A stretch of 64,000 nucleotides of DNA from Pirellulales bacterium (GCA_041736895.1 JBGSSS010000136.1:5641-69640), one strand, 5' to 3'; positions 1 to 64,000 are shown, counted from the stretch's first letter. Translations and numbers: made by a program. The notes: a model not told the origin generated them from the letters alone.

Positions 1-1
1 C

Positions 2-70
2 GCGGAGCAAATCGCGGCTTGGATCGCACAAGATGAAGAAGATTTGAGACAATATCGCGGTGGCAAGTGA
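2..70 (+). CDS. C-terminal end of putative type II antitoxin (5' partial)
   Basis: Frame is open from the window edge (...AEQIAAWIAQDEEDLRQYRGGK*). Its TGA (68-70) overlaps the GTG start (67-69) of the PIN gene in a GTGA junction, typical of antitoxin-toxin coupling. Confidence 0.4.
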   Translation, partial: AEQIAAWIAQDEEDLRQYRGGK

Positions 71-495
71 ATCTCTTTCTGGATACTTCGGTAATCTTAG
101 CGGCCATCGGCTCTGACTCAGGCGCGTCTCGCGAGATATTCAATCAGTCAGTCAATCAAAATTGGCATTTGCTGGTAACGCCTTATGTCATGGATGAAGT
201 TGAAAACAACTTGGCTAGCTTCCCTGAGGATGCAAGCAACAAGTGGTCTGAGCTGCGCATAAAACTTGTTGTCAAGAATGATATTTTAACGATCGACCGA
301 CCATCGGTTTTTGGGCCCACGAAAGACCGGCCGATCTTGTTTGGAGCATTAGCTTGGGCTGAAGTTCTGCTCACGTTAGATCAACAAGATTTCGGCCAAC
401 TTCTTGATCAAACTTTCTATGGACTAAAAATATTGAGGCCTGGAACCTTTCTTACTCACGAGCGCAGCAGTGGAAGATTGCGGGAACTGCCTTGA
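67..495 (+). CDS. PIN-domain toxin (VapC-like ribonuclease)
   Basis: 142 aa. N-terminal MNLFLDTSVILAA motif carries the first acidic PIN residue, with later acidic residues (MDEVE, TLDQQD). Size and upstream overlap fit a TA toxin. G+C is lower than the flanks. Confidence 0.8.
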   Translation: MNLFLDTSVILAAIGSDSGASREIFNQSVNQNWHLLVTPYVMDEVENNLASFPEDASNKWSELRIKLVVKNDILTIDRPSVFGPTKDRPILFGALAWAEVLLTLDQQDFGQLLDQTFYGLKILRPGTFLTHERSSGRLRELP

Positions 496-580
496 TGGCA
501 TTGAGGGCATCAAGAAATATCTATATCAAGCCCCCGGCACCGCACAACATGGTGCAACACCGGAGGTAATGAATCTTCTG

Positions 581-1123
581 TTACTTGCTCATCGAAACCG
601 ACTGAATATCCTTGCTGATCAAATCCGTCAGCGCCCCGCGTTGCGAACGGTAGGCCGCGAGGAGTTGGCTGCCAAGGTTCCGCAGTTCGGCGTTTTGTTC
701 GGCGGCGATCGCCGTTTCGAGTTGCCCGACCCGCGTGTCGATCTCGGCAACCGCCGTGTTGGCTTGCTGAGCCAAGGTCAGCGACGGACCCGACACCAGC
801 GGCAGCTTCAACGCGGTGAAGATCGGCGGTGTTTCTAGGCCGTAGGTCACTTCGACAAAGAACTGGCCGTTGCTCGTCGTCCCTTTGGTGAAGGAGGTGA
901 CGATCCGATATTGGACCGCTTCGGCAGCATGGCCAAGGACATTGACCGTTTGGCGTTCGTTAACGACAGCCCAGCCGTTGCCGGCTTCCAAATGACTGAC
1001 CATTTCGCGGGCCGCGCCGTCGAAAAATCGCGTCGGCACTTCGTCGGCCGAAGCCAAGGCGGGCAATAGAGCCAGCAGCAACGCGGCCAATCCGCTGAGT
1101 CGAAAGCTGGAGAGGAATTGCAT
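581..1123 (-). CDS. secreted hypothetical protein
   Basis: I chose the internal ATG at 1123 because it gives a classical signal peptide (MQFLSSFRLSGLAALLLALLPALASA). The longer track ORF adds a non-protein-like leader. Confidence 0.6.
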   Translation of the reverse strand: MQFLSSFRLSGLAALLLALLPALASADEVPTRFFDGAAREMVSHLEAGNGWAVVNERQTVNVLGHAAEAVQYRIVTSFTKGTTSNGQFFVEVTYGLETPPIFTALKLPLVSGPSLTLAQQANTAVAEIDTRVGQLETAIAAEQNAELRNLGSQLLAAYRSQRGALTDLISKDIQSVSMSK

Positions 1124-1380
1124 GATTTCGTTCCTATTTTTGATCAAGAACTGCGCGGCGGCAGAGCTTGAGGAATGTGTGGTGTGGGAGAGAGCTATCA
1201 CTCGTGGCGGATGCCATTGAGGGAGCAGGACAACGCGGCGAAAGATTTGTGAGAATTTTGGTTTTCCAGCCAAATCTGTGTTTCTATCACAGGTGACAAG
1301 CATGGCTGCAGACGGGTTCCTCTTCTCCGTTCATAAGAACGGCGAAGAATGGAACTGCCACTGGCCCACAAAAATGGGGC

Positions 1381-1409
1381 TTGACAAATCGCCCCTAATG
1401 TAGTATACA
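1381..1409 (+). promoter_or_regulatory. sigma70-type promoter-like element TTGACA-N17-TATACA with no downstream ORF
   Basis: TTGACA at 1381-1386, a 17-nt spacer, and TATACA at 1404-1409. It lies in an 805-bp gene-free gap. The promoter consensus for this phylum is not established. Confidence 0.3.
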
Positions 1410-1749
1410 AGAGTTCATGTATTAATAAGTTGGGGAATTGTTCCCGTCGGTGAAGGCCGCCGCCTGCTTTTCGGCGGTCATCACCCGTGGCGGAACTGGG
1501 CGAACTTCGCCGTGCGGTCGATAGCTGAGGCAATGAAGCTTTGGGCAACGGCGCATTGAGCGCGGAAAAAAATGTCAAAAAAAACCAGCGTTTGTTGCCA
1601 TTAAAGGCAACAGCAGAACGACACAAAAGCGCCGCAAATCGGGCGTTCCAAACCAGAGTGCCGCGTCCCAGAAAACGCAATTTCCCCAAGGGATTACGCA
1701 GTTATTTGTGAGGTGCGAACGTTTCCGGAGACCCGGAAATGCGCGCCGA

Positions 1750-1871
1750 TTTTTGGTTGATTTTTTTCGTTTTTTTCTGTTTTTTTCGCGCATTATTTTG
1801 ATTTTTTGGTGTTTTTTTTCTGATTTTTTCGTGTTTTTTCTGCGTATTCCAGGCGTTTTACGCGTTTTTTT
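1750..1871. repeat. phased T-tract (A-tract) array, predicted intrinsically curved DNA
   Basis: Eleven T runs of 4-8 nt begin at 1750, 1761, 1770, 1780, 1796, 1802, 1812, 1824, 1834, 1856 and 1865. Mean spacing is about 10.5 bp, hand counted. Confidence 0.75.
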
Positions 1872-1928
1872 GCGGCTGTTGCGCCGAGGCAACACAAAAC
1901 TCGAAACGACTCCTTCAGCACCGATTTG

Positions 1929-2789
1929 CTACGCCGCGGTCTTCGCCGCCGCGCGCTGTTTGAGATAGATTTTGAACCCAATCAGACCCAGGACGCCAAC
2001 AGCGACGATGCCGAGAAAGATGTTCCAATTCACGCCGCCGGCGACGCCTTCGGCTATCGGGCCAAGGGTGCTGTCTGTGATTGCATTAACCCCGCCGACA
2101 ACGAGTTCCTTGGTGCCGTTGATGAACGGTTCGGGATCATTGACGAAGGCAAGGCAAACCGTTCCTACCGCGAGAGCTTTCCAATGCTTGTTGATAAAGA
2201 CCATGGCGTTGTCGCCATACTGGCCGATGACGTTGAGCATTTTTTGCGGCGCGGCGAGTTTGGCCAGTTGGCCGTCGTTGATTTTGATGGCCAGTTCGAT
2301 GGCTTCTTGTTTGTTGAGTTTGCTCATGGCGCGGGCCGCGTCATCGCCGTACTTGCTGAGCACCGGAGCCATCATGTCGGGGCCATGTTTGATGATCGCC
2401 TCGGTGGCATTGTCGCCGTACTTGGCCGCCAGTTGTAGAGCTTGCGGATTGCTGACGACCCGAATCGCATCGTCACCATAGCGGGACATGATCCGCACTG
2501 CTTGCGCGCCGTACTCGCCCGCTTCGTCGGCGTAGCGCAGCGCTTGCGGGCCGACCTTTTGCACGGCTAGGAGTCCATTGTCGGTGTATTTCGCGGCGAA
2601 TGTTTCGACCTTGCGGGTCATGGTTTCGACGCCTGTCTCGGCCATTTCGGGGCCGAACTTTTTCCCGAGGATCTCCATCGTTTCGTTGAAGAGTTTGGTC
2701 GCGACCCCGGCTTGGGCAAAAGCGGGAATGCAAGATGCCGCAACAAATAGAAGGAAGACCAAGGAGCGTGGAAGGATGGAGTTTCGCAT
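1929..2789 (-). CDS. secreted, C-terminally membrane-anchored repeat protein (YGD-motif repeats), unknown function
   Basis: Start at 2789 gives the signal peptide MRNSILPRSLVFLLFVAASCIPAFAQA. About six ~20-aa repeats carry K/R-Y-G/T-D-D/N-A (AKYTDNG, SRYGDDA, AKYGDNA, SKYGDDA, GQYGDNA). A C-terminal TM helix is followed by a basic tail. Confidence 0.6.
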   Translation of the reverse strand: MRNSILPRSLVFLLFVAASCIPAFAQAGVATKLFNETMEILGKKFGPEMAETGVETMTRKVETFAAKYTDNGLLAVQKVGPQALRYADEAGEYGAQAVRIMSRYGDDAIRVVSNPQALQLAAKYGDNATEAIIKHGPDMMAPVLSKYGDDAARAMSKLNKQEAIELAIKINDGQLAKLAAPQKMLNVIGQYGDNAMVFINKHWKALAVGTVCLAFVNDPEPFINGTKELVVGGVNAITDSTLGPIAEGVAGGVNWNIFLGIVAVGVLGLIGFKIYLKQRAAAKTAA

Positions 2790-2866
2790 GAAAGTCAGTT
2801 TTGAAAGGGGTGGCCGTTGCTTGAATTGTATCGCAGAACTAAGCCCGGGGCTTAGAGGGCGAATAA

Positions 2867-3910
2867 TCAATTTTTCATCCGGGCTTGGAGCATTTCCAGG
2901 ACGGCTTGGCGGCGGACTTCGCCGCGTTGTTCGGCGTAGGTTCGCAATCGTTCGCGCAGGCCGGGTTCTTTCGTTCCGTCCTTGGCGGCTGGCGGACCAT
3001 CAAGGATGAGGCCGCGAATCTCGTCAAATTTTTTGTTCAGTTCCTTGACCAATTCAGCTTTGGGATCGGCCGTACGATCGTAAACCCAGGTGACCAATTG
3101 ATCGACAATCACGCCCACGACGATGCCCAACCCCAGAGTATACGGCGAAGCGGCAGCGCCGGTTCCGAGAATGCCAGCGGAAATTCCGAGCCGGATCGCG
3201 ACCTGGGTCAGGACCTCGCCGGCGATCAGCGAAACGACTTCGCCGCCGGCGCTGCGGGTAAAGTCGCTCTGGCTCTTGTCGATCACACGGTTGATGGCCT
3301 GTTCGTAGTTGGACTGAAGTTCGTCCTTGGAGATCGCCGCGAGTTGGTAATTGTCCGGGAAATCGAGCGCGCCTTTGCGGATGCGGACGAGCATTTCATT
3401 TTCGATGCTTTCGATTTGCAATTGATAGTTGCGAATGCTGTTGTCGATGACTTGCTCCAGTTTTGCCGGAGTGAAGAGCAGCTTTTCAAATTCCGAGCGA
3501 AGGTATGTATCGTGACGGTCGCCCTTGGTGCCAGGAACATAATCGGCCATCAGCCGCCACTTGCTGCTCCAATTCAAGGCTGCTTTGGAAAACGCCGGAG
3601 CGTTACGTTTGGCGTCGCGAAAGAAATCCTCGATCGGGATCAGTTCACGATACAGGCGCTGCCCGCATTCACGCTGCGCCCATTCGAGGTGCGGTGCGGC
3701 GAGTTCTTCGGGTGTCGGAGCACGGGGCTGATCGGGCGCGGCTGGCCGGGGCTCGGCGGTAGCCGGAGTTTTTGCGACGGGTTCCGGCGAACGCGTGGGT
3801 TGCGGAGAAGCGATGAGGAGATAACTCAGCGCAATCAAAGCAACCAGCAAGGCAAACCCGGCCAGGAGCCGGTTGTCGCGGGCGTCGTTGTGGAGCACTG
3901 GTTCGGTCAT
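2867..3910 (-). CDS. membrane protein, unknown function (N-terminal TM, Pro-rich linker, C-terminal Gly/Ala-rich TM segment)
   Basis: 347-aa ORF directly upstream of and co-directional with 1929-2789. It has hydrophobic segments (LLAGFALLVALIALSYLLIA; GISAGILGTGAAASPYTLGLGIVVGVIV) and coding-like composition. Confidence 0.6.
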   Translation of the reverse strand: MTEPVLHNDARDNRLLAGFALLVALIALSYLLIASPQPTRSPEPVAKTPATAEPRPAAPDQPRAPTPEELAAPHLEWAQRECGQRLYRELIPIEDFFRDAKRNAPAFSKAALNWSSKWRLMADYVPGTKGDRHDTYLRSEFEKLLFTPAKLEQVIDNSIRNYQLQIESIENEMLVRIRKGALDFPDNYQLAAISKDELQSNYEQAINRVIDKSQSDFTRSAGGEVVSLIAGEVLTQVAIRLGISAGILGTGAAASPYTLGLGIVVGVIVDQLVTWVYDRTADPKAELVKELNKKFDEIRGLILDGPPAAKDGTKEPGLRERLRTYAEQRGEVRRQAVLEMLQARMKN

Positions 3911-4249
3911 ACAAGCGTGATAGACGATCGAAGCATTGCGGAGTGATGAAAGGACTTCTCATCTCATCCGGCACATTTGGCATAACCTGATGGTCAAGTT
4001 TACCGGCTACTCCTTCAGTTGCCGAGAAAGCCGCAAACGTCACCGAAAAGGTGCTTAATCAAGCTAATTCTACCTGTTTAGTAGCTTTTTCCCCTCGAAA
4101 AATTGCGGGTTTCCTTTTTCTCCTTTGTAGAAATTAATGAATTTCAACCTAGAGTTCAAAGTCACAACCCTAGTCGGGACATCAGGGCTTACCGATTTGA
4201 GTTGCTGGCACCAGGCGTCGGTTCAAGGTTTTTTCGCATTCGATTTGTC

Positions 4250-5464
4250 ATGCTACGCGTCCCTGTTACCAATTTGCAGCCCGGGATGATTCTGGCCCGC
4301 CCCATCGTTTCGCCGCAAGACCCGAAACGATTCCTTGTCCAGCGTGATCGCGAAGTTCCGCAGGACATGGTGCCGCGCTTGCGCGAATTGGGAATCGTCG
4401 ATGTGTGGGTGCGCTACAAGGACCTAGAATTCCTCGAAGAGATGATCGATGAGGGTCTCGAGGAGCGGCAGCGCGATGTGTATCACCATGTCCGCCGCAA
4501 TTTTGAAACCGTGATGAGCGGCGCGGCGTTTGAACTCGATATCAGCAAGTACCAAAACAGCATCGGCGATCTGTTTGGCTTCTTGAAGCAACATACCTGC
4601 GGCAGTGTGCTGCTGCAAAAGCTCGAAAGCTACGACAACTATTTGATGTCGCATTGCACGAACGTGTGCTACCTGGCGCTGTTGCTGGGAATGAAGCTGG
4701 AACGGTACTTGATCGAAGAACGAAGTTTCAAGACGGCGCGTGAAGCCAAGGACTTGCAGTTGCTCGGGCTGGGGTGCTTATTGCACGATGTCGGCAAGAT
4801 GAAGACGCCGTCTGAAATCCTCAACAAGCCATCGCGCTTGACCGAAGACGAGATGCGGATTATGGAGAAGCACACCACGAATGGCTACGACATGGTCAAG
4901 GGCCAAGTCCCGCCGAGTGCCGCGCAGATCGTCCTCAACCACCATCAACGCTTCAACGGCCAAGGCTACCCGACGCGTATCGACCCGATGACGAACGAAG
5001 TCATGCCGCCGCTTTCCGGCAAACAGATTCCGATCTTTAGCCGGATCGCCACGGTCGTCGATATTTACGACGCTGCGACGGCGCAACGCTGCTATTCGCC
5101 GGCAAAACCGCCGGTGCGGGTGCTGCACGAGATGCGCACCTGGTGCGCTGGCTTCTTCGATCCGGTGATCGAACAAGCTTTTTACGAAATCATCCCGCCG
5201 TTCCCGGTCGGGCAAATGGTCAAGCTCAGCAACGGCGTCGAAGCGGCGGTTGTCGACTTCAACCCACGGCATCCGACGCGGCCCAAGGTCCAAGGCATCC
5301 GCAACCCGTACGGCGAGCGATACCTTGATCCGGCGCAAGAAGAAATCGACATGGCGCTGCATCCGGAGCTGCGGATCACGCATCTTCAAGATGTTGATAT
5401 TACGGCGTACACGGCTTCCCAAGAAACATTCAACGTCGCACGGCAGCAGCCGGCGCTGGCGTAG
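4250..5464 (+). CDS. HD-GYP domain protein (putative cyclic-di-GMP phosphodiesterase)
   Basis: Contains the HD motif LLHDVGK and the HHQRFNGQGYP motif. I chose the ATG at 4250 (MLRVPVTNLQPGMILARP), which resembles the usual N-terminal domain of this family. Confidence 0.85.
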   Translation: MLRVPVTNLQPGMILARPIVSPQDPKRFLVQRDREVPQDMVPRLRELGIVDVWVRYKDLEFLEEMIDEGLEERQRDVYHHVRRNFETVMSGAAFELDISKYQNSIGDLFGFLKQHTCGSVLLQKLESYDNYLMSHCTNVCYLALLLGMKLERYLIEERSFKTAREAKDLQLLGLGCLLHDVGKMKTPSEILNKPSRLTEDEMRIMEKHTTNGYDMVKGQVPPSAAQIVLNHHQRFNGQGYPTRIDPMTNEVMPPLSGKQIPIFSRIATVVDIYDAATAQRCYSPAKPPVRVLHEMRTWCAGFFDPVIEQAFYEIIPPFPVGQMVKLSNGVEAAVVDFNPRHPTRPKVQGIRNPYGERYLDPAQEEIDMALHPELRITHLQDVDITAYTASQETFNVARQQPALA

Positions 5465-5604
5465 GTGCGGCTGTGCCGCACAAACAGAATGGCTTATTCG
5501 AAGTGCAAGCGAAGCCGGCAGAAACACTTCGGCCGCGCGTTCTGTCTGCTGAAGCTGCTGGCATTCGAGAATCGTGCTTGCGCCCGGCACAGCCGGGCCT
5601 ACTT

Positions 5605-7278
5605 CTAGTGCTTCAACTTCTTGTACTTGAAGCGATGCGGCTCGTCGGCCGACATGCCAAGGCGATCTTTGCGTTGGCTCTCGTAGTCGGCGAAGTTCCC
5701 TTCGCAGACGTGGACGTAGCCATCGCCTTCGAAGGCAATGATCGTAGTCGCGAGGCGATCCAAGAACCAGCGATCGTGGCTGATGACGACGACGCAGCCG
5801 GAGAAGGCCAGAATCGCTTCTTCGAGCGCTCGCAGTGTGTCGATGTCCAAGTCGTTCGTCGGTTCGTCGAGCAAGAGAACGTTGCAGCCACTGCGCAGGA
5901 GCTTCGCCAAGTGGACGCGGTTGCGTTCACCGCCCGAGAGATTGCCGACCTTTTTTTGTTGGTCGGGACCTTGGAAATTGAACCGCGCAACGTAGCTGCG
6001 CGAGTTCATTTTCTTCTTGCCCATCTCGAGCGTGTCGTGGCCGCCGGAGATTTCTTCCCAGATCGTCTTGTTCGGATCGAGCGCGTCGCGGCTTTGATCC
6101 ACGATGCCGATCTCAACGGTTTCACCAACGCGAAACGTTCCCGTGTCCGGGGTTTCCTGTTTGGTGATCATACGGAATAACGTCGTCTTGCCGGCGCCGT
6201 TGGGCCCGATGATGCCGACGATGCCGCCCGGCGGCAAGCGGAAACTCAGGTCCTCGATCAGCACATTGTCGCCAAACGCCTTGTTGACGTTCTTGGCTTC
6301 GACGACGAGCGTCCCCAGCGGTTTGCCCGGCGGGATTTGGATTTCCAATTCCTCTTCTTTGTCGAGCATGCTTTCCGCGGCCAGCTTTTCGTAGGCCGTG
6401 ACGCGTGCTTTGCTCTTGGCCTGACGGGCCTTGGGCGAGCTGCGAATCCATTCCAATTCCGTGGCCAAAGCTTTCTGGCGCGAGTCGGCGGCCTTCTCTT
6501 CTTCTTCGAGCCGCTTCCGTTTGTGTTCCAACCAAGCGGTGTAGTTCCCCTCGAACGGGAAGCCGCGGCCGCGGTCGATTTCGAGAATATACTGCGCCAC
6601 GTTATCGAGAAAGTACCGATCGTGCGTCACCGCGACGACGGTCCCCTTGTACTCTGCCAAGTGCCGCTCGAGCCATTGGATGCTCTCGGCATCCAAGTGG
6701 TTCGTCGGTTCGTCGAGCAGCAGGAGGTCTGGCTTTTGCAGCAGGATCTTGCAAAGCGCGACCCGGCGTCGCTCGCCGCCGCTCAGGTTCGTGACCGGCG
6801 AATCGCCCGGCGGCAGGTTCATCGCATCCATCGCGATTTCAACTTGCCGGTCGAGTTCCCATGCGTTGTGCAGCTCGATCTGATCTTGCACCCGCGCTTG
6901 TTCGGCGAGGAGCTTTTCCATTTCCTCGGGTTCCATCGGCTCGGCGAATTTTTCGTTGATCTCGTCGTAGCGGCGCAGAATTTTCTTGATCGGCTCGACG
7001 GCCTCCATGACGTTTTCGAAGACCGTCTTGTCGGGATTAAGCTGCGGCTCTTGCGGCAAATAGCCGGCGGTGAAGCCTTCGCTGAGGCGCGCTTCGCCCT
7101 CGTAATCCTTATCCCAACCAGCCATGATCTTGAGCAGGGTACTCTTGCCCGAACCGTTGCGGCCGAGGACGCCGATTTTAGCGCCGGGATAAAAGGAGAG
7201 ATAGATGTTTTTGAGGATCTCTTTTTGGCCGTGCTTCTTGCAGAGATCGTAGATTTGATAGATGTATTGCTGCGCCAT
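5605..7278 (-). CDS. ettA: ABC-F ATPase, energy-dependent translational throttle protein EttA
   Basis: 557 aa. Two Walker A motifs ([18 protein letters not shown]), two LSGGE signatures and no TM domain. The N-terminus MAQQYIYQ and the length match EttA/YjjK. Confidence 0.9.
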
Positions 7279-7390
7279 CGCGTGCGAATTCCGACAAAGC
7301 CAAGGGGAGAGGAAAGTCCCTCATTTTAGCGAGCGAACGCTTAGGATGACAGGGAGACAGGAGGACAGGATTACAGAGTTTTTTAGCATT

Positions 7391-7425
7391 CCTGTCCTCC
7401 TGCAATCCTATCTTCCTGATGACTG
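7391..7425 (+). repeat. CCTGTC-rich pyrimidine repeat, copy C (diverged)
   Basis: cctgtcctcctgcaatcctatcttcctgatgactg resembles the copies at 18292 and 41648. Its 5' part is also the right arm of a 13-bp hairpin (7358-7370 pairs with 7390-7402). Confidence 0.55.
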
Positions 7426-8517
7426 TTACTGCATCTCCTTCGGCTCTTCGTCCGCGACTTCGACGAACGATTCGAGTGACTTTCGGAACGCGGCGGCCGA
7501 GGCGTCGAACTCCTTGGTCGTTGTCGTGAACTTCATCTCGTAATTTCGCGAGGGGCCGGTGAAGCGCCATTCGAGGATGCTTAGCTCGAACGGGCCTTGC
7601 TTGAAATGGATCGCCGTTTCGAGCGCTTCGGCGCCGGCGGGGCCGAAGCGAACGACTTTTTGCTCGAGTTTTGCCGCCGGATGCGTCACGGCCAATTGTT
7701 GCTGCATCGAGGTTTTGAGTTGCTCGAAGTCGAGCGCCTTTTTCTCGCTGGCTAGAACCAACAAGTTGTCGGTGAAGACCTCGTGCGTTTTGCCTTTCGC
7801 AAAAAAGATCACCTTGTCATTCGGACCGAACGCCGGTTTCCAGCCATCGGGCAACTCGAGCGCGAACTTGTATGCTTTCTGCAACCAGTATCCGCTCGGC
7901 ATCTTTTGCAGGCCCGTATCGGGCGCGGTGAGCTTGACCGTGGCCAGCATTTCTTCGAAGTCCAAGCGATACGCTTCGAAATGTTCGCCGTCACTTTCGA
8001 GGACAAACGTGTACAGCACATCGTCGCGGATGATCCGCGTACGCAGTTCGTAATTCTTGGCTCCGTCCTCGCGCGGGACTTCCCACATCGTGTCGAGCCG
8101 ATCGCTCCAGCCCTTGGTGCGTTCGGTATTGAATTTCTTCGCGTCGAGCTTCGAAATCGCGTTTTCTTTGAGGGTGAGGCGCGGCTCGGTCTTCTTTTCG
8201 GTCGCTCTCTTTTGCTCGGCTTCATCGGCCGCTTGGTGGCGTTTTTTGAATTCGTCGAGACTGCTCGGCGCGAGCGACAGTTCGCAGGCGACCACGCCCT
8301 CGTGCGATTCCTTTTCCTGCGGCAGCCGCAGCACAAAAGCCGCGTCATCCTGAGCCCACCCAACTAACCGCCAGGCTTGCGGCACACGGCACGAGACGCC
8401 GTACTTTTCCACATTGACCGCGCGGGTATTGTTGTCAGGAGTTTCTTCCTGGGCGCATGCTGTCACCCCGTACGAAACGAGCAGCAGCGCGACCGCGAGC
8501 GAAGTGAATCGGAACAT
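7426..8517 (-). CDS. secreted hypothetical protein (two similar halves, possibly PsbP/DUF1795-like)
   Basis: Start at 8517 gives the signal peptide MFRFTSLAVALLLVSYGVTACAQ. The domain call is a weak impression only. Confidence 0.6.
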   Translation of the reverse strand: MFRFTSLAVALLLVSYGVTACAQEETPDNNTRAVNVEKYGVSCRVPQAWRLVGWAQDDAAFVLRLPQEKESHEGVVACELSLAPSSLDEFKKRHQAADEAEQKRATEKKTEPRLTLKENAISKLDAKKFNTERTKGWSDRLDTMWEVPREDGAKNYELRTRIIRDDVLYTFVLESDGEHFEAYRLDFEEMLATVKLTAPDTGLQKMPSGYWLQKAYKFALELPDGWKPAFGPNDKVIFFAKGKTHEVFTDNLLVLASEKKALDFEQLKTSMQQQLAVTHPAAKLEQKVVRFGPAGAEALETAIHFKQGPFELSILEWRFTGPSRNYEMKFTTTTKEFDASAAAFRKSLESFVEVADEEPKEMQ

Positions 8518-8632
8518 GCAGGGTCTCCACACTCGAACAATAAAACGGCTGCCGTTATGATACTCTGCTCGCCCGCACAGGGTGAACCAAGTTCTTCGAG
8601 ATTCGTCCGCGAATTTATTTAATCCTAGCGTT

Positions 8633-9694
8633 ATGCCGCGACTTTTGATCTACGAAGAATGTCTGGCGGCATATCAACCAGGACCAATCGGCAACCTAAC
8701 GCAAGACTTCCTCGCCGAAGGCCTGGCGATGGTGTTGGGGGTAGCCGAGGACTTTGCGCGGCTTCGAGATTGGCAGGTTCGTGTCCTACGCTCCGTGGAA
8801 TTAATCGGCACTACGCCATCTCAAGTGTCGTGGACATGGGTCGATGTGAATGCCAGCATTGAAGACTTCTTAGCACGGGATGCACAAGCCGCCGATGTTA
8901 CGTTGGTCATCGCGCCGGAGTGTGGCGGGCTATTGGAACAGCGTGCAAGTGAAGTGGTGACGGCTGGCGGGAAGTTGCTTGGACCTTCGCCTGAGTGGAT
9001 TCAATTGGCTAGCAATAAGACGGCAGTCCTAAACCGCTTGCAAGCCAGCGGAATCCGTACACCGCGAGGTTATTACGATTCTTCTTTCTTTGAACATCGT
9101 TTTAATTACCCTGTCGTCCTCAAGCCGAATGACGGGGCTGGCTCGGACGAATTGCGTTTATTTTGCGATCATAATTCTTTAAGTGCGTTTATCATCAAGC
9201 ACCGCTTCTCTACGCCCATTGTTCTCGAAGCTCTACTTTGGCGCTGCGAAGAATTCGTTCCAGGCCAAGCCGCCAGTGTCGTGATCCTTTGTGGACCAAC
9301 CGGAATAATGGCCTTGCGCCCCACGACGCAACTGATTGCCTTCGCTGACGATGGTCGCATCAGTTATCAAGGCGGGGCGATGAATTTGAGCCCTGCGGAA
9401 GAGGCGCGGGCCCAAAAGCTCGGGCTTGCCGTCGCGCAAGCCTTGCCGCCGACGAACGGATACATCGGCATTGATCTGATCTTGGGCGAAGCCTCCGATG
9501 GGAGCGAGGACACGGTCATCGAAGTAAACCCCCGCTTAACAACATCTTATCTCGGCTTGCGTGCGGCGACGGAAGATTCCCTTGCCGAGGCCATGTGGCG
9601 AATCTCGCAGGGTGAAAGCGTGAATATCAATTGGCTGCCAAATGTTGTAGAATTCACCAAGCAAGGCCAAGTCACCATCCGCGATCGCTCATAG
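8633..9694 (+). CDS. ATP-grasp domain protein (H4MPT-linked cluster)
   Basis: YPVVLKPNDGAGSDEL and VIEVNPRLTTSY are typical ATP-grasp segments. It is first in a three-gene co-directional cluster. I chose the ATG at 8633. Confidence 0.75.
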   Translation: MPRLLIYEECLAAYQPGPIGNLTQDFLAEGLAMVLGVAEDFARLRDWQVRVLRSVELIGTTPSQVSWTWVDVNASIEDFLARDAQAADVTLVIAPECGGLLEQRASEVVTAGGKLLGPSPEWIQLASNKTAVLNRLQASGIRTPRGYYDSSFFEHRFNYPVVLKPNDGAGSDELRLFCDHNSLSAFIIKHRFSTPIVLEALLWRCEEFVPGQAASVVILCGPTGIMALRPTTQLIAFADDGRISYQGGAMNLSPAEEARAQKLGLAVAQALPPTNGYIGIDLILGEASDGSEDTVIEVNPRLTTSYLGLRAATEDSLAEAMWRISQGESVNINWLPNVVEFTKQGQVTIRDRS

Positions 9695-9768
9695 CCATAA
9701 CGGTCGCCAACGAGGTGTCGCGCGTCGCCATTCCGTCAGTTCTCTGCCTCCTTTCTCCTCGAACAACC

Positions 9769-10779
9769 ATGCAATGGTTAGCCCTGGATATCGGTGGTGC
9801 GAATCTGAAAGTCGCTGACGGGCAGAAATACGCGGCGTGGCAATCATTTGCTCTCTGGCAAAAGCCGCGGCAGCTTGGCGACACGCTCAAGAACATGCTC
9901 CATACCGCGCCGCGTGCCGATCAATTGGCCGTCACGATGACGGGCGAGTTGGCCGACTGCTTTACGACGCGCAGCGAAGGCGTGCAATTCATCCTCGAAG
10001 CGATGACCGCGGCAGCCGAAAAACGTCCGCTGAAAATCTATAGCGTTCGCGAAGGCCTGATTTCGCCAAAGGCGGCACTCAAACAACCCCTCGATGTCGC
10101 CGCGGCCAATTGGCACGCGCTGGCACGGTTTGCTGGACGCCTTGCTCCGACGGGACTCACGCTGCTAATTGACATGGGTTCAACGACGACCGATATCATT
10201 CCGTTGCTGAATGGTCAGTGTGAAGCGGCTGGTAAAAATGATGTCGAGCGGCTGATCACCGGCGAGTTGGTTTACAGCGGCGTCGAGCGAACGCCAGTCA
10301 GTTCCGTGGCGATGACGCTGTCCTATCGCGGGAACAATGTCCCAATCGCCAGCGAGTTGTTCGCGACGACACGCGATGTTTACTTGACCCTCGGGGACTT
10401 GCCCCCACAGCCGAGCGACCTTGGCACGGCCAATGGCAAACCGGCGACCAAGTCTTATGCGCGCGACCGTCTGGCGCATCTGTTTTGCCTGGACCGCGTA
10501 TCATTCGAAGATCAGGACGCGCTGGAAGCCGCCGAAGGCGTGGATCGCCAACTCACGGCGCGCGTGGCAATGGCTCTGTCTCAAGTCACCGGCCGTTTCG
10601 ACGAAACGCTCGAAACGGTGATTATCAGCGGGCAAGGCGAATTCTTCATCCGGCGGCTGTTGGATCGACTCCGCATTCGCTGCCGCATCGTGTCATTGGA
10701 GCAAGAACTTGGCAGCAGTATTTCGCGCTGTGCGCCGGCTCATGCGCTGGCGGTGTTGGCGAGGGAAGCGAATGGATGA
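9769..10779 (+). CDS. hydantoinase/oxoprolinase-family protein of the H4MPT-linked C1-transfer type
   Basis: ASKHA-fold motifs LALDIGGANLKVA and LIDMGSTTTDIIP. The ~336-aa length fits the short H4MPT-linked subgroup better than full hydantoinases. Confidence 0.7.
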   Translation: MQWLALDIGGANLKVADGQKYAAWQSFALWQKPRQLGDTLKNMLHTAPRADQLAVTMTGELADCFTTRSEGVQFILEAMTAAAEKRPLKIYSVREGLISPKAALKQPLDVAAANWHALARFAGRLAPTGLTLLIDMGSTTTDIIPLLNGQCEAAGKNDVERLITGELVYSGVERTPVSSVAMTLSYRGNNVPIASELFATTRDVYLTLGDLPPQPSDLGTANGKPATKSYARDRLAHLFCLDRVSFEDQDALEAAEGVDRQLTARVAMALSQVTGRFDETLETVIISGQGEFFIRRLLDRLRIRCRIVSLEQELGSSISRCAPAHALAVLAREANG

Positions 10780-10821
10780 GTTTGCTTTCTCGTTTAGCGG
10801 CGACTCGCAGAGGAGCTTTTT

Positions 10822-11439
10822 TTGATTCGCGTCATCAAACTCGGCGGCAGTTTGCTCACCTTACCGGACTGGCACGAGCGGTTCCAGCGTTGGCTAGCTA
10901 CGGAATCTCCGGCGACAAATCTGTTGCTAATCGGCGGCGGCGAATTGGTGAATGTCTTACGCCGCGAGCATGAGCGTTTTCCCTACACGGAAAAGGTCAT
11001 GCACGACGCGGCACTCGCCGTGATGGACCTCAACGCCGAGTTGGCTGTGGCACGCTTGCCAAGTGCGATACTGTTGGAATGTGCTGCCGATCTTGAGCGA
11101 CCATTCCCCCCGGTCATTGACCGGGGGCTAAATGGCACGGCTGCGATTCACTTCATACACATCACATCCTGGTGGAAGGCGGCAGTAGCTAGTGGCCGTG
11201 CGCTGCCGCCCGAAACCTGGGACACCACGAGCGATACACTTGCAGCCTGGGTTGCTGAAATAGCCGAGGCCCAGGAACTTGTCTTACTCAAATCGGCCAA
11301 TCCTCCGGCGCGAAGAACTGACTGGATGAAGCATGGTTATGTTGATCGCAATTTTTTTCAGTATCTTCCTGAGGGTATCTGCTATCGCGCCGTGAACCTT
11401 CTCCATTTCAAAATGGGTCACGTTCCTCGATCAGCATAA
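10822..11439 (+). CDS. amino-acid-kinase-fold protein (H4MPT-linked cluster)
   Basis: TTG start lies 7 nt after GAGGAG. The N-terminus is MIRVIKLGGSLL and LLIGGGELV follows. The CDS contains an in-frame copy of a 26-nt repeat arm at 11106-11131. Confidence 0.6.
   Translation: MIRVIKLGGSLLTLPDWHERFQRWLATESPATNLLLIGGGELVNVLRREHERFPYTEKVMHDAALAVMDLNAELAVARLPSAILLECAADLERPFPPVIDRGLNGTAAIHFIHITSWWKAAVASGRALPPETWDTTSDTLAAWVAEIAEAQELVLLKSANPPARRTDWMKHGYVDRNFFQYLPEGICYRAVNLLHFKMGHVPRSA
11106..11131. repeat. solo G6/C6 hairpin arm, identical to the reverse complement of the left arm of the MITE-like element at 32499 and 54882
   Basis: ccccccggtcattgaccgggggctaa is the exact reverse complement of ttagcccccggtcaatgaccgggggg (32499-32524). 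It lies inside CDS 10822-11439 and encodes FPPVIDRGLN. Confidence 0.85.
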
Positions 11440-11599
11440 TGCTGCTAGCGACGAATAGTCGCTCCCTGGCCTTCGCAGTTTGCCTAAATCGAACAATCCG
11501 AAAAATACTTTAAATTCTTACAACCAACTCACCCGATATAGACGGCACAACGTCCTAGCGGGGACGCGTAGGTTAATCCTAAAGCATTTGGTGTTCTTC

Positions 11600-14440
11600 A
11601 TGGCTGCTAGCAAATTCACCTTGGCCTTGATGTTGATGACGGCGCAAGTCGGCGGACTTGGCACGATTGCCGCGCAGCAGCCGAACTTCTCTCAGCCAGG
11701 CTATGTTCAGCCCGCTGGCGGGGCCAACGCCAACTACGGCGGAGCGGTCGAGCAAACGGCCTTTGGCGACGCTTTCCGTGCCGACAAGAAAATGGGCGGC
11801 GGATCGAAGCCCGTCGCCAAGCCAAGTCAAAAAGCGACGCCCGACGCGATGGTCAACAAGCCGCGGCCAACGCCCAATGCACAGACCTCGCAAGGCACCT
11901 ATTCGCCTCCGGCTTCGGCCAGTGGTCCGGTGACGAACCCGAATGCGATTGTGCAGCAGGACGTCCCGCTAATCCCCCGGAAAGCCAATACTCTATCGCC
12001 ATTTCAAAACCCAATCGCGTCGACCTCAGCCAATCCCGAAACCAGCGCACGCCGCCCATTCGATACACCTGCAGCTTCGCCCGCGGCAGCCCCGCGTGCG
12101 GAAGCCACAGCGACAGCCCCGACCACAGCAACGCCGCAACGTTCGCTACAAGAGCGGCTGGCTTCGGCGCGCAAAGGTTTGCAAACACCATCGGCCACGA
12201 TCGTGACACCCGAGCAAAGTGCTGCCGCAGCCGGGATGATGGTCGAAGGTTCCGCTATGCCGCCGATCTCGAAGCCACAAACCGAAACCGTCAATCCGCG
12301 AGAAGAAACGAGCAACTTCTCGGCCCGCTTCAATCCGAATAACGCGGCCAACACTTCGAAGGCTGCTGAAATCGTAAACCCCTTGGCAGCGGGCGAGAGT
12401 ACTGCTCGCCGGCCGTTTGATGACGACGGAAGCCTGCCGAGTGTGCTAAACAGCGGCGCACCGGGGAGCGGTCCGACGCCAACCGTAGCGGGTGGAACTT
12501 CGTCGCGCCGTGGTTTCACCATGAACGCTCCGGTTGAACGAGTCGCCAGCCGCGACACGGGCGATCGCGTTCCAAGTGGCGAGCCAACGCTGGCCACGCC
12601 GCAAATCGCGGCACCGGTAGCGACGCCGCTCTTGGTCACACGCCAATCGCCACAAATCAGCGTCGAGACGAGCGGCCCGCGCACGATCACCGTCGGCAAA
12701 GAAGCGAGCTACGAAATCGTTCTGAAGAACACCGGCGACCTCGCTGCTTCGGATGTCAGTGTGACCGTGCGGATTCCGGAGTTTGCCGAACTCCTGGGTA
12801 GCAAAGCTACGAGTGGCACCAATGAAAACGGCACGCCAGCCGACAGCACTCGTGCGGACAATGCGGCCGTCACCGGCAGTTATAGTGTCGAATGGCGGAT
12901 CCCGCGTGTCGAAGCACATGGCCGCGAAACGCTCGCGCTGCGGATCGTCCCGCGCAAGAGCCTGCCGTTTGAACTCGGCGTCGCGTGGCATGTCTCTCCG
13001 GTCAGTTCACAAACAACCGTCGAGGTTCAAGAGCCAAAACTGGCGATTAGCCTTGCCGGCGCTAACGAAGTTCTATTCAGCCAGACCAAGGTTTACAAAC
13101 TAAGCCTCAGCAATCCGGGTACTGGCGACGCGGAAAACGTCATGCTGCATCTCTCGCCCCTCAGCGATCCGAACGCCGCGATGACCAAGCACCACATCGG
13201 CACACTCCCCGCCGGCGACAGCAAGGTCATCGAAGTGGAGATGACCGCACGCCAAGCCGGCAAGCTCGTCATCCGCGCTCAAGCCGTGGCCGATAACGGG
13301 CTGACCGCCGAGATCAGCGAAGAAATCACCGTCCGCCGCGCCGCCCTCGCCGTCAATGTCAGCGGCAGCAAGAGTAAGTACACCGGCACCCCGGCCGAGT
13401 ACACGATTCAAGTCAGTAACACGGGCGATGCGCCGGCCGAATCGGTGCAGATCGCCGCCCAAATTCCGACGGGTGCCAAGTTCATCTCGGCGACCAACGG
13501 AACGTTTAACACTGAATCGGGCAAGATCGTCTGGACGGTGCCGTCGATTCGCGCCGGCGGTGAGATCGCCCTCGAATGCAAGTGCTTGCTCATGTCGGCC
13601 GGCGTGAACCAACTGAGTGTGACTACGACGGCGAGCACGGACCTTTCAGCAACCGCCGCCGCGCAAACGCAGGTCGAAGCACTCGCCGACCTCAAACTCG
13701 AAGTCAACGAACCCAAGGGTCCGCTGCCGCTCGGCGAAGAAGTTACCTACGAAATCCTGATCAAGAACCATGGCAGCAAGAGCGCCGAACGTGTCTTTGT
13801 CGTCGCTTTCTTTGAAGAAGGCATCGACCCAACATCCGCCGCAGGCACCGCGAGCGAAATCGGCTCCGGCGATGTGCGCTTCGCCCCGGTCGCGACGCTC
13901 GCGCCAGGCAGCACCGCGACGTTCAAGATCAAGGCCATGCCAAAACAAGCCGGTAACCTGGCCTTCCGCGCCGAAGCGGTCTGCGAAGCCGATGGCAGCA
14001 AGCAAGCGCAACAATGCACCGTTCTTTACTACGGCGAAGAAGGCGTCACGCAACGCAAAGCCGTCGCCGGTCCTGAGGACGACATCAGCGCCGCCGCAGG
14101 CCAACCGGCTCGCAATGTCGGCGGCTCGTCACGCAAGCCAGCCCTGCAAGCTGCACCAAGTGTAGCGCCTGCCGGCATCCCGCTTGGTGGCCCAACGGCC
14201 ACGACTGCGGCGAGTCCAACACCAGCCGCAAAGCCCGCGGTCACTCCGGCCTACGGCATGCCTGCCGCGAATGGTCCCCCAATCGGAGCACCAGTCCCCA
14301 TGGTCGCACAACCGATGGGCAACGCAAATCCAACCCCGGCGATCGTGACACCGAATACGCCTGCGACGCCGGCCTACACACTGCCAACACCTGTGACCAC
14401 TCCAGCCGGCGGCCCGACGCTGCTGCTGCCAGCCAAGTAG
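11600..14440 (+). CDS. large secreted protein with DUF11-type (conserved repeat domain) repeats and Pro/Ala/Thr-rich N- and C-terminal regions
   Basis: Start at 11600 gives the signal-like sequence MAASKFTLALMLMTAQVGGLGTIAAQ. At least four ~110-aa repeats follow the pattern Y-I-V-N-G-A-V-V (TVGKEASYEIVLKNTGDLAASDVSVTV; TKVYKLSLSNPGTGDAENVML; PAEYTIQVSNTGDAPAESVQI; EEVTYEILIKNHGSKSAERVFV). Confidence 0.75.
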   Translation: MAASKFTLALMLMTAQVGGLGTIAAQQPNFSQPGYVQPAGGANANYGGAVEQTAFGDAFRADKKMGGGSKPVAKPSQKATPDAMVNKPRPTPNAQTSQGTYSPPASASGPVTNPNAIVQQDVPLIPRKANTLSPFQNPIASTSANPETSARRPFDTPAASPAAAPRAEATATAPTTATPQRSLQERLASARKGLQTPSATIVTPEQSAAAAGMMVEGSAMPPISKPQTETVNPREETSNFSARFNPNNAANTSKAAEIVNPLAAGESTARRPFDDDGSLPSVLNSGAPGSGPTPTVAGGTSSRRGFTMNAPVERVASRDTGDRVPSGEPTLATPQIAAPVATPLLVTRQSPQISVETSGPRTITVGKEASYEIVLKNTGDLAASDVSVTVRIPEFAELLGSKATSGTNENGTPADSTRADNAAVTGSYSVEWRIPRVEAHGRETLALRIVPRKSLPFELGVAWHVSPVSSQTTVEVQEPKLAISLAGANEVLFSQTKVYKLSLSNPGTGDAENVMLHLSPLSDPNAAMTKHHIGTLPAGDSKVIEVEMTARQAGKLVIRAQAVADNGLTAEISEEITVRRAALAVNVSGSKSKYTGTPAEYTIQVSNTGDAPAESVQIAAQIPTGAKFISATNGTFNTESGKIVWTVPSIRAGGEIALECKCLLMSAGVNQLSVTTTASTDLSATAAAQTQVEALADLKLEVNEPKGPLPLGEEVTYEILIKNHGSKSAERVFVVAFFEEGIDPTSAAGTASEIGSGDVRFAPVATLAPGSTATFKIKAMPKQAGNLAFRAEAVCEADGSKQAQQCTVLYYGEEGVTQRKAVAGPEDDISAAAGQPARNVGGSSRKPALQAAPSVAPAGIPLGGPTATTAASPTPAAKPAVTPAYGMPAANGPPIGAPVPMVAQPMGNANPTPAIVTPNTPATPAYTLPTPVTTPAGGPTLLLPAK

Positions 14441-14507
14441 TGGTGGGCTTCAACCCACACGAAAAAAGACGTTGCAGTAGAACCGTATGCGATTGAAAAA
14501 CTAACCG

Positions 14508-14537
14508 AAGTCCCGCCATCTTGGCGGGACTTTTTTT
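14508..14537. terminator. Rho-independent terminator (probably bidirectional)
   Basis: The aagtcccgcc / ggcgggactt 10-bp stem is followed by T7. It lies between convergent genes 11600-14440 (+) and 14610-15266 (-). Confidence 0.75.
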
Positions 14538-14609
14538 GATCCAAGATGCAAAGTACTCAGAACTCAGCCCTGAAACTCGCCCATATCGCTCATGTGGCCA
14601 TTGAAAGCG

Positions 14610-15266
14610 TTAGCCTGCTTTTCGGAGCTCGTTTATTCCCAGTTCCGCAAACAATTGATTCAAGCATTGCTTGCTCTTTCCCCAATCGAACATCTGGCCG
14701 GGGATCTTGGTCGCTGCTTCGACTTGCGTGTAAACGCCCGCGCGGCGAATCGACACCAGGAGTTCCCCGGCGAGCGCGCGAATATCCCGCGGGAGTGTCG
14801 CTTCGAGGACGCAGCCGTCTTCGGCTTGGTGAACCTTGGTGAGCTTGCGGCCATGACGTGCGATCGAGCAGAGTGCCGCGACGATCGTCTGGCCGAGCGG
14901 CGCGGCGACGAGTTCGTTGCGCGACTTGCCGGTCTGGATACCTAGCTTGCGCGAGATCGGCAGCGCGATCGCCGTGACCGTATCCAGCGAGACGCCCATC
15001 AGCGGCTCAAAGGCTTTCTCCGCGATCTTCAGGAATTGCTCGCCCGTGAGCCAAGTCTGTGACGCTACGGCCGCGCGTTCGATGTGCGCTCGAATTTCGG
15101 GATAGCGGAGCAAGGTCTCGTACCGATGCTCCGCCGACCAATCGACGGGCAAGGCTTCGAGCAAAACCGCGATTTTCGTCCCGCAGTGGGCACAGAAATT
15201 TGCCGCCGCCGCCTGACCGCTGAGTGCAGTGCTGTTGAGTTCCGTGCCACAGTTGGTGCAGAACAT
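14610..15266 (-). CDS. zinc-ribbon domain protein, unknown function
   Basis: The N-terminal CTNCGT...CAHCGT double CxxC forms a zinc ribbon. The remainder has no motif I recognise. Confidence 0.55.
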   Translation of the reverse strand: MFCTNCGTELNSTALSGQAAAANFCAHCGTKIAVLLEALPVDWSAEHRYETLLRYPEIRAHIERAAVASQTWLTGEQFLKIAEKAFEPLMGVSLDTVTAIALPISRKLGIQTGKSRNELVAAPLGQTIVAALCSIARHGRKLTKVHQAEDGCVLEATLPRDIRALAGELLVSIRRAGVYTQVEAATKIPGQMFDWGKSKQCLNQLFAELGINELRKAG

Positions 15267-15502
15267 GGATGGACCCTTGAATTGATGCGGAGTTATGAGG
15301 CGTCGGAGTTCCCTAGATCAATTGATCGCCCAGCTCGGCTCTGCCTCTTGAACTTCGCGAAGGGGAAACCTGTGGCGTGTCTCGTGCTAGCAAGAAAGTT
15401 TCCGTTTCCGGCTTGCCTCGCTTGCCCAATCCGAACAGGAATTCGCTCGGCTTAGTTCGCTGAAGGTCAATACGCTATCGGCAACGAGGAAAATGGATGA
15501 GT

Positions 15503-16090
15503 TCATTCAGGCTGTTCGTGAACAAACTTGGCAGATGTTATATTTGCCCGCCACTCGCGCTGCAGCAGGGCGAACACGAATTCGCTCCCCCATGCGTCCT
15601 TGAACCAGACATTGTCCACAAGATGAGCCTCTTGGCGAAAACCCAGCCGCCGAAGCAAGTTCGCTGACCGGTGATTCCTGGCATCTGTCTTGGCCCATGC
15701 CCTATGCTTGTCGAGCACATCGAAAGCATACCACAGCACATGAGCGAGCGCTTCAGCCGCAAGCCCACGACCCTGATAGGCCGGAGTTAGGGAAATCCCA
15801 AGTTCGACCTGATGCTCATCGTTCTTGAGAAAGTGAATGCCACAGTCGCCGATGATCGCCCCATCTTCCAGGGTCGTCAGCGCCAATTGAATCCATGTCC
15901 CAGGCGTGTTCGGGGCAATGCGGTTTTGCTCGGCGACCAGCCGCGCCGCATCGGCCGGCGTGAACGACGTCCAGGATTGAAGACACGCGACTTCGGGCAA
16001 CGACCGATAATAGCTGATCGCCGCCGCGTCCTCCTGCCGCAGCCGGCGCAGACGCAACCGTGGGGACAATAGTTCCACTGCGGCGTTCAC
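15503..16090 (-). CDS. GNAT family N-acetyltransferase (RimJ/RimL-like)
   Basis: 195 aa with the acetyl-CoA loop YQGRGLAAEAL and an overall GNAT layout. Confidence 0.8.
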   Translation of the reverse strand: MNAAVELLSPRLRLRRLRQEDAAAISYYRSLPEVACLQSWTSFTPADAARLVAEQNRIAPNTPGTWIQLALTTLEDGAIIGDCGIHFLKNDEHQVELGISLTPAYQGRGLAAEALAHVLWYAFDVLDKHRAWAKTDARNHRSANLLRRLGFRQEAHLVDNVWFKDAWGSEFVFALLQREWRANITSAKFVHEQPE

Positions 16091-16197
16091 AGAAATTCCT
16101 CTTGGTGATTAACGTAAGGCCGCCCGTCTGTTTACTCCATCAATTGCGCTGGGGGCGGCGAGTACGCTTAACCCCAGCCAACCGTCGCAGCTTCAAC

Positions 16198-16566
16198 TCA
16201 ATCGGTCACGATTCGCGTTTGCGTCACTCGTTGATTGATATCCAAGCGAATTACGAGCCATTCGGAATCGACACCATACCCTCGTTCGTTGCCGAGCCAG
16301 TAAACCAGATCCCAGTCGCGGAAGTACCTGCTATTTGGCGGATCGCCTAAGAGGGCGACGACTTCGGTGCGAGTCTTGCCCGCGAGAGTACCTTTGGCCA
16401 CGAGCCAATCCGCCATCTCCAATCTCACACCATCGTTGACTTGCTGCGCGTCGTTCCAAGCCATCGCATCAAATGCTCGGCCTATCGGCCAGAAAATCCA
16501 GGCATTTGCTAACACCACAACGACGGCTAGAGTGAGCAAGAGAATCCAACTTCTTTTTGTACTCAT
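16198..16566 (-). CDS. small membrane-anchored protein, unknown function
   Basis: Start at 16566 gives MSTKRSWILLLTLAVVVVLANAWIF (a signal anchor). The longer track ORF would overlap the upstream ABC gene. Confidence 0.5.
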   Translation of the reverse strand: MSTKRSWILLLTLAVVVVLANAWIFWPIGRAFDAMAWNDAQQVNDGVRLEMADWLVAKGTLAGKTRTEVVALLGDPPNSRYFRDWDLVYWLGNERGYGVDSEWLVIRLDINQRVTQTRIVTD

Positions 16567-16663
16567 CTTCGCCCTCCGTTTATTGCGATGACTCGTCTGC
16601 GACGTGTAAATATTAATGTAGCGGAAAAAATATCTGACTGACAAATTCCGTTTTTCACACTTT

Positions 16664-17371
16664 TTATACTCCCACAAACTCTCGCACCAACTCTGTCTGC
16701 GGTTCGCTCCTCAACTCTGCGAGCGAACCGGCTTGCTGAATCTTGCCGTCGCCCATAACGAGTACCTGCGCAGTTCCTTCATTTGCAAAGTGCTCGGCAT
16801 CCGCGCGATCGTGCGTCACCCACAGCACCAGGGCAGGATGCTGTTGGAACCAAGCCTTGAGCTTCACTAGCAATCGATCGCGCAGCGGGCGATCCAATTC
16901 GCTTAGCGGTTCGTCGAGCAGCAGCACCGGCGAGTGCCGAATCAGCGCGCGAGCGAGTCCCACGCGCCGCTGTTCGCCGCCCGAGAGTTCGCGGCAGCGT
17001 TGGTCCGCGAGCGGCGTGAGTTCCGTTAGTTCGAGAATGCCCGCGATGCGTGCAGTGACTTCAGCCGGCTGCAAACTTTCTTGAATCAGTGCATAGGCAA
17101 GGAGTTCGCGCACCGTCCAATGCGGCGTTAGTGCCATCTGCTGCGGCGCGTACCCGATACCTCGCTCGCGCGGCGACAAGCGCTGCCAATCCCGGCCATC
17201 GAACCGAATCGTCCCGCCGCGCGGTGTTTCAAAACCGGCCAAGCACCGGAGTAGCGTCGATTTCCCGCAGCCGGACGGGCCGAGCAAAACCGTGATCGAG
17301 GGGCTGGGAATCTCGAACGAAACTCCCCGAAGCCCCCAGGAATGCGTAAGTTGATGGACTTCAAGAGTCAT
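16664..17371 (-). CDS. ABC transporter ATP-binding protein (no adjacent permease)
   Basis: Walker A GPSGCGKST, signature LSGGEQRRVGLA and Walker B VLLLDEPL. Confidence 0.85.
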   Translation of the reverse strand: MTLEVHQLTHSWGLRGVSFEIPSPSITVLLGPSGCGKSTLLRCLAGFETPRGGTIRFDGRDWQRLSPRERGIGYAPQQMALTPHWTVRELLAYALIQESLQPAEVTARIAGILELTELTPLADQRCRELSGGEQRRVGLARALIRHSPVLLLDEPLSELDRPLRDRLLVKLKAWFQQHPALVLWVTHDRADAEHFANEGTAQVLVMGDGKIQQAGSLAELRSEPQTELVREFVGV

Positions 17372-17599
17372 GCGCTTCCATTTTTAAAGCAAAAGAACTC
17401 GAGCGGGCCAGCGTAAGCTGCCCGGTTTATGTCTCAAAGACTGCTTAACCGCAAGCGAATGGTTGCAATAGTGTTGTCTAAGCTCAGTTTTCGTTGTTTT
17501 CCGGCTTCTGCCGGATTATAACCGAGTAATTGCCCGCAAATTCCTCGGTTCTCGACATTTTCGTCGAAAATCAGAGGGGCTTGCGCATGGTATCTAGGG

Positions 17600-18202
17600 A
17601 TGCGTTCCGACATGACTACCGCCCAACGCTTGGGTCGGGATTCCCTCCCGCATACGCCTGACTCGCCAACAGCGATCCGTTTGGATCGACTGACGGTGGA
17701 GCATTTGTATGCCGAATATGCCCAAGAGTTGCGAAGCTTCCTCCTCGGCGTGCTTTGCAACCTGGATTTGGCGACCGAGGTGCTCCAGATTACGTTTGTC
17801 AAAGCCGTCGAGATGGGCCACACCGCACGCGAGGAATCGATCAAAGGCTGGCTGTTTCGGGTCGCGTTCAACGAGGCGATGACGCTGCGCCGCCGGGCGC
17901 AGGTTCGCACGAAGTATGCCGAGTCGCTTCGCGACAAATACGCTGGGTCGCACCGCGACAGTGGCGAACCCGAATCGCCGGCACCCGAAGTATCGGTCCT
18001 GTTGAACGAATCGACAGAACGGGTGCAAGTCGCGATGCGAGCCTTGCCCGAGGACATGCGGCGGATCGTGACGATGCGAATTTACGACGACAAGACATTT
18101 GCAACGATCGCCGAAGAATTGAAGCTTCCCCTCGGAACGGTTTACGCCAGACTGCAAACCGCGTTCAAGAAGTTGAAGGCGATTTTGCAAGAGAAGACAT
18201 GA
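17600..18202 (+). CDS. ECF-type RNA polymerase sigma factor
   Basis: Region 2 (GWLFRVAFNEAMTLRRR) and the region 4 HTH (TFATIAEELKLPLGTVYARLQTAFKKLK). 200 aa. Confidence 0.85.
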   Translation: MRSDMTTAQRLGRDSLPHTPDSPTAIRLDRLTVEHLYAEYAQELRSFLLGVLCNLDLATEVLQITFVKAVEMGHTAREESIKGWLFRVAFNEAMTLRRRAQVRTKYAESLRDKYAGSHRDSGEPESPAPEVSVLLNESTERVQVAMRALPEDMRRIVTMRIYDDKTFATIAEELKLPLGTVYARLQTAFKKLKAILQEKT

Positions 18203-18205
18203 GTA

Positions 18206-18270
18206 GAAAGAAGGAAGAAGTTTAGAAGGAAGAAGGTTTCAATCCGCACCTTTTTCCTTTTCCATTCCTC
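18206..18270 (+). repeat. polypurine/polypyrimidine imperfect hairpin sharing a 17-nt core with 31721-31737
   Basis: gaaagaaggaagaagtttagaaggaagaaggt ... cacctttttccttttccattcctc. The 17-mer CACCTTTTTCCTTTTCC (18247-18263) is identical to 31721-31737. Confidence 0.7.
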
Positions 18271-18291
18271 ATTGAAGCGAACCAGAGACTG

Positions 18292-18327
18292 CCTGTCACC
18301 CTGCAATCCTGTCCCCTGAATCACTGA
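18292..18327 (+). repeat. CCTGTC-rich 36-nt leader repeat, copy A (ends 1 nt before the start codon)
   Basis: cctgtcaccctgcaatcctgtcccctgaatcactga matches 41648-41683 at 31 of 36 positions. Confidence 0.75.
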
Positions 18328-18328
18328 C

Positions 18329-18991
18329 ATGCACATCGATCCCCAATCCAAACACGGCTGGCAAGCACTCCGTTACGCGGCGCGGCATTTGACCGACGCC
18401 GAACAACGCGAATTTGAAAACCGCCTGGGCGAAGACCAATCGGCCCGCGATGCCGTTGCCCAAGCGGTCGAACTTGCGCACAGCGCGACGTTCCTGCATC
18501 TGGAGTCCGAGACCGAGTTATCTGATCTGACGGCGGCGCTGCGTGCGGCACCAGCGCGCTCGACACTCGACGTGGCGTTGCAAGCCGCAACGCCGGCGTC
18601 AGCTCAAGCCCCTGAGCGTCCCGCGACTCCGTCATGGACACACAAAGCCGGCTGGTGGTCGGCGGCCGCGGCGGCTTGCGTCGCATTGATCGCCCTCTGG
18701 TCGGCAAACCGCAATCAACCGCTGCCCATCCCCCCCACGCCGAGCACACAACATTCCAGCACAGAGCAGGTCGCCACCGCTGTCACCAGCGCCTGGGCTG
18801 ACCTCAACATGCAGCGTCTTTCTTCATTCGATCCGGCCGAAGAAGTCACCGTCGAAAACCTGACCAGCGTGCGCGAACTGCCGCGCGATTCGGACGATGC
18901 GCTGTCCATCGATTGGCTGCTCAATGGACTGCGGCAAGAAGGAATGACTCCCGGCGGCGAACGCTTGCCCGAAATTGAACGCACGAATTAG
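18329..18991 (+). CDS. putative anti-sigma factor (single-pass membrane protein)
   Basis: Lies immediately downstream of the ECF sigma gene. It has an N-terminal cytoplasmic segment, one TM helix (AGWWSAAAAACVALIALWSA) and an extracytoplasmic tail. Confidence 0.55.
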   Translation: MHIDPQSKHGWQALRYAARHLTDAEQREFENRLGEDQSARDAVAQAVELAHSATFLHLESETELSDLTAALRAAPARSTLDVALQAATPASAQAPERPATPSWTHKAGWWSAAAAACVALIALWSANRNQPLPIPPTPSTQHSSTEQVATAVTSAWADLNMQRLSSFDPAEEVTVENLTSVRELPRDSDDALSIDWLLNGLRQEGMTPGGERLPEIERTN

Positions 18992-19016
18992 TGCTTGAAC
19001 ACTTGACTGCACTAAC

Positions 19017-19784
19017 ATGTTTTTGATTGATCGAATTATGACCTCGCGACTGCTAATCACACGATTACTGACCTCGGTTTCACTGCTCGGCGGGGCCGCT
19101 CTGGGCACAACCTGGGCACAGACACCTGCTGCGGCTTCGACTGCGCCGGCCAAAAAAGCCGAAGCGGCTGCCGACAGCAAGACCACGGCCGAAAGTCAAG
19201 TTCCGGTCAAACCGCTCAAGAACAACGACGAGCCAAAGTCGCCGTCCGAGCTCAGCGAACTCGAGCAAACGGACCGCGAGGCGGCGGCGTGGGGCTTTGT
19301 GATGAAGCATCATCCGCAGCTTGGCGAGGTTCTGAGCCGGCTCAAAATCATGCACCTCGGCCAGTACGAAAAGGCGATCAACCAAATCACCATCGCCGCT
19401 GAACGGATCAGCCGGATGCAAAAGCAGGACAAAGCGCGCGGCGAACTGGAGCTCGAGGATTGGAAGCTCGCTTCGCAAATTCAACTGGCGGCCGCAAAGC
19501 TCAGCCTGGCGAACGAAGACGCCGAACTGCGGCAAGAACTCGCCAAGATCGTCCGCAAGCAGTTGGAGCATCGGCTGAAGGTCACCGAGTACGAACGCGA
19601 CCGTGTGCAAGCCCGGCTGAAAGTTCTCGACGAACAAGTCGCCAAGCAAAAAGAAGCCCTGGCCAACTCGGCCGAACTCCGCGTCAACGAAATGCTCCGC
19701 GAGATCAGCCGAACGCGGAAGAATCTCCAAGCCGAGAATAACAACAATCCCAAGAAGCCGCTGAAGACGAAATCGGCAGAGTAA
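19017..19784 (+). CDS. secreted coiled-coil protein, unknown function
   Basis: Signal-like N-terminus (LLTSVSLLGGAALGTTWAQ) and a long charged heptad-like region. It is third in the sigma/anti-sigma operon. Confidence 0.55.
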   Translation: MFLIDRIMTSRLLITRLLTSVSLLGGAALGTTWAQTPAAASTAPAKKAEAAADSKTTAESQVPVKPLKNNDEPKSPSELSELEQTDREAAAWGFVMKHHPQLGEVLSRLKIMHLGQYEKAINQITIAAERISRMQKQDKARGELELEDWKLASQIQLAAAKLSLANEDAELRQELAKIVRKQLEHRLKVTEYERDRVQARLKVLDEQVAKQKEALANSAELRVNEMLREISRTRKNLQAENNNNPKKPLKTKSAE

Positions 19785-19797
19785 CGTTCTGCTTATG

Positions 19798-19942
19798 AAG
19801 ACTTTTTTGCCACTGATAAAGACTGATTAATTTCTGATTTGCACTGATCTGAAAAAAGTGATTGAAGCAGAAACATTTATTTCTAACTTTCAGATCAGTG
19901 AAAATCCGTTCCTGATCCGCGTTAATCAGTGGCAAAAATCTT
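19798..19942. mobile_element. MITE-like AT-rich palindromic element, family B (GCCACTGAT ends), copy 1
   Basis: Terminal inverted repeats are aagacttttttgccactgat and atcagtggcaaaaatctt. An inner 13-bp inverted repeat is cactgatctgaaa / tttcagatcagtg. CTGAT motifs occur at 19813, 19823, 19834 and 19844, about 10.5 bp apart. The element lies between convergent genes. Confidence 0.5.
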
Positions 19943-19949
19943 TCGCCGC

Positions 19950-21350
19950 TCAATCCACCGGCGGTCCGAGAGCCGATTCGGTCGCCGTGTTTGTCGCAAG
20001 CGCAACCTCGGCCTCTTTCGGGCGCCGCCAACCGGGTAACAACGTCACCAACGGCAGCGTGCAGAGCCGCCCGATGCCGGACATAAAGAACACGACGTAA
20101 TACCCGGTCGTGCTCGTGCCAAAGGCATACAGCAGCCACCCGCCGAACAGTGACCCCAGGACGCTCGACAGCGCGTAGCCCAGGTTATAAGCCGTCAGGA
20201 CATTCGTCCGCCGTTCGACAGGAATCGTTTCGATAAAGATCAGCATGATCGCCAACTCGAACGCGCCCCAGCTCAATCCGGCGGCGATTTGCACGATGCA
20301 GAGAAACCAAATCTCGCGCGAGCACAACCACAACGCCGGCAAGGGGATCATGACGCAGCCGCTGACGATCAGGAGCGTTCGCACGCCATACTTATTCGCG
20401 AAGCGCGCGGCGAACGGCATGACGAGCGCCTTGGCCAAGATCGACATCCCGAGCACGAGCGTGTACTCGCGGTAACTGACCTGCATGTCCTTGAGCATGT
20501 ACGGCGTGAAGAACGGCCCGGCGATTTGCGCCGTCGCGTACATGATCCAGAGATACGCCAAGAGCGGTCCCGAACAGCCGCGCTTCCACATCCCGCGCAG
20601 TTCCGCCCAGTCGATTCCTCGCAGCGCGCGCTCCGGCCGTTGCCGTTCCGACTTCGCCATCAAACACAACACCGAACAAAACCGGCACAGTCCGGCGATC
20701 GCAAAGAGCGCGAGAAATACTCGCAACTCCAGGCCCGATGCTTTGCCATATTGGAGCAGCTCGCCGCCGCCAAGAAATGCGATCAATAAAACGACCTGGC
20801 CCACGCGCGTGCGCTTGGCGAGGTAATTGCTGCGCATCTCGGCCGGGACGATGTTCGTGATCCAGGCATTCCACGCCGGGCCGGCCGCGAGGCCTGCGCC
20901 CCAATAAAAACTGGCAATCGTGAACAGCAGCCACACGGGTATGCTGCCGACAATCGCCGCAAACAAGAGCGGGATGAAGCTCAGTGCTTGGATCATGCTA
21001 CAGCCGACGACCCATTGCCGATGCGACCCGAGCCGCTGCACGGCCCAAGGCGTGATCAACTGCAGTGCTGCTCCCGCCAAGAGCGGAATCGTGATGATCC
21101 AACCCGCGACAGTGTCCGAGCAACCAAGCGCAAGCGAGAAGGCCGAAAGATATTGCTCGCCGACGCCTACCATCACGCTGTAGAACGCGACGTCGCCGAT
21201 CGAGAGACTCAGATTTCTGGCTAGGTCCGGATCGCGTTTTGGCGTGGTCGGGGGCGAACTGGCAGAACGTGAAGACGAAGGGGTGGGGCGAGCAAGGCGG
21301 GAAGGACGATGACGCAAACGGGCGATCAACTCAGCACCAAACTTCTGCAA
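19950..21350 (-). CDS. MFS transporter
   Basis: 466-aa polytopic membrane protein with about 12 hydrophobic segments and a long central loop, the typical MFS layout. Confidence 0.8.
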   Translation of the reverse strand: MQKFGAELIARLRHRPSRLARPTPSSSRSASSPPTTPKRDPDLARNLSLSIGDVAFYSVMVGVGEQYLSAFSLALGCSDTVAGWIITIPLLAGAALQLITPWAVQRLGSHRQWVVGCSMIQALSFIPLLFAAIVGSIPVWLLFTIASFYWGAGLAAGPAWNAWITNIVPAEMRSNYLAKRTRVGQVVLLIAFLGGGELLQYGKASGLELRVFLALFAIAGLCRFCSVLCLMAKSERQRPERALRGIDWAELRGMWKRGCSGPLLAYLWIMYATAQIAGPFFTPYMLKDMQVSYREYTLVLGMSILAKALVMPFAARFANKYGVRTLLIVSGCVMIPLPALWLCSREIWFLCIVQIAAGLSWGAFELAIMLIFIETIPVERRTNVLTAYNLGYALSSVLGSLFGGWLLYAFGTSTTGYYVVFFMSGIGRLCTLPLVTLLPGWRRPKEAEVALATNTATESALGPPVD

Positions 21351-21602
21351 AAGATTCGCGGGAGCCGCGACACGATGACCGGGTCGCAGCGACTTAAGGG
21401 AGTGAAATGGTATCCCCAGGGTTCGCGCGAACCAAGATCATACGACATTTTGGCGGAGTCCCGCGACAGCATGTCGCGATCTCCGCAAGAATGTCCTATT
21501 TCAGACAGATAGCAGACAGTTTTGCTAGCGAGAATTCTTGTACGTAAGATGCCGGGCGTGTACGCACCGGCTAAGCGGGTAAGGCTTTGCCTGACGTGCA
21601 AA

Positions 21603-22715
21603 TTACGACTTTTGTCCCACCAAAAATCCGCAATGCACGAGCGTCGCTCGCGGTTCAGAGACACTTAGCCCGGCTTCCGTGAGCCACGCGCGATACTCCG
21701 CCGCGCTGTAGGCCCGGCCTTCGGTCAGCGTGAAGAGTGCCGCCGAGTAGAGTGCGATCGGCAGCGGGCCGTCGAGCGCGTCGTTCAAGAAAACGTCGTG
21801 GATCAAGAGTCGCCCGCCGGATGAGAGACTCGAGGCGCACTTGCCAACGAGCGCGCGGCATTCTGGCACATCCCAATCGTGCAAAATGTTCGAGACCAGC
21901 ATCGCATCGGCCGCTGGCACCGGATCGTTAAACATGTCGCCCGGCATAAGTTCCAGCCGATCCGCGACGCCGTACTGCGCGGCGAACTCGGCGGCGACGC
22001 GTAACACCTCGGGCCGATCCCAGACAATCGCGCGCAGGTTAGGGTACTGCTGCAAACAAGCGATGCTGTAGATCCCCGTCCCGCCGCCGACATCGAGCAG
22101 GACTTGTGCGTTCTCAAGCTGTGCTTCGCGGGCAAGGGCAGGGGCCACATTCTTCGCGCGGCCGGCGAGGGCCAGCGTCAACATCCGCGCGGCGCCGGTG
22201 TCTTCCATTGCCGACGACGAATCGGGGCGATAGATGAACGCGGTTCCTTTGTCGGTCGTCTGCGTCGGCGCAAACGCTCCGGCGGCTGAACTTGCGGACT
22301 TTTCTTCTTCCGCCTCGCTGCCCACCGGGCGATTCGACTTCAAACAATCTCGCAGGGCGATCACGCCAGCGCTGTCTGCGGCAAGGCCGATGTAATCGCC
22401 AATATAAAACGGGCCGCCGCGCAGCAAGTGCTCGCTCGCCAACGGTGTCAGCGCGAGATTCCCCAGCCCATCACGCGCGAGCAAACCCATTGCCGCGAGC
22501 GCGGTGCTCAGCACAGTCATCGGACGCGGGGCCAAGCCTAAACGCGCGGCAACCTCGAGTTCAGAGAGAGGCCCGACGGCCAATTGCTCGAAGATCGGCA
22601 AGTGCGCGACCGCGATGGTCAACAACTCGGTCGCATACGCGCCGCGAAAGATTTCAAAGATCGGCGTCGGATCAAGATCCGGCGTTTCAGTGGCAAGGCG
22701 AGGGTATTCGGGCAT
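21603..22715 (-). CDS. SAM-dependent O-methyltransferase (dimerisation domain plus class I MTase)
   Basis: SAM motif I LLDVGGGTGIYSIA, a later DMLVSNILHDW segment, and an N-terminal winged-helix-like dimerisation region. Confidence 0.8.
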   Translation of the reverse strand: MPEYPRLATETPDLDPTPIFEIFRGAYATELLTIAVAHLPIFEQLAVGPLSELEVAARLGLAPRPMTVLSTALAAMGLLARDGLGNLALTPLASEHLLRGGPFYIGDYIGLAADSAGVIALRDCLKSNRPVGSEAEEEKSASSAAGAFAPTQTTDKGTAFIYRPDSSSAMEDTGAARMLTLALAGRAKNVAPALAREAQLENAQVLLDVGGGTGIYSIACLQQYPNLRAIVWDRPEVLRVAAEFAAQYGVADRLELMPGDMFNDPVPAADAMLVSNILHDWDVPECRALVGKCASSLSSGGRLLIHDVFLNDALDGPLPIALYSAALFTLTEGRAYSAAEYRAWLTEAGLSVSEPRATLVHCGFLVGQKS

Positions 22716-22747
22716 TGAAGTATTGACGAAGTCAGTTTCTTAGAATT

Positions 22748-23245
22748 TCAACCACCGCCATAGCGTCGTTCGAACTTTCGGATTTCTCGCGGAGTCAATT
22801 CGAGATCAATCCGCGGTTGCTGTTGAAATACATCCAATTCGCAACCGGCCTCAAACGGAAATAGGCCATTACTGTCAGGCCAGAAGACTTGCATCGCTTC
22901 CAACTCACCCCAACGTCCAATCCGCCTACAAAAGCCCATCGCAAAGCCTAAATAGACTTGTTGCTGGGTCTCATGAACTCGTCGCAGACCGATTCGATGC
23001 TTTGTACCATCGATTTCGATTTCCACGATTCCTGGCTCGTTGTATTTGATACCAGTCGCAAGTTTTTGAATCAGTTTATCAAACAGGTAGTAAGAATTGT
23101 CACTATCAAGTCCAAAGACAATAAGCTCCGGATGATCGTAGGTCTTCATCAAGCCAACGCTATAACGGAAAGGCGGTCGCGCATCACTGACATTAAGCAG
23201 TGAGTAACCATACTTCTCAACATCATCGGCAATTTCTTCATCCAT
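22748..23245 (-). CDS. DUF4262 domain protein
   Basis: PPFRYSVGLMKTYDHPELIVFGL matches the characteristic DUF4262 core as I remember it. G+C is lower than the neighbours. Confidence 0.6.
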   Translation of the reverse strand: MDEEIADDVEKYGYSLLNVSDARPPFRYSVGLMKTYDHPELIVFGLDSDNSYYLFDKLIQKLATGIKYNEPGIVEIEIDGTKHRIGLRRVHETQQQVYLGFAMGFCRRIGRWGELEAMQVFWPDSNGLFPFEAGCELDVFQQQPRIDLELTPREIRKFERRYGGG

Positions 23246-23285
23246 CGGAGCTTCTCCATTCTGCGTTATAAGTTAGTTGGATGAT

Positions 23286-23936
23286 TTACGACTTCCCGCG
23301 CACCTCGCGCACAATCTGCGTGTACTTCTTCGCCAGTTCCGTGATGTCCCCGAACCGGCGTTCGGCGATCGCCTTCGGATCCGCGAGCGAACTGCCGATG
23401 CCGAGGGCGCATGCACCGGCTTTCAAAAAGTCCGCCGCCGTTTGCAGCGTCACGCCGCCCGTTGGCATCAGGCGAATCTGCGGCAGCGGACCGCGTAGGG
23501 CCTTGAGATACGCCGGGCCGGTGATTTCGCTGGGGAAGACCTTGACCACGTCCGCGCCGGCTTGCCACGCGGTGAGAATTTCCGTGGGGCTGAATGCGCC
23601 GGGCATCACAAGTGTGCCGTAGCGTTTGCACATTTCGATCGTCGCCAGATTCAAACACGGCGAAACGATGTATCGCGCGCCGGCGAGCAGCGCGATGCGC
23701 GCCGTCTCGGGATCGAGCACCGTGCCCGCCCCGACGAGCATCTTGTCGCCTAAGCGGTTCGCGACGCTTTCGATGACGCGATGAGCTTGCGGGACGGTGA
23801 ACGTGATCTCGATCGCGTTGACGCCGCCGGCGAGCAAGGCTTCAGCCACGTCGGCAAGCACCTCGCCTGAGTCGGCGCGGATCACGGCGACGACGCCACC
23901 ATGGAGTAGTTTATGCAGGTCTTCAGCTGCGCTCAT
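23286..23936 (-). CDS. eda: 2-dehydro-3-deoxyphosphogluconate / 4-hydroxy-2-oxoglutarate aldolase
   Basis: VVAVIRA, IEITF, GAGTV, VKVFPS (Schiff-base Lys) and PTGGV. I chose the start at 23936 (MSAAEDL). Confidence 0.85.
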   Translation of the reverse strand: MSAAEDLHKLLHGGVVAVIRADSGEVLADVAEALLAGGVNAIEITFTVPQAHRVIESVANRLGDKMLVGAGTVLDPETARIALLAGARYIVSPCLNLATIEMCKRYGTLVMPGAFSPTEILTAWQAGADVVKVFPSEITGPAYLKALRGPLPQIRLMPTGGVTLQTAADFLKAGACALGIGSSLADPKAIAERRFGDITELAKKYTQIVREVRGKS

Positions 23937-24253
23937 TGGAGAAGAATGAAGTAGTAAGAAGGAAGGAGGAAGAATAAGACTGCGTTCTTCCGTTAACGAT
24001 ACAGCATGACCAAGAAGGCCCGTGCTAGCAAGTTCCCTGCCTTTATCTGTGTTCATCTGTGTCTATCTGTGGCTCGTATTTCTCTTTGCTAGCGATAGAA
24101 AAGTCGCGGCAATTGAACGTCTTTAAGCAATCGTGCGAACCGGTTCAAGCCGTTGCCGCGCTGGCTCCGATACCAAACAAGGAGACTCCGCGCTGTCCTT
24201 GTGCGCGCACGGAGTTCTAAGGACAGAACGCGGCCCAGGGAATGGACTGCTGC

Positions 24254-26638
24254 ATGCGTCGTTGGCTTCACATCGCGAGTTGGATTGGACTATTGCCAAG
24301 CTTGGCAATTGCCCTAAGTCCGGCCGCGCACGCGCAGTGGGGAGCAAAAGCTCCGGCCGCAGCGACGCCGGCAGCACCAGCAGCAACAGCCGCGCCGGGG
24401 AACATGCCGCAAGCGATCTCGACGCGGCAGAATGCCTTCGCGATCCCCTACACGATTCCGGTGCCGAAGACGCCCGCCGAAATGCCGGCCGAGATTCGGC
24501 TCTTTGTCAGTTCCGACCAGGGCAAGTCGTGGCAAGTCGCCGAGGCGACCAAACTCGGCGCAATCACCGAAACGCAGCGCGGGCAATTCACGTTCCGCGC
24601 GCCGGGCGATGCCGAATACTGGTTCGCGATTCGCACCGTCGATCGCGCAGGGCAACTGCGCGGCGGCCGCAACGGACCAGAGTTGCGAGTGATCGTCGAT
24701 GCCCAGCCGCCGGTCATCAAGCTCGATGCCCAGCGCGGGGCGGCGGGTGAGATCGCGATTCGTTATGAAATCTCCGATGCGGCGTTGCAGCCGCAGTCGC
24801 TCGCACTGAGCTACCAACTCGCCGGCATGACTGACTGGCGCAGTGTCTCGTTCGACAAACCGTTAGGGGCCGTCCCAGAAAAACCGCTGCAAGGCTCGAC
24901 CACCTTCTGGCCGGAAAGGGCGGGTGTCGAGATGCAAGTTCGGCTCGAGATTCTCGATGCGGCGGGCAACCCCGGCGTTTCGCAAGTGGCCGTGCCCGTT
25001 GCGCAAGGCGTGCCAGCACAGCCGGTGGCGCGAAACATGAACGAGGCAACGACGCCATGGACAGGCCAGCCAACGAATCAGCAACCATCCGCAGCGCCGC
25101 CGCCAGCACTACCGCCAAACTATGGCCAGCAAAATCCGGCGTTGAACAATTCGGCAATGGTTCCGCGAACTGGGATGCGAAACGACGATCCGCCGCCAGC
25201 GTTTCCGTTTGGCGACACGAGCCAGCCGAGCGGAACACGCTGGAACGACGTGACCAATGCGACGCCTGCGCGTAACGTGTCGTCGCCTGCGCCGACGTTG
25301 GCTCCGCCGCAGTACTCACTTGCTCCTCCAACGCCGCCTTCGATTGCAGGGACGTCAAACGGTCCAGCGTTGTTTGGCCCGCAAGACAACCCGCCGGCGT
25401 ATCCCGGCCCTACAAACACAAGCCCAGCGTACACGGCACCTTCGAACATCAGCATCTCGCCGCCGATACCAGGGCAGCCGCAACTCGCGCAACAGCAACC
25501 ACTGGCAAGTCCGGTCGCTCCGCGAGTCGAAAGCCGCGTCACGGGACCAAGTAATGCAACGCCGTACGAACCAGCGCCATTGACGGGCCTACGCGATTAT
25601 CGTTTGCCGACCGGCGAGCAGCCGCGGATGGTCAATGGCCGAACGTTTGAGTGGGACTATGAACTCGAGTCCGTCGGCGCGGCGGGCATCGCCAAGATCG
25701 AACTCTGGATGACACGCGACGGCGGAAATTCGTGGGCGAGTGTCGGCGTCGATCCCGACAACCGCAGCCCGGTGCGCACGATGGTCGATGGCGAAGGTCT
25801 CTTCGGCTATCGCATGACGGTGCAAAGCGCTGGCGGCGCGCAGCCTCGCGCGCCGCAGTCCGGCGAGCAGCCCGAGATGTGGATCGGCGTCGATTTGACG
25901 AAACCCTACGCGCGGCTGTTGAATGCCGAACTCGGTCAAGGTTCCGCGCTGGGCGAGATTGCGATCACCTGGGAGGCCAAGGACGCGCTGCTCGCGCGAC
26001 AGCCGGTTTCGCTGGCTTTTTCAGAACGCCGCGAAGGGCCTTGGACGACGATCGCCGCGGGCCTAGAAAATACCGGCCGTTATGCGTGGCGCTACGATTC
26101 GCAAACACCGGAACGGCTCTATCTTAGGCTCGAAGTTCGTGACGAAGCGGGCAACATCGGCGTCTCGGAATCGATCGAACCGCTGTCGCTAGAGCGCACG
26201 AACCCCGCAGTCAAACTCCGCAACGTGCGGCCAGTGCAAGAAGGAATCCCCCAATCGCGCATCACACCGGTGCCAAGTGCTGGGCCCGCGACGAGTCCAG
26301 CGTCACGCGCTATCGCGGCGCTACCGCAACCCGGGGTAAACACGACGATTCCCGCGAGAACTAGCAATCCTGCCACGACGCAAGCGAGTGGGCCGGTTGC
26401 GGCCGGGCCGTTGCCGATCGTGCTGCCATCGCCGGCTTCGATGTCGTCGTCGCCGACGCCTGCAACCGTGATCAACAATACGGCAGCATCTTCAGCGAAT
26501 ACTCGATCGCCCACCAACAACCGTACAACGACTTCAACAACGCCGCGCTCGACGATCTGGTCAACGCCGACGAATTCAAATCCCGAAGTGATGACGAATC
26601 CGTATCTTCAGCAAAATACGGGGACGATTCGTCGCTAG
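24254..26638 (+). CDS. large secreted protein with an internally duplicated module carrying Asp-box-like motifs, plus Pro-rich linkers
   Basis: Signal peptide MRRWLHIASWIGLLPSLAIALSPAAHAQ. There are two similar modules (SSDQGKSW ... AGEIAIRYEISDAAL ... LEILDAAGNPG and TRDGGNSW ... LGEIAITWEAKDALL ... LEVRDEAGNIG). Confidence 0.65.
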   Translation: MRRWLHIASWIGLLPSLAIALSPAAHAQWGAKAPAAATPAAPAATAAPGNMPQAISTRQNAFAIPYTIPVPKTPAEMPAEIRLFVSSDQGKSWQVAEATKLGAITETQRGQFTFRAPGDAEYWFAIRTVDRAGQLRGGRNGPELRVIVDAQPPVIKLDAQRGAAGEIAIRYEISDAALQPQSLALSYQLAGMTDWRSVSFDKPLGAVPEKPLQGSTTFWPERAGVEMQVRLEILDAAGNPGVSQVAVPVAQGVPAQPVARNMNEATTPWTGQPTNQQPSAAPPPALPPNYGQQNPALNNSAMVPRTGMRNDDPPPAFPFGDTSQPSGTRWNDVTNATPARNVSSPAPTLAPPQYSLAPPTPPSIAGTSNGPALFGPQDNPPAYPGPTNTSPAYTAPSNISISPPIPGQPQLAQQQPLASPVAPRVESRVTGPSNATPYEPAPLTGLRDYRLPTGEQPRMVNGRTFEWDYELESVGAAGIAKIELWMTRDGGNSWASVGVDPDNRSPVRTMVDGEGLFGYRMTVQSAGGAQPRAPQSGEQPEMWIGVDLTKPYARLLNAELGQGSALGEIAITWEAKDALLARQPVSLAFSERREGPWTTIAAGLENTGRYAWRYDSQTPERLYLRLEVRDEAGNIGVSESIEPLSLERTNPAVKLRNVRPVQEGIPQSRITPVPSAGPATSPASRAIAALPQPGVNTTIPARTSNPATTQASGPVAAGPLPIVLPSPASMSSSPTPATVINNTAASSANTRSPTNNRTTTSTTPRSTIWSTPTNSNPEVMTNPYLQQNTGTIRR

Positions 26639-26699
26639 AAATCGCTATGACGCAAGCGGCTGCGTACCCTACCGCTTGCGTCATAGCCACTTGCTTTTC

Positions 26700-28316
26700 T
26701 TAGACCGATTTGCCGTCTGCGGCCCCATTTGTAGAAGCGACTGGAACGGATGTTGAAGAACTCTCGCCGCCGGTCATTTTGACAAACGATTCCGGCAGTT
26801 CGATCCCGCCGACGTCTTTCAGAACTTGCATCATCGGCGGCAACGTGCGGGCCATGTTTTGCAAAAAGTTCGTCGTCGCGGTTTGGCCGTCTTTGCCGCC
26901 GCCTTCCCAGACGATGACCTTGTCGAACTTGATGTTGCTGATTGCCAGTGCGCTCGATTCGATCAAGTTGTCGAAGTGTTCGAGCATCATCATTTGGAAC
27001 GCTTCCTTGGCACCGCCGCACGCGGAAATAATTTCGCGCAAGCCTTCGCCCTTCTTGGCCAGGATTTCGTATTGGCCGCGGGCTTCGGCTTCGAGTTTGG
27101 CGAAAATCGCCTTGGCTTCGCCTTCGGCTTCGATGCGGCGCTTTTCGGCGGACGCTTCGGCCTCGACAATCATGCGGGCTTTGTCGGCGCGGGCGGGGGC
27201 TTCGACTTCGGCGCGGCGTTCGGCTTCGACGCGCTCGGCATCGGCAAGAGCCGCTTTGGCCATCGCGCGATTTTGGACTTCCATGACCGCCGCTTCGGCT
27301 TCGCATTTGCGCGTTTCGCCGATTTTATAAGCATCGGCCCGCTTTACCATCAGATCGGCCTGCGACGCGGCAATCGCCGCGTTCGCGATGTTCTCGCCGT
27401 CAATCGCGTTGGCATTGGCCTGCGCGATTTTCACACGCATGTCTTGCTCGGCTAGCTTCACCGCCGATTCGCGCTCGAAGGACGCTTGTTGCTCGGCGAT
27501 CTTTTGTTCTTTGTCGAGCGTCGCAACCCGCACGGCTTGCGCTTGGGCCGCTTCGCGCATGCCGATCTCGCGCATCTTGACGGCGTTGCTGACTTGGATC
27601 GCTTTGTCGCGTTCTTGCTCGGCAACGCGAGTTTCACCGCTCCGTTCCTGTTCGGCGACGTCACCGCGCGCTTGTTGAATCGCGGTGCTGGCCGCCTTTT
27701 GCCCGATGGCGTCGATGTAGCCGCTCTCGTCGGTGATATCAGTAATGTTGACGTTGATCAGGACGAGCCCGACCTTTTTCAATTCCGGCTCGAGCGAACT
27801 GGCGATGTGCGCCTGAAACGTCTCGCGGTCGCGGTTGATGTCTTCGATCTTCATCGAGGCGATCACTTGGCGCAACTGACCGAAGATAATTTCCTCGGCT
27901 TGCTTCTTGACCTGCAAGACATTCAAGCCCAGCAAACGAATCGCGGCGTTGGACATCACCTCGGGCGTCGTGCCGATCGCGACGGTGAAGACGCTCGGGA
28001 CATTGACGCGGATGTTTTCCATCGACAGCGCGCCGCGGAGGGGGACTTCGATCTGAATCGGTTCCAGACTGAGGTACGCGTAATCCTGGATTAACGGCCA
28101 GACGAACGCCGCGCCGCCGTGAATCGTCCGGGCGACGTTCCCGCCACCCGTTTTGCCGTAGATCACGAGAACGCGGTTGCTGGGGCAGCGTTTATAACGC
28201 GACGCCAGCATGAGCAAGACCCCGACCACCAGCACGGCAAAAATCACGACACCCACAAAAAGCCAGAAACCTGTGTTACCCTGGCCAAGACCCACCTGCG
28301 CCCAAAGAAGTGTCAT
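26700..28316 (-). CDS. flotillin-family SPFH/band-7 protein (YqiK-like)
   Basis: N-terminal TM, an SPFH domain, then a long Ala/Glu/Arg-rich coiled coil. 538 aa. Confidence 0.85.
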   Translation of the reverse strand: MTLLWAQVGLGQGNTGFWLFVGVVIFAVLVVGVLLMLASRYKRCPSNRVLVIYGKTGGGNVARTIHGGAAFVWPLIQDYAYLSLEPIQIEVPLRGALSMENIRVNVPSVFTVAIGTTPEVMSNAAIRLLGLNVLQVKKQAEEIIFGQLRQVIASMKIEDINRDRETFQAHIASSLEPELKKVGLVLINVNITDITDESGYIDAIGQKAASTAIQQARGDVAEQERSGETRVAEQERDKAIQVSNAVKMREIGMREAAQAQAVRVATLDKEQKIAEQQASFERESAVKLAEQDMRVKIAQANANAIDGENIANAAIAASQADLMVKRADAYKIGETRKCEAEAAVMEVQNRAMAKAALADAERVEAERRAEVEAPARADKARMIVEAEASAEKRRIEAEGEAKAIFAKLEAEARGQYEILAKKGEGLREIISACGGAKEAFQMMMLEHFDNLIESSALAISNIKFDKVIVWEGGGKDGQTATTNFLQNMARTLPPMMQVLKDVGGIELPESFVKMTGGESSSTSVPVASTNGAADGKSV

Positions 28317-28423
28317 CGGTGTAGCTCTAATGAAATGGCGGAAAAGAAAGGAACGGCTCTAGAGTAGTTGGAGGAGGAGGGGAACTCAAGAAAAACGAGA
28401 CAGTTCAGAACACGAGAAATGCT

Positions 28424-28444
28424 CCCAGGGGGTGAATCCCTGGG
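28424..28444. repeat. CCCAGGG...CCCTGGG hairpin (family with 30118, 39238, 53664) between the NfeD-like and flotillin genes
   Basis: cccaggg ggtgaat ccctggg is followed by CTTTG, as in the other copies. Confidence 0.7.
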
Positions 28445-28480
28445 CTTTGACAGATCCTTTCAAACGACATTCTGTCGCGA

Positions 28481-29098
28481 TTAGCCCGCCGCTTGGACTT
28501 CAACACGATCCGGTCCCACAATGCGTGTGACGACCACTTGCGTGCCGGTGGGAAGCGGTTGCAGTGGCGTGCTGGCTTCGTACTCCATGGTGCGGTTTTG
28601 GAGCATGAGTTGAATTTTGCCCCAACCGCGGCCTTCGCCGGGAATGCCAAGATACACCGTCGCGGGCAAACCCACGGCATGATCGATGCGCACTGTGCCA
28701 TCCGCGCGCAAGCGAAAAATCGCGCGAAATATTTGGTTCATAAGAACGACCGCTGCGCCGCCTACGGCAATCGCGACAACGATCGTTTGGAGATTTGTCC
28801 ATTCGGCGGATCGCGCGGCCATGCCTGCAAGGCCGAAGAACGCCATGAACGTGATCACGCTGCGCACGCTCAAGAGACCAAAGAGCCAATTGCTAAAGCT
28901 CTGGTGATGCGCGATGTTCTGATCGGTGTCCGTATCGAGTACGCTGCCATCGTGGCCGTCATAATCATGGCCAAGGTCATGGCCTCCGGCATCGAGATCA
29001 TGCCCCCCTTCGTGCCCAAAGCCGAGGAGCATCAGGACAAATTGCAAGACGATGACGGTCGAGCCAAAGATGGCGCAGATGAGAAAAAGATTTTCCAT
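28481..29098 (-). CDS. NfeD-like membrane protein (YqiJ-like partner of flotillin)
   Basis: N-terminal TM, a His/Asp-rich loop (GHEGGHDLDAGGHDLGHDYDGHDG), further TM helices and a C-terminal OB-like segment. It lies directly upstream of the flotillin gene. Confidence 0.65.
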   Translation of the reverse strand: MENLFLICAIFGSTVIVLQFVLMLLGFGHEGGHDLDAGGHDLGHDYDGHDGSVLDTDTDQNIAHHQSFSNWLFGLLSVRSVITFMAFFGLAGMAARSAEWTNLQTIVVAIAVGGAAVVLMNQIFRAIFRLRADGTVRIDHAVGLPATVYLGIPGEGRGWGKIQLMLQNRTMEYEASTPLQPLPTGTQVVVTRIVGPDRVEVQAAG

Positions 29099-29316
29099 GT
29101 CGCTAGCCCGGGGTATAGGAATTGCTCAAAAGGCGTAACTTGTCGTTACTGCGACATTCTATCTCACCGTATCGTAGACGACGCAAGGATGCGCTGGCAA
29201 TCATTTTGACGGCAGCCCTTTCACCGGTAGAATACGATGGCAACCACGATTTGTTTGTCACAACCTCCTGTTTTCATTGTATTCGCCGCCACGCCCCCAA
29301 TCTTGGAGAAAATCCG

Positions 29317-30090
29317 ATGTCGTTGAACCGCCGTGAGTTACTGCAACAAGGGGCCGCTTTGACGGTCGCTGGAATTGTGGCGAGCGTTCCTTGCCAAGCC
29401 GCCGAACCCGCGAAAGCCGCTCCGACTTCCGCCGGCAAGCCGGGAATCTTTTTCCCGTTTGCCTTGCCGCCGTTGCCGGTCGAACCGAACGCCCTCGAAC
29501 CGCACATCGATGCCAAGACGATGGAAATCCATCACGGCAAACATCATCAGGCGTACATCACAAACCTAAACAACGCGCTCAAGGAATATCCCGACCTGCA
29601 AAAGCTATCGCTGCACGAATTGCTCCGCGGCGGCGACAAGATCCCCGAAGCGATCCGCACCACGGTCCGCAACAACGGCGGCGGGCACGCCAACCACACG
29701 ATGTTTTGGAGCATCATGCGTCCGTCTGGAACTCAAGGCGCTGGCGGCAAGCCCACCGGCGCGCTGGCCAAAGCGATCGACGACGAATGGGGGAGCCTCG
29801 AAAAGCTTCAAACAGCGTTCAACGAAGCCGGGACAAAACTCTTTGGCTCCGGCTGGGTTGTGCTTGCCTCGGATAAGTCGGGCAAACTTAAACTCCTCAG
29901 CCAGCCCAATCAAGACAGCGTCGTCGCGGCCGGGTTCGCGCCGATCTTCGGCAACGACGTGTGGGAACATGCGTACTATTTGAACTACCAGAACCGCCGC
30001 GCGGATTATCTCAAGGCGTGGTGGAATGTCCTCGCGTGGGACATCGCCGGCACACGTTACGAATCGGCCAAGGCGGGGAAGGATATTTAG
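29317..30090 (+). CDS. Fe/Mn-family superoxide dismutase with twin-arginine signal peptide
   Basis: HHGKHHQAY and DVWEHAYYL metal-ligand motifs. The ATG at 29317 follows GGAGA. The N-terminus MSLNRRELLQQGAALTVAGIVAS looks Tat-like. Confidence 0.9.
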   Translation: MSLNRRELLQQGAALTVAGIVASVPCQAAEPAKAAPTSAGKPGIFFPFALPPLPVEPNALEPHIDAKTMEIHHGKHHQAYITNLNNALKEYPDLQKLSLHELLRGGDKIPEAIRTTVRNNGGGHANHTMFWSIMRPSGTQGAGGKPTGALAKAIDDEWGSLEKLQTAFNEAGTKLFGSGWVVLASDKSGKLKLLSQPNQDSVVAAGFAPIFGNDVWEHAYYLNYQNRRADYLKAWWNVLAWDIAGTRYESAKAGKDI

Positions 30091-30117
30091 AGAGGCGAAG
30101 CATCAATTTTGATAACA

Positions 30118-30184
30118 CTAAGCCCAGGGGGTTCACCCCCCTGGGTCGTTTTTTTACCCAGGGGGGTGAACCCCCTGGGCTTAG
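30118..30184. terminator. perfect 28-bp inverted repeat whose arms are each a CCCAGGGG hairpin (likely bidirectional terminator)
   Basis: ctaagcccagggggttcacccccctggg (30118-30145), the spacer tcgttttttta, and the exact reverse complement (30157-30184). It lies between convergent sod (+) and cutA (-). Confidence 0.7.
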
Positions 30185-30225
30185 ATTTGATTACTCGCAG
30201 AATCGAACGAGCTTCATCCGGGGAC

Positions 30226-30603
30226 TTACGTCCCCGGCTCAGGATCGATTTTCTCATCCAATTGCTCATGCAGCCAGCGCGCATATGGCGCGCTTGCCGC
30301 CACGACTTCGACAAGCAGCAACTCCGGCACATCGTACGGATGTAGTTCTTGCACCGCCACTTCGAGTTCCCCCCACTGGTCGCGGCGGGTTTTGATCCAG
30401 ACCTGATACTCGGCCGATTGTTCGAGTTTTCCCTGCCAGCGGTAGATGCTCTGGATCGGCCCGACGATCTGACAACAGGCGGCCAACCGACGATCCACGA
30501 GCGAAGTCGCGAGCGTCTGCGCTTCGACCATCGTCGCCACGGTCGTCACCGCCATGATGATCGCTTGGATCGCGCGGGAATCGTCGTCGGTGAGGGACAT
30601 CAT
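30226..30603 (-). CDS. cutA: divalent-cation tolerance protein CutA
   Basis: CQIVGPIQSIYRWQGKLEQSAEYQVWIKT and HPYDVPELL match conserved CutA1 segments. Confidence 0.8.
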   Translation of the reverse strand: MMSLTDDDSRAIQAIIMAVTTVATMVEAQTLATSLVDRRLAACCQIVGPIQSIYRWQGKLEQSAEYQVWIKTRRDQWGELEVAVQELHPYDVPELLLVEVVAASAPYARWLHEQLDEKIDPEPGT

Positions 30604-30611
30604 GTGTAGAG

Positions 30612-30745
30612 AACTTTTTGCCACTGATTGTCAGGGAAATTACTGATTTTCACTGATCGGACAGAGTTAAAAAAGTTGACTTAAGCTTTTTACATGCAGA
30701 TCAGTGCCAATCACTTCAAAAAAATCAGTGATATCTATGGCAAAG
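30612..30745. mobile_element. MITE-like AT-rich palindromic element, family B, copy 2 (more degenerate)
   Basis: aactttttgccactgat ... cactgatc ... gatcagtg ... atcagtg[atatctat]ggcaaag. It has the same architecture as 19798-19942. Confidence 0.45.
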
Positions 30746-30759
30746 CATTTCGTATTTTC

Positions 30760-31491
30760 TCAGTTACTCTTTTCTTCACCCATGTCCATTGCCACATCGG
30801 CAGCGCGGCCCGTCGGTGCCGGAGCGGGCGCGGGAAATTCGAGCTCCACCAGAAGTCCCGGCCGCAGATGGACATCCTCCGGGATCCCGACGCGGACGGG
30901 TGTCGCCGAGTCGGCGAGCGGGGTTGGGCTCCCTTTGATCTTTGGGGCGTTGCCCGCAGGTCCGACTTCTTCGATCGTCGTCAAGAAAGCGCGGGGTTCG
31001 CGGCCTTTGGTTCGAACACGGACGGGCATCCTTTGGCGAAGTTCTTGATTCGCACGGCGCGTGACGTATCCGACGATGTAGTCGCCTTGCTCGGGTGTGA
31101 TGCGAAAGAGCTTGGCCCCGACGGGCACGATCTGCCCTGGCTGAGCATGCAATTCGGTCAGGTGGCCCGTCACGGGCGCGATGACTAACTTGACTTCGCC
31201 ATCGCTTTGTATCGACGCGAGTTGCTGGCCTTTTTCCACGAAATCGTAAAGCCGCGGGGCGATCCGCGCCGGGGTGAACTCACCGGCCACCGGCGCGTTC
31301 AGCTCGACGATCGGCGAATAAACCTCGCCCCAGCCATGAATCACCGTCGATTGCCGCGTCCACAGCCAGCCAGCCAACCCCACGCAAATCAGAAACGACA
31401 CCGCCGGCAGAAATCGCCGCCGCATCTGTCGCCACCGGACAGACAGGGGGATTTCAATGGGGGCAGCGCACTTCGAAGCAGAATCGGCCAA
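30760..31491 (-). CDS. HlyD-like / biotin-lipoyl-fold membrane-fusion-type protein (start uncertain, alternative ATG at 31425)
   Basis: A single N-terminal TM (FLPAVSFLICVGLAGWLW), then a lipoyl-like hairpin (VELNAPVAGEF ... IAPVTGHLTELHAQPGQIV) as in HlyD-family adaptors. Confidence 0.55.
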   Translation of the reverse strand: MADSASKCAAPIEIPLSVRWRQMRRRFLPAVSFLICVGLAGWLWTRQSTVIHGWGEVYSPIVELNAPVAGEFTPARIAPRLYDFVEKGQQLASIQSDGEVKLVIAPVTGHLTELHAQPGQIVPVGAKLFRITPEQGDYIVGYVTRRANQELRQRMPVRVRTKGREPRAFLTTIEEVGPAGNAPKIKGSPTPLADSATPVRVGIPEDVHLRPGLLVELEFPAPAPAPTGRAADVAMDMGEEKSN

Positions 31492-31673
31492 GGCAGCAAG
31501 GCTTTCGGAGGGACGAATTTCAGGAGGGCTAGTCTTATTAGTAGCTATCGCCTACGCGCTGGTCAATCGAATTTTCGATGAGAAGTTCTGGAGATTTCGG
31601 AATTCAGGAAAAATTCAGGCGGCAGGGAACTTAAAGCTTCAGCAACATGGGATGCTGGCATTGCTTCAAGGGA

Positions 31674-31741
31674 GAAGGAAAAAGGAAAAAGGTGACTTTG
31701 CAAACAACGCTGATATGTTCCACCTTTTTCCTTTTCCCTTC
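31674..31741. repeat. 21-bp polypurine/polypyrimidine inverted repeat (one mismatch) with a 26-nt loop
   Basis: gaaggaaaaaggaaaaaggtg (31674-31694) pairs with cacctttttccttttcccttc (31721-31741). It lies between the DUF4956 and HlyD-like genes. Confidence 0.75.
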
Positions 31742-31779
31742 ATCCTTTCGTTGAACTATTCTCAAACGAAATTTGTCGC

Positions 31780-32466
31780 CTACACTTCCGTCTCTTCTCT
31801 GCGCTCAAACAGGCTAACATTAGCAACCCCGGGCACTTCGCGAAGTTCCTTGACCAGCTCCGAGCCGCGGGTCGGATCGCGCAACAGCAGCCGATAGGAA
31901 AGGTCGACCTGCTCGGTAGCGCCATCGCGCTGGCTAGCGAGGGTGATGTGCAAGCTATGCCGCCGCAAGATTAGCGGCAGCGTCGTCAGGTTCGCGCCCG
32001 CTGCTTGCAGCGAAAGGATCACGTCATAACGCTGCCGGCTGCCGAATTGAGTCATGCGCAGGTAGATGAAAAATAGCGCTAAGCAAGCACAGATCATCGC
32101 GGCGAGACTGAACCGCATCGTCCCGAGGGCCATGCCCTCGAGGATGGCCCAGAGGACGAACGTTGTGTCGCGCGTATCCTTGAGCACGTTACGAAAACGA
32201 ACGATCGCAAAGATCGCCAGCAGTCCAAGCGCGACCGCCAGATCACCCGTCAGGACGACCATTGTCAGCGCGACGAGCGCCGGCAAGACCGCCAGCGACG
32301 CGACAAAAGCTTGCGAATAAGAAAGCCCTGTGTGCGTCCACATGTAGACCCAGCCGATAACGTGGCCGACGGCGAACGCCAGCAAGATCGTCAGCAGAAT
32401 GACTTCACCAGGCACAGCGGCGGCAACTTGATCGCCGCGAGTCAGAATGTCCCACCAGTTTTCCAT
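31780..32466 (-). CDS. DUF4956-family membrane protein (alternative start 32499)
   Basis: Polytopic, with an AIVRFRNVLKDTRDTTFVLWAI segment that matches the DUF4956 core as I remember it. It sits in the usual position downstream of a VTC-domain gene. Confidence 0.6.
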   Translation of the reverse strand: MENWWDILTRGDQVAAAVPGEVILLTILLAFAVGHVIGWVYMWTHTGLSYSQAFVASLAVLPALVALTMVVLTGDLAVALGLLAIFAIVRFRNVLKDTRDTTFVLWAILEGMALGTMRFSLAAMICACLALFFIYLRMTQFGSRQRYDVILSLQAAGANLTTLPLILRRHSLHITLASQRDGATEQVDLSYRLLLRDPTRGSELVKELREVPGVANVSLFERREETEV

Positions 32467-32498
32467 AGAGATTCCAACAAAAGGCAATTCAAGTCCCA

Positions 32499-32637
32499 TT
32501 AGCCCCCGGTCAATGACCGGGGGGATTAAACGTCGCGCGATTTCATGCGTTGAGTTTCATAAGCTGATGAATCTTTGCGATTGTGATCTGCGAGTTCGAG
32601 AAATCCGCTTCTCCCCCCGTCATTGACGGGGGGCTAA
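32499..32637. mobile_element. MITE-like element, family A (G6/C6 hairpin termini), copy 1
   Basis: The left arm is ttagcccccggtcaatgaccgggggg and the right arm is ccccccgtcattgacggggggctaa. They are near-perfect terminal inverted repeats, and each arm is itself a hairpin. The internal region is homologous to 54882-55036 (for example aaacgtcgcgcgatttcatgcgttgag versus aaatcgtcgcgagaattcccgcgttgag). Confidence 0.55.
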
Positions 32638-32656
32638 AGGATACGCACATCATATG

Positions 32657-33418
32657 TCACGCGGCCCCCAGCACACACTGCGTCATCCGATCCAGCGCCA
32701 CAGCACAGCTAACATACTTGGCCATCTGCTGCCGGACCAGATTGTGCTGCAACACCAACTCGCGCATCCACGCAGGAAACCGGTCCGTGAACTTCAGCTC
32801 CAAAATCGTGCCGTTGATCCGGGGCTGCAAATGATCTGCAAGCGGACGGACATTCAATTGCTCGTCGTATTGCCCACCGGTGACATCGCGGTCAAAGGTG
32901 ACGCGGACACTGTTATCGGTGTTCGAGACGTAGGCCTCGCGGCGATAGCTGACGAGCATGCCGCGATCGGCGTGTAGCGCTTCGCAGAGCCGGCAGAATT
33001 CTTGCAGCGTCGCCAGCGCATGCGGCTCGCGCTTCCACAGCAGTGCCGGATCCGGATCGCGCGTCGCCAGCAGCCGCGGCACGAGCGCCCGCCGTACCGC
33101 GATGCGCTCCTTAGCCACGGCGTCGTTGACGCGGCGTTTGATCTCGAGAAACACCGGGCTCTCGGGTTGGTGATCGTAAAACCGGATGCGAATCTTGAAA
33201 CGATTCCGCAAGCCATCGAGCGTCGCGCGGCAAAGCCGCTGCTCGGCGTTATCGAGGTACAGACTATGAATCGCATAACTGCCATCGGGCGTGAACCGCG
33301 CGAACTCGTCGGGAACCAAGTACGCCTGAACCAGCGGGCGTAGCATCCGGGCTTGCGCTTCGGTGATTTGGTATTTGTACTCGTACCGGTTGGCTTGGAA
33401 GTGATGGGCGGCGAACAT
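32657..33418 (-). CDS. VTC-domain (CYTH-like, polyphosphate-polymerase-type) protein
   Basis: The N-terminal RYEYKYQI and the following basic beta-strand pattern (SLYLDN, RFKIRIRFY, FLEIKRR, ELKF) are typical of bacterial VTC-domain proteins. Confidence 0.75.
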   Translation of the reverse strand: MFAAHHFQANRYEYKYQITEAQARMLRPLVQAYLVPDEFARFTPDGSYAIHSLYLDNAEQRLCRATLDGLRNRFKIRIRFYDHQPESPVFLEIKRRVNDAVAKERIAVRRALVPRLLATRDPDPALLWKREPHALATLQEFCRLCEALHADRGMLVSYRREAYVSNTDNSVRVTFDRDVTGGQYDEQLNVRPLADHLQPRINGTILELKFTDRFPAWMRELVLQHNLVRQQMAKYVSCAVALDRMTQCVLGAA

Positions 33419-33687
33419 GCGTGGGTAAGGGAGGACTAGTGGCTGGGTAACGAGCAGTTATTGTAAATAGCAGGGGATTTAATCGGCAACGATCTTTTTG
33501 TAGTCCTGCTTCAGCTAATGGCACTCACAGCGGTTGAAATTGGCCACAGATGAGATTGTTAAAAATTCACACGTTCCGTCATTTGTCCCTGTTTTAGTAG
33601 TCCCGGCACATTGTTTGCACCATTTAGCTTATCAAGAAGAACACAAAAACACTCGTGCGTATTTGCTGCTACATAAGGAGAAATAAA

Positions 33688-34293
33688 ATGTACACACTCA
33701 TCAATAAAATTTTGCTTTGCGCTGTCGCAATGGCCGTTGGGCTGACGCAAGGCCAACCTGCACAGGCTCAAGGCGTTAGGTATTATGGCCGAACATTCCA
33801 AAACCCCTCTTACGCTCGAGGCTACTATCCGCATCAGCAGTTCAATAATCAGACATACACCACGCGTAGGCCGGTTTATAATGATGCGTTTGGGAATGGA
33901 ACAACCAACTCGATAGTGACGCAGACTCCCCAGGGTCCGGTCCGCGTGACTAGCACAATTAACCCCTATACCGGCGAGCAGATTTCAACCACTTACTTCC
34001 GCGATCCTCGCACCGGTCAGATATTTACTTCGGAACGCGTGGTCAACCCTCGCACTGGTGTCGATCAAGCCAGTACGCGAACGGTTAATCCTCATACAGG
34101 AACCGAGCAGCGTAGCAGTACGGCAGAAGATCCCCGCCTAGGCACGTATTCAGTGCAACTCAGCGGTACTAATCCATTGACCGGCGTCCCGTATCAATCG
34201 CGTTCAACGGCTAATCAGTTTGGAGGAACCTACGAACATCAAGATCCCTATTCGGGTGGCTCACGAGTTATCGTCCCTTATCGTCCGTATTAA
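33688..34293 (+). CDS. small secreted protein with NPxTG repeats
   Basis: AAGGAG lies 8 nt upstream of the ATG. Signal peptide MYTLINKILLCAVAMAVGLTQGQPAQA. Repeated motifs are INPYTGEQ, DPRTGQI, VNPRTGVDQ, VNPHTGTEQ and NPLTGVPYQ. A terminator follows. Confidence 0.6.
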   Translation: MYTLINKILLCAVAMAVGLTQGQPAQAQGVRYYGRTFQNPSYARGYYPHQQFNNQTYTTRRPVYNDAFGNGTTNSIVTQTPQGPVRVTSTINPYTGEQISTTYFRDPRTGQIFTSERVVNPRTGVDQASTRTVNPHTGTEQRSSTAEDPRLGTYSVQLSGTNPLTGVPYQSRSTANQFGGTYEHQDPYSGGSRVIVPYRPY

Positions 34294-34339
34294 TGTAATA
34301 CGGCATCCTTAGCTCGCCAGAGGAACAGATTCCAACACT

Positions 34340-34373
34340 AGGCCCCGCTCGAAAAGCGGGGCCTGTTTTTGTT
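34340..34373 (+). terminator. Rho-independent terminator
   Basis: The aggccccgc / gcggggcct 9-bp stem is followed by TGTTTTTGTT. Confidence 0.8.
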
Positions 34374-34432
34374 GGTCCCGAGCTATCTCACATGCTGCTT
34401 GGATCAACGGGGGCTACTGCGGGGCTGGAGTT

Positions 34433-34563
34433 GTGAGATTTGGTACTTGTACTCGTACCGGTTTGCTTGGAAATGATGTGCGGGGAACACGCAGGGCAGG
34501 GGAGACGGGCAGGGGCGAGGCAAGAATTTCATCGTAATTAGCGGAGCGCGAAATCGGCAACGA
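34433..34563 (-). pseudogene. diverged duplicate of the 5' end and upstream region of the VTC-domain gene (gene fragment)
   Basis: 34433-34490 aligns to 33364-33418. The minus strand encodes VFPAHHFQANRYEYKYQIS versus MFAAHHFQANRYEYKYQIT, the ATG is replaced by GTG, and a stop follows after 28 codons. The upstream parts also align, including the identical aatcggcaacga. Confidence 0.6.
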
Positions 34564-34580
34564 AGTTATCTAATACGACA

Positions 34581-34892
34581 TTAATTTGGCGACTGCTGGG
34601 CCTTTGCTTGGCGGATCGCTCGCAGTACCAGAAGCGACAATCCGAGCGCCAAGCCATGCGCGATGCCCCAAAACCAACGTCCATAGATCACAACTTCAGA
34701 ATGTCGCTGGATAATGCGATCCACGATCGGTTGTTCAAGCTCGCCTAAATTTAGCTCCAACAAAGGAAGGTAGTAGGCATCCGCAGTCAGTCGGCCGCCT
34801 AAACCAATATTAACCAAGTCTTGAATAAAAATTATCGCCAGAACTACGATCAGGACAATTAACGATTTCGGAGTTTTCATTCGTCGCACCAT
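34581..34892 (-). CDS. small membrane protein, unknown function
   Basis: Two or three hydrophobic helices. G+C is lower than the surroundings. The start is uncertain (34892 or 34880). Confidence 0.45.
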   Translation of the reverse strand: MVRRMKTPKSLIVLIVVLAIIFIQDLVNIGLGGRLTADAYYLPLLELNLGELEQPIVDRIIQRHSEVVIYGRWFWGIAHGLALGLSLLVLRAIRQAKAQQSPN

Positions 34893-35048
34893 GTATGAAA
34901 AAAATCTTATTGCGGAAACCAGCAAACTATTTTACTCGAACCCGGTGATTATACTCTCAAAAACCGAAAGTGCGTATTCTCAGTTGGCAGGTTCCTGCTT
35001 ATGCTCGATGCTTCTAATGAATGAAATTTCACTTGCAGGGGAGTCCGT

Positions 35049-35954
35049 TTGCCTAGTCTGTTGGCATCGAGCGAGGTTCCGTGGTTTTTGCTGCTGCCGC
35101 TGGTGAGCAGCATCTTCTACGTTGCCGGAGCGCTGTCCCTCAAGTACGCCGCGCGCTATCGGCCGAATGTTTGGCAATCGGCATTTTACACCAATGTCAG
35201 CTTCGCCGTTTGCTCGCTGCCGCTCTGGTTCGGCGATGGACCCTCAACGATAGATTGGGGCACGCTCTGGCAGCCGCTCCTCACGGGGTTTTTCGGCCTC
35301 ATGGGGCAGGTTCTCACGCTGCTCGCGCTAAGTCGCGGCGATGTGTCCGTCGCGACGCCCGTCTTGGGGCTCAAGGTCCTGTTCGTCGCTCTATTCTCGT
35401 CGCTGTTGACAAGTAATGTGGTCGAAGCGAATCTCTGGCTGGCGGCACTCCTGAGTGTGGCAGGCATTGTGCTCCTGCAATTCCGCACCGGCGAACACCA
35501 TCACGACGTCCTCTGGACGATCATTCTCACGGCGTTCTCGGCCATGTTTTACGGCCTGCACGATTCGTGCGTCGTGCGCTGGAAACCAAACTGGAACGAT
35601 TGGTTCTTGCCACTGGTATTCGATTTCATGGTCGTCGGCACCGGATTGATCTGGTTCACCGTGCGGCGCTACGTCCCGCCGCTCGATCCGCGCGCTCGCA
35701 AGTCGGTGCTGTTCGGCAGTTTTCTGATCGGAGCGCAGGGCTTGCTCTTGATCTACACGATCGCTCAATACGGTGAACCGACTCGTGTGAATCTGGTCTA
35801 CAACGCGCGGGGGCTCTGGAGCGTCCTGGCCGTCTATTGGATCGGGCACTGGTACGACAACATGGAGCAGCACTTGGACCGCGCGACGTTGCAACGCCGC
35901 TTTATCGGCGCGGCACTGATGCTCGTGGCGATTGTGTTGGCAATTTGGAAGTAG
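35049..35954 (+). CDS. EamA/DMT-family transporter (start uncertain, non-ATG)
   Basis: About 10 TM segments in two similar halves, with a typical EamA-like length. Confidence 0.7.
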   Translation: MPSLLASSEVPWFLLLPLVSSIFYVAGALSLKYAARYRPNVWQSAFYTNVSFAVCSLPLWFGDGPSTIDWGTLWQPLLTGFFGLMGQVLTLLALSRGDVSVATPVLGLKVLFVALFSSLLTSNVVEANLWLAALLSVAGIVLLQFRTGEHHHDVLWTIILTAFSAMFYGLHDSCVVRWKPNWNDWFLPLVFDFMVVGTGLIWFTVRRYVPPLDPRARKSVLFGSFLIGAQGLLLIYTIAQYGEPTRVNLVYNARGLWSVLAVYWIGHWYDNMEQHLDRATLQRRFIGAALMLVAIVLAIWK

Positions 35955-35959
35955 GTCGC

Positions 35960-36358
35960 TTACTTAAAGACCGCTCGAAAGCCGGCTTGCTCGAAGTGAT
36001 GATCTGCCGTCAGAGCATCCATGACTTGATGCTCGGACATCACGGCAAAGGAGATGCAATCGGTCAGCGACCAATCTTTGTCGAGGCGGCTGGCAAAGAG
36101 ATTAAAGCCGCTTTGATAGACGGCTTGTTTGTAGCCGATGATTTCTACTAGAGGATCGACTCGTAGAGTATTAATTAGCGAAATGACACGTGTCCGTTTG
36201 CTTGCCGCTGAAAAAACGTCAGCTAGCTCAAGCAATACCCATTCCGTGGTCAGCAACTTCCCTTGATAAGCATTCAAGTAAGCGCTTACCTTGGAATTAG
36301 CTTGATCGCGAGGATTCGACCAAGCAATGAGAGCAAATGTGTCCAGAAACACGATCAT
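35960..36358 (-). CDS. PIN-domain toxin (VapC-like)
   Basis: MIVFLDTFALIA N-terminus, 132 aa, and an ATGA overlap with the upstream small gene. Confidence 0.8.
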   Translation of the reverse strand: MIVFLDTFALIAWSNPRDQANSKVSAYLNAYQGKLLTTEWVLLELADVFSAASKRTRVISLINTLRVDPLVEIIGYKQAVYQSGFNLFASRLDKDWSLTDCISFAVMSEHQVMDALTADHHFEQAGFRAVFK

Positions 36359-36567
36359 CGCTTCGGTGTCCCCAACCGATAGTGATCATGTTGCGCCGCC
36401 AAGTCCTCGGGAGCATCTGTGATGATGCCTTTGAATTGCGCAAATTCCTCGCCGAAAGTGCGCGGCTTTGCATCACCTGATACAATACGGACCTTCGTCC
36501 CTTCGGCGAACACCGAAGCGTCATCGGGGATAATGACCCCGTTGTGTACGATTCCAGTGATTTCCAT
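36355..36567 (-). CDS. antitoxin (DUF104/AF2212-like small beta protein)
   Basis: 70 aa. MEITGIVHNGVIIPDDASVFAEGTKVRIV resembles the DUF104 antitoxin pattern. The stop overlaps the PIN start (ATGA). Confidence 0.65.
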   Translation of the reverse strand: MEITGIVHNGVIIPDDASVFAEGTKVRIVSGDAKPRTFGEEFAQFKGIITDAPEDLAAQHDHYRLGTPKR

Positions 36568-36715
36568 GACCGGACCTATGAAGTGCGAAAAATAGCGATC
36601 GCGTTGTCGTCAGTGGTATTATACCAACAACGACCGACTTGCGTCGAATTCCCACGCCGGCCGTGGACGGTCCGGCGAAGCGATCGCCGATGTTATCGGC
36701 GTTTTGAATGCGAGA

Positions 36716-37930
36716 TTAGTATTCCCGCGGCCGCACGCGGCCTTGAACTCGCAGCGGCAACCCTTGAATCCGCAGGAACCCTTCGGCGTCGGTTTGATCG
36801 TACGAGCCGCCGCCTTCCATGCTGGCGATGCCGGCGTCGTAGAGCGAGTAAGGACTCGAACGCTTGTCGACGCTGATGTTGCCTTTGTAGAGCTTCAATG
36901 TGACACTGCCGGTGACTGGCTTTTGCGCTTCCTTGATGAAGGACAAAAGCGCGTCCATCTTCGCACAGTACCAGAACCCGTAGTACACCATCTCAGCAAC
37001 TTCGGGGGCCAAGCGATCGCGGAGATGCGTCAAGTCGCGGTCGAGCGTCAATTGCTCGATGCACTGCTGGGCCATGTAGAGGATCGTCATGCCCGGCGCT
37101 TCGTACACGCCGCGGCTCTTCATGCCGACGAAGCGGTTCTCGACAATATCGATTCGGCCGATGCCATTGCGGCCGCCGATCTTGTTCAGCTCCTTGACCA
37201 TCTCGAGCGCGCTGAGCTTCTTGCCATTGAGCTTGACAGGCACGCCCGACTCGAAGTCGAGCGTGATCGTTTCGCTTTGGTCGGGGGCCTTTTGAGGCGA
37301 GACGGTCATCCCGAAATCGACGAGTTCGACGCCGTTGACGTCGAGTTCTTCGAGCTTGCCGGCTTCGTAGCTGATGTGCAGACAGTTTTCGTCGCTGCTG
37401 TAGGGCTTGGCGATCGACGCCTTGACCGGAATTTTTTTCGCGGCGCAGAATTCGATCAGTTCCTTTCGCCCCGGGAAGCGGTCGCGGAATTCCTTGATCC
37501 GCCATGGCGCAATCAGCTTGACGTTGGGGTTCAGCGCTTCGGCGGCGAGTTGGAACCGGCATTGGTCGTTGCCTTTGCCTGTCGCGCCGTGAGCGTAAGC
37601 GTCAGCGCCAACTTCCTTCGCAACCTGGAGACAGATCTTGCTGATCAACGGGCGCGCGATCGAGGTGCCGAGCAGATAAATGTTTTCATACTTCGCCTGC
37701 CACTGCATCACGGGAAAGGCAAAATCGCGGCAGAGTTCTTCCTGGGCATCGACGACGCGCGACGAGATCGCGCCGCAATCCAGCGCCTTTTGCCGAGTCG
37801 CTTCGCGGTCTTCGCAAGGTTGCCCGAGGTCGACATACACGGCGTGGATGTCGTACCCTTGCTCGATGAGCCAACCCAAGATGACCGAAGTATCCAACCC
37901 GCCTGAGTAGGCAAGAACGCAGCTAGGCAT
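36716..37930 (-). CDS. argG: argininosuccinate synthase
   Basis: AYSGGLDTS ATP-pyrophosphatase motif, 404 aa, with full-length similarity to ArgG as I remember it. Confidence 0.95.
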   Translation of the reverse strand: MPSCVLAYSGGLDTSVILGWLIEQGYDIHAVYVDLGQPCEDREATRQKALDCGAISSRVVDAQEELCRDFAFPVMQWQAKYENIYLLGTSIARPLISKICLQVAKEVGADAYAHGATGKGNDQCRFQLAAEALNPNVKLIAPWRIKEFRDRFPGRKELIEFCAAKKIPVKASIAKPYSSDENCLHISYEAGKLEELDVNGVELVDFGMTVSPQKAPDQSETITLDFESGVPVKLNGKKLSALEMVKELNKIGGRNGIGRIDIVENRFVGMKSRGVYEAPGMTILYMAQQCIEQLTLDRDLTHLRDRLAPEVAEMVYYGFWYCAKMDALLSFIKEAQKPVTGSVTLKLYKGNISVDKRSSPYSLYDAGIASMEGGGSYDQTDAEGFLRIQGLPLRVQGRVRPREY

Positions 37931-38103
37931 GACCGACTTTCAACGAAAATAAGAGTGAACCGGATTCGCAACGAGCATCCATTGTGCGAAGAGTGATGCC
38001 GCGCTGGCAAGGGGGCAATTCCGTACGTCAGGCTTTAGCCTGCCCCGTTTAGCCGGAGCGTCCACGCCCGGCGAGTCAGACAAGAACGCCTGACGTACAT
38101 TTT

Positions 38104-38415
38104 TTACACCGGAGGGTTCAGCAGCTTGGTCAGATTCTCGCGCATTTGTGCTTCGACCATTCCCTTAAATAGCATCGCCGCGAGCGGCAGTTGCGTGACG
38201 ACCTTGACCGAATCGGGCTGCACGTCGAGAGTGCCCGAGATTTTCATCCCCATTGTTTTAAAGGCGTAATCCAAGATATTGCCGGTCCAGGTTTGCTGGA
38301 GATCCGAAATTTTTTGATTCACTTCGTCTTGATTCGCGGTCATAAAGTTTTCGAGCGCAGCTCGTGCGCCGGCCTGACCGAGTTGATGAGCCACTTGAAC
38401 GGAGACGGATGGCAT
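38104..38415 (-). CDS. putative polyhydroxyalkanoic-acid-system family protein (small, ~100 aa)
   Basis: The layout (V-H-LG-A-A ... G-L-V-V ... LP-A-FKG-VE) resembles the PHA_gran_rgn family. This rests on memory only. Confidence 0.45.
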   Translation of the reverse strand: MPSVSVQVAHQLGQAGARAALENFMTANQDEVNQKISDLQQTWTGNILDYAFKTMGMKISGTLDVQPDSVKVVTQLPLAAMLFKGMVEAQMRENLTKLLNPPV

Positions 38416-38597
38416 CTTGAGTGTCGCGTTAGAATAGGATGAAGTAGCAAACCGGACTCTATTTTACCTTACTTGGATCAACATACGAAGACGAAAGTGG
38501 CAGAGTTCATTTGTTGCGTAAAACGCCTGAAACTCCCAGGTGTTCCGCCGGGTAAAGCTGATATCTCCCTAACAATGATCGCCACCGAGAGAACTGC

Positions 38598-39209
38598 ATG
38601 TTTCGCCGCCCGCTTTTACTGCTCGCTTTGCTATCGCCCGCCTTGCTGGGGGCAGGGGGCTGGCTCTACTTGAATCGCCCGTTTGAACCGTCGCGGGCAT
38701 CGCCGCGTGAATTGTGCGGCTGGCTGATGCAGAACGAGGCGGGTCAAGCTTCGCCCGAACTGCAAGCCGAATTGTTCGAGCGCTGCCGCCAGGAACTTGT
38801 TGGTCCCGAATCGGCGCTCGATTGGAACGAACTCAGCGAAGCGTTGCGCACCGTCGAGCCAGCACAACGCGCGATCTGGAACCACAACGTGCGCTGGTGG
38901 TGCCGCGCGTGGTGGCTGAGCGAAGGCCGCGCTTACACACTCGTCGCCCTGCAGGAACGCGCGGCCTACTTAAAGAAAAAACTCGCGCACTGGTCGGCCA
39001 ACGAATGGGCCGCACTCGGCAAGCTGCGCCGCGCCGGCGAGACGACCTCCACTGCGTCATCAACATCGTTGACCGAATGGAGTACCGAAATCGAATCGTG
39101 GATCGCGTCGGCTCCGGCCACGGAGCAGCCAGGGCTGCAAGAATTCTGGGCCGCAATCCGCTGGCAACTGCTCATGCAGCCGGAATTGTTGCAGAGCATG
39201 TCGAGTTAA
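38598..39209 (+). CDS. hypothetical protein with N-terminal signal/anchor
   Basis: MFRRPLLLLALLSPALLGAGGWLYL. Trp-rich helical protein followed by a terminator. Confidence 0.5.
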   Translation: MFRRPLLLLALLSPALLGAGGWLYLNRPFEPSRASPRELCGWLMQNEAGQASPELQAELFERCRQELVGPESALDWNELSEALRTVEPAQRAIWNHNVRWWCRAWWLSEGRAYTLVALQERAAYLKKKLAHWSANEWAALGKLRRAGETTSTASSTSLTEWSTEIESWIASAPATEQPGLQEFWAAIRWQLLMQPELLQSMSS

Positions 39210-39237
39210 CAACTTTCGAGCTAGGCGAAAAAAAGAT

Positions 39238-39270
39238 CCCAGGGGAAAATCTCCTGGGCTTTGTGTTTTT
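39238..39270. terminator. bidirectional Rho-independent terminator of the CCCAGGGG hairpin family
   Basis: The cccagggga / tctcctggg stem is flanked by an A-run upstream and CTTTGTGTTTTT downstream. It lies between convergent genes. Confidence 0.75.
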
Positions 39271-39329
39271 GAGCTTAATTTCTTGCAACGACATTCTTCC
39301 TTCTTCCTCCTGTCTTCTTCCTTCTCCCC

Positions 39330-39539
39330 TTACATCCGCCGATCTTCTTCCATTTGATAATGGAGACGATCCGAGGGATGCCAGAGCGGCAGCCCTTTCG
39401 TAAGACGATCCGCAAGGATGTTGAGCTTTTCATCGGAGCCCGGCATCGCCGTGGTTGCCGCGAAATCTTTGACCGCCGAAACTTCGGGCTCATAGTCCCA
39501 TTGCCCGAGTTTGATCGCTTCTAAAATCGAGATTCCCAT
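39330..39539 (-). CDS. small hypothetical protein (69 aa)
   Basis: The ATG at 39539 is preceded by AAGGA. The upstream part of the longer track ORF runs through a tandem repeat and looks non-coding. Confidence 0.35.
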   Translation of the reverse strand: MGISILEAIKLGQWDYEPEVSAVKDFAATTAMPGSDEKLNILADRLTKGLPLWHPSDRLHYQMEEDRRM

Positions 39540-39548
39540 AGTTCCTTG

Positions 39549-39596
39549 CCGTGGAGTAAAGGGGCCGTGGAGTAAAGAGGCCGTGGAGTAAAGGGT
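39549..39596. repeat. 16-bp direct tandem repeat, three copies
   Basis: ccgtggagtaaagggg / ccgtggagtaaagagg / ccgtggagtaaagggt lie immediately upstream of the RBS of the minus-strand small ORF. Confidence 0.85.
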
Positions 39597-39936
39597 GATG
39601 ATGACACTAACGGCAACGAATGTGCCGATCCCGCGCATACGATCAAGGAGCCCGTGCCGTAGTTTCGGAGACTTGCCGTGCGAAGGAAATGAATTGAACG
39701 AGAACGTGACACCAAGGGAATCGGCGTCCGTGCGCAATTCGTCAAGAAAATTCCAGCGAGACCGCCGTGCTCGCTAAAGAGCGCAGTATTCGATTATTTG
39801 GACTTGATGTCAAGAATATTCCGAAATGATTTTTTTATGATGAGGCTCAAGGGTAATCCCCTGTGGATAACAGGTTGTGCAGTGGCATACTTTATGCCAA
39901 CTGCAATTTTCCATGATGAAATTTGATGCGAATATT

Positions 39937-40716
39937 TCAGGTTGGTTGATGAGTCGCGTTAATCGTCGTTACACGCATGAATTGCCGCCAAGCTGAGATC
40001 TTGGCGGCATTCACTATTCCACAGCGAATGTCATCGCCTGGCATCTCCGAATCGCAAACCGCGCCGCGAATTCCAAGATAGTTCGCCCCCCACTGGCGCA
40101 ATCCGGAAACATCTTCCAGCCCAAGTTTCCCGGCGAATACAAATGAAACCTTCGCTTGCCGCAGCTCTTGGCTAACCCGCAAAAAATCCGCAGCCTGCCA
40201 AAGTTTACACAGCCCGGGTCCGCGCTTGTCCCAAGTATCGAAGAGCATCATGCTGAGGCCATGCTCGAGAACAAAGGCTCGCAATTCGTCATAACTCGGT
40301 GCGTTGCAAAGTTCGCCATCGGCGTAACAGACAAGCACCGGTTCGACGAAGGCTGGCAGGTGCGAACGCCACGCGAGCCACATCTCGCGCCAGTTCGGAT
40401 CTTTTGCACAACCGGCTAGGCCAATTTTGGCAAATTGATAACCGGCCCAAACGGCCGGATCATAAGAATCGAATGCCGAGTCATTTTTTTTGTCGCCCTC
40501 GCTAACGCTACGGGCTACAAAATCGCGCAGCTCGCCGCAGGCGGCACTCAGTAGATGCTCCGCCCTGAGCCGTTGCCCAATCACGCGGCGCACACTCTCG
40601 TCGGCCATACCCAGCGGCCCGCGCGCGGGTTCTTTGACGTCGATCAAATCGACGCCGGCGGTAGCTGCGACAAGCGCCTCGTCCAAAGAGCGAATGCTGA
40701 CCAACAAGCGCGTCAT
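39937..40716 (-). CDS. DUF556 / MfnB-like aldolase-type TIM-barrel protein (H4MPT/methanofuran-linked family)
   Basis: MTRLLVSIRSLDEALVAATAGVDLIDVKEPARGPLG is the characteristic N-terminus of the (5-formylfuran-3-yl)methyl phosphate synthase-like family. Confidence 0.75.
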   Translation of the reverse strand: MTRLLVSIRSLDEALVAATAGVDLIDVKEPARGPLGMADESVRRVIGQRLRAEHLLSAACGELRDFVARSVSEGDKKNDSAFDSYDPAVWAGYQFAKIGLAGCAKDPNWREMWLAWRSHLPAFVEPVLVCYADGELCNAPSYDELRAFVLEHGLSMMLFDTWDKRGPGLCKLWQAADFLRVSQELRQAKVSFVFAGKLGLEDVSGLRQWGANYLGIRGAVCDSEMPGDDIRCGIVNAAKISAWRQFMRVTTINATHQPT

Positions 40717-41345
40717 TGCGGCGCGTCCTGCAAACTTTCCGCGCCGGTGGTGAGCAACTGGCCTTGGACAAGCGACGGCTTACTTGGCACCGGCTTTGCG
40801 GCGGCTTGCTGTGCTTGATGCAGCATTGTGTTCATGCGCTTGACGACCTCGATGTCGATCGGTTCACAGAAGAGGCCGCGGATGGTGACGTAACCTTCGC
40901 ACCATTTGCCGATGCTGAGCGTCAAATCGCGGCGGTGCCACTCCTCGGCCCGTTCGGCGAGCCGCACAACGATGTTTTTCGTCTGCACATCGCGAGATGG
41001 CTGGCCCGGGATCTGCGTGATGCCGGTCCCGAGAAAAAAGCACTCGACGAATTCGAGCGGCACCGCATAGGGCTTCGGCCCTGGCAGATACATCACCACT
41101 TCGCGCTCGTTCGCATCGTAAGCAACGCGCGGCAGCCGCCCGACCCAAGCAATCAGTCCGACGATCAAGAGGGAGATTAGCAGACCCGCGATTCCTACGA
41201 CCAAGAAAATGGCGGCTAGACCGCTCCCCAGAAAACTGAGCACGATGAAAAAGACCGAACCAAGCACAGCCAGCAGCGGAGCCGCGAGCCCCGCCAACAG
41301 GAGGCGCTGATTTCCGCGTAACCAAATTTCAGTCGGAGCACTCAT
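40713..41345 (-). CDS. membrane protein, unknown function, translationally coupled to the DUF556 gene
   Basis: Two long TM helices, then a soluble domain. The stop overlaps the downstream start (ATGA at 40713-40716). Confidence 0.55.
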   Translation of the reverse strand: MSAPTEIWLRGNQRLLLAGLAAPLLAVLGSVFFIVLSFLGSGLAAIFLVVGIAGLLISLLIVGLIAWVGRLPRVAYDANEREVVMYLPGPKPYAVPLEFVECFFLGTGITQIPGQPSRDVQTKNIVVRLAERAEEWHRRDLTLSIGKWCEGYVTIRGLFCEPIDIEVVKRMNTMLHQAQQAAAKPVPSKPSLVQGQLLTTGAESLQDAPQ

Positions 41346-41547
41346 TGAATCTTCGTGGGTATTCTTCTGCAAGATCGAGTCACAGACTGATTGTCGTATC
41401 TGCATCGCGTTTTCGCAATTGCTTCGAGGTGATGCCGTAACATGATTTATGCATTGTAGTGACAGCCATTCGACCGACGAAAAACATGATTTCCAGTTTC
41501 TTCCTTTTTTCCTTTTTGCAATCTTTACCGCGTATCACCGCTGTCAC

Positions 41548-41576
41548 TTACAGCCATTTGCTAAACTAGCTACAAT
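41548..41576 (+). promoter_or_regulatory. promoter-like element TTACAG-N17-TACAAT upstream of rnd
   Basis: The hexamers are at 41548-41553 and 41571-41576. It would give a ~105-nt leader that contains the CCTGTC repeat. Confidence 0.3.
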
Positions 41577-41647
41577 TTGTCGTGCATGTCCTCCGCTGCG
41601 CGTCAAGGCTAACCGGTATGTGGCAGCACCTTACCTTTGCCTGCTCT

Positions 41648-41683
41648 CCTGTCACCCTGCACTCCTGTCTCCTGCATTCCTGA
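41648..41683 (+). repeat. CCTGTC-rich 36-nt leader repeat, copy B (ends 4 nt before the rnd GTG start)
   Basis: cctgtcaccctgcactcctgtctcctgcattcctga matches 18292-18327 at 31 of 36 positions. Confidence 0.75.
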
Positions 41684-41687
41684 AAAA

Positions 41688-42860
41688 GTGTCTTACCGGC
41701 AGATCAATACCGATGCGGAACTGCGGCAGCTCTGCGACGAGTTGGCTAGCGCGGCGTGGATTGCCTTTGACACGGAGTTTGTCTCGGAGCACAGTTACCG
41801 TTCAGAACTTTGCTTGATCCAGGTCGCCGCGCCCGATTTGCTCGCGATCATCGATCCGCTGTCGATCAACGACGTGAAGCCGTTTTGGGATCTGATCGTC
41901 GCCCCAGGCCACGAGACGATTGTCCACGCCGGGCGCGAGGAATTGAATTTCTGCCTGAACAGCACGGGCAAGCTGCCGAACAATTTGTTCGACGTGCAAA
42001 TCGCCGCCGGCCTCGTCGGCCCCGAATATCCAGCGGGCTACGGCGCGTTGCTGTATCGCTTGCTCGGGGTCTCGTTGGAGAAAGGTGAAACGCGCACCGA
42101 TTGGCGGCGGCGCCCTCTGACGAAGCATCAGTTGGATTATGCGCTCGACGACGTCCGGCATCTTCGAGCGCTGCGCGACACGTTGGCTCAGCGTTTGACC
42201 GAGGCTGGCCGCTTGGAGTGGCTTGCCGAAGAGATGCTTGCCTGGCAGACCGAAGTCAGCGACTATCGCGGCCGCGAACATTGGCGGCGTCTGCCCGGCG
42301 GCAACACGTTGAACCGTCGCAGCCTCGCCGTGCTTCGCGAGCTCTGGATCTGGCGCGATAACGAGGCGAAGCGCCGCAATCATCCGGTGCGGCGAGTTTT
42401 GCGCGATGATCTGATGATCGAAGTCGCCAAACGCCGCTCGGCCGACATCAAACACATCCAAGCGATTCGCGGCATGGAACGCGCCGACGCGCATCGGATC
42501 ATGCCCGAGATGGCCCGCGGGATTCAACGGGCTCTCGACTTGCCGGATGCCGAACTGCCGCAGCATCAGAAACAAGGGACCTCGAACCAGTTCGCACTGC
42601 TGGGCCAATTTCTCAGCACAGCCCTGACGAGCATCTGCAAGACGCAGAACATCGCCGCCTCGCTCGTCGGCACGGCGAGCGATGTGCGCGACCTGATCAG
42701 CTTTCGCCTCGGCGTGGAAACATCGGAGCCGCCATCCCTAGCATCCGGGTGGCGCGAGGAAATCGTCGGACGGCTCATCGAGGATCTCCTCGAAGGCAAA
42801 GTCGCCGTCCACGTTGAGAACCCGCTCTCGGAAGACCCGCTGCGGTTTGATCCGCGGTAA
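41688..42860 (+). CDS. rnd: ribonuclease D
   Basis: I chose the GTG start so that [32 protein letters not shown] aligns with the E. coli RNase D N-terminus. DEDDy exonuclease and HRDC-like regions follow. Confidence 0.85.
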
Positions 42861-43021
42861 AAAACGGTCGCCTTAGGCTCCCCGCTAAACGGTTGTTCTC
42901 TTTAGCGCCTCGGAGATTCTCCCGCGCGAACCGTTACAACCGTTACGGTCTCCTCTCTAGCGAGCGTCGACCGTGTGGTAGAATTGAGGAGTCTTTTTTC
43001 CGGAACTTTCCGCAGCCAGCC

Positions 43022-43615
43022 ATGACCCGCACCGCCACGATCCAACGCAACACCGGCGAAACCAAGATTCGCGTCTCGCTCAACCTCGACGGCACCGGCC
43101 AGAGCCAGATTAAAACGGGCATCGGGTTCTTTGACCACATGCTGACGCTGTTCGCCAAGCACGGCGCGTTCGACCTGACCGTCGAAGCCGACGGCGACCT
43201 CCACGTCGATTACCACCACACGGTCGAAGACACGGGCATCGCCATTGGGCAGGCTCTCAAGCAAGCCCTCGGCGACAAAGCCGGCATCGCACGCTATGGC
43301 CACTTCACACTGCCAATGGACGAGACGCTCGTGACGAGCGCGCTCGACCTGAGCGGGCGATACTACCTGGTCTTCCAAGCTCCGTTCAGCAATGCCAAGA
43401 TCGGCGAGTTCGACACGGAATTGGTCGAGGACTTCTGGCAAGGCGTCGCCGCGAACGCGCTGATGAACCTGCACATCGTCCTTCACCACGGCCGCAACAA
43501 TCACCACATCGCCGAAGCGATCTTCAAAGGGACGGCCCGCGCGCTCCGCATGGCCGTGACCCACGACCCGCGCATGCCGGGGATTCCGAGTACCAAGGGG
43601 ACGTTGAGCGAGTAG
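43022..43615 (+). CDS. hisB: imidazoleglycerol-phosphate dehydratase
   Basis: [27 protein letters not shown] and [16 protein letters not shown] motifs. Confidence 0.9.
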
Positions 43616-43632
43616 TCGAGCGTGGAGCGAGC

Positions 43633-43692
43633 AGAGTAGCCAACTTGCTTTGCAAGTTGGAATTCCGACTTGCAGAGCAAGTCGGCTACTCT
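43633..43692. repeat. 60-bp near-perfect palindrome centred on GGAATTCC, foldable as two hairpins closed by a 9-bp outer stem
   Basis: agagtagcc aacttgctttgcaagtt ggaattcc gacttgcagagcaagtc ggctactct, with three mismatches between the arms. Confidence 0.8.
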
Positions 43693-43721
43693 CGCGGCAA
43701 CTCCTGCATTACAAATACGTC

Positions 43722-44378
43722 ATGCCCGACGCGCCGCTCAACATCCTGTACCTCGACAACTGGCTCGCCGTGATCGACAAACCGAGCGGGTTACTGAGTG
43801 TCGCTGGCCGCGGACCGGAGAAGTCCGACTGTGTTGTCGCGCGGGCAAAAGCACTCTGGCCAGAGGCAAGCGAAGTTCATCGCCTGGATCAAGACACGTC
43901 CGGCATCATCGTCATCGCGCTCGATCCCGAGACACAACGCCGGTTGCACGCGCTCTTTGCCGAGCGAACCGTCGACAAGCGGTACATCGCGATCGCCGCG
44001 GGACATCTCGCGGCGGATCACGGCGAGATCGATCTGCCGTTGATGAAGGACTGGCCGAATCGCCCGCTGCAGAAAGTCGACCACGAACTAGGCAAACCGT
44101 CGCAGACACGCTGGCGGGTCTTGGAACGCTCGACAATCGTGACCGCGGCTGGCGAACTGCCCATCACGCGCGTTGAACTTGTCCCGCTCACGGGCCGGTC
44201 GCACCAGTTGCGGCTGCATTTGCGGGAAATCGGGCATCCGATCCTGGGCGATACGTTTTACGCCCCGCCGGTGATCGTCGCCGCGGCGCCGCGGTTATAT
44301 TTGCACGCAGCGATGATTCGGTTCACACATCCTTGGACGCACGAGCAAGTGACGTTTCATTGTGCGTGTCCATTTTGA
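43722..44378 (+). CDS. RluA-family pseudouridine synthase
   Basis: VIDKPSGLLSV and HRLDQDTSGIIV (catalytic Asp) motifs. Confidence 0.85.
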   Translation: MPDAPLNILYLDNWLAVIDKPSGLLSVAGRGPEKSDCVVARAKALWPEASEVHRLDQDTSGIIVIALDPETQRRLHALFAERTVDKRYIAIAAGHLAADHGEIDLPLMKDWPNRPLQKVDHELGKPSQTRWRVLERSTIVTAAGELPITRVELVPLTGRSHQLRLHLREIGHPILGDTFYAPPVIVAAAPRLYLHAAMIRFTHPWTHEQVTFHCACPF

Positions 44379-44399
44379 GAATAAATTGATCATTCTCTT

Positions 44400-44470
44400 G
44401 TTTAGCGGCGACTCGGAGAGGAGCGTTTTCGTCGCAAGTCAAAGCGCTCCACTTCGAGTCGCCGCTAAAC
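44400..44470. repeat. 71-nt extended hairpin (19-bp plus 6-bp stems), GTTTAGCGG/CCGCTAAAC family
   Basis: gtttagcggcgactcggag pairs with cttcgagtcgccgctaaac (one G-T pair). The inner stem is ggagcg/cgctcc. No T-run follows. Confidence 0.8.
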
Positions 44471-44500
44471 GGACAATACTTTCTGCGGTACAATGAAATC

Positions 44501-45049
44501 ATGAGCAAAACAACAACAGCATCATTCGCCGAAACATTGCAACAACACTGCAGCCAACTCGGCCACAATCTGGCCGAGCTTTCCGCAGGCCAAAACGTTC
44601 TCGTACTGTTCCTGCGGCACAGTGGCTGCACGTTCTGCCGCGAGGCGCTCGCCGATCTCGCCAAACAGCGGGCCAAAATCGAAGCGGAGGGGACCAAACT
44701 CGCGGTGGTGCATCTTGGGGCCGAAGATGCTCACACGCAGAAGTTCTTTGCCGCCTACGGCTTATCCGACATCGACCGGTTCAGCGATCCCGAGAAGCAT
44801 CTTTATGCCGCGTTCGAATTGAAACGCGGTACCATCGGGCAACTGCTCGGCCCGACAGTTTGGTGGCGGGGGATGCTGGCCTTCTTCCGCGGCAATGGCC
44901 TCGGCATGCTCAACGGTGACGGGTTGCAAATGCCCGGTGCGTTTGTGATCCGCGACAGTCAGGTCGTCAAAGCGTATCGCCACGCGACGGCGGCGGATCG
45001 GCCGGATTATGCTGAGCTGGCGTGTGGAATTCGCGAATTCAATCCCTGA
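44501..45049 (+). CDS. thioredoxin-fold peroxiredoxin-like (AhpC/TSA-type) redox protein
   Basis: The CTFC redox motif sits in LFLRHSGCTFCREAL. 182 aa. Confidence 0.7.
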   Translation: MSKTTTASFAETLQQHCSQLGHNLAELSAGQNVLVLFLRHSGCTFCREALADLAKQRAKIEAEGTKLAVVHLGAEDAHTQKFFAAYGLSDIDRFSDPEKHLYAAFELKRGTIGQLLGPTVWWRGMLAFFRGNGLGMLNGDGLQMPGAFVIRDSQVVKAYRHATAADRPDYAELACGIREFNP

Positions 45050-45159
45050 GCCGGGGATGTTAATCCCCGGATGCGCGACGCGCGACTCGGAGTTCAAGGA
45101 AATATCCGCTGCGCCTTGCGTGCGATTTGACTCCCTGGCTAACGCCTCGGGCTTTCATC

Positions 45160-47064
45160 TTAAAACTTAATCAACTCATACTGCTGCACTAGCGCGAGCA
45201 ACACCTCGTCCGCGACTTTGTCCGGGTCGTATTCGATCGTGACACCTTTGAGCTCTAGCAGTTCTTCCTTGTTCACGCGTTGGCTAATCGTGACCAGCTT
45301 CGTCGTCGGAGCGAGCTTCGCCAGGTCCTTAATCAATTGCGCGGCTTTCGCCGGATCGAACGCTTTGTCCTTGATCCGCATCTTCTTGAACGTCGCTTCT
45401 TTGAGCGTCACCGTGCGGTTGAAGACGAGTTTGTCCGGCGTGCTCTCTTTGTCGATGCAGAAGTAGCCCATGCGTTCAAACTGGAATTTGTCACCGACGG
45501 CTGCATCTTTCAACACCGGCTCGACCTTGGCGTCTTTCAGCACAACGAGCGACGCCGGGTTGATGTTGTCGAGGTATGTCTTCCCCGGTTCCAAATCGTC
45601 CGGATCGAGCTTGCTGAAGAGCGTGTCGTAGACGCGAACTTCGGCATTGAGCGCGTGCTCGGCCGAGACCCAATGGATCACGCCCTGGACCTTGCGGCCA
45701 TCGGCCGGATTCTTGCCGAGCGTTTCGGGATCGTGCGTGCAATGAAGTTCGGTGATGTTGCCCGCCGCGTCCTTGACGACGTTCGTGCACTTGACGACGT
45801 AACCGTAGCGGAGGCGAACCTCGGCACCCGGCGCGAGGCGGAAGAATTTCTTCGGCGGGTTCTCGAGGAAATCCTCGCGTTCGATGTACAGCACGCGACT
45901 GAACGGAATCTGCCGCGAGCCGGCGCTCGGGTCCTCCGGATTGTTCACCGCGTCGAGGAGTTCGACCTGCCCCTCGGGATAGCTCGTGATGATGAGTTTC
46001 AGCGGGTGCAGGACGCCCATCACGCGGTTGGCGGTTTTGTTCAGGTCCTCGCGGATGCAGTTTTCGAGCAGCCCCAGTTCGTTTTTGCTTTCGGTCTTGG
46101 TGATGCCGATTCGATCGCAAAACAGCCGCATCCCGGCGGGCGTGTACCCGCGGCGGCGAATGCCGCAGATCGTCGGCATCCGCGGATCATCCCACCCGCG
46201 CACATAGTTGCCTTTGACGAGTTCGAGTAACCGCCGCTTGCTCATCACCGTGTATGTGAGATTCAATCTGGCGAATTCGATCTGCTGCGGCGCGTGGATG
46301 CCGAGTTCCGCAATGAACCAGTCATACAACGGGCGATGGTTCTCGAATTCGAGTGTGCAGATCGAGTGCGTGATCCCTTCCAGACTGTCACTTTGCCCGT
46401 GGGCGTAATCGTACATCGGGTAGATGCACCACTTGTCGCCCGTGTTGTGATGCGTCGCGTGCAGGATACGGTACAAGACCGGATCACGCAGGTTCACGTT
46501 CGGCGAGGCCATGTCGATCTTCGCGCGCAACGTTCGGCTCGCGTCGGGAAACTCGCCAGCCTTCATCCGCGCGAACAGATCGAGATTTTCCGCCACTGGC
46601 CGCTCACGATAAGGGCTGTTCTTGCCCGGCTCGTTCAGCGTGCCGCGATACTCGCGGACTTGATCGCCGGTCAGGTCGCAGACGTAAGCCTTGCCCTTCT
46701 TGATCAGCTCGACCGCCCAATCATAGAGCTGATCGAAGTACGAGCTCGCCCAGAACATGTTGTCCCAGTTGAACCCGAGCCAGCGGACGTCGTCCTTGAT
46801 GCTATTGACGTACTCTTCGTCTTCCTTCGTCGGGTTCGTATCATCAAACCGCAGATTGCACTTGCCGCCGTAGTCGCGCGCGATGCCAAAGTTCAAGCAG
46901 ATGCTCTTGGCATGCCCAATGTGCAGGTATCCATTTGGCTCGGGCGGAAAACGCGTCAGGACCTTGCCGCCGAAGCGTCCGGTGCGGTTGTGCTCGTCGA
47001 TGATGTCGCGGATGAAGTTCGACGGTTTGTCAGCGGCGTCAGGAGTTTTGGATTCGTTGCTCAT
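45160..47064 (-). CDS. glnS: glutaminyl-tRNA synthetase with ~65-75 aa C-terminal extension
   Basis: [14 protein letters not shown] (HIGH) and VMSKR (KMSKS). The GlnRS-type anticodon domain ends near [11 protein letters not shown], then 77 further residues follow. Confidence 0.9.
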
Positions 47065-47096
47065 ATAACAATGACGCCGAGATCAACGGCGGGTTC

Positions 47097-47128
47097 AAAA
47101 AAACAAAGCCGCCGATGGCATCGGCGGG
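47097..47128 (-). terminator. Rho-independent terminator of the low-GC membrane gene
   Basis: On the minus strand the cccgccgat / atcggcggc stem is followed by TTTGTTTTTTT. Confidence 0.7.
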
Positions 47129-47239
47129 CATTCTTGCGGGTCGTGTGAGTGAAATTGCCGGAAGAATTATGGCAATTTTAAGCTTGCTTGGCTATGGAGA
47201 TAACTCAATTCGGTGCTCTATGGCTGCATCAGTCTCGGA

Positions 47240-47854
47240 TTATTCGGTTTCTACTCTTAGACTTTCCAAATCGGCCTCGACTTCATGCTTCCATTCCTGT
47301 CGATATTTGAGAATGCAGCATGCAGCAGCGATCAGTGTGATCACTGGCGAAAAATAAATTAGACCATTCACACCGTTGCGCACCCAAGTCAAGCTATTAG
47401 GTCGTGCATCAACGCGGAATGCTAGAAGATCACCAGGATAACGAGGCTGAAACCCGATTCCGATTTGCCCGATACCACCAAAAATTAACCAGACAACCAT
47501 AGCGATGACTGCAGCCCAGACGATGAATTTATTTGCTTGATGTATCATACAACACCTTTTAGAGGCGATTGCCAAAACGAGAAGATAAAGAACTCCATTG
47601 AGAAAACCACCAAGCAAACCATAGCCGGCTCCGTGGAGAATGATTGTTAGCCAAGGTAACGTAACATAGTACGTTTGCTGCGGTACATTAAAGTATTCCT
47701 TTGAAATGACTCGACTCAAGGAACTTGTGAGAACTCCAATGAGAATTCCAACGCACACACTGAATAACAAAATGAAACCTATCTCACGCCTATGAAGACA
47801 TGGTGGCAATCTTTTTATTATTGCTGCCTGCGGCGGAGAGTAGGGGTTTTCCAT
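47240..47854 (-). CDS. polytopic membrane protein, unknown function, low G+C
   Basis: 204 aa with five or six hydrophobic helices. It is clearly more AT-rich than the flanking aaRS genes. Confidence 0.5.
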   Translation of the reverse strand: MENPYSPPQAAIIKRLPPCLHRREIGFILLFSVCVGILIGVLTSSLSRVISKEYFNVPQQTYYVTLPWLTIILHGAGYGLLGGFLNGVLYLLVLAIASKRCCMIHQANKFIVWAAVIAMVVWLIFGGIGQIGIGFQPRYPGDLLAFRVDARPNSLTWVRNGVNGLIYFSPVITLIAAACCILKYRQEWKHEVEADLESLRVETE

Positions 47855-47865
47855 AAGAATAAATC

Positions 47866-49716
47866 TTAGGCAGTTTGCTTGCTAAGCATCAAGTCGATAC
47901 GAGCTAAGCAACGTTCTTTACCCAAGATCGCCAGCGTATCGTACAGCCCCATCCCGACGGTTTTCCCGCAGAGGGCCAGTCGTAGCGGATGAATCAACTC
48001 GCCGACTTTCACGCCGCGGGCATCGACAAAGGCCTTGAGCGCCGTTTCGAGCGGACCGACTTCGAACGCTTCGATCTTCGCTAGTTCGTGGCGGAACGCG
48101 GCGAGCAGGTCGCGCGCGCCGGGTTTGGCGAATGTCTTCGTGAGCTCTTCGGCGTTCACCGGCAAAGCCTCGTCAGACACAAAGAACTCGCTGAAGTTCA
48201 GGATGTCGCCGTAGACCTTGAGCCGGTCGCCGGCCGCTTCGATGATTTTGGTTACTTCTGGCCCCGTGGAGCATTCGGTCTTCTCAGGCAGCAAGCCGGC
48301 GCGTTTCAAGTAGTCAATCATCCGCGGCGTTTTCTTCTTCGCCGGCAGTTCGGCAAAGTAGTGCTCCTGGAACGACATGAGCTTTTTGGGATCGAAGCTG
48401 GCCGGGGCTTTGTTGACGCGTTCGAGCGAGAATCCTTTGATCATCTCCTCTTGCGTGAAGTATTCGGTTTTGTCATCGAACGACCAGCCGAGCAGTAGCA
48501 AGTAATTTACGATCGCGTGAGGTAAGTAGCCGACTTGTTCGTAAAAATCGACGATCACCGGGTTGAAAGTTTCATCTATCAAATCATAAATTTTCGAAGC
48601 ATTTTTTATGCTTTTGATATAACTTCTGGCATAATTCTCGTTATCTAAAATTTCCAGAATTTGCCTAGTCATTTGCAAAGTAAATTCTGTGGTAAACACC
48701 GACTTTGATTTATCTAGTGCTGCAAATTGTGCTTTGACAACTATTTCTTTTAAAAGACTGATACAGTCAGGTTCATCAAGAAATTCATTTGGAATATCTT
48801 CTAGTATCTGCACAATTGCCTGATCAATTCTTTTTTCCGCATCTTTGATTGCCAGCCCAATTTTCTTGCCATGATCATTCACTGCCGCAAAATCCTTGTT
48901 TAGTAAATATTTTGGTAGCTTCCGCTTGCTGAGCTTCGTCTTGCTCCCCGGTTCTGCAACGTAGGGCAAGTGCGCGTAGCGCGGCAGTTCGTACCCTAGG
49001 GACTGTGCAATGAAGATCTGGCGCGGCGTGTTGCTCAGGTGTTCTTCGGCGCGGATCACGTGGCTGATTTGCATGTCGTAGTCATCGACGACGCTCGCCA
49101 AGTGATACAGGCACGTCCCGTCGGCGCGTTGGATAACGTGGTCGCTTTCGTTGGCCCATTGGAACTCGACCTGGCCGCGGATGAGGTCGTCGATGACGAG
49201 CGTGCCCTCGCGCGGCATGAAGAGTCGGACGACGGCTTGCCGACCTGCTGCCTTCGCTTCCGCGATTCGCCCGGCATTCTCGGGCAGCGACGGATGCTCA
49301 GCCCAATCGCGGGGATACACGAAGTTTTGCTTCGCTTTCTCGGCCGCTTCGCGCAGTTTCACGATCTCGGCCGGATCGGCGTAATCGCGGTAGGCGTGGC
49401 CGCTCGCGAGGAGCTTCTCGGCGGCCGCGCGATACTTATCGCCGCGCTGCGATTGAAAGTACGGCGCGTGGGGGCCGGTGCTGCTGGTGCCGTCCTTGGT
49501 CGGCCCTTCGTCCCAGTCGATGCCGAGCCACTCGAAGCCGTGCAGAATCGGCTGCAGCGCCGCCGAGACGTTGCGTTCGGCATCGGTGTCGTCGATGCGC
49601 AGCAGGAACTCCCCGCCGTGTTGCCGCGCGAACAGCCAATTGAACAGCGCCGTACGCACGCCGCCGATGTGCAGGTAACCAGTCGGGCTGGGAGCGAAAC
49701 GAGTACGAACCTTCAT
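47866..49716 (-). CDS. gltX: glutamyl-tRNA synthetase carrying a ~115-aa AT-rich in-frame insertion after the KMSKS loop
   Basis: SPTGYLHIGG (HIGH), KLSKRK (KMSKS) and GYLPHAIVNYLLLLGW. 616 aa from the ATG at 49716, versus the roughly 470-500 aa typical of bacterial GluRS. Confidence 0.9.
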   Translation of the reverse strand: MKVRTRFAPSPTGYLHIGGVRTALFNWLFARQHGGEFLLRIDDTDAERNVSAALQPILHGFEWLGIDWDEGPTKDGTSSTGPHAPYFQSQRGDKYRAAAEKLLASGHAYRDYADPAEIVKLREAAEKAKQNFVYPRDWAEHPSLPENAGRIAEAKAAGRQAVVRLFMPREGTLVIDDLIRGQVEFQWANESDHVIQRADGTCLYHLASVVDDYDMQISHVIRAEEHLSNTPRQIFIAQSLGYELPRYAHLPYVAEPGSKTKLSKRKLPKYLLNKDFAAVNDHGKKIGLAIKDAEKRIDQAIVQILEDIPNEFLDEPDCISLLKEIVVKAQFAALDKSKSVFTTEFTLQMTRQILEILDNENYARSYIKSIKNASKIYDLIDETFNPVIVDFYEQVGYLPHAIVNYLLLLGWSFDDKTEYFTQEEMIKGFSLERVNKAPASFDPKKLMSFQEHYFAELPAKKKTPRMIDYLKRAGLLPEKTECSTGPEVTKIIEAAGDRLKVYGDILNFSEFFVSDEALPVNAEELTKTFAKPGARDLLAAFRHELAKIEAFEVGPLETALKAFVDARGVKVGELIHPLRLALCGKTVGMGLYDTLAILGKERCLARIDLMLSKQTA

Positions 49717-49996
49717 CGGGTCAATCGCGTGCGAGGAAATGGCGAAAAGTAGCTCGAAGCCGTGCTTCGAGCGATTCGTTCGTAGCAATGGCTACGAACT
49801 ACTTGAGTTGACTGCATCACTGGCAGTCGCTGCCATTATAGAAATTACGCCGCATGGCGCGCAGGGCTAATTGCTTCGCCGCAAAAATGAGCGGGGAGAG
49901 TTTTTTGCCGCAAAGAAAACAAAGAAAGCAAAGAGGGGGAGCAAGTTTTGCCTCGGTACAACTTCTTCCTCCATACTCCTTCCTTCTTCCTCCTGA

Positions 49997-51190
49997 TCAA
50001 TCGTCATCCCGTTCTTGCCGACGCAAGCGCTTCCTGTCCGCGCGGCTCAACTTCGAGCGCGGCGTGTTGTGCGTCGTGTCGTGATCTTCGTCATCGTCCT
50101 CGTCATTCACGACGGGCTTGGCCGGAGCGGGCTTACTCGCCGCGGCGAAGTGCGGCGCGGGGACGGTCGGCTTTGCTGTGACTGGGGCGGGCTTGGCCTT
50201 GGGCTTTTCTTCAGTCGCTGTTTCGGCACTGGCCGTTGTCGCGGCTGGCTTGTCGCGGCGCCAAAACTTACCCGCACTCAGCCACGAACGCGGCTTCGAT
50301 TCAACTTCGTTGAGTTCAGCATCAACTTCCGCTTCTGGTTTGCGCTTCGGCTTGCGCGGCTTTGGTTTGCGTACGTGAGGACTGAGAACACCTTCGATTT
50401 CGAGCAGCATCTGTCGTGCGTAAAGCAGGCAACACATGGCGATCGAGCCGGCACCGAACATCAACGTGCCTTCAATCAAGAGACACGTCTCGACGCCCGC
50501 GATGGTGAGGTACCCTGACTTCGTCAGCAAGCACGTACTCAAACTAACGATTCCAACGACGCCACTCGCGAGGCAGAGCCGATTGCGTTTGACCTCGAAG
50601 AAGACTCGCCCGCCAATGCCGACGATGGCCAGGATCGCGGGCGCAGCCCACCAGAGTTTCACCGTGGCGTCCGTTGCGTTGCCGCCAATCAAGCGGGCAC
50701 AAACCAGACCCCAAACCTCGTGCAATGGCACAATCGCGCAGACGCTGGCGAGAAACAACGCCGGCACCACAAACAGCCACAGCCGATAATGCCCCGCGTA
50801 ATCATCTAAGCGAAAGCGCCGCAACCCATAGACGATCGTCGCAAGAAGACCGGCTCCGCCAAAGGCGACACTCGAAAACCACGCGGCCAGGTTCGCCGGC
50901 TGATTCAGATCAAGACCCGGCACCGTGGCGAGTTGCAACCAGTCGGCGATTGACGTGCGGCCCAGATGCGCACCGATGATCGCGGCCATCGTCAGCACGG
51001 CGGCGCTGAACCACGCGGCGACAAAGCGGCGGCGGCGGGGTATCAAATCGCGGAGGCGCAAGTCCGCAAACGCCGTGACACCCTCGCCATACGCGACGGG
51101 CTCGCGCATTTCGCTAGCCGAGTCGTGAATGCTCTCATTGTTGACCGATTCCTCGGTCAAATTGCGGCGGCGGTCACGCGAACGAATCAT
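49997..51190 (-). CDS. polytopic membrane protein with Lys/Pro/Ala-rich C-terminal tail, unknown function
   Basis: I chose the ATG at 51190. Seven or eight TM segments, then a basic low-complexity tail. Confidence 0.55.
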   Translation of the reverse strand: MIRSRDRRRNLTEESVNNESIHDSASEMREPVAYGEGVTAFADLRLRDLIPRRRRFVAAWFSAAVLTMAAIIGAHLGRTSIADWLQLATVPGLDLNQPANLAAWFSSVAFGGAGLLATIVYGLRRFRLDDYAGHYRLWLFVVPALFLASVCAIVPLHEVWGLVCARLIGGNATDATVKLWWAAPAILAIVGIGGRVFFEVKRNRLCLASGVVGIVSLSTCLLTKSGYLTIAGVETCLLIEGTLMFGAGSIAMCCLLYARQMLLEIEGVLSPHVRKPKPRKPKRKPEAEVDAELNEVESKPRSWLSAGKFWRRDKPAATTASAETATEEKPKAKPAPVTAKPTVPAPHFAAASKPAPAKPVVNDEDDDEDHDTTHNTPRSKLSRADRKRLRRQERDDD

Positions 51191-51436
51191 GCGACAGTTC
51201 GATCCCTTCGTCCTTGAAGGCGGCGCAAGCAGGAGCGATGCGCCGATAGCATGGCCGCGGTTCGGAAGGGCCGCGGTCACTTGAATCTTTTTTGAGGCGG
51301 CGGCAAGTCTTCCCTGACTTGTCCATCTTTCAGCCGTGAACGGAATCACGGCACGAAGAGATACCTCTGAGAGAAGAAATCGGCATTTTGCATTAGCGAA
51401 TTCAATGCAGCGGAGAACGGCGGTTTATCTTATCGT

Positions 51437-51545
51437 AGGTCCCGCTGTCCTCAGCGGGACCTGGGGCGCAGGAGACGTGACGAATCGGGCTGTTGCTTCT
51501 TCGGCATCAAACGCCGCGCCAGGTCCCGGTCGGAGACCGGGACCT
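51437..51545. repeat. two hairpins with the shared stem AGGTCCCG / CGGGACCT (51437-51462 and 51521-51545)
   Basis: aggtcccgct gtcctc agcgggacct and aggtcccgg tcggaga ccgggacct. They are related to the stem of the 14508 terminator (agtcccgcc). Confidence 0.75.
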
Positions 51546-52596
51546 ACAGCAAAAATCCCATGCTCGTCATCTCGTTTTTGTTGGCGTTCAAGCGGCGGAG
51601 CTGAAACTCGTAGCCGCTAGCGCGGAGGAGTTGCTTGTACGCTGGCAAGAGTTCGTAGCCCTCGCTGCCGCGAAATTTTGTCGTCACGACAAAGTTCCGA
51701 CACCAGCGCTGCCCGAGCCACTGCTGCAGCAGTTCCAGCGTCCGTTGCGGAAATGCCGCGACGTCGCAGAGCAACCAATCGACGGGCTGCGACGGTTCGT
51801 AGGCAAAGGCATCTCCCTTCACAAACTCGACGAGCGGACTGCACATCAGGTCCGCGCGCAGCGGGCTGCGATCAATCGCTGTGACGCTCGCGCCATGATT
51901 CACCGCAACCCAGGTCCATCCGCCGGGGCTCGCACCGAGATCGACGCACGTTTCGCCGCGCTGGATCATGCGGCCGAGCCGCTGCTCGGCTTCGACGAGT
52001 TTGGCGAAGGCCCGCGCCGGCGCTTCAAGATCACTCGCAATCGGCGGCTGACCCGCGGGGAAGAGACTCAACGCCGGCGCGGCGAGTTGAGCCTGCGCCG
52101 GAGTCATGTGCGACCAATACGCACTGTCGGCCGAGGTCCAGGCGGCTTGCAGCAATGTGCGCGTTATGCTCGTGCTTGTTTCGTTCGGCGTCCAGGTTTT
52201 CAGCAGACGCTTCTGCTTGCGCTTGAGCCAGTCGCGAAGACCTTCTTCGATCAATCCGATGCGCCGAGGCGAAACGGCGTTCGATTCAGGGACCGCCGCG
52301 CCGAGGAGCAGCGTCCACGGACCTTCTTCACCTTTCATTACCTCTAGGATTCGCTGTCCCAGCGTTTCGACCCATTGGTTGATCGACAGGGCGGTGAGAA
52401 CTTCCGCCGCGGGTAACGTTTGCCGGCTCCAAACCAGTGCTGGCCGCGTTGCCGGATCGAACTCCTTCCAAGCTGGCAGTGTCACGATGCCGGGCGCGGG
52501 GAACTTGATTGTCGTCGCCTCAAACTCCGCGCGGAGTTCCGTCGCCAACGGTTCTTCCCAACCCGGTTCACAAAGGGCGACGAGCAAGTTAGGCAA
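51544..52596 (-). CDS. RlmM-like (FtsJ-fold) rRNA 2'-O-methyltransferase
   Basis: SAM motif CVDLGASPGGWT, a THUMP-like N-terminal half, and a length of 350 aa comparable to RlmM. Confidence 0.7.
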   Translation of the reverse strand: MPNLLVALCEPGWEEPLATELRAEFEATTIKFPAPGIVTLPAWKEFDPATRPALVWSRQTLPAAEVLTALSINQWVETLGQRILEVMKGEEGPWTLLLGAAVPESNAVSPRRIGLIEEGLRDWLKRKQKRLLKTWTPNETSTSITRTLLQAAWTSADSAYWSHMTPAQAQLAAPALSLFPAGQPPIASDLEAPARAFAKLVEAEQRLGRMIQRGETCVDLGASPGGWTWVAVNHGASVTAIDRSPLRADLMCSPLVEFVKGDAFAYEPSQPVDWLLCDVAAFPQRTLELLQQWLGQRWCRNFVVTTKFRGSEGYELLPAYKQLLRASGYEFQLRRLNANKNEMTSMGFLL

Positions 52597-52622
52597 CTAC
52601 GTTTAAAGGAGTTTTAATTGGG

Positions 52623-52695
52623 TGCCACTGGCTTCGCCAGTGTTTGAGCTGATTGACTATCGTAGTCAACATTGCACTGGCAGAGCCAGTGGCAC
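52623..52695. repeat. 73-nt palindromic element foldable into three 7-bp hairpins
   Basis: cactggc ttc gccagtg (52626-52642), ttgacta tcg tagtcaa (52653-52669) and cactggc aga gccagtg (52675-52691). The outer 11-nt arms are gtgccactggc / gccagtggcac. Confidence 0.8.
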
Positions 52696-52703
52696 GCGCC
52701 AGC

Positions 52704-53510
52704 TTACGAACTACTCAACCTTGCAAAGACCGATTTGCAGTGCTGCAACAACTCATTGTAAGTGTTCTTTTCGATCTCAGGGCCGAGGAGTTCGACATCA
52801 TAATCGCCGTCGTAGCCGAGTCGGCGGAGTTCTTGAAAAATTTCCGCCAACGGGACGATACCATCGCCCAAGCGCAGACGCGTCTGCTCTTGCTCCGGCG
52901 CTTCGCGTCCATCGCCGAGATGCACCACGGCCAGATGCGGGGCCAAGTCCGCGAGTCGCGTTAAAATTTCTGGCTGCAAGCCCGCATGATAAGTATCGAG
53001 CGCGAAGCTGAGCGCCGGCGAGTCGAGTTTCTCGCGCAGTTGCAGCAGGTCGTCGACCTGCGTCAAGATGCTCCACTCGGCCGCGTAATTCGGGTGGACC
53101 ATTTCGAGGGCCAGCTTCACGCCGCGTTCTTCGGCGAGCGGCAGCAGATCCGCGAGCGCGTTTTGAAACAGTCGCCGCGCGTGATTCGTGGTGTGTCCCG
53201 CGCGGCCGCCGCTGTAGACGATGATCGTCGGGCATTTCATCCGCGCGGCGAGGTTGATCGCTTCGTGCGCGTCTTCGATCGCGTCGCGATAAGGGATACC
53301 GTCACTGCCTGTGAAGCCGCCGATCCAAACCATGTTCGATACGGCCAAACCCGAGGCGGCGAGCAACTCGACGGCGCGGTCTTCGCCGACGTCTGCGATC
53401 TTGCGACGCCACACGCCGATGGCCGAAATGCCGGCGGCTTGATATTGACGCAGGTCTTCTTCAAACGACCAGCGAAACGTCGTCAATTCGTTGATGGAGA
53501 GGCGCGGCAC
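52704..53510 (-). CDS. sugar phosphate isomerase/epimerase (xylose-isomerase-like TIM barrel)
   Basis: 268 aa with the typical AP-endonuclease-2/TIM-barrel pattern (LALEMVHP, DTYH, VHLGD). Confidence 0.8.
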   Translation of the reverse strand: MPRLSINELTTFRWSFEEDLRQYQAAGISAIGVWRRKIADVGEDRAVELLAASGLAVSNMVWIGGFTGSDGIPYRDAIEDAHEAINLAARMKCPTIIVYSGGRAGHTTNHARRLFQNALADLLPLAEERGVKLALEMVHPNYAAEWSILTQVDDLLQLREKLDSPALSFALDTYHAGLQPEILTRLADLAPHLAVVHLGDGREAPEQEQTRLRLGDGIVPLAEIFQELRRLGYDGDYDVELLGPEIEKNTYNELLQHCKSVFARLSSS

Positions 53511-53654
53511 GGCGAGTTCCCTCCTTTCAACAATCTTGACATCATGGCGAGAAAAATGACGCGGCTCGCCTCCCCGGCGAGCCTGTAGCAGTATCGGGAA
53601 TAAGCGGGGCGATGTAAAGCAAGACCGGCAGTTTCCTCCGCAAATGCGCCTCGC

Positions 53655-53684
53655 AAAAAAAATCCCAGGGAGTAAACCCCTGGG
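53655..53684 (-). terminator. Rho-independent terminator of the CCCAGGGG hairpin family
   Basis: The minus strand reads cccagggg ttta ctccctggg followed by A T8. It lies 38 nt after the stop of 53722-54720. Confidence 0.8.
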
Positions 53685-53721
53685 CTTTGCTTGATGGTGG
53701 AGATATTTTTATATCAGCGAC

Positions 53722-54720
53722 TTATTTCTTCACCGGTTCCGGCATGCTCCAAGCTTCGAGCCATTCTTCCTTCTCGAACTTCATCCCGAAATCCTTGAGC
53801 AGACGCTTCTGCAGGTCGGGCATGTGCCCGCCGCCGTAGAAGATGCCGATCTTTTGCTTCCCATCGGCGATTTGTTTCTTGAGAACATCGAGCGCCGCTT
53901 GGTTGCGGCCTTCGATGATCGTCGAACCATCGGGTCCGCCGAACATGAGACTCAGATTGTCCATGTTTTCGAACTGCACGGCCATGGCGCGCTTTAGCTT
54001 GAGAGCGCGATTGTTCGGGTCGAACAGGGCCATGAGCATTTCCATTTCGGCGCCTCCTTGGCCCTTGGCTTGCATCTCGCTTTGCATCGCCATCGACGCG
54101 CCCATCATCTTGAAGATCATCGAAGTCATGCTTTCGCCGCGATCTTTCATCGCCTTGGAAAATTGATCCGGCGACATGTCGGCATGAACGAGATTCTTTT
54201 TGGTGTAATCGACTTGCTCGAGCTGGAACTCGAGTTCGAGGATGTCCTTCATCCCGCCTTGGATGCCCGAGACCACGCCGCGACGTTCGCCGCCGCCTTT
54301 GGGAACGCGGGTTCCTTCGGGAGCGACGAGTTCATAGAGGACGACGTCGTAGTTTTCGAACGCTTTGTCGAGGGCTTTGTAATACGACTTCTCGCCGACG
54401 TGGACGGCGCTGATCAGATCGACGACGAGACCTTTCTTGGCGGCATCTTGCGGGACATAGCGCGCAATCGACGTTTCCATCCCGGTGACGACGCCTTTGT
54501 CAGTCCGTTGAATGCGGAGGAACTTTCCTCCGGGGACCGTTTCAGCGGCGGCCTTGGCTGGCTCTTTGGAGGGTTCGCCTTTCTTCTCGCGCAGTTTCTT
54601 GGCATTGGCCGCGACATCGGCGGGCGTCCCCATGGGCTTGGCTGGTTCTTCGGCGAAGCCCAGAGTAAAAGCCCAAGTGATGGCCAGGGCCAGTGTGCCC
54701 GAAGTGATCGACATACGCAT
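53722..54720 (-). CDS. secreted protein, possibly TraB/GumN-like
   Basis: Start at 54720 gives the signal peptide MRMSITSGTLALAITWAFTLGFA. LISAVHVGEKSYYKALDKAFENYDVVLYEL resembles the TraB/GumN core, from memory only. Confidence 0.5.
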   Translation of the reverse strand: MRMSITSGTLALAITWAFTLGFAEEPAKPMGTPADVAANAKKLREKKGEPSKEPAKAAAETVPGGKFLRIQRTDKGVVTGMETSIARYVPQDAAKKGLVVDLISAVHVGEKSYYKALDKAFENYDVVLYELVAPEGTRVPKGGGERRGVVSGIQGGMKDILELEFQLEQVDYTKKNLVHADMSPDQFSKAMKDRGESMTSMIFKMMGASMAMQSEMQAKGQGGAEMEMLMALFDPNNRALKLKRAMAVQFENMDNLSLMFGGPDGSTIIEGRNQAALDVLKKQIADGKQKIGIFYGGGHMPDLQKRLLKDFGMKFEKEEWLEAWSMPEPVKK

Positions 54721-54881
54721 CGAGATATTCCTAATTCGGAGGAAGTTGAAGTGCTGTGTCGCAACGACGCTGACTATCGAAGTCGATACCTCGATCGCAG
54801 CTTGATTGTTTCCAGATTGCTGACTGACATGATAATTAAGTATAGGGAATTTCGTGCGCGCCGACAAACTTGTAAGTCAAT

Positions 54882-55036
54882 TTAGCCCCCGGTCAATGAC
54901 CGGGGGGGGCAAATCGTCGCGAGAATTCCCGCGTTGAGACACATCGGAAGTAGAATCATGATCATGGCATTCTTTAACGATCGAGAATTGAACTTCGCTC
55001 GTCCCGCTGTTCCCCCCGTCATTGACGGGGGGCTAA
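54882..55036. mobile_element. MITE-like element, family A, copy 2
   Basis: ttagcccccggtcaatgaccgggggggg ... tccccccgtcattgacggggggctaa, in the same orientation and with the same internal homology as 32499-32637. It lies between purC and the next minus-strand gene. Confidence 0.55.
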
Positions 55037-55060
55037 TGGGGATTTCGCCTAGTTCCCAAC

Positions 55061-55951
55061 TTATGCTGGCACAAAGGCCTCGCCGGTCAACCGTTCAAAG
55101 GCCTCGATATACCGCGCGCGGGTCTGAGCAATGATCTCCGCCGGCAGTTCCGGCGGCGGGCTGTTTTTGTCCCAGCCCGATTGTTCCAGCCAATCGCGGA
55201 CGAACTGTTTGTCGAACGACGGCTGATTTTGACCCGGGCGATAATCGTTGGCGGGCCAGAACCGCGAGCTGTCGGGCGTGAGCACTTCGTCGATCAAGAT
55301 AATAGGTCCATCGGGCGTGCGGCCCCACTCGAACTTCGTGTCGGCGATGATGATTCCGCGGCCCAGCGCCAAATCGGACCCGCGGCGATAGAGATCCAAA
55401 CTGCGCGTGCGCAACTCTTCGGCCGTTTCGCGGCCGATGTACTCGACCATTTGCTTGTACGAAATATTTTCGTCGTGCCCCAACTCGGCTTTTGTCGCCG
55501 GCGTAAAAATCGGCTCGGGCAAGCGATCGCCGTCGCGCAAGTCCGCGGGCAATTCGATGCCGCAGACACTTTGCGTTTGGCAGTATTCCTTCCAACCTGA
55601 TCCAGCGAGGTAACCGCGCACGACACACTCGATCGGCACGACGGTCGTTTTGCGGACGAGTGTCGAACGGCCTGCGAGTTGCTGCTCAAACTCAGCGGGC
55701 AGCCCGAAGTCGGCGAAGTGCGTCGAGAGGACCTGATGCTCGGTATCCGAGCGCTCAAACCACCAGGCGCTGAGCTGAGTCAGGACTTGCCCCTTGTCAG
55801 GAATTCCCGACGGCAAGATCCAATCAAAGGCGCTGATCCGATCGGTGCTGACCAGGAGCATTTTGTCGCCCAGGTCGTAAACATCGCGGACTTTGCCGCG
55901 GCGAACGGTATAACCGGGAAGATCGGTCGTGAGGAGCGGCGTGCGAGACAT
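55061..55951 (-). CDS. purC: phosphoribosylaminoimidazole-succinocarboxamide synthase
   Basis: GKVRDVYD, LLVSTDRISAFD and the long-form PurC layout. I chose the start at 55951. Confidence 0.9.
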   Translation of the reverse strand: MSRTPLLTTDLPGYTVRRGKVRDVYDLGDKMLLVSTDRISAFDWILPSGIPDKGQVLTQLSAWWFERSDTEHQVLSTHFADFGLPAEFEQQLAGRSTLVRKTTVVPIECVVRGYLAGSGWKEYCQTQSVCGIELPADLRDGDRLPEPIFTPATKAELGHDENISYKQMVEYIGRETAEELRTRSLDLYRRGSDLALGRGIIIADTKFEWGRTPDGPIILIDEVLTPDSSRFWPANDYRPGQNQPSFDKQFVRDWLEQSGWDKNSPPPELPAEIIAQTRARYIEAFERLTGEAFVPA

Positions 55952-56116
55952 GAGCGGTTCTCTTGGAATGGGAATTTGAGTAACTATCATACAGAAAGCA
56001 GGGATTTGGGATTAGGGGATAGAAGCGGCTAATCAGCAACCTAAAAAAGCTGAAGCGTCAAAGAAAAGTCTTGAATCCTCCTCCTTTTTCCTTCTTCCTT
56101 TTCCCTTTCCCTCTGC

Positions 56117-57148
56117 ATGCCCCTCGTTCTCGTCACCGGCGGCGCTGGCTACATCGGCAGTGTCGCCGTCTCCGAATTGATCGCCGCCGGCTATCATGTT
56201 GTCGTCTTTGACAATCTGTCCCTCGGCCATCGCGCGGCTGTTCATCCCGAGGCAATTTTCATTAAGGGTGATCTGGCCAATCGCGCACAAATCGAAGCCG
56301 CCTTCGCCGAGCACAAGCCCTCGGCCGTGCTGCACTTCGCCTCGCGCAGCCAGGTCGGCGAATCGATGCAGCAGCCTTTCAAGTACCTGGGCAACAACGT
56401 CATCGAAGGGCTAAACCTGATCGAAGTCGCCGTCGCTGCGGGCGTGCGCGAGTTCATCCTCTCGTCCACCGCGAACCTCTACGATCGGCCCGAGCAGATT
56501 CCGATCACCGAGAGCGAAGCGTTGATCCCCGGTAGTCCCTACGGCGAGGCCAAGCACTACCTCGAACGCGCGCTGCACTGGATGGAGCGGATTCATGGGC
56601 TACGCTACGCAGTGCTGCGCTATTTCAATGCGGCGGGCGCGACCGAAACGCTGGGTGAAGATCACACGCCCGAGACACACCTGATTCCGCTCGTGCTGCA
56701 AGTCGCGCTGGGCCAGCGGCCGCACATCACCGTGTTCGGCGACAATTACGAAACGCGCGATGGAACGTGCGTGCGCGATTACATTCATGTAACGGATCTC
56801 GCGCGGGCGCACTTGCTCGCGCTGCAAGCTCTGCCGCATGGCAGCCGGACGTACAACCTGGGCAACGGCTCGGGGTACACTGTCCGCGAGGTGATCGACA
56901 CCGCACGGCGCGTCACGGGCCATGCAATCCCGATGCAGATGGGCTTGCCGCGCGCGGGCGACGTCGCAACGCTCGTCGCCGGCAGCGACAAAATCCGCGC
57001 CGAGCTCGGCTGGAAACCGAAGTATCCTGACCTGGAACAAATCGTCCAAAGTGCGTGGGACTGGCATCGTGAGCACCCGCAGGGTTACAACGACAACCCG
57101 GGGCAAAGCTTGAAAGCCCGAGGCGTAAGCCAGGGCGTCAAGAGCTAG
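56117..57148 (+). CDS. galE: UDP-glucose 4-epimerase
   Basis: [12 protein letters not shown] Rossmann motif and the SPYGEAK catalytic YxxxK. 343 aa. Confidence 0.9.
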
Positions 57149-57286
57149 ACCGTGGCCGCGCGGTGATAATTGTTTCACCGCCGATCAAAAATTCGCCGCG
57201 CGTGGGAATCACTTGCCTTGCTGGAAATTGCCGAAGAGAATACTTGGTACATCGCAAGTCTCTTTTCCCATGTGATTCAGCTTTAG

Positions 57287-58060
57287 ATGTTCGGCAAGCT
57301 ATCTTCTTTTTTTGAGCGTTATCCGCGTTCTACCGCAATGGTGGGATCGCTGTTGGTGCATGCAGCGGCCGCGACGGCGTGTTTCATTCTCTTCGTTTGG
57401 TACTTGGACGCCGATCAAAAAGCGCAGTTTAGTTTTCATCGTGGCGTCACTTCGATCGAGTTGGCGTATATTCCTCCGGAGGAAGAAACGGCCCCTGTAC
57501 TGGTGCAGATCGTCGCGCAGCCGCAAACGGAAACCGTCAAGGAACCGCCTCTCGAAACAAAGCCGACGCCGCGCTCGCGCGGGCTCGACACGCCGGCCTT
57601 CGACCTAAGCTCACTGACCGCGCCTGGTTCGACAGCCGAACATCAGCCGATAGTGGTCGCTGCGCTCCCGCCGCTCACACGCGTGGAAAAACCAGCTCAA
57701 GAACAAAAGACCGAAATCAAACGTGGGGAACGACAAAAGAAACGAGTCGTCCAACAAGCTGCTTTGGCCTCGCAGGGGTCAAACGAAGAATATGTTCATG
57801 CGGGACTGCGTACGGACAAACCGAAGCACCCCACTGAAATGGTCCTTCGAAAAATAGGCGGATCGCTGCTATTGGAACTGCACATTGGCGTGAATGGAAA
57901 TGTCACGAATGTCGTACTAATCCAGTCCAGCGGCTATCCGTTGTACGATCAAGCAGCAATCAACACCGCCTTCAAATGGCACGGCACCCCGGCGCGAAGC
58001 GCCGGAGTGCCGGTCGAGTCCATTGTCTTTGTCCCAGTTATCTTTAAGACGCCGCTCTGA
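57287..58060 (+). CDS. TonB-family energy transducer
   Basis: N-terminal TM anchor, a Pro/Glu/Lys-rich spacer and a C-terminal TonB-like domain (GNVTNVVLIQSSGYPLYDQAAINTAFKW). Confidence 0.7.
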   Translation: MFGKLSSFFERYPRSTAMVGSLLVHAAAATACFILFVWYLDADQKAQFSFHRGVTSIELAYIPPEEETAPVLVQIVAQPQTETVKEPPLETKPTPRSRGLDTPAFDLSSLTAPGSTAEHQPIVVAALPPLTRVEKPAQEQKTEIKRGERQKKRVVQQAALASQGSNEEYVHAGLRTDKPKHPTEMVLRKIGGSLLLELHIGVNGNVTNVVLIQSSGYPLYDQAAINTAFKWHGTPARSAGVPVESIVFVPVIFKTPL

Positions 58061-58065
58061 CGGCT

Positions 58066-60498
58066 TTAATAAGTGTAACCGTAACTAAAGATCGCATTGA
58101 TCCCCGCGCCATCGACGCCGGATCCCAGCACGCGATAATATGTGTCGGTGATATTCTCCAAGCCCACCGCGAATTCGTGGCAATCGTTCTTGCCCCAGCG
58201 GCGGCCGGTGCGGGCATTCAGCGTCGCGTAACCCGGCGTTCCGCCCGGGATGAACCGCGCATCTTGCGAGTTCAACAACGAATATCGGTCCGCGCGTCCC
58301 GCGGCAAAGACAAAGATGTCGAGCCATTGCTTCGTGTAGGCCGAACGCCAGCGCGTGCCGAGTGTTCCCGTTAACGGCGGAATGCGCGAGAACGGTTCGC
58401 TCGGCGCACCGACTTCGTTGGTGCCCAGATCGACGCCGTAGGTGTACCAGACATTGCCGTAAAGACTCCACCCGCAATAGCCCCACGAATCAAGCATGTA
58501 TTCGCCGCCCAATTCTGTCCCGTAGATGTATGAATCCGAGTTGTCGCGAATAACGTTCGTTCCGTTGGGGGCAAACTGCCCTTGCGCATTGACTGGATAG
58601 CGCAGAATCGCGTTCTCCAGATTGTTCCAATATTGGAAGACCTGCATGCGGAAGTCATCGGTGTCGACCTTGAGCCCGACTTCGTAAGTCTGGCTGTATT
58701 CCGGTCCGACGTTGATGCTGGAAATCGTCTGAAATTGCCCTTGAGCGAACGAGACATCGGCGAAAAGATCGTCGAGGTTCGGCGCGCGGTAACCTTCGTA
58801 ATAGCCGCCAACCAGCGCACAGTCATCGGTCAATTTGTAGTTCAAACCGACGCTCGCCACCCAATCGTCGTACGAGCGATCGACAAACGTCGGCACATTG
58901 TTGATCGGCGTTGTCCCTTCGGCATTGGCCGACTCGTAGCGGATGCCCGGCATCACCGTCAGCCGTTCCGTCAAGGGAATCTCCCACATCGCGTAGACGC
59001 CGACGCGATCGTAGGTACTGTCGTTGGGAAACTGCGGTGTGACGTTTTGGTTCGCGGGCGGCACGGGATTGCTGTTGTTGATCGTGCGCGTGCGGACCGC
59101 ATCGACATCGTCGTAGTAGAAATCCGCGCCGTAGCTGAGCTTGCCGGCTTGCTCAAAATCCTTGACCAACGTCAGCACCGTGCCGAACGTGTTGACATCG
59201 AACTCGCCGAGTTCAAAGCGGTTCGTCGTGCCGTTGGCGTTGAGGCGGCGTTCGTTCACGCCTTCTTTTTGTCGGCTGTAGTTGAAGGTCAACGAATAGC
59301 CGTCATAAAACACGTTGTTGGTCAACCCATCGAGCCGCAGGTTCAGCATGTCGCGCTGCTGGACGTCGAAGAACGTCGGGCGCGGAGAACTCGTGAACGG
59401 TGCAAAGCGATCGCTGCGCGGGACATCTTGCTGCTCAAAATGCTGCATCGAGAGCGTCAGGATGTTGTCGGCATCGAGCAGTTGCTGGACCTTGAAATCG
59501 CCCGCGTATTGGTCGTAATCCGTAAACGGCTGCCGCCCTCGTCCGCCGCCGATGTCCAGGTCATTGACGTTCATGTAGCTCGCGCCGCCATAGATCCCGC
59601 GGTCACCCGTCCAGGTCTCGACGCTCATCCGCGTGTAGCTCGCCAGGTCGGCCGTGCTAAAGATTTCCTTGAACCCGGCATCGCCGTAGCTGCCCGAGTA
59701 GCGGTCGGGCGATTTCGTGACGACGTTGATCACGCCGCCGATCGCGTCCGAGCCCCAGAGCACCGATTGCGCGCCGCGAACCACTTCGATCCGCTCGACC
59801 ATCCCCGGGTCGATCGTGCTGAAGTATTGGTTTGGCCCGGCGCGAAACGTCGAATTGTTCAACCGCACGCCATCGATCAAGATGACGACCTGTTGGCCGG
59901 TTAACCCGCGAATAAACGGACTCGCTTGTCCCCGCGCGGCCGATTGCACGAGGACGCCGACTTCGTTCTGCAACGTCCGAGCCATATCGCTAGACTGGCG
60001 TTCTTCGAGCAATTGCGGTCCGATGATCGTGATATCGTTCGGGCTATCGAAGATCGACATGTCGAGCCCGCGCGTCGCGCTCGTCGCCCCGGGCATGATG
60101 CTGCCGCCGGTAGACATGACTTGATCGCGCAGAGGGATGTACCCATACAATTCCCCCGGAGCCAGGTTCGGCCCCGGGTTCACCGGGCCATCGTTACCGG
60201 GAAACGAATCCGTCGGCGTGACACCGGGCAGCGGTGTGGTTGGCTGGGTCGTTGGCGGCTCCACCACGACGGGTGGGAGAGTCCCCTCAGGTGTTGGTTG
60301 TGCATGCGCGACTTGCATCACGCGCTCAACCGACGATCCATTGCCGGTCAACGAGTAAGGCGATGAGCTTGGCAGCGGCGGAAACGGTGCCGGAGCAACA
60401 TTGCCTTCTTCCGCATGACCGAGGCTTGCGATGCTCGTGAAAAGTCCAGCAGCCAACAGACCCGCCAAGCGGCGGCGCTTCGAAAAAACAATCCGCAT
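58066..60498 (-). CDS. TonB-dependent outer-membrane receptor (possibly haem/iron)
   Basis: Signal peptide, a plug domain (GQQVVILIDGVRLNN, RIEVVRGAQSVLWGSDAIGGVINVVT) and a 22-strand-sized barrel ending in an aromatic residue (FSYGYTY). It is divergent from hemP. Confidence 0.85.
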   Translation of the reverse strand: MRIVFSKRRRLAGLLAAGLFTSIASLGHAEEGNVAPAPFPPLPSSSPYSLTGNGSSVERVMQVAHAQPTPEGTLPPVVVEPPTTQPTTPLPGVTPTDSFPGNDGPVNPGPNLAPGELYGYIPLRDQVMSTGGSIMPGATSATRGLDMSIFDSPNDITIIGPQLLEERQSSDMARTLQNEVGVLVQSAARGQASPFIRGLTGQQVVILIDGVRLNNSTFRAGPNQYFSTIDPGMVERIEVVRGAQSVLWGSDAIGGVINVVTKSPDRYSGSYGDAGFKEIFSTADLASYTRMSVETWTGDRGIYGGASYMNVNDLDIGGGRGRQPFTDYDQYAGDFKVQQLLDADNILTLSMQHFEQQDVPRSDRFAPFTSSPRPTFFDVQQRDMLNLRLDGLTNNVFYDGYSLTFNYSRQKEGVNERRLNANGTTNRFELGEFDVNTFGTVLTLVKDFEQAGKLSYGADFYYDDVDAVRTRTINNSNPVPPANQNVTPQFPNDSTYDRVGVYAMWEIPLTERLTVMPGIRYESANAEGTTPINNVPTFVDRSYDDWVASVGLNYKLTDDCALVGGYYEGYRAPNLDDLFADVSFAQGQFQTISSINVGPEYSQTYEVGLKVDTDDFRMQVFQYWNNLENAILRYPVNAQGQFAPNGTNVIRDNSDSYIYGTELGGEYMLDSWGYCGWSLYGNVWYTYGVDLGTNEVGAPSEPFSRIPPLTGTLGTRWRSAYTKQWLDIFVFAAGRADRYSLLNSQDARFIPGGTPGYATLNARTGRRWGKNDCHEFAVGLENITDTYYRVLGSGVDGAGINAIFSYGYTY

Positions 60499-60774
60499 GG
60501 GTTCCACCCGATGTCTTCAGCCCATAGCGCGGCACATAGCCCGAAGCGAGTCCCTTCGCCATCGACTTGGTATGTGAAGAGCTTCGGAAAGATCGGGCAG
60601 AAGCAATCAAAGTGATTTTATTGGTCGTTACACCTTAACTTGTCTTTAGGGCGAATGGCGAGTCGTTCGCCAGAGCTGATGAAGTTTTCGTCATACGATC
60701 TTGTGCGTCGTGAAAAAAAGAAGTCACAAACGCATATTTGTGCTGGGCATCCGTTTTGCATCTTGCTAGCGTCC

Positions 60775-60963
60775 ATGCCTAACGACATCTCGCCAGACGA
60801 CGATCACGATTCCACTTCTGCTAGCACGCCCAATGATCCCGAGCGGCTGATCGTCAGTTCGGCCGAGGTACTCCGCGGCAGGTCCGAAATCTGGATCGAG
60901 CATGGGACAGAAATGTACCGGCTCCGGCTGACGCGTGCGGGCAAGCTCTTACTCAGCAAATAA
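60775..60963 (+). CDS. hemP: hemin uptake protein HemP-like
   Basis: 62 aa from the ATG at 60775. The C-terminus SAEVLRGRSEIWIEHGTEMYRLRLTRAGKLLLSK matches the HemP signature (I-H-G-Y-LR-T-GKL-L-K). Confidence 0.7.
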   Translation: MPNDISPDDDHDSTSASTPNDPERLIVSSAEVLRGRSEIWIEHGTEMYRLRLTRAGKLLLSK

Positions 60964-61053
60964 CGCCGTAGAGATCAATTTTCTGCGATTTTTCTTTTTG
61001 GCTTTGGAGATCGCTCTTGGCACGGCTGCGAGCTCTCGGTACTGTTCCTCGCG

Positions 61054-61815
61054 TTGAAATCCGCCTGGCGGGTCTGCGCCATGATCGATTGCTTGTCCTT
61101 ACACGCTATGCCTATGCCAGCGCTTGCCAACTTTTGCAGACCATGGAAGCTGGGTCGCGTTGCGCTCTGTTGCGTCGTGCTTTGCTGCGCAAGTTGCACG
61201 ACCAATCCGTTCCAGAACAAGCCCTCGGCAACGCCGGCGGACATCGCGCGGTTTGGCCCAACGGCTAATCAGCGGATCAAAGACTTGAAAGCGATGCGCG
61301 AAGCGGGACCCGGCACCGATCCTGCCGTTCACGAAAGCAAAGCGGCGGAACTCGCTCGCAAAATCCAAACCGAGCGTGATCCGCTCGTGCGTGCCCAGAT
61401 CATACGGACCATCGAAATCTATCCGACCCGGCTCACGTCGGCCGTCTTGCACGCCGCGACGAATGATCCCGAACCGGCGGTGCGGATTGCCTGCGCCGAA
61501 TCCTGGGGCAAACGTACGACCGACGAAGCGGTCGAACACCTCAGCGAATTGTACAAGAAAGACGAGAGCATCGACGTGCGCCTCGCCGCGATCAAAGGAC
61601 TCGGCGCGACAAAAAATCAAACCGCGGTCCAAAAACTGGCCCCGGCGCTCGATGACAAAGATCCCGCGCTCCAATTCGTCGCCATTCAATCGCTGCAAAC
61701 GATCACCGGCGCTGATCTGGGCTACGACGTGACGAAGTGGCGTGAGTATCTCAAGAACCCGCCAGCCGAACGACCGCAACAAGGGGTTGCTGATCGGCTG
61801 CGCCAGTTGTTCTAA
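61054..61815 (+). CDS. HEAT-repeat protein with N-terminal hydrophobic/Cys-rich signal (possible lipoprotein; start uncertain)
   Basis: HEAT/PBS-lyase-like repeats (DPLVRAQIIRTI, DPEPAVRIACAESWG, DVRLAAIKGLG, DPALQFVAIQSL). Confidence 0.65.
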   Translation: MKSAWRVCAMIDCLSLHAMPMPALANFCRPWKLGRVALCCVVLCCASCTTNPFQNKPSATPADIARFGPTANQRIKDLKAMREAGPGTDPAVHESKAAELARKIQTERDPLVRAQIIRTIEIYPTRLTSAVLHAATNDPEPAVRIACAESWGKRTTDEAVEHLSELYKKDESIDVRLAAIKGLGATKNQTAVQKLAPALDDKDPALQFVAIQSLQTITGADLGYDVTKWREYLKNPPAERPQQGVADRLRQLF

Positions 61816-62184
61816 ACGGTTTGAACGAGTGCTTTGTCGTAACTAGAAGTACGGGTGCCATGCCCACGCAATAATGGAAACCCTGGAGCTAGAATAGTCG
61901 TCGTGCGTAGGCATGTTTCAGCGATTCGCCCCAAAACATGCTCACGCCCCAAGCCGCTTTTGCCGTTCAGCGCTGCATCGAGGCGTGAGCATAGCACCCA
62001 CGATTACCTGACGATTTTTTCATAGTCAATTTCTAGTTACCCGCTGGAGACTCGTCTTGTTGCTTAGCGGACAGCCGGATACACTTTGCCCGCGCAAAGC
62101 AATCTCGCGAACGAAAAGGAATTCGCTTCGTGATTGTTGAATACGTTCTTAGAAGATCATTGACTCGCAGGGAAGGGCCAACGG

Positions 62185-64000
62185 ATGTTGAATGTGACGG
62201 CATGGAAGCAGTGTCAGGGATATTTTGCTTTGGCTTTAATGGGCGGCGCGTTGGCAGGCGTGACCGCGCTCGCACAGCAAGCCCCCAAAGCTCCGGCGGT
62301 GTTGGCTCCCAACATCAGCGCCAAGCGAATCCCAATCCCAGCTCCGGCGCCAACGATTCCACAAGCTCCGTCGAAGTTCGCGCCGACGCAACCGACGCCT
62401 GCGCCGCTTGTTCCGCCGGGCCTGCGCAGCGCGCGGCGTGACCCGCACTTGCCGAACACTGCGCAACCGGTTCCGTCAACAACTCCGGTTGTTAAGCCCG
62501 CCGCGCCCAAGACGGTTCCGGCCAAACCCGTCCCGGTGTCGCCAGCCCCAACATCGCAATCCAAGCCAACGCCCAAAACAGAAATCGCCAAGCCCACGAC
62601 CCCGCCGGCGCAACTAAGTCCAGCCCAGCCACGACCAGCAGAATCGTCGGCGGTTGCCGCCGCGGTGAAGTCCGCGCCGCTGACGCCCGAATTGGTCCGG
62701 CTGAAGAACAAAATCAACGAGACGCTGGCCGTCTACTCGAAACGGCATCAAAACACACGCGACAACACGCCGTGGGAAGTGATGCATGCTTTTGTCGCGT
62801 TCAATGTCCGCACCGAAATCCGTCGCAATGGACCGAATGGTCCGCCGGTCAACGCGATCGGTTGGATTCTCTGGGGCCAACGCTGCAACGGCCAACCTTT
62901 GCTCACGTTATCGAATGGCCATCCCAAGGCCGAAATCGGCGTTGGCGTGCAAGGTCACCCCGGCCAGCTCACCGCGATTCTCGCGCAATCGCGCGTCAGC
63001 ATCGACACGCCGCTGAAAATCCAGGGCCGGGACTTCACGCTGCGTGACCTGCTCGAAGAAGAACGCCTCGGCTGCCGGCCGAACACCGAATTGACGTTTA
63101 GGCTGATCGCTCTCAGTCATTATTACGATCTGGATGAAACCTGGACGTCGAGCGATGGTCAGGAATGGAGCATTCCGCGGATCATCGAAGAAGAACTAAA
63201 AGCCCCGATCCGCGGCGCGGCCTGCGGCGGAACGCACCGATTGTTTGGCTTGACCTACGCCTATCAGCAACGTCTGAAGCGCGGCCAGCCGCTCGATGGC
63301 TCCTATGCCAAGGCCAAAGCCTACATCGAGAACTATCAGAAATACGCCTGGAGCTTGATGAATCCCGACGGCTCGTTCAGCACCTCGTGGTTCAACAAGG
63401 CCGAAAACCGCTCCGATGTCGATCGCAAGATCCAAACGACGGGCCATGTCATGGAATGGCTCATCCTCGCGCAAAACGATGCCGAACTCCGTTCCCCGCG
63501 GATGATGCGCGCAATGGATTACTTGGCAACACATCTGAAAAACGATCCGCAGCACGAGTGGAAACTTGGTCCGATGGGCCATGCCTTGCACACCCTGGTG
63601 ATGTACAACGAGCGAGTCTTTGGCGCGCCCAAGGTACCTGCCGAGATGGTCGCCAGTAGGGTCAAGCCAACTCAGCCGGCTCCGCAGCCGCAAAACCCGC
63701 TCAATCCCCAACCGGCGCAGCAACAGCCAATCAAGCAGCAACCGCTCTTCCCCGGCCAACCGCTGCCGCTTGAAGCGCCCTCGGCACCGAACTTGATCCC
63801 CGCGACGCCGCTCAAACAGCCGCAGGCCGAGGCCAAGCCAGATGCGAAGCCGATGCCTGAAGCAAAGCCGATCCCGGTAGAGGTCAATCCGTTTGAGGAC
63901 GAACCCGAGGCCAAGGTTCCCATGCCGGTCGATGCGCCGGATCTCGGACCAGGGCCGGCGAATTTGGCGCCGCCCAAGAAGCAGCGCGGCGACCAAGGCC
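62185..64000 (+). CDS. secreted Pro-rich protein with a conserved central domain (3' partial, runs off window)
   Basis: It is absent from the ORF track because no stop is reached. I translated 62185-63999 by hand and found no stop. An in-frame TGA lies at 62161-62163. Signal-like sequence MLNVTAWKQCQGYFALALMGGALAGVTALAQQ. The central domain contains ACGGTHRLFGL, NPDGSFSTSWF and TGHVMEWL. Confidence 0.65.
   Translation, partial: MLNVTAWKQCQGYFALALMGGALAGVTALAQQAPKAPAVLAPNISAKRIPIPAPAPTIPQAPSKFAPTQPTPAPLVPPGLRSARRDPHLPNTAQPVPSTTPVVKPAAPKTVPAKPVPVSPAPTSQSKPTPKTEIAKPTTPPAQLSPAQPRPAESSAVAAAVKSAPLTPELVRLKNKINETLAVYSKRHQNTRDNTPWEVMHAFVAFNVRTEIRRNGPNGPPVNAIGWILWGQRCNGQPLLTLSNGHPKAEIGVGVQGHPGQLTAILAQSRVSIDTPLKIQGRDFTLRDLLEEERLGCRPNTELTFRLIALSHYYDLDETWTSSDGQEWSIPRIIEEELKAPIRGAACGGTHRLFGLTYAYQQRLKRGQPLDGSYAKAKAYIENYQKYAWSLMNPDGSFSTSWFNKAENRSDVDRKIQTTGHVMEWLILAQNDAELRSPRMMRAMDYLATHLKNDPQHEWKLGPMGHALHTLVMYNERVFGAPKVPAEMVASRVKPTQPAPQPQNPLNPQPAQQQPIKQQPLFPGQPLPLEAPSAPNLIPATPLKQPQAEAKPDAKPMPEAKPIPVEVNPFEDEPEAKVPMPVDAPDLGPGPANLAPPKKQRGDQG

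Follow-up and report, generated by a model that had tools for sequence, protein, structure and literature searches.

A probably captured, AT-rich insert of 91 codons in the post-KMSKS loop of glutamyl-tRNA synthetase from a hot-spring Pirellulales bacterium

How did an abrupt AT-rich block come to lie in frame inside gltX, the glutamyl-tRNA synthetase (GluRS) gene of a Pirellulales bacterium, and does it stay in the enzyme? The gene lies on a 64,000-nucleotide stretch (GCA_041736895.1, JBGSSS010000136.1:5641-69640), referred to here as the window. A preliminary description, made from the sequence alone, had proposed an insertion of about 115 residues that was recently acquired and helical. Here, we report a computational follow-up, for which the best reading (probability, about 60%) is that a permissive loop recently captured foreign, coding-like DNA, which is read through as a helical appendage.

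Results

The gene and its two motifs are located as follows.

47866..49716, minus strand: gltX, glutamyl-tRNA synthetase, 616 aa, ATG at 49716, stop included (Pfam, solved chains, and Foldseek)
49660..49671, minus strand: HIGH motif, H16-I-G-G19 (read from the sequence; columns invariant in both alignments)
48922..48936, minus strand: KMSKS motif, K261-L-S-K-R265 (invariant columns; alignment with E. coli GluRS 8i9i)

The product begins with MKVRTRFAPSPTGYLHIGG, the same start as in its orthologues (ORF call and alignment). Pfam searches with the whole protein gave the catalytic domain PF00749 (E = 3.5e-87; 292.7 bits against a cutoff of 23.4), broken into two stretches by the inserted segment, and the alpha-helical anticodon-binding domain PF19269 (E = 5e-28; 98.7 bits against a cutoff of 23.6). 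Solved GluRS chains (E. coli, T. thermophilus, and others) paired with residues 1 to 265 and 387 to 611, leaving about 120 residues unmatched, and they did not show the segment to be a standard GluRS subdomain; the best match was to 8jpv (phmmer, E = 1e-94), and 1j09, 8i9i, and others were also matched. With a full-length model, the top Foldseek matches were all GluRS (E = 2e-28; probability, 1.00). Judged by motifs, domains, and sequence and fold similarity, the product is a bacterial GluRS (class I, GlxRS; PF00749 plus PF19269), and the preliminary description was right that HIGH (HIGG, residues 16 to 19) and KMSKS (KLSKR, residues 261 to 265) are normal. In the 8i9i alignment, residue 265 of the query falls opposite residue 241 of the chain, which makes S263 of KLSKR the counterpart of E. 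coli GltX Ser239. Outside the loop that follows this motif, dN/dS was 0.07 to 0.09 between the window gltX and its nearest relatives and 0.054 to 0.076 for insert-free gene pairs, indicating that the host gene remains under strong purifying selection (dN/dS, ~0.08). These values bear only indirectly on charging of tRNA(Glu) by the insert-bearing enzyme, which in our explanation probably stays a working GluRS.

The segment after KLSKR could be divided into a native portion, new sequence, and the point of return to conserved sequence.

48847..48921, minus strand: retained N-terminal 25 residues of the native loop, K266-I290, KLPKYLLNKDFAAVNDHGKKIGLAI (loop profile and DNA alignment)
48574..48846, minus strand: insert proper, 273 nt, 91 codons, K291-D381 (DNA alignment with L001, L003, and L006, insert-free relatives described below)
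48556..48573, minus strand: right anchor, E382-T-F-N-P-V387, where conserved GluRS sequence resumes (T383-V387 columns invariant or near-invariant)

In all 80 of 80 GTDB species representatives (Pirellulales and related planctomycetes), KLSKR and FNPV were separated by exactly 33 residues, with the consensus KLDKYLKNxDFAxVNEHGxAIAxALGLxxxAET; E. coli has about three residues between the KMSKS and FNPV anchors, and relative to it the native loop is already an addition. In the window gene, K266-I290 corresponds to native loop positions 1 to 25 (a profile built from 81 distinct native loops scores 31.7 bits here; DNA ~73% identical to L001 and L003), and positions 32 and 33 (ET) are also retained. 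The insert (N terminus, KDAEK; C terminus, YDLID, then ET) takes the place of positions 26 to 31, which read GLSLAA in the nearest relatives, and the protein thereby gains 85 residues net. The earlier claim of an insertion therefore stands, and its size does not: 91 residues are new, and about 25 of the supposed ~115 belong to the native loop. Two residues in the retained part are changed, D268P and K272L (D268 is conserved and K272 at least 90% conserved in the alignments). Lying beside the insert, these changes could be an adaptation to a functional module, which would speak against our best explanation.

The contig is of metagenomic origin, which leaves room for an assembly chimera; an intron, translational bypass, or splicing could also remove the segment before or after translation. 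We give such an artifact or nonprotein reading next to no weight. Logan contigs from four hot-spring metagenome runs (X1 to X4) independently cross both junctions with no differences (for example, X2 at 48387-48773 and 48770-48951 and X3 at 48624-48951), the insert is an exact multiple of three and stop free in an AT-rich context (p about 2e-4), and it has neither an Rfam family match nor intein motifs. In run X1, a joint that skips 349 nt was considered as an excised form and rejected, being a cooccurring high-GC relative with the native loop. We infer that the segment is translated and retained in the mature protein. A search of RNA-seq runs found none that contains the locus.

Windowed GC placed the insert in the most AT-rich block of the window.

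48563..48913, strand not assigned: maximal AT-rich segment, GC 0.32 (maximum-scoring segment; includes the insert plus native loop sequence that itself leans toward AT)

Mean GC across the 64-kb window was 0.574 (standard deviation, 0.05 for 300-nt windows), and 100-nt windows fell to 0.30 to 0.34 over 48550-48850, with a minimum of 0.25 at 48563. The region at 48563-48913 has the lowest 200-, 300-, and 350-nt GC within the 64 kb and is the sole internal low-GC3 block in any large ORF there; other AT-rich patches are intergenic or at ORF ends. A second candidate low-GC3 block (63274-63468) was rejected because it lies in an apparently spurious antisense ORF. The insert itself has a GC of 0.31 and GC1/2/3 of 0.44/0.25/0.24, against 0.62/0.40/0.75 in the rest of gltX (range over two measurements, GC3 of 0.24 to 0.27 against 0.75 to 0.77). 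This low GC3 places the AT-richness in codon choice and not in amino acid content alone. First codon positions are 70% purines, and GC1 exceeds both GC2 and GC3. Only one of the six frames is open, the other five holding four to nine stops, and a fraction of 2.2e-4 of composition-matched shuffles stayed open. The insert thus looks, by its composition, like coding sequence from a genome of ~30% GC, and these data bear out the preliminary description of an abrupt, compositionally foreign low-GC block across which the reading frame is kept.

Among relatives, the gltX genes of L001, L003, L006, and L007 have no insert; identity outside the loop is 89 to 93% (about 93% for L001 [P0003] and L003 [P0002] and 89% for L006 [L006 and L007 being P0005]). 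The closest insert-free orthologues are 533 to 534 aa long with a plain loop of 33 residues, and no homologous insert of normal composition was found in orthologues. Together with the plain loops of all 80 representatives, this agrees with the proposal that the insert is recent and not ancestral. Outside the loop, dS between the window gene and these orthologues is 0.64 to 0.85 (0.64 to 0.69 for the nearest relatives). Insert GC3 has barely ameliorated despite that distance, and the gain was therefore probably late on the window's branch. The insert combines atypical composition with absence from close relatives, the pattern used to recognize horizontal acquisition. GTDB GluRS matches of ~2.5 kb were examined as possible intein-bearing genes and rejected, the extra length being the adjacent glnS, which matches the query N terminus.

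No donor was found, and composition and phyletic pattern are what suggest a foreign origin. Searches with the insert alone, which had been proposed as a check, gave no homologue: an exhaustive phmmer search of the 91 residues against 1.84e9 representative proteins had no matches (a 50%-identity library, which can hide inserts within GluRS clusters), and a word-index search of 5.8e9 proteins also had none (an insensitive search that did not return the window's own protein either). Contigs of the JGI metagenome and IMG/VR viral sets, scanned with peptide patterns followed by tblastn as confirmation, contained no relative of the insert, nor did phage and plasmid collections (tblastn), and Pfam and PHROGs gave only subthreshold noise. 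Literature searches turned up no report of a planctomycete GluRS with an insertion at this site. The surroundings of the gene were also considered.

47240..47854, minus strand: orphan membrane-like ORF, 204 aa, GC 0.44, GC3 0.40, between gltX and glnS, immediately downstream of gltX

This ORF has no Pfam or PHROG family and only a self match among 5.8e9 proteins. The gltX-glnS slot is variable, holding DUF6714 or other genes in relatives. A low-GC orphan ORF in such a slot suggests that the neighborhood takes up foreign DNA.

A mobile or selfish element inserted in frame, either a miniature element (MITE) resembling Rickettsia palindromic elements or what is left of a degenerate intein or homing endonuclease, would offer another source, and the searches largely refute it. 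Essential, conserved genes are typical homing sites, which counts in its favor. Short in-frame mobile elements in housekeeping genes are documented for Rickettsia palindromic elements (PMC10969869). At the window insert, terminal inverted repeats, target-site duplication, and palindromic structure were absent (only chance-level repeats of 8 to 15 nt), and the RNA fold was not unusual (z score, -1.2). Neither the rest of the 64-kb window nor 87 related loci contained a second copy or any similarity in DNA or translated comparisons, and the metagenome and viral contigs and the phage and plasmid collections contained no copy. As to an intein, the insert lacks both an initial Cys, Ser, or Thr and a terminal His-Asn followed by a nucleophile, and no family exceeded the Pfam threshold with either the whole protein or the 116-residue segment around the insert. 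Known mini-inteins are ~130 residues long, and the 91-residue insert is smaller. Moreover, the inserts that other lineages carry at this site are nonhomologous, unlike homing elements.

Those inserts (100 to 116 extra residues in the same loop) were found in four other lineages (L002, L004/L091, L005, and L093). They are listed below with the window insert, with GC3 given for the SKRK-FNPV span and for the rest of the gene.

Window insert: 91 extra residues; GC3 0.265 (span) and 0.77 (rest)
P0004 / L002, same shallow clade as the window: 101 extra residues; GC3 0.42 and 0.77
P0006 / L004, sister, 75% identity: 110 extra residues; GC3 0.39 and 0.70
P0079 / L005, 66% identity: 116 extra residues; GC3 0.51 and 0.72
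L093, planctomycete, locus GC 0.66: about 100 extra residues; GC3 0.67 and 0.92

All five are AT shifted relative to their own host genes, and all five genes rejoin conserved sequence within two residues of the FNP motif. The L004-type insert was found again in an independent JGI sample (L091; 1 difference in 1,881 nt). The window insert showed no likeness to the other four at the protein or DNA level. At a dS of ~0.65, homologous neutral sequence should align, so the window and L002 inserts would be separate acquisitions or the result of replacement. The only significant pair was L093-L004 (z = 7), whose shared core is the native-loop-like C-terminal part of each. By these comparisons, the inserts are unrelated to one another beyond the retained native loop. 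As part of the preferred explanation, we think it probable that this loop tolerates large insertions and that the other inserts in related lineages follow from that tolerance. The recurrence itself (no fewer than four different inserts sharing this loop across a narrow lineage set, against 0 of 80 elsewhere) is more than a passive, permissive loop would clearly lead one to expect, and it could mean a selected appendage.

The same inserts bear on a local origin, in which gltX or another sequence of the same genome would have been duplicated or expanded and would then have diverged fast and drifted toward AT. In L004, L005, and L093, the last 30 to 40 residues of the extra segment match native loops (z, 4.2 to 6.8), and weak second matches to the native-loop profile occur in the extra segments; new material there thus seems to be flanked by a partial second loop copy, and partial loop duplication seems to have contributed. 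The native loop is, besides, already AT shifted in this clade (GC3, 0.44 to 0.56). For the window insert, such an origin is very unlikely: it resembles neither its own protein (z, 0.02) nor native loops (z, 0.6, with no trace of a loop copy), it matches nothing else in the window or in related loci, and at a dS of about 0.65 any homology would remain recognizable, nor could GC3 have dropped from 0.75 to 0.24.

AlphaFold2 modeling of the full-length protein (40-sequence alignment; mean pLDDT, 83) placed helices at residues 274-307, 316-336, 340-358, and 360-372 (pLDDT ~70 to 80; no aligned sequence covers the insert), the first of which prolongs the native loop helix. The insert is thus predicted to be all helical and ordered rather than disordered, as had been proposed. 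Folded alone, it was again helical at low confidence (pLDDT, 60), and this low-confidence fragment model had no structural neighbors below E = 2 in the fold search. The insert is acidic (17 D+E against 12 K+R). Appended tRNA-binding domains of aminoacyl-tRNA synthetases (aaRSs) are lysine rich, and the acidic character would argue against a tRNA-binding role.

Ordered helices, predicted in place of disorder, also suit a selected module, in which a new helical domain beside the KMSKS loop would be advantageous and hence acquired repeatedly in related lineages. Its role could be protein-protein contact, regulation, or shielding of the KMSKS serine from GluRS-targeting toxins such as HipA-type kinases. 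E. coli GltX Ser239 is the site phosphorylated by HipA (PMC8262856). The insert starts 28 residues after the equivalent S263, the conserved loop residues adjoining it are altered, the L004-type insert recurs in an independent sample and so appears stably carried, and five insert types occupy one loop in a narrow lineage group against 0 of 80 other species. We nonetheless consider a selected module unlikely, since the inserts share no sequence beyond the retained native loop, there is no fold match to a known domain and no family match, close relatives live without the insert, and the HipA link is positional only; the window insert is known from a single sequence.

Discussion

In the reading that we prefer, recent capture at a permissive loop, a 273-bp piece of foreign, AT-rich, coding-like DNA would have entered gltX of one Pirellulales lineage in frame by recent illegitimate recombination, settling near the end of the 33-residue post-KMSKS loop and replacing six native codons. 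The segment would be translated and kept in the mature protein as an appendage with three to four helices, prolonging the native loop helix; the permissive surface loop would accept such inserts, and the enzyme would keep working. The insert would then be a tolerated passenger, neutral or mildly modulatory, without a dedicated function.

A bolder version is that the post-KMSKS loop serves as a landing pad in one Pirellulales clade: time and again it would capture in frame sequences unrelated to one another, foreign or newly arisen, and these would persist as new helical domains, possibly advantageous beside the KMSKS serine, for example, against GluRS-targeting toxins. We hold this to be distinctly improbable; if it were true, the five inserts, with GC3 from 0.24 against 0.75 through 0.67 against 0.92, would represent stages of domain birth in an essential enzyme.

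Under capture at a permissive loop, the locus has a broader use. Lineage-specific aaRS insertions are common, yet their origins are almost never visible because the insertions are old, and the window insert still bears the composition of its source. It is bracketed by insert-free orthologues, and the related inserts lie at varying compositional distances from their hosts, forming a natural series that addresses how a constrained essential enzyme gains polypeptide and whether the addition is a passenger first or selected from the outset. A GluRS loop that accepts ~100 extra residues would be useful for protein engineering, and the case warns against taking orthologues to be collinear in annotation and phylogeny pipelines. 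On a small scale, this hot-spring planctomycete offers a natural case in which a core enzyme has gained new protein sequence.

Four known systems invite comparison. Rickettsia palindromic elements and MITEs are alike in placing short in-frame DNA in housekeeping genes, with an extra peptide compatible with the host fold; the Rickettsia elements are ~150 bp, palindromic, and multicopy, in families with a conserved peptide (PMC10969869), whereas the window insert is 273 bp, with no inverted repeats, end duplications, or other copy found. Mini-inteins in essential genes are likewise in-frame insertions in a highly conserved region near an active-site motif, but the window insert has no splicing nucleophiles, terminal His-Asn, or above-threshold family, is too short, and should remain part of the mature protein. 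Islands of atypical composition acquired by horizontal transfer, for which Lawrence and Ochman reportedly proposed the amelioration model, resemble this locus in its abrupt low-GC block, absent from close relatives and beside a variable slot with a low-GC orphan ORF; the unit here differs in being a subgenic fragment fused in frame in an essential gene and not a gene or an island. The idiosyncratic aaRS insertions (trypanosomatid and Plasmodium; class I CP domains) also add polypeptide in a surface loop with HIGH and KMSKS intact, are lineage restricted, and are often without known function. Compared with these, the window insert appears very young, with foreign GC3, no homologue found, and a site common to at least four unlike inserts. 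Idiosyncratic aaRS insertions are already known; what is unusual here is that the insert is young, foreign in composition, and an orphan and that unrelated inserts recur at one site.

The native loop of GluRS, between KMSKS (SKRK) and FNPV, is itself low in GC3 in the close-relative loci L001, L003 and L006, whose gltX genes lack the insert: 0.44-0.56 over these 32 residues versus 0.69-0.76 in the rest of the gene. Loop GC3 is 0.7-0.97 in most other Pirellulales species. The insert-free loop of this clade is AT-shifted; at only 32 codons, the shift may be noise.

In three loci with other inserts in the same loop, the extra segment of GluRS has a loop-like C-terminal part:
L004, 8076-8494
L005, 863-1302
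L093, 4356-4747
The C-terminal 30-40 residues of these segments resemble the native loop (z 4.2-6.8), as a diverged second copy would, which suggests that insertion at these loci was accompanied by partial loop duplication.

In a Planctomycetaceae MAG (L076, JAITKS010000234.1), GC is as low as 0.35 over the locus and GC3 is 0.18 in the loop. Some planctomycetes are therefore AT-rich, which makes them conceivable donors of AT-rich DNA. Comparison of the L076 locus with the window gltX insert found no similarity.

Three neighboring features of the window were described:
49752-49772 (-), GC-rich hairpin then T-run, terminator-like, some 35 nt before the gltX start codon (ATG)
47240-47854 (-), 204-aa membrane-like open reading frame (ORF), 12 nt downstream of gltX
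45160-47064 (-), GlnRS, 634 aa

The hairpin falls within the longer TTG-initiated ORF; it may either terminate the upstream gene or act as a leader element. The 204-aa ORF is low in GC (0.44) and GC3 (0.40), had no family match in Pfam or PHROG, and matched only itself in a search of 5.8e9 proteins. Gene content between gltX and glnS differs among relatives (DUF6714 in L001, L003 and L006; other genes in L002, an insert-bearing locus, and L003), making this interval a variable slot. The last Pfam domain of the window GlnRS stops at residue 538, leaving a C-terminal extension of about 90 residues; GlnRS is 629-634 aa long in relatives, and the extension is therefore conserved in the clade.
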